Assembly: GCA_034660555.1 (NCBI GenBank)
Contig: JAYEJL010000058.1
Span: 1 to 15,083, forward strand
DNA from: Thermotogota bacterium
GTDB lineage: Bacteria > Thermotogota > Thermotogae > Petrotogales > Kosmotogaceae
DNA length: 15,083 nucleotides
Direction of reading: 5' to 3'
Within the stretch, counting starts at the first letter, position 1, and the number at the start of each line of letters is the position of its first letter. The translations under genes and the position numbers were made by a program. Shown here piece by piece: positions 1 to 15,083 of this stretch. Below the pieces are notes generated by a model. That model worked only from the letters and a program-made list of their open reading frames with translations. It was not told the origin of the DNA and did no database searches.

Positions 1-73
1 AATAGGTGAATAGTTGTTTCAATCCTTCCTCGTTTTCTACTAGAAACTGTTGTATAATATTCTTTAGTTTCAT
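1..73 (-). CDS. N-terminus of a probable IS256-family transposase (truncated by window edge)
   Basis: Minus-strand ATG at 73 preceded by SD AAGGAGGG (90-83). Reads MKLKNIIQQFLVENEEGLKQLFTY with no stop before the edge. Resembles, from memory, IS256 transposase N-termini (..EGLKxLxTxFLN..) and lies just inside an IS256-like terminal repeat. Confidence 0.7.
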   Translation of the reverse strand, partial: MKLKNIIQQFLVENEEGLKQLFTY

Positions 74-157
74 GCCCTGTATCCCTCCTTTATATAGGTT
101 TGTCCTATTATAGGATACAGGGCTTTTCTCTTTTTACAGCACTCATTTTACACTGTT
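1..157 (-). mobile_element. Left end of a probable IS256-family insertion sequence
   Basis: Minus strand from ~157 reads AACAGTGTAAAATGAGTGCTGTAAAAAG, similar to IS256-family termini of the ISEf1/IS16 type (recalled as GAGAGTGTAAAATATTTTGTGTAAA). It is followed by a TATAAT (112-107), an 11-bp inverted repeat (74-84/113-123), an SD and the ORF. The exact end is uncertain by a few bases. Confidence 0.65.
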
Positions 158-163
158 TGTTAT

Positions 164-407
164 AAAAAACTGCCAAGAAAACCCCGTATGCTTGCATCGG
201 GGATGAATTGGCAAAATAATTAAAAAGAGCACTTGACAAATTCTAAATATGATAGTAAATACATATATAAACAGGAGGTTTTAATACGTTGGGGCGCAGC
301 GGAATTAACGCTTGTAGAGATGATTCGTTGGAGTCGTCGTCGAAGCAAGAAAAAGAATACCTAGAAAACTAAGCAGAAGCCACGGAGCTTGCCCTGTGGA
401 GTGTCAC
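164..407 (+). mobile_element. Non-autonomous, internally deleted IS200/IS605-family (tnpB-type) element, MITE/PATE-like
   Basis: Left hairpin CCCCG(T)ATGC-TT-GCATCGGGG (182-202) is preceded by AAAA (178-181), with TTAT at 160-163. Right hairpin CCACGGAGC-TT-GCCCTGTGG (380-399) is preceded by GAAG (376-379) and the element ends in TCAC (404-407). Both guide/cleavage tetranucleotide pairs follow the IS608 pairing rule (AAAG/TTAC, GAAT/TCAA), and both hairpins share a GC-TT-GC tip. Confidence 0.85.
283..372 (+). pseudogene. tnpB: Remnant of the extreme 3' end of tnpB
   Basis: Frame reads NTLGRSGINACRDDSLESSSKQEKEYLEN*, typical of the TnpB C-terminal tail (NTxGxxGINACGD...KQE) that overlaps the omega-RNA. 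There is no upstream RuvC or Zn-ribbon coding sequence, and an in-frame TAA sits at 268-270. Confidence 0.7.
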
Positions 408-423
408 AAATAAATGATTAAAT
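283..423 (+). ncRNA. Putative TnpB omega-RNA (reRNA) scaffold plus flank-derived guide (~408-423)
   Basis: CTTG(311-314)/CAAG(346-349) closes a GATGATTC(319-326)/GAGTCGTC(331-338) hairpin, the usual GCTTGTrGAG...GAAGCArGAA scaffold pattern, followed by the right-end hairpin. Boundaries are approximate and expression is not shown. Confidence 0.6.
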
Positions 424-471
424 CATATTATATAACGAAAAATCAGGTTTTATTAGAATTAATGATTTCCT

Positions 472-1248
472 TTAAAAGATGTTGTTGCTGGAAAGTAGTT
501 CTTTTATAACCTTAGGATGTATACCCCAGCCAGCGTTAAGAAATTGATTTTCTTCAACAATTTTGCCCTGTTTTCGTATTTTTGGACTGAACCCTAGAGG
601 AATATGTACTGTTCTGCTTTGAATACCCCAGAGTTTGCCATTTATATCAACTATTGGTCCGCCACTGTGACCAAAAAATCCTGGAGTAGAAGTTTCAATG
701 AAAGCAAGGGTTTTCTTTGAATCTTTAAAGGCTTTTGAGATAACTTTTCTTGTGTAAATGCCTTCAATAGGATAAAGAGATGGAAGTGTTTTAGCATCCA
801 TTACGAAGTTTCCTTTTTGTTCATCAAATCTCGCATTGATGTTGGAAAAGGGGTAACCGATTTTGCAGAGACTAGTACCGATGGACATTTCTTCCTCATT
901 AATGAATTCTGGATAACAATTAATCTCATTTGGAGAAAATGGTACTAGTTTTCCAATAACCAGGTCGCTTTCAGGGTATGCTTTTACTTCTTTTAAAACG
1001 CGACCATCTTTTCCCCACCAGAATGAATGATTTAGTATTCGTCTATCGTATTCTTTATCAGGATTTTCCTTTTGTTCTTTGTACTGAAAGTAAGATTGCC
1101 ACAGATGAGCAACTGTAATTATCCATCCTTCTTCGTTGAGTATTATGAAAGAACCGCAACTTGCATTAACTTTACCATCTGAAAACCTTGTAAGTACAAC
1201 CACAGGATTTGTGAAGTCCTTTGCTATTTCGAAAGCTCTTGCAAACAT
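472..1248 (-). CDS. Trypsin-like serine protease (S1/Trypsin_2), no signal peptide
   Basis: Catalytic motifs ITVAH (His), SDLVIG (Asp) and GHSGGP (Ser), plus [12 protein letters not shown] and GKLWGI; 258 aa. Confidence 0.88.
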
Positions 1249-1380
1249 ATTTTCACATCCTTTTCTATCTATAACTTTAATACTAACACAATTTGATAAT
1301 TACAAAAGCCCTGAATTTTTATCTACTGTCAGAAATAGTGTACTATAATAATGAGAAAACATTTTAGGGAGGTAAAGCTG

Positions 1381-2238
1381 ATGAGTTTAACAACTAATGT
1401 GGACAGGGTGATTAAGATTTCCGTTATGGGAGAAATTGCTCATCCTATAACAAGCTCTCCATTTAGACTTGATGCAGAGGGAAAACCTCATTTAACTCCA
1501 GGAACAGGTGGAATTACATACAACTTTGCTCTGGGAGACAATGCTTTTGAAGTAGCAGGTGACCACATAGAACCGGATGTTTCAACGAAGAATTTTGATA
1601 AAGAAAAAGGGAATGCCTATATGACATATTCCTGCATAGGGAATGAAGCCTTTGTGATCACAGGAGACGCAAAGGATGAGAAAGGACGTGTTATAGGAAA
1701 GCATGGGGGCATAAATCACGTTCTTGTATATTTTCCTAGAGATGTTAAGGAGAAACTTGCAATCGGAGATAAGATACAGATAAAGGCGTGGGGTCAAGGT
1801 CTTAAGCTTGAAGATTACCCAAACGTTAAAATCTTTAATATAGATCCTGAGGTTCTTGAAAAGCTTTCTTTGACTGAAAAAGAGAGCAAAATTCATTTTC
1901 CCGTAGTCACGAAAATCCCGGGATATCTTATGGGCTCGGGAGTTGGTTCAAGAAATCCAGGAGGCACAGATTACGACATAATCACCCATGATCAAAAGCT
2001 TATGGAAAGATTGGGCCTAACAAAATTGAAAATAGGTGATTTTGTAGCTATAGAGAACCATAACAATAGCTTTGGTGTAGGCGGTTATAAAGAGAACGCA
2101 ATCTCAATTGGGGTCGTTGTACATTCGAATTGTTACAGTACCGGTCATGGTCCCGGGGTAGTTGTCATAATGACTTCGCCTGAACCGGTAATTATTCCAG
2201 AAATAAAAGAAGAAGTAAATTTGAAAAATTTCTTTTAA
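1381..2238 (+). CDS. DUF4438 family protein (Thermotoga TM1086-like)
   Basis: Motifs PGTGGITYN, GDHIEPDVS, SCIGNEA, GKHGGINHV, MGSGVG, DYDI and GHGPGV. Start moved to ATG 1381 because of SD GGGAGGT (1367-1373); TATAAT at 1344-1349. Confidence 0.85.
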   Translation: MSLTTNVDRVIKISVMGEIAHPITSSPFRLDAEGKPHLTPGTGGITYNFALGDNAFEVAGDHIEPDVSTKNFDKEKGNAYMTYSCIGNEAFVITGDAKDEKGRVIGKHGGINHVLVYFPRDVKEKLAIGDKIQIKAWGQGLKLEDYPNVKIFNIDPEVLEKLSLTEKESKIHFPVVTKIPGYLMGSGVGSRNPGGTDYDIITHDQKLMERLGLTKLKIGDFVAIENHNNSFGVGGYKENAISIGVVVHSNCYSTGHGPGVVVIMTSPEPVIIPEIKEEVNLKNFF

Positions 2239-2258
2239 CCCGGGACTAAACTAAAGTG

Positions 2259-2903
2259 CTAAACAATTTCATTAAGATAATCATTTATATCATTGAGACT
2301 ATCAAATTGCTTATCAGCCTGTGAAATATCCATATTTCTGTTATGCTCTGTTTTTAAGGCTAATACGCTCATACCAGCTTTTTTTGCACTTTCTATTCCT
2401 ACAGGAGAGTCTTCGATGACAATACAATTATCAGGATCTATTCCAAGTTTTCTGGAAGTGAGTAAATATATTTCCGGTTCCGGTTTGGAATGTTTTACTT
2501 TGTCACCACCTGTAATGGCTGAAAAAGTATCTTTGATTTCGAACCTCTCTAGTATTTTTTCAACCACTTTTTCCTCTGTTGAAGATGCCACTGCTAATAA
2601 AACTCTATCCTTTAAAGTGTTTATCAGATCAAATAATCCAGGATTGGGTTTTAGTAATTTCTTTGATAATCTGAGATATTCATTTGTGTATTCTTTTCCA
2701 ATTTTTTCGGGTTCAATATCAATACCGGTCATTTCCACAATTATTTTTTGTGCTTCATCCATGCTTCTTCCCATCTGGGCTTTAAATAAATCTTCATTTG
2801 CTTCTTTTCCATATTTTTTGAGTACATTCTGGCATGCCTTTTTGTAAATCCACTCTGAATCTATCATTACTCCGTCCATATCAAAAATAACCGCTCTTTT
2901 CAT
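2259..2903 (-). CDS. HAD-superfamily phosphatase, subfamily IA (beta-phosphoglucomutase-like)
   Basis: Motif I FDMDGV, motif II ASS, motif III KPEPEIY and motif IV EDSPVG. ATGA overlap with the upstream regulator at 2900-2903. Confidence 0.92.
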   Translation of the reverse strand: MKRAVIFDMDGVMIDSEWIYKKACQNVLKKYGKEANEDLFKAQMGRSMDEAQKIIVEMTGIDIEPEKIGKEYTNEYLRLSKKLLKPNPGLFDLINTLKDRVLLAVASSTEEKVVEKILERFEIKDTFSAITGGDKVKHSKPEPEIYLLTSRKLGIDPDNCIVIEDSPVGIESAKKAGMSVLALKTEHNRNMDISQADKQFDSLNDINDYLNEIV

Positions 2904-3967
2904 TTAGAATCACCTAATTTCAGTAGTTTTCTCAAATCGCCAAGTACTCTTTTGAATGTATCTTTTCTTACGTGCGCAACATTGTTGAATACATCGATAT
3001 CTATCAATGAAGCCTTGAATAAAAGGCTTGTATGATAAGAAATAGTTGATTTGCTTAATCTGGTGTGCTTAACAAGTTCTTTTTGTGTGGAAGGTTTATT
3101 TGATATATATCTTAATATTTCAAAACGTGTTTTATCTCCAATTACCTTTATAAGTTTTTGCATCCTTTCTTCAGTGGGAATTCTTTTTGCAAAGTCCTGG
3201 GTGATTTCTTCAATTCCAAGAATCAGCAGATGAAAAGAAGGATAACTCATTAAACCAGAATTTGTTCTTGATACAGAGTTTTGTAGTGCAACATAAAGAG
3301 GTTTAGAAGAATCTGGAGATAGTCCATAATAGTCAAAGTAATTGGTTATAGATTCAGTAACCCTCTCTCTGGTAGTTTTTTCCATGAATTTCTTTACACT
3401 GGAGAGATTACGATTTCTTAATTCTGATTCTTCATATAACTTAAGCAATCTTTCAGTGTTTGCATCGAGAAAGTCTCGGGCAGTGTCCGGGAAAAATAGT
3501 AACTGATTGATAAACCATCTTGAATTGTTGCTTATTCCCGAGATTTCATTTACTTTATCTCTTACTTTATTTGAATCGTTTTCTAAAAGATTGGTTAGTT
3601 CCTCGAAGGTAGCGTTGAGTCTTCTAACAGCAAGAACTTTTATAAAACGTTCTCTGATTTTTTCAAAATGCTCCTTTGAGGGACAAAGTGTGTCTTCTAT
3701 GGTAACAATCGACCTATCAGTCATTTTGATTTTCACAGGAAATAGTATAGGAGCTATAACACCAAGTTCATTCATAAATGTTGTATAAATCCTTGTAGAC
3801 CAATCCATGTTTTCGTTCAATAATGCCTTGAATTTCGTAAGCTCCTTTGAAGGTTTGAAATCAACCCCGAGTACTTTTAATGCTTTCTCTACAGATGAAG
3901 TGTTATATACATAATATATAGCCATTGTAAGGTCATATATTTCGAAGTAACCATATATAATGTTCAT
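2900..3967 (-). CDS. Long ArsR/SmtB-type transcriptional regulator (large N-terminal domain, C-terminal wHTH), paralog 2
   Basis: C-terminal IGDKTRFEILRYI...QKELVKHTRLSKSTISYHTSLLFKASLI. ATGA overlaps on both sides. Confidence 0.85.
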   Translation of the reverse strand: MNIIYGYFEIYDLTMAIYYVYNTSSVEKALKVLGVDFKPSKELTKFKALLNENMDWSTRIYTTFMNELGVIAPILFPVKIKMTDRSIVTIEDTLCPSKEHFEKIRERFIKVLAVRRLNATFEELTNLLENDSNKVRDKVNEISGISNNSRWFINQLLFFPDTARDFLDANTERLLKLYEESELRNRNLSSVKKFMEKTTRERVTESITNYFDYYGLSPDSSKPLYVALQNSVSRTNSGLMSYPSFHLLILGIEEITQDFAKRIPTEERMQKLIKVIGDKTRFEILRYISNKPSTQKELVKHTRLSKSTISYHTSLLFKASLIDIDVFNNVAHVRKDTFKRVLGDLRKLLKLGDSK

Positions 3968-5040
3968 AATTCATCACTATCCTTGATGAACATCTTGTCG
4001 AATGCATTTAAAAATCTTTCCAGTCTTTCTTTTTTCAAAGAATAGAACACCTTTTTATTTTCACGTATTTTATCAACAAGTTCGCATTCAGCGAGTAGTG
4101 AAAGATGATGGGAAATCGTTGATTTTGATACATTACACATACCTGCCAGCTCATCTACATAGTGGTCTTCGTCTGCGAGAATTTGTATTAGCTTAAAACG
4201 TGTTGGATCAGCAAGGATTTTAAGGGTAGTCTTGACGATGTGACCAGAAAAACCCGGTAACATTTTCTCAATTTCTTCAAAGGTATCACCCACGACAAAA
4301 ATCTGCTTATCCTGTTGTTTTAAAAGTGGCATGCCAAAATATGGCAAACTATGCTGAACCACCATATGCAAAGGTAAATTCTTATCCAAAGAAAAATTAT
4401 TTTTATCTACAACGCAAGAAACAATCTCTTCAAGCCTCTTTGAAGATAAAGAATCAAATTTATTCTGGAGAGAATCTGTACATTCTTTTTTCATGCCAGA
4501 TTTATCGAATAATTCATATATTTTAGAAAACGATTCTTTTAGCATTTGTTTTGCAAAGTCAGGAAACATTGCCATTTGCAGCAACAACCATATGGTTGGT
4601 TTTGATAGTTTGCCAGAAGCGTTTTGCAAGAAATCTATGATTCTGGTTTTATTGCTGATAAAGGAGTGTGCACGTTTTCTTGAAAAGCTGAATTTTACCA
4701 TAAGCAAGCTTTCCAATAATCTTTTTGAGAGATTTTCAAAATCGTAATCTATATAATTAATTGTTTCAGAGAGAGATATAATGTCTTTGCGTTTCCAGGT
4801 TTTTTCTGGTGGGAGTAAGATGAGGCTGGATTCACGTATTTCAGAAAGAAAATTTCCTGTGGTTTTAAGGTCCCAGCTGGTATTCTTGTTGTATAGCTGT
4901 GTGAACGTTTCAAGCTTTTTTGGTTTTCTTTGTTTTATCATTAGACTATTTTTATAGTCTTTGAGCTGTTTTTTGAAATTTATATGGACAAAAGATACAC
5001 ATAATTCGATCAATTCCGAACCATAAACCGTAATTTCCAT
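3964..5040 (-). CDS. Long ArsR/SmtB-type transcriptional regulator (large N-terminal domain, C-terminal wHTH), paralog 1
   Basis: C-terminal LADPTRFKLIQIL...YVDELAGMCNVSKSTISHHLSLLAECELV...KKVFYSL. Start moved to ATG 5040 (SD GGGGG at 5051-5047), because the track's TTG 5064 falls at the predicted transcription start. Confidence 0.88.
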   Translation of the reverse strand: MEITVYGSELIELCVSFVHINFKKQLKDYKNSLMIKQRKPKKLETFTQLYNKNTSWDLKTTGNFLSEIRESSLILLPPEKTWKRKDIISLSETINYIDYDFENLSKRLLESLLMVKFSFSRKRAHSFISNKTRIIDFLQNASGKLSKPTIWLLLQMAMFPDFAKQMLKESFSKIYELFDKSGMKKECTDSLQNKFDSLSSKRLEEIVSCVVDKNNFSLDKNLPLHMVVQHSLPYFGMPLLKQQDKQIFVVGDTFEEIEKMLPGFSGHIVKTTLKILADPTRFKLIQILADEDHYVDELAGMCNVSKSTISHHLSLLAECELVDKIRENKKVFYSLKKERLERFLNAFDKMFIKDSDEL

Positions 5041-5051
5041 AATGAGCCCCC

Positions 5052-5230
5052 AGTTCGATTTCAATCAAATTATATCATATTTTGTTTTGTGATTAATTGT
5101 ATTATTTAATGTAGTTGTTTGTAGTAGGGAAATTTAAAAAATATACATAAGAAAAAACCTGAGAAATTAACTCAAAATATGTTCGATCGTTATCGATTCT
5201 TAACATACAAAGTTTGACAAATATCGAACT
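5052..5230. promoter_or_regulatory. Three palindromic operators, consensus AGTTCGA-N6-TCGAACT
   Basis: 5052-5071 AGTTCGA-tttcaa-TCAAATT; 5180-5199 TGTTCGA-tcgtta-TCGATTC; 5211-5230 AGTTTGA-caaata-TCGAACT. A weaker fourth copy lies at 5003-5022 (AATTCGA-tcaatt-CCGAACC). Confidence 0.72.
5069..5077 (-). promoter_or_regulatory. Extended -10 promoter (TG-A-TATAAT) of the ArsR-ArsR-HAD operon
   Basis: Minus strand TGATATAAT at 5077-5069, about 30 nt upstream of ATG 5040. Confidence 0.65.
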
Positions 5231-5242
5231 CAGTGATATTAT
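5214..5242 (+). promoter_or_regulatory. Near-consensus sigma70 promoter
   Basis: TTGACA (5214-5219), 17-bp spacer with TG at 5234-5235, and TATTAT (5237-5242). Confidence 0.8.
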
Positions 5243-5288
5243 TAAAATGAAAAGCAAAAATGAATCTTCCATAAAGGAGGAATGAAAA

Positions 5289-5390
5289 ATGAAAAAAAGA
5301 ATAGTAATAAGAAATGGAAAAGATATTTCAGAAGAAATTGAACAGGTAAAGATCTCAATGTTGATGAAAGGAAATTTATTCATACTTTAA
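5289..5390 (+). CDS. Small protein, 33 aa, unknown function (MKKRIVIRNGKDISEEIEQVKISMLMKGNLFIL)
   Basis: Perfect SD AAGGAGG ending at 5280, 8 nt before ATG 5289. Lies between a strong promoter and a terminator. Too short for the ORF track. Confidence 0.65.
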   Translation: MKKRIVIRNGKDISEEIEQVKISMLMKGNLFIL

Positions 5391-5447
5391 CACCCGCACC
5401 CCCCCTTTGGAGAAGCTAAGAGCAATAACCCCCCAAGTACGTTTAAT

Positions 5448-5472
5448 AGGTCCTGAAAAGGACCTTTTTTTT
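5448..5472 (+). terminator. Rho-independent terminator
   Basis: AGGTCCT-GAAA-AGGACCT followed by a T run (5466-5472). Confidence 0.85.
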
Positions 5473-5520
5473 ATTAGTTTGAGTACGTGTATAATTTTTA
5501 TTATAAAAGGGGGTATTCAT

Positions 5521-5964
5521 TTGAAACACATAAAAAAGATTGAACTGCTTCTTTTAATAATGACCGTATTGCTTGCTATAATATGTGGTGTGCTTGTCTA
5601 TGAATTTGTTTTTAAATCTTATCTAACTTCTTCCAATAGCCAGACAGAAGTTCAAACGACCAATATTGAAACCACTGAACTTGTTTATAGAGAGCTTTCA
5701 CAAATTATCTTTGCAATAAGGGGCTATTATTATTTAAGAAAAGAACTCCCTGAAGGATTTCAACAAATAGATGTAAACACAACTTATAATTATCAATATA
5801 CTTTTGAGGAACTGGAAGATGCTTTTCGAATTGAATTGAGAGGTAATATTGCAATATCTAAAGAAGAGAGCTTAATGAAAGAAAATGGCCTTGATGGAGA
5901 GCTATACACTACATATGAAAATTTTCTATATACCACAATTATTGATAAAGTATTTGAGGATTAA
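5521..5964 (+). CDS. Single-pass membrane protein, possibly pilin/pseudopilin-like
   Basis: Start moved to TTG 5521 (SD AAAGGGGGT at 5506-5514; TATAAT at 5490-5495), because the track start 5407 lies upstream of the terminator. N-terminal hydrophobic helix IELLLLIMTVLLAIICGVLVY, then a pilin-like ELSQIIFAIRGYYYLRKELP segment. Confidence 0.6.
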   Translation: MKHIKKIELLLLIMTVLLAIICGVLVYEFVFKSYLTSSNSQTEVQTTNIETTELVYRELSQIIFAIRGYYYLRKELPEGFQQIDVNTTYNYQYTFEELEDAFRIELRGNIAISKEESLMKENGLDGELYTTYENFLYTTIIDKVFED

Positions 5965-6018
5965 AGATATGTTTATTAAGAAGAACTTATAATGTTTTTA
6001 CTTTCGGAGGAATAACTC

Positions 6019-7800
6019 ATGCATCATGAATGGTCGCATCTAGATGCTCTTTTTAAGTGTAGTCCAGAAGGAATAGTATTGTGTGATGAAAATTACCGGG
6101 TTATAAGAGTGAACAAAAAATTTTGTGAAATGTTCGGGTATCCGGAAAATGAACTTATTGACATGAACATAGACGAAGTTCTTGCCAGAGACAAAGAATT
6201 AATAGGTGAAGCCAGGTACATAACGGAAGAAACAAGAAAGGGGAAACAACTCACATATATTACAGTCAGACAAAAGAAGGATGGAACGAAGATATCAGTT
6301 TCAGTATTAACATCTCCCGTTTATTTTGATAAAAAATTTGTGGGTGTTCTGGGAATTTATCGTTTGATTTCAGAAATGCAGGAATCACAAGAATTAATGA
6401 GAGAAGAGTTCAAAAAAAGCAGAGCTATATTGAGAGCATTGCCGGATATCATTTTTGTTATGGATCGCGAAGGATATTTTTTGGATTTTGAAGCGAAATC
6501 ATACAAAGATCTTAATATCACCCCTGAAAAGATAATAGGCTCTAACATTAAAGATGTAGGTTTTTCCAAAGATCAGATAGAACTGATCTTTTCAAAAATC
6601 AACGAAACTTTTGAGACAGGTGATATTCAGCAACTTGTTTATGATCTTGAAGCACCTGTGGGAAGGAGATTTTACGAGGTCAGGTTTGTTTTGATCGATA
6701 AAGAAAGAATTCTGTCAATCACCAGAGACATTACGAAGAGAAAAGAAACTGAAAAGAGACTGAAGAAATGGGCTGACTTTAATAGAATACTTCTCAATAT
6801 CGTAAATGATGTTCTTAACTCTGGGTTAAAAGAAAATATCTATGAACGTCTTCTAGAAAAATCAATAGATGTTATCAGTGGTGCGCAGGCGGGTTCGTTA
6901 CTTTTAAAGGGTAAAGATAATTGTTTTAGTTATAAAGCAACTGCTGGATATGATCATGAACAGCTAAAAAAATTGCACTTAACACCTGAAGAGCTGGTGC
7001 AGGGCAACGGTAAAAATGTAAAAATCGTGACGGATTTTTCAAAAGATGAAGAGTTAGATGAGGAAAGAAAAAACAAATTTTTATTTGCCGGGAAAATAAA
7101 GAAGATAAAATGTATGCTGTCTATTCCTATCACAATCGATAATGATATTGTTGGCTTTTTTACTCTTGACAACTTTGAAACTGAAAAAGCCTTTGATCAT
7201 GACGCAGTACAGATGGCCAAGATTTTTGGACAGCAGGTTGGTAATCTTATAGAAAGGATAAGACTTGAAAAAGCACTGCACGAACAGAGTGAGCAGCTGC
7301 TTTTCTTGTCCAAACATGATCCGCTAACAAATCTTCCCAATAGAAGAATGCTTGCTGAACAGGCCAGACAATATATTGCGCTGATGAAACGTAATGATTC
7401 TAAACTAAGTTTACTATACCTTGATCTTGATGGGTTTAAGGCAATAAATGACAAGCATGGACATGATCTCGGAGATATTGTATTGAAAAAATTTGCACAG
7501 AGATTCACTAATTTCTTGAGAGAGAGCGATGTTGTAGCAAGGCTGGGCGGTGATGAATTTCTATTTTTACTTCCAGATACGGATAAAGATAAAGCTGAAA
7601 ATGTTACTGAGAGGCTTAAGAAATTAATAGAAGAACCTTTTGATATAGAAGGTAAATATTACAATATTTCAGGAAGCATCGGAGTTTCTACTTTTCCTGT
7701 TGATGGGAAAACTTTTTCGGAACTGCTATCCTGTGCTGACAGAAGAATGTATGGTAAGAAAGAAAAAAAGCTTAAGAGTTGTTTCTTTTATCAGAAATAA
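6019..7800 (+). CDS. PAS-PAS-GAF-GGDEF diguanylate cyclase
   Basis: Two PAS repeats (SPEGIVLCD..VNKKFCEMFGY; ALPDIIFVMDREG..RDITKRK) and a GAF domain (MLSIPI..VGFFTLDN). GGDEF domain has HDPLTNLPNRR, LDLDGFKAINDKHGHDLGD and RESDVVARLGGDEF (intact active site and RxxD I-site). SD GGAGG upstream. Confidence 0.95.
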   Translation: MHHEWSHLDALFKCSPEGIVLCDENYRVIRVNKKFCEMFGYPENELIDMNIDEVLARDKELIGEARYITEETRKGKQLTYITVRQKKDGTKISVSVLTSPVYFDKKFVGVLGIYRLISEMQESQELMREEFKKSRAILRALPDIIFVMDREGYFLDFEAKSYKDLNITPEKIIGSNIKDVGFSKDQIELIFSKINETFETGDIQQLVYDLEAPVGRRFYEVRFVLIDKERILSITRDITKRKETEKRLKKWADFNRILLNIVNDVLNSGLKENIYERLLEKSIDVISGAQAGSLLLKGKDNCFSYKATAGYDHEQLKKLHLTPEELVQGNGKNVKIVTDFSKDEELDEERKNKFLFAGKIKKIKCMLSIPITIDNDIVGFFTLDNFETEKAFDHDAVQMAKIFGQQVGNLIERIRLEKALHEQSEQLLFLSKHDPLTNLPNRRMLAEQARQYIALMKRNDSKLSLLYLDLDGFKAINDKHGHDLGDIVLKKFAQRFTNFLRESDVVARLGGDEFLFLLPDTDKDKAENVTERLKKLIEEPFDIEGKYYNISGSIGVSTFPVDGKTFSELLSCADRRMYGKKEKKLKSCFFYQK

Positions 7801-8152
7801 CCTTTCTTATTATTAGATAAACTGCAATAGTTAATAGCGCTGCACCCAATCCTGCATAGTTATAGAACATATCCATTAGGTCATATACTCTGTATGAAAC
7901 GACATCTTGCGCCGCCTCAAGTAAAAAAGGAGCTACAAGCAACGAAACAAGCAAGCATACTTTATATCTCCGAGAAATTTTCAAAAGGTAGAGCGCGATG
8001 TAAACTCCTCCACCACAAAAGAATACCAAAAAATGGAAAACCTTATCTGCGCCGTTACCAAACTTTTCCAAACTTATTGGGGCAAAATATATGTAAGTAA
8101 CAATAACAAAATATGTTATCACCAGCAATGTAGCCATTGTTTTTTTCTTCAT
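7772..8152 (-). CDS. VanZ-like membrane protein
   Basis: DKVFHFLVFF...LEAAQDVVSYRVYDLMDMFYNYAG matches the VanZ pattern DKxxH...E..Q.....R.....D...N..G. Several TM helices; 29-bp convergent overlap with the cyclase. Confidence 0.8.
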   Translation of the reverse strand: MKKKTMATLLVITYFVIVTYIYFAPISLEKFGNGADKVFHFLVFFCGGGVYIALYLLKISRRYKVCLLVSLLVAPFLLEAAQDVVSYRVYDLMDMFYNYAGLGAALLTIAVYLIIRKVISDKRNNS

Positions 8153-8333
8153 ATCAATATTCTATCGTAAAGATGGGTATTAATGAACGCTGACCTCAAT
8201 TTGAATATATCTAAATTAACAGTGCAGATAAAGAAGTGCTTCAAAGAAGTAATGCCTTTTATATCTAGCCTATTTTGGGGTCAAGGCAGTCAATATATGA
8301 GTAACATGAAACATTATCGAAGATACTTTCTTG

Positions 8334-9536
8334 CTAAGTTAATGATTCAAAGAGTAAGTAGTCTTTATAATCTTTCAAATTATAAACTTCACTCATCAAA
8401 TTCATTCCAAAATTCTTAACAAGATTTGTGAAACTTTCTTGTTCTATTACTCTTTTTTGCACATTTCTTGTAAAAGCATTACCGCTTTTTATAAGAAGTA
8501 TGTATACCTTATCGTGCTGATAGCTTATTACATCGCCTCTTCTTAATGTAGAACCCAAAGCTTGAATAAGTTTAGTTTTCTTTTCTTCATTGAGTTTCTC
8601 AAAACCCTCTATATTAAAAGATAAAATAGCTCCTCTAGGTTCTCTTTGAAGGGATTCGAATTTAGATAACTTCATGAAGATTTTGAAATCCATAAACAAC
8701 GCGCCTTTCCTATTATCCTGACTAGTTGATATTTTATTATGATACAAGTCGTTCTTTATATTAATATCTTCTTTATTTTTTTCCATTTCATCATTTATAG
8801 CTTTATTCATCTTCTGAAAAGATTTATCGTACATCTTTTTTTCTAGGAATTTTGAGTACTTGGAAAATGTCCTTTTTGCTTCTGCCAATCTACCCTGAGA
8901 TTCAAGAATCCTTATTTTGTTGTTTATTCCATTTTCATTATGTGGAACAATTTGCAGTAGTCGAATTGTATAATACATGCTTTCGTTCAATTTATTATCT
9001 TTGTATAGAAGTTCTATAAGTTCTACTAAAGAGGCTATTGCAATTTCTCTAAGTTCTTCTCTTATTGGAATGATCCATTCGTTATCAGTATCCTCAATCA
9101 TAAAGTCTCCGGCATATATTATTGAAGCCTTAACTAAATGATCAATTTTTTCATCAAGGTTAGAAGTTTTATTTGCCATATCTATTTCTTTTCTAAATTG
9201 GACAACATCGTACCAAAAATTCTTATCAAAAGTAAGCCAACATGGATGATTGGTTGATCTGCAAATTTTCTTTCCAGAACTTCTGCCAAGTACCCTGTCA
9301 AAAGCACGACGTATTATGTATAATGTTGAACTCAAATTTTGTCTTGCATTTTTCTCATCCATTCCAAGCCAGAATAGTTCCAATATATGTTCTTTTTTTA
9401 TTTTTTGCCCATAGTTTACTAGGAGATATTTAAAAAGCTCACACCCTTTCTCTGATTTGCAATAGCTACCTAGAATATCAAGACCCAGTTTCTCACTATA
9501 AACACTATAATTCCCTAAAGTAGTAACTTTAATCAT
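8334..9536 (-). CDS. SARP/BTAD-type transcriptional regulator with a C-terminal degenerate GGDEF-like domain
   Basis: N-terminal wHTH (IKVTTLGNYSV..ELFKYLLVN..ILELFW..ARQNLSSTLYIIRR), BTAD (WYDVVQF..IYAGDFM..EWIIPIREEL..LLQIVPHNE) and C-terminal LGSTLRRGDVISYQHDKVYILL. Start moved to ATG 9536 (SD GGGAGGA). Confidence 0.85.
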   Translation of the reverse strand: MIKVTTLGNYSVYSEKLGLDILGSYCKSEKGCELFKYLLVNYGQKIKKEHILELFWLGMDEKNARQNLSSTLYIIRRAFDRVLGRSSGKKICRSTNHPCWLTFDKNFWYDVVQFRKEIDMANKTSNLDEKIDHLVKASIIYAGDFMIEDTDNEWIIPIREELREIAIASLVELIELLYKDNKLNESMYYTIRLLQIVPHNENGINNKIRILESQGRLAEAKRTFSKYSKFLEKKMYDKSFQKMNKAINDEMEKNKEDINIKNDLYHNKISTSQDNRKGALFMDFKIFMKLSKFESLQREPRGAILSFNIEGFEKLNEEKKTKLIQALGSTLRRGDVISYQHDKVYILLIKSGNAFTRNVQKRVIEQESFTNLVKNFGMNLMSEVYNLKDYKDYLLFESLT

Positions 9537-10080
9537 AATAATTCCTCCCTGGTGAAACACTTATTAAAGCTAACCCCTCGACAAATTTACAGTAAATTTA
9601 AACCAAAGTTTTGGCTTATAAGATTGATTAAATTAAAAATGCAAAAAATCCATTGACTGAATAAGTATATAAAAAAAATAAAAACCTTCTACTACAATTA
9701 AATTATCCCCTTTTTTTGTGCCTATTTATCAGAGTATAATAAGTATAATCGATTATAGAAGCAGGTTAAGTTTTTTATTAGAAGAATTTTAGTTTTTTCA
9801 ATAATATATTATTATTCAAGGTGTCAGTGTTTCATTGTGTGTGTATTTATCTTTATTATGAATAAACAAACACTTGAATTTCGTAAGTGAGTTTTCAAGA
9901 GTTACACAGTGTGTTTAAAGAATACCAGTTTTGTAATTCGTGATTAGTTATGTTTCTTCCGATCTAAGCCATTAGTATTAATTATTATTTAGTTATAAAA
10001 AATAGGATTTTCTTATGAACTAAATTTCAAGAAAAGAATGATACCATAAAGGAGAAAAGCATTTACTAGAGGTGCATAAT

Positions 10081-11898
10081 ATGAATATCTTCAAAAATGG
10101 TAATTTAATGGTTGTTACAGATGACTGGGGAGTAATTGATGAAAGCAGAGATGTGGCTACCGGAATATATCTTGAGGATACAAAATACATTTCCAGGATT
10201 CAACTGGATATTGGTAGCGTTTTGCGTAAACTTCATACCGATCATTACTGGTATGGAATGGAGAATGTCTACCTTTCAAAATCTGTTCCCGATGCCCTTC
10301 ATTATGACATTGAGGTAGTAGAGAAATTAAATGCCACCGGTAATAATCTGGAAGTTGAATTAGAAATCCATAATTTTTCTATGCAACCAGTTGAAATTAA
10401 CGTTGGCTATGAAATGATTAGAACATATGAAGATATTTTTTCCATAAGAGCCAGAAATGAAGCACATCTTGGAGTTGTAGAAAAAAATCATAATGCTGAT
10501 TTAACAGATAAAGGTAATACATATGAAGATGAGACTACTAAATATGAAGTTCGCGATTCGTTGCCTTCTGGGTCCGTAAGTATTGAACCAAAAGAAATGA
10601 TCACATTAACTGGTTTTATTCATCTTGACAAAGCGTTGAAAAAACCACTTCTATTCAAAGATATTCTTGAAGACAGACCTGTACAGTTTGAACATGATCC
10701 TGAACCTTTTTACAATCCTGTAATAAGACAGGGATTAAGAGATTTAAAATCTTTGATGGTCACCACTGAATTTGGTGATTTTCCAGCTGCAGGCCTTCCA
10801 TGGTACGCGACAATATTCGGAAGAGACAGTATAATCTTTGCTCTTCAGATACTACGATACTTTCCTGAAATAGCTAAAACGATTCTCAGGGTACATAATG
10901 CCTTTCAGGCAAAATCGGAAAACGATTTTACAGACGCAGTTCCCGGGAAAATAGTGCACGAAGTGAGATTGAATCCGATGTCAATAGGCGAGGAAATACC
11001 CTTCAAATCCTATTATGGAACTGTTGATGCAACGCTACTGTACATTGTACTGGCTGGTGAGTATCTGGAAGAGACGGGCGATCTTTCAACAATAGGTGAA
11101 TTATTGTCTGGAATAGAAGCTGCAGAAAAATGGATAGAAGATTATGCTGACATAGACAAAGATGGATATATTGAGTATCAGAGTACTTCCAGAATAGGTT
11201 TGACATCACAAGGATGGAAAGACTCAAGTGACTCGGTTACCTTCAATGATGGAGAAATAGCCAGACCTCCTGTCGCGCTGGTTGAGGTTCAGGGTTATCT
11301 CTATTCAGCTTACAGATCGTTGTCTTTCATTTACCAAAAATTTGGTAATAAAGAAAAGAGTCGCAAATATGAAAGCATTGCTTCAGATCTCAAAGAACGT
11401 TTCAATAAAGATTTCTGGATGGAAGATGAAAAATACTATGCCTTCGCACTGGATGGAAATAACAAGCAGGTGAATTCGATAAGCTCTAATCCCGGTCATT
11501 GCTTGTTCTGTAGACTAATAGATGAAAATAAGTCAGAACATGTGGTCAGCAGATTACTTTCATCAGAGCTCTTTTCGGGTTGGGGGATAAGAACACTTTC
11601 AAATAAAATGAAACGATATAATCCGTTTTCATATCATAACGGAAGTGTTTGGCCTCATGATAACTCTCTGATAATGATAGGGATGTTGAGATATGGATAT
11701 TACCTTGAAGCAAAAAAAATAGCAAGAGTTCTTTTGGATGCTCTTGAAAAAACACCTGGACTAAGGTTGCCTGAATTGTTTAGTGGGCTTGATCGAAAAC
11801 TTACTGGAGAAAGAGCGGTTGAATATCCTACGAGTTGTTCACCGCAATTATGGTCCATAGGAACACTGTTTTCAATTTACGAAATTCTTGAAAGTTAG
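10081..11898 (+). CDS. Amylo-alpha-1,6-glucosidase / glycogen debranching enzyme family protein
   Basis: Motifs AAGLPWYATIFGRDS, PGKIVHE, YYGTVDAT, QGWKDS, ALVEVQGY, YNPFSYHNGSVWPHDN, RLPELFSG and YPTSCSPQLW. ATG 10081 follows SD GAGGTG. Confidence 0.92.
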   Translation: MNIFKNGNLMVVTDDWGVIDESRDVATGIYLEDTKYISRIQLDIGSVLRKLHTDHYWYGMENVYLSKSVPDALHYDIEVVEKLNATGNNLEVELEIHNFSMQPVEINVGYEMIRTYEDIFSIRARNEAHLGVVEKNHNADLTDKGNTYEDETTKYEVRDSLPSGSVSIEPKEMITLTGFIHLDKALKKPLLFKDILEDRPVQFEHDPEPFYNPVIRQGLRDLKSLMVTTEFGDFPAAGLPWYATIFGRDSIIFALQILRYFPEIAKTILRVHNAFQAKSENDFTDAVPGKIVHEVRLNPMSIGEEIPFKSYYGTVDATLLYIVLAGEYLEETGDLSTIGELLSGIEAAEKWIEDYADIDKDGYIEYQSTSRIGLTSQGWKDSSDSVTFNDGEIARPPVALVEVQGYLYSAYRSLSFIYQKFGNKEKSRKYESIASDLKERFNKDFWMEDEKYYAFALDGNNKQVNSISSNPGHCLFCRLIDENKSEHVVSRLLSSELFSGWGIRTLSNKMKRYNPFSYHNGSVWPHDNSLIMIGMLRYGYYLEAKKIARVLLDALEKTPGLRLPELFSGLDRKLTGERAVEYPTSCSPQLWSIGTLFSIYEILES

Positions 11899-11942
11899 TG
11901 GTTTTTAGTCTGTTTTGATAACGCTTTGAATTTATACAAATA

Positions 11943-11951
11943 TGTTATAAT
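11943..11951 (+). promoter_or_regulatory. Extended -10 promoter of the pilin cluster
   Basis: TG-T-TATAAT about 55 nt upstream of ATG 12005. Confidence 0.55.
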
Positions 11952-12004
11952 TAAACTGTTTCAAACGGATGGTGAACACTAAACCGGATAAAGGAGTACC
12001 GGTT

Positions 12005-12541
12005 ATGAAAAGAAAAAGAGGATTTTCTTTAACAGAAATACTGATAGTACTGGCAGTAGCATCTGTAGTGCTCGCAATTGTTGCTGTCGTTTCTTCAATG
12101 ACATTTAAAACTTCCAGTCAGCTCAACGCAACTATGGTGCTTGATGAGGAAATTACAAAATTACACACAAATATGAGGTATATAGTTTCGCAGAGTTGGA
12201 CAACATTAACAGATATTGCAGAAAGAACATATGAAGATGCTACCTTATCTTATATTGTATTAACTGATAGTGTACCAATCACGAGCGACCCCGTATGGAT
12301 GACATCGGTATCAACCATTGCTTATTTACCAGATGAAAAAGAAGTAGTTCACTATTATCAAGGAGATAGTGGTAGTACACAACAACAAACTCTGGCAAAG
12401 CATGTAGATGACTTTTCCTTTGTCATTCCTAGTGCAGGAGAATATGTAACTTATGCTGCAACATTCACTTATTATTATGATGAAGAGAAAACAAAACCCA
12501 TTACCAGCAAATACACATCGGGGGCGGTGAGGTTCTATTAG
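12005..12541 (+). CDS. Type IV prepilin / minor pilin (PilW/GspJ-like)
   Basis: Class III signal MKRKRG|FSLTEILIVLAVASVVLAIV with G-1, F+1 and E+5. SD AAGGAG at ~11991-11996. Confidence 0.9.
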   Translation: MKRKRGFSLTEILIVLAVASVVLAIVAVVSSMTFKTSSQLNATMVLDEEITKLHTNMRYIVSQSWTTLTDIAERTYEDATLSYIVLTDSVPITSDPVWMTSVSTIAYLPDEKEVVHYYQGDSGSTQQQTLAKHVDDFSFVIPSAGEYVTYAATFTYYYDEEKTKPITSKYTSGAVRFY

Positions 12542-12956
12542 CACTGAAAAAAGAGGTTTCGCATTAATTGAAACAGTAATTGTTCTTGCTATTCTTGCTA
12601 TTTTTGTTACTTTTGGGGTATCAATGATACTTCAATATAAACGACTATCTCTCGCAGCCGCAAGAGTATCCGAAATTAGCGCAGTAAAAAACCTTGTTAA
12701 TGATTACATTAGACATGATAGCAATTTAAAGGATGCAATAAAGTCGGAAACTATTTCGGCCTATTTTGAAAATAAGCTAAAACCTGCTTTAGAAAGTAGA
12801 ATAAGTGATTCTGGATATGATGACATAATTATCAAAGAGACACCTGATGCAACTATTTCAGGAAGTTCATTTAATCTAACGACTGTTCATGTACTTCTTG
12901 AAGATACGAAGTCAGGTAAAGAGGAGGATGTCTATGTGGTCATCTTCACGAAATGA
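12537..12956 (+). CDS. Type IV prepilin / minor pilin (PilV/GspI-like), probable non-canonical ATT start
   Basis: The track ORF (12624) extends upstream in frame to ISTEKRG|FALIETVIVLAILAIFVTFGVSM. An in-frame TGA at 12528-12530 leaves ATT 12537 as the only plausible initiator. Confidence 0.8.
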   Translation: MSTEKRGFALIETVIVLAILAIFVTFGVSMILQYKRLSLAAARVSEISAVKNLVNDYIRHDSNLKDAIKSETISAYFENKLKPALESRISDSGYDDIIIKETPDATISGSSFNLTTVHVLLEDTKSGKEEDVYVVIFTK

Positions 12957-14589
12957 TCATTTAAAGAAAGGATTTGTTTTACCTTTAACATTGATTTTAC
13001 TGACATTTGGTTCTATCATGGTTTTTGTAGCTGGATTGCATGTCTCAAGAACTACAGATAAAATACAGTCTTATAATATTATTGCAAATCAACAAAATAT
13101 TGCTTCAAATGTTGTTGAAGCAGCCAGTTATGAATTTTTCGAAAAGTCTTCTCCATCGTTTAATGCCACATGGTCTGGCATTGATGATTTCAAAGATTAT
13201 GTTACAAATAGAGGAGGAATCAAAGGTAGCTATTGGGGGATGTTTTTAGGGGATTTAGATGAATTCAGTTCCTGTTTAGATTTATCTACAGATATTCAGG
13301 GATATAAGTCATCACCTGGTTTTGGTGACGGAAGGTATGATATAAGATCCTATGTTTATCCGGTAGGTAATAAAAGAATTGTTATTGGTATAGCTGAACG
13401 TGATGAAAGAAAGAGGTATTCTGTAGGTCTTTTGTCATATTTAGCTAATCCTTCATTACCGGCTGTCAGATTGGGTGAACTTTCAAGAGACCTAGCAAAG
13501 ATGCACAGTTTAAATGGTAATAAAGTTGAGGGAGATCTTGTTTTTGGTAGAGCGACCATTCTAAGTGATGTCTTAATTAGGTTAACTGATTCCAGCACTC
13601 CAGCAGAAATCATCTACCCAAGTTTTGAAGCTTCAAGTTTGACTATAATCGGAGATTATTCAGGAGACTTGGATAACTGGTTTACAGCAACAAGTACAGA
13701 GAATGCATCTGAAATTATAGAAGGCTGGAAAGAAGAACATCTGTCGTCTTTACCACCAGATGCTTCAACAACAGCTTACATAAATAATAAAAACACATGG
13801 CCAGAATCTTTCAATACAGATACTCTTTATATAATAGATGCCACGAATACAACTGACCAGAATTTTTATGTTGATTTTGATGCTGATGGAATGCATATTA
13901 GACAACTTGACACTATAGGTGAAGGAGAAAGTTTTGTTGGCAATAATATTCTCACAATACCGGCAACGGTGGCTAATTCATCTAAAATTCATTTGCAAAT
14001 AAACGGGAATATTGCAATTGGTGATGACCCTCATAAAATTACCAGAGTTGACGGCAAGTATTCATTAACTGTTTGCGGGGATATCCACATAAGAACAAAC
14101 CTTGTTTATGATGAAATATATGAATTTGTTAACAATGGAAATGGAGAATCAAAAGTATCAAATCATCCACTGGATATTACAAAAGATGTAATTACTGAAA
14201 TGATAGAAAGTAACGAAAACGATGAACTTGATCTCGTTTCGATAGGTGGAGATGCAATAATGGAATATGAACATGGAACTCATGGCGTTAAATTTCTTTC
14301 TGGGGATATTATGGCCTTTGAAGACGGAGGAACGGGAGGAGATATCTCTTTCCCTGATTTAACAGATGTAATAACTGGAGGGGTTACATCTCAGTTTTTT
14401 ACGTTCGGATCTTTAACAGCTAATACATTTGATGCAGATGGAAATCTTATTTATTACGACAATACGGGAAATGACAAGGGTTGGAAAAATGCACTTGAGT
14501 CTCTAATTTTAGTTGCTAACAATCTTGTTGATGACAGTTCTGCTACCACTTCAAGTGAGTTACAACTCATTGGTATGAGAACGTGGTAA
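12934..14589 (+). CDS. Large minor pilin (PilX/GspK-like) with extended acidic C-terminal domain
   Basis: LKKG|FVLPLTLILLTFGSIMV lacks E+5, as is typical of PilX/GspK. SD GAGGAGG (12921-12927) precedes ATG 12934; start overlaps the preceding pilin gene. Confidence 0.82.
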   Translation: MWSSSRNDHLKKGFVLPLTLILLTFGSIMVFVAGLHVSRTTDKIQSYNIIANQQNIASNVVEAASYEFFEKSSPSFNATWSGIDDFKDYVTNRGGIKGSYWGMFLGDLDEFSSCLDLSTDIQGYKSSPGFGDGRYDIRSYVYPVGNKRIVIGIAERDERKRYSVGLLSYLANPSLPAVRLGELSRDLAKMHSLNGNKVEGDLVFGRATILSDVLIRLTDSSTPAEIIYPSFEASSLTIIGDYSGDLDNWFTATSTENASEIIEGWKEEHLSSLPPDASTTAYINNKNTWPESFNTDTLYIIDATNTTDQNFYVDFDADGMHIRQLDTIGEGESFVGNNILTIPATVANSSKIHLQINGNIAIGDDPHKITRVDGKYSLTVCGDIHIRTNLVYDEIYEFVNNGNGESKVSNHPLDITKDVITEMIESNENDELDLVSIGGDAIMEYEHGTHGVKFLSGDIMAFEDGGTGGDISFPDLTDVITGGVTSQFFTFGSLTANTFDADGNLIYYDNTGNDKGWKNALESLILVANNLVDDSSATTSSELQLIGMRTW

Positions 14590-14600
14590 GCCTATAGAAA

Positions 14601-14682
14601 GAGATCTGAGACTCGAGATCTGATAAGAACAACAAAAATTAATACGAGAAAGCGAGAAGAACCAAGGAGACGAGAGCCGAGA
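14601..14682 (+). repeat. Degenerate purine-rich (C)GAGA short-repeat tract
   Basis: GAGATCT-GAGACTC-GAGATCT (14601-14621), and CGAGA at 14614, 14645, 14653, 14671 and 14678. Confidence 0.5.
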
Positions 14683-14719
14683 AAAAACCACGTCCATTAT
14701 CCAGCGCTTACACTTAGTC

Positions 14720-15083
14720 GTGTGCCAAGAAGACAAGAAGGAGGTCTTTGCTTTCGAGCCATGCTTAATCGGAGATGAGGGAGGGCCCCTCGAAGTCGTC
14801 ATACAGGTGAAGGCTTCAAACCACCGTAAGCTGCTGTGGTAAAGAGCCATGGTAGTGAGCGTTACGGAAAAGGCGGGACACGATCCTATCAGGTAAGTGC
14901 CAGAGGAGACAAATACAAGTGAATCACCGTGAACGTGTCGTAACATTTACTAGTGTCATCGAAACCGGATTGGGGCTAAGAATCCGGGACAAATCTGGAG
15001 GGAACCTGTTTACTCTCCAGATGGTGGCCGGCATAGAGGTGGCGTGACCCTGGTACAGGCTCTGATTAGGAACTTGGGAACCT
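14720..15083 (+). mobile_element. 5' portion (domain I onward) of a group II intron, RmInt1-like bacterial class D; continues beyond the window
   Basis: Starts GTGTG (GUGYG consensus) in GC-richer sequence. Blocks GCTGCTGTGGTAAAGAGCCATGGTAGTGAGCG, AAGTGAA, AGTGTCATCGAAACC, GGGACAA and CCGGCATAGAGGTGGCGTGA..AGGCT..GGAACT..GGAACC are colinear with RmInt1 as I recall it. EBS1 loop GGCTAAG (14974-14980) is complementary to the exon end CTTAGTC (14713-14719). Confidence 0.92.

Follow-up and report, generated by a model that had tools for sequence, protein, structure and literature searches.

Positions 164–407 of the window (the whole 15,083-nt stretch of DNA that was analysed) hold a 244-bp deletion derivative of an IS200/IS605 element of the IS605 type, that is, a PATE, with TTAT directly 5' of it and TCAC at its 3' end. 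No ORF of at least 60 aa overlaps 164–407, and the ends thus enclose no protein gene, as is expected of a PATE. The element has imperfect subterminal hairpins at both ends and lacks terminal inverted repeats. Insertion was 3' of a defined 4- or 5-nt sequence and left no target-site duplication, the right flanks being unrelated and not duplicated, and the ends of the element are homologous to those of elements that encode a Y1 (HUH) TnpA (L011, L018, L034, L040, and L067). A preliminary description of this DNA had proposed a protein-less IS200/IS605 miniature; that identification held, and all of the sequence features listed there are present in the window. The hairpins were identified by eye and by folding, and the coordinates of all features are given in Table 1.

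Table 1. Features of the miniature element and its immediate flanks (window coordinates).
Feature	Positions	Strand	Basis
TTAT target site and predicted TAM (usually GTTAT)	160..163	+	sequence; family left ends
Whole miniature	164..407	+	sister-copy alignment; match to L018 element ends
AAAA, putative left DNA guide for TTAT	178..181	+	directly 5' of LE hairpin; sequence
LE subterminal hairpin: 5-bp and 4-bp stem segments on either side of a bulged T, TT loop	182..202	+	DNA fold, relatives
LE promoter remnant: TTGACA kept (233-238), -10 degraded to TAAATA (256-261)	233..261	+	alignment, promoter scan
AGGAGG, Shine-Dalgarno of the parent's first gene (RHH ORF/tnpA operon)	273..278	+	alignment
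Deletion junction; RHH ORF, tnpA and most of tnpB gone, ~1,640 bp	279..285	.	blastn HSPs
tnpB remnant, last ~29 codons (29-31) and stop codon (370-372)	286..372	+	translation, tblastn
Omega-RNA scaffold homologue	283..407	+	RNAalifold consensus; covariance model R1
Scaffold helices	287-291/297-301, 311-315/345-349, 319-326/331-338	+	consensus structure
Scaffold helices	358-364/369-375, 376-377/404-405, 380-387/392-399	+	consensus structure
GAAG, putative right DNA guide for TCAC	376..379	+	directly 5' of RE hairpin
RE subterminal hairpin; relatives have a 9-bp stem and a TT loop	380..399	+	alignment, DNA fold
TCAC, right cleavage site, last bases of the element	404..407	+	flank divergence
Flank, would-be 16-nt guide of a read-through omega-RNA, AAATAAATGATTAAAT	408..423	+	position only

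A sister copy with the same internal junction was found at another locus of the same genome (assembly G000, contig C55, positions 429–671, minus strand, 92% identity). It too is directly preceded by TTAT, and it is the one further copy found of the kind that the preliminary description had named as support. The two copies aligned from the base after GTTAT to the terminal GTGTCAC, and their flanks beyond these points were unrelated. Since the same junction occurs at two loci, the miniature appears to have moved as such at least once; given the 8% difference between the copies, two separate acquisitions are as possible as one transposition within the lineage. The same ends were present in 70 fetched loci from metagenome and viral contigs, and these shared ends, together with the end-to-end covariance model match described below, are far beyond chance.

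A search of 150 further genomes of the class gave no match to the element at E ≤ 1e-6, three of 60 relatives gave matches of only 34–67 nt (E ~3e-4), and plasmid and isolate-phage collections gave no match. The one hit among species-representative genomes, a Spirochaetota MAG, combined a 71-bit scaffold match with a TnpB fragment of only 32 aa and was for that reason rejected as a case of tnpB and scaffold co-occurrence. The neighbouring peptidase gene is common to genomes of the same genus (92% and 78% identity), where the intergenic DNA is highly diverged. This divergence was too great for an empty TTAT site to be demonstrated in those genomes, and among read contigs of the study runs that fell on window positions 1–1000, none joined 163 to 408. 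The insert lies in an intergenic position and appears to be the orphaned relic of a mobile element that entered the genome by horizontal transfer.

Analysis of the left end (LE) revealed that among 25 distinct combinations of LE and flank, 23 had TTAT 5–7 nt before a conserved CTGCC, and in 20 of these a G stood before TTAT; both exceptions represent one TCAT-flanked hybrid locus. This pattern agrees with the TTAT-type target site and TAM predicted earlier from the ends. CAAGAAAAC was near-invariant in the LEs of the family. By analogy with IS608, AAAA may pair with TTAT, and GAAG with TCAC, as left and right DNA guides. The LE hairpin of the window copy (CCCCG-T-ATGC-TT-GCAT-CGGGG), enclosed by an outer stem (171–176/208–213), is intact, with a DNA fold of -10.4 kcal/mol (z -3.2), and its stem has compensatory variants in relatives (ATGC/GCAT, GGGC/GCCC, and CCGC/GCGG). 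In the C55 copy this hairpin is damaged, with pairing lost through three mismatches in the stem. At the place aligned to the promoter remnant, full-length relatives have TTGACA-N17-TATATT; neither copy in G000 retains the -10 box, and a promoter scan found no site at 233..261, in keeping with the earlier remark that TTGACA has no clean -10 box at 17 bp. In L011, L018, and L040, the AGGAGG motif aligns to an AGGAG(G/A) that precedes the RHH start codon (ATG) by 7–8 nt.

Comparison with the parent elements located the deletion closely. The blastn HSPs stopped at query position 114–116 and resumed at 120; relative to the 1,880-bp L018 element, the LE part corresponds to positions 5–111 and the right end (RE) part to positions 1756–1880. 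Translation of 271–372 gave an in-frame TnpB tail ending in NTLGRSGINACRDDSLESSSKQEKEYLEN and a stop, and tblastn with the L018 TnpB placed residues 356–386 on window positions 277–369 (77% identity, E 1.8e-6). Both claims made earlier about this join were borne out: blastn and tblastn put the LE Shine-Dalgarno directly before the last 29–31 tnpB codons (~30 had been proposed), and the deletion ends near the start of the omega-RNA scaffold, which overlaps the tnpB 3' end and whose first conserved helix begins 2–6 nt past the deletion edge.

The structure of this scaffold is conserved and backed by covariation at the family level. The RNAalifold family consensus contained 34 pairs, 15 of which showed compensatory changes; 98.4% of scaffold cells were paired, compared with 88.1% in shuffles (0 of 500 shuffles reached the observed value) and 35–51% in slid controls. 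In full-length relatives, the structured block consists of the last ~90 nt of tnpB plus the 35 nt up to TCAC, and the window element keeps all of it, so that its scaffold also overlaps the tnpB 3' end and stops at the RE boundary. Covariance model R1, built without the two copies in G000, matched window positions 283–407 end to end (model positions 1–125) with 125.5 bits, and in G000 it matched only the two copies (145.1 and 125.5 bits), the next match having an E value of 0.38. This was the omega-RNA covariance scan that the preliminary description had suggested, and Rfam itself had no match there: cmscan of window positions 1–1500 (E ≤ 10) gave no match at the gathering score and six sub-threshold matches. 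Two of these, MIR4416 (+, 96–212) and DsrA (-, 179–269), clip only the left-end part of the element; the sub-threshold matches are at chance level, none falls on 283–407, and they were rejected as the scaffold family.

The scaffold and the RE are damaged in the window copy. Three consensus pairs are broken (359–374, 361–372, and 386–393), that is, two of the seven pairs of helix 4 and one pair of the RE hairpin. The RNA MFE of the window copy was -31.2 (z -0.57), no better than shuffles, whereas L018 reached -45.7 (z -4.56) and the C55 copy -48.9 (z -4.88). GAAG was invariant in all 21 aligned sequences. The RE hairpin of the window copy contains one G-T pair and one A-C mismatch, and its DNA fold reached -3.1 kcal/mol versus -6.5 kcal/mol in both L018 and the C55 copy. 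The sequence 3' of TCAC differed between distinct contigs (70 loci), and the C55 copy likewise diverged right after TCAC. An RNA-library contig covered 283–407 with 16 differences from the window copy and thus represents another element; DNA runs of the same study contained further RE-bearing contigs with other flanks.

The full-length parents comprise five distinct loci on metagenome or viral contigs (L011, L018, which is the same as L074, L034, L040, and L067). Their 1.88-kb architecture is, in order, TTAT, LE, a small RHH ORF, tnpA (Y1), tnpB, and RE (TCAC). The parent tnpA matched PF01797 (127.6 bits), and the parent tnpB matched PF01385 (104.2 bits), PF07282, PF12323, and NF040570 (341.7 bits), with matches of its product to the PDB TnpB chains 8h1j and 8bf8 (E 1.7e-62). 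The parent proteins belong to well-known families. Complete elements with the same ends, of the kind that the preliminary description had named as support, thus exist with both tnpA and tnpB, but only in contigs of other organisms.

Sorting by junction revealed at least six types of miniature (window/C55, L027, L045, L055, L054, and L057/L064), and a seventh, L062/L061, derives from a second TnpB lineage with the same TnpA ends as the parent family. The junctions of L027, L045, L055, and L054 each differ from that of the window type. The other types, at least five, keep the LE and 125–177 nt of the RE. In the five types mapped on L018, the breakpoint on the RE side precedes the first omega-RNA helix by 4–52 nt, and in several types the LE promoter is brought directly before the scaffold. 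Only the deeper-cut types, L025/L070 and the 47-nt LE/RE hybrids, have lost the scaffold wholly.

We interpret the window element, with a probability of roughly 80%, as an orphan, decaying PATE of an IS605-type element that was once moved in trans and may once have served as a source of guide RNA. A single internal deletion of ~1.64 kb would have joined the LE, with its hairpin, promoter, and Shine-Dalgarno sequence, to the terminal ~125 nt, which comprise the structured omega-RNA scaffold overlapping the tnpB 3' end and the RE hairpin. TnpA supplied in trans would then have moved the miniature at least once, giving the two copies in G000, with insertion 3' of TTAT probably following the single-strand peel-and-paste route. 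As long as a cognate TnpB was present, a transcript running from the LE promoter through the RE may have acted as an omega-RNA with the flank as its guide, and the miniature would thereby have shared in TnpB-driven re-copying into emptied donor sites. Both copies now appear to be decaying orphans: they have lost their -10 box, and no cognate tnpA or tnpB was found in the genome; pairing is lost in scaffold helix 4 and the RE hairpin in the window copy, and in the LE hairpin in the C55 copy.

The preliminary description had gone further and proposed a currently working mobile guide-RNA cassette, one whose transcript is loaded into a TnpB from another locus and guides it to the empty allele, TTAT followed by AAATAAATGATT; it had also named a genome without cognate tnpA and tnpB as evidence against this. 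Within the limits of the draft, G000 is such a genome. Neither gene was found in this assembly of 188 contigs (95.5% complete) with Pfam profiles, which included that of IS200-type tnpA, or with tblastn, and no partial LE or RE lies at any of its contig ends. PF01385 had no match in G000, and the sole PF07282 match (19.7 bits) was rejected as a TnpB, being the zinc ribbon of NrdD. The sole Y1 gene, which is REP-tyrosine-transposase-like (RAYT-like), shows no relationship to the cognate TnpA in BLASTP (E 0.55), is interrupted by a stop, and was rejected as the mobiliser; tblastn of G000 with TnpA, TnpB, and the second TnpB type returned only the two tail remnants. Insertion sequences are often left unassembled or unbinned, so a tnpA or tnpB copy may be hidden by the draft assembly. 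The retained ends, TTGACA, and intact LE hairpin are also compatible with activity, as is the lack of any self-target, TTAT plus the 408–423 guide being absent elsewhere in the assembly at up to three mismatches. Some TnpB binding could survive, since the whole scaffold is still recognised by the family model and RNA tolerates G-U pairs, and transcription of AT-rich DNA does not always need a consensus -10 box. Against these points stand the missing partner genes, the lost -10 box, the broken scaffold pairs with a fold no better than shuffles, and the weakened RE DNA hairpin, and a cassette working in this genome today is accordingly very unlikely.

Domestication, in which the insert would act on host genes as a small RNA or a cis-regulatory sequence without TnpB, is less probable again. 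Such a role was proposed for a PATE-derived RNA of Halobacterium salinarum, which is produced in the cell and altered growth when over-expressed (PMC4615843, in the part on this RNA), and a weak promoter-like GTCACA-N17-TATTAT at 403–431 is directed out of the RE. That site, however, is at chance level (1 found versus 2.0 expected) and is directed into the 3' end of a convergent gene for a trypsin-like peptidase; moreover, the structure is degrading in the window copy, not conserved, and the element is missing from the other genomes of the class searched. Decay of a full-length insertion sequence in place, with the second copy arising by segmental duplication or an independent identical deletion, is hardly credible: both copies are indeed decayed, and AATAC, which occurs both around the RHH start and in the tnpB tail, is a microhomology that could favour recurrent deletion, but the copies share their junction to the base where the other four junction-mapped types each differ, and identity ending at TTAT and after TCAC between unrelated flanks is a signature of transposition, not of segmental duplication.

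The reading as an orphan PATE carries little importance for the source genome itself. Its value lies in a clean, well-bounded example that comes with a parent IS605 element, a second TnpB lineage, and a graded series of independent miniatures. Whether PATEs that retain the scaffold represent a selected life-style, as opposed to random debris, is a question on which we put a selected life-style at somewhat short of even odds. If it is true, the miniatures would parasitise both parent enzymes, using TnpA to move and TnpB for re-copying into emptied donor sites, and they would pay for the TnpB service by keeping a promoter together with an entire guide scaffold. The natural deletions alone set the 5' limit of the TnpB guide scaffold at ~121–125 nt, and the left ends of the family predict TTAT, probably GTTAT, as the TAM. 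The family also offers material for asking whether elements without genes profit in trans from TnpB homing.

IS608 and ISDra2 have subterminal hairpins and insert 3' of a 4–5-nt site without target duplication, and the tetranucleotide 5' of each hairpin pairs with the cleavage site. The pairs in IS608 are AAAG/TTAC and GAAT/TCAA, which the AAAA/TTAT and GAAG/TCAC of the window element parallel. A guide-RNA scaffold that overlaps the tnpB 3' end is common to the ISDra2 TnpB system and the window family. The TAM or target is TTAC or TTGAT in IS608 and ISDra2 and TTAT here; the window element has no genes, and its parent, unlike IS608 and ISDra2, has an extra small RHH ORF. REPIN/RAYT systems resemble the window element in that short, hairpin-bearing, non-autonomous repeats are moved in trans by a Y1 enzyme, but the ends of the window element match IS605 elements and not the surroundings of the RAYT-like gene in G000.

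A PATE-like element of Halanaerobium hydrogeniformans (PMC7290912) has the same build as the window element. This ends-only IS605 derivative of ~271 nt lacks tnpA and combines a piece of the LE hairpin with the final 58 nt of the tnpB ORF and the complete RE. It has only 28 nt of the LE, without a promoter or Shine-Dalgarno sequence, unlike the window element; the published account of its ends and hairpins also differs, and the comparison is accordingly one of descriptions. Of the 22 copies of IS605 in that genome, one has an intact tnpA, and the part of the report on these elements does not discuss a guide RNA. In H. salinarum, VNG_R0052 is a fused LE and RE of an IS200/IS605 element that is transcribed, and the RNA near its RE overlaps the stretch of IS1341-type tnpB that today goes by the name of omega-RNA (PMC4615843, section on VNG_R0052). 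It is archaeal, carries a different motif (a UUCA tetraloop), and its function was read there without TnpB guidance, whereas the window element is known from sequence alone. PATE-like elements of Geobacillus stearothermophilus (PMC10055086) likewise have no protein genes, and their LE and RE are those of a TnpA/TnpB family. They differ in sequence family and host, and they share their genome with a cognate tnpA and many tnpB copies, whereas in G000 none was found and the copies are decaying. The same preprint (Meers et al. 2023, PMC10055086) states that PATEs often encode omega-RNAs that need TnpB in trans, a use put forward in its passages on PATEs without an experimental test. The idea of a guide-RNA PATE is therefore already in print and not new, and the window element is a further case of that kind.

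The 244-bp element at window positions 164-407 lacked any overlapping ORF of at least 60 aa in an ORF search, and direct reading of window positions 1-900 recovered every feature listed in the preliminary description. A promoter scan detected no sigma-70-like site at position 233; its single weak outward-facing promoter-like site (403-431) was at chance level (1 found vs 2.0 expected).

Features of the gene-less miniature and their positions in the window
Feature	Position	Remark
TTAT	160-163	read from window 1-900
AAAA	178-181	directly 5' of left-end hairpin
Left-end hairpin	182-202	CCCCG-T-ATGC-TT-GCAT-CGGGG
TTGACA	233-238	hexamer TAAATA 17 nt downstream
AGGAGG	273-278	aligns with SD of the parent's first ORF
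In-frame tnpB remnant, ending NTLGRSGINACRDDSLESSSKQEKEYLEN and stop	end at 372	translation
GAAG	376-379	5' of right-end hairpin
Right-end hairpin	380-399	read from sequence
TCAC	404-407	read from sequence

The genome of the window (G000), a draft MAG of 188 contigs (2.11 Mb, 95.5% complete), contained exactly two copies, the second at G000:C55:429-671 (minus strand) with 92% identity. Their identity began directly after GTTAT and stopped at GTGTCAC, with an identical internal junction and unrelated flanks, so the miniature form has moved, or been acquired, at least twice. No third copy, and no partial end at a contig edge, emerged from sensitive blastn queries with the complete element or with the left end (LE) or right end (RE) alone.

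The C55 copy adjoins a short ORF (G000:C55:672-751, minus strand; locus L002) with a strong SD (GGAGGG, then ATG) that runs through TTAT into the element; had the element not inserted, this putative gene would stop two codons past TTAT, at about 28 aa. Window positions 1-156, only about 7 nt from the miniature, belong to another multi-copy repeat, inside which the window begins, comprising a minus-strand gene start (ATG 71-73) and an upstream region with an inverted repeat (75-123). This repeat was present in numerous copies in each of the four same-genus genomes, frequently at the ends of contigs. In one DNA run its contig depth was about 10-28-fold that of the remaining locus, and it probably marks the end of another IS present in many copies.

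A search with a 21-base right-end pattern yielded 70 loci, some of them the same contig in duplicate (e.g., L018 and L074), which were compared by blastn and tblastn: 56 came from metagenome contigs, 13 from viral contigs, and one from a species-representative genome (a Spirochaetota MAG). The full-length form, 1,880 bp long, was present in L011, L018 (= L074), L034, L040, and L067; in L073 and L020 it was detected in part or truncated at a contig end. The parent order is TTAT, LE (hairpin, TTGACA-N17-TATATT, AGGAG), a 53-aa ORF, tnpA, tnpB, and an RE ending in GTGTCAC. TnpA (134 aa) matched PF01797 (127.6 bits) and NF033573 (151.5 bits), and TnpB (386 aa) matched PF01385, PF07282, PF12323, and NF040570 (341.7 bits) and was homologous to the solved TnpB structures 8h1j and 8bf8 (E 1.7e-62). 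The 53-aa ORF (L018:1260-1418; also in L011, where a stop interrupts it, L034, L040, and L067) had a below-threshold ribbon-helix-helix (CopG) match (19.9 bits vs a 20.5 cut-off) and may encode a small regulator of the tnpA/tnpB operon.

A second lineage (L023, L031, L042, L043, L047, and L072; elements of about 1.4 kb) had the same LE and RE hairpin/TCAC with a different TnpB of 416-419 aa and no tnpA, which suggests that two guide-nuclease modules share one TnpA recognition system. Its TnpB appears unrelated to the parent TnpB, and its RNA region also differs. Contigs classed as viral (L067-L079, several of 50-180 kb) carried full-length IS605 copies and second-lineage elements, and phages are a plausible vehicle for spread of the family across phyla.

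Comparison with the L018 element showed that the window copy retains positions 5-111 (LE) and 1756-1880 (RE). Its AGGAGG aligned with the SD preceding the parent's first ORF, and tblastn placed the start of its RE part about 29-31 codons upstream of the tnpB stop, so the earlier reading, in which the SD abuts the final ~30 tnpB codons, is right. AATAC is found both in the tnpB tail and where the first ORF begins, making microhomology-mediated deletion a plausible origin of the junction. Other miniatures had different junctions and are therefore independent deletions.

Miniature types and the right-end sequence that they retain
Type	RE kept	Junction or remark
Window / C55	125 nt	directly after SD
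L027	135 nt	own junction
L045	144 nt	own junction
L054	160 nt	left side cut by contig end
L055	173-177 nt	own junction
L057 / L064	about 116 nt or more	diverged subfamily
L062 / L061	LE + last ~30 codons + RE	from second TnpB lineage
L025 / L070	23 nt	total 114 nt, scaffold lost
L066 and L033 / L053 / L059	23 nt	47-nt LE/RE hybrids, scaffold lost

The search pattern required only the 3' half of the hairpin and so was not biased towards miniatures that keep the scaffold; the types listed form a small sample that carries no statistical claim. The 47-nt hybrids (L066:2975-3021; L033, L053, and L059) join the LE 5' arm to the RE 3' arm via a shared GCTTGCC loop region, one being preceded by TTAT and the other by TCAT. 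They may represent the smallest derivatives or have arisen by recombination between LE and RE.

The retained RE block is an RNA scaffold. The RNAalifold consensus of 21 sequences (20 distinct) comprised 34 pairs in six helices, with compensatory changes at 15 pairs, and GAAG was invariant in 21/21. With the structure fixed, 98.4% of cells were paired vs 88.1 ± 0.7% in shuffles (0/500 as high), a test somewhat favourable to a structure predicted from the same alignment; sliding the partner by 1-3 columns left only 35-51% of cells paired. Helix 1, with 9-10 double changes at four of its five pairs, begins at window position 287, so the deletion junction (279-285) lies 2-6 nt upstream of the scaffold. 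A covariance model (R1) trained on 15 relatives only, excluding both G000 copies, scored L018 at 153.2, L027 at 149.7, the C55 copy at 145.1, and window 283-407 at 125.5 bits, each match spanning model positions 1-125. In G000 it matched these two copies only (third-ranked match, E 0.38).

The 30 LE occurrences represented 25 distinct combinations of LE and flank. TTAT lay 5-7 nt before the conserved CTGCC in 23 of these (exactly 6 nt in 19), directly preceded by G in 20/23, and the two exceptions were variants of one TCAT-flanked hybrid locus; a stricter first pass had found TTAT at 22/25 LE occurrences. The predicted TTAT-type target-adjacent motif (TAM) is thus borne out at the level of insertion sites. 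Sequence 3' of TCAC varied between distinct contigs.

Profile searches of G000 gave no PF01385 match, and its sole PF07282 match (19.7 bits) was rejected as TnpB, as it sits in the anaerobic ribonucleotide reductase NrdD. Beyond the two tail remnants, tblastn recovered nothing for the cognate TnpA, either TnpB type, or the ribbon-helix-helix ORF. This negative result is qualified by the draft state of the MAG and by same-study DNA runs, which contain additional contigs with the right end next to other flanks. The single PF01797 match, best fitted by a REP-associated tyrosine transposase (RAYT) model (61.5 bits, below the 80-bit cut-off), was unrelated to the cognate TnpA (BLASTP E 0.55) and is followed by a stop. 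This only Y1 (HUH) gene of G000 (G000:C87:11445-12170; L004:1468-2193) ends after 133 codons, with a 67-aa ORF about 120 nt downstream, and so may be a broken RAYT.

None of 150 other genomes of the class matched at E ≤ 1e-6, only three of 60 relatives had matches (34-67 nt, E about 3e-4), and plasmid and isolate-phage collections contained no match to the element; the family was found instead in metagenome contigs, viral contigs, and the Spirochaetota MAG. This distribution is most simply read as horizontal arrival. At the Spirochaetota locus (L010:3001-3128, minus strand), the scaffold has diverged (71 bits to R1) and is accompanied by the same RE hairpin; as TnpB is represented in that genome by a 32-aa fragment only, this locus is a further orphaned remnant, from another phylum.

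Both G000 copies are damaged. In the window copy, helix 4 has lost pairs 359-374 and 361-372 (TACCTAG vs TGCTTAG in 16/20 distinct sequences) and the RE hairpin pair 386-393. Its 125-nt RNA folded at -31.2 kcal/mol (z -0.57), with both 3' helices missing from the MFE structure, vs -45.7 kcal/mol (z -4.56) for L018 and -40.5 to -46.3 kcal/mol for three other miniatures. As DNA, its RE hairpin is weakened (-3.1 vs -6.5 kcal/mol), and its LE is intact (-10.4 vs -10.8 kcal/mol in L018). The C55 copy mirrors this, with an intact scaffold (-48.9 kcal/mol, z -4.88) and an inner LE stem disrupted by three G-to-A changes (-6.5 kcal/mol). The -10 box TATATT of relatives is TAAATA or TAAACA in both copies, and TTAACA replaces TTGACA in the C55 copy. 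The element is a real feature, well read in the preliminary description, and is most likely inactive in G000.

The AAAA/TTAT and GAAG/TCAC pairs parallel the guide/cleavage pairs of IS608. To the directly observed anatomy, homology, boundaries, target site, scaffold covariation, and damage, a mechanism may be added by analogy with established knowledge of IS608, ISDra2, and G. stearothermophilus elements, in part as described by Meers et al. (PMC10055086). Supplied in trans, TnpA would have cut out the top strand from TTAT| to TCAC| and joined it 3' of a different TTAT. Transcription that starts at the LE promoter and runs through the RE would yield an omega-RNA whose guide is the flank; together with TnpB in trans, this RNA would target the emptied donor site (TTAT + flank) for cleavage, and recombination would re-copy the element there. 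TTAT + guide occurred nowhere else in the assembly at ≤3 mismatches (window copy) or ≤2 (C55 copy), which fits a guide matching the emptied site only.

A literature search of openly available article text found no paper in which trans use of an omega-RNA from a PATE (a gene-less miniature with both ends) was tested. The Meers et al. 2023 preprint (PMC10055086) describes PATE-like elements and notes that omega-RNAs dependent on TnpB in trans are frequently encoded by PATEs, a 2015 paper (PMC4615843) reports expression of a PATE-derived RNA in Halobacterium, and a 2023 IStron preprint includes a PATE in a figure. The PATE-like sequence of Halanaerobium, according to a 2020 paper (PMC7290912), combines a piece of the LE with the final 58 nt of tnpB and a complete RE. 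Gene-less PATEs with omega-RNAs are thus a known kind, to which the window element adds another member.
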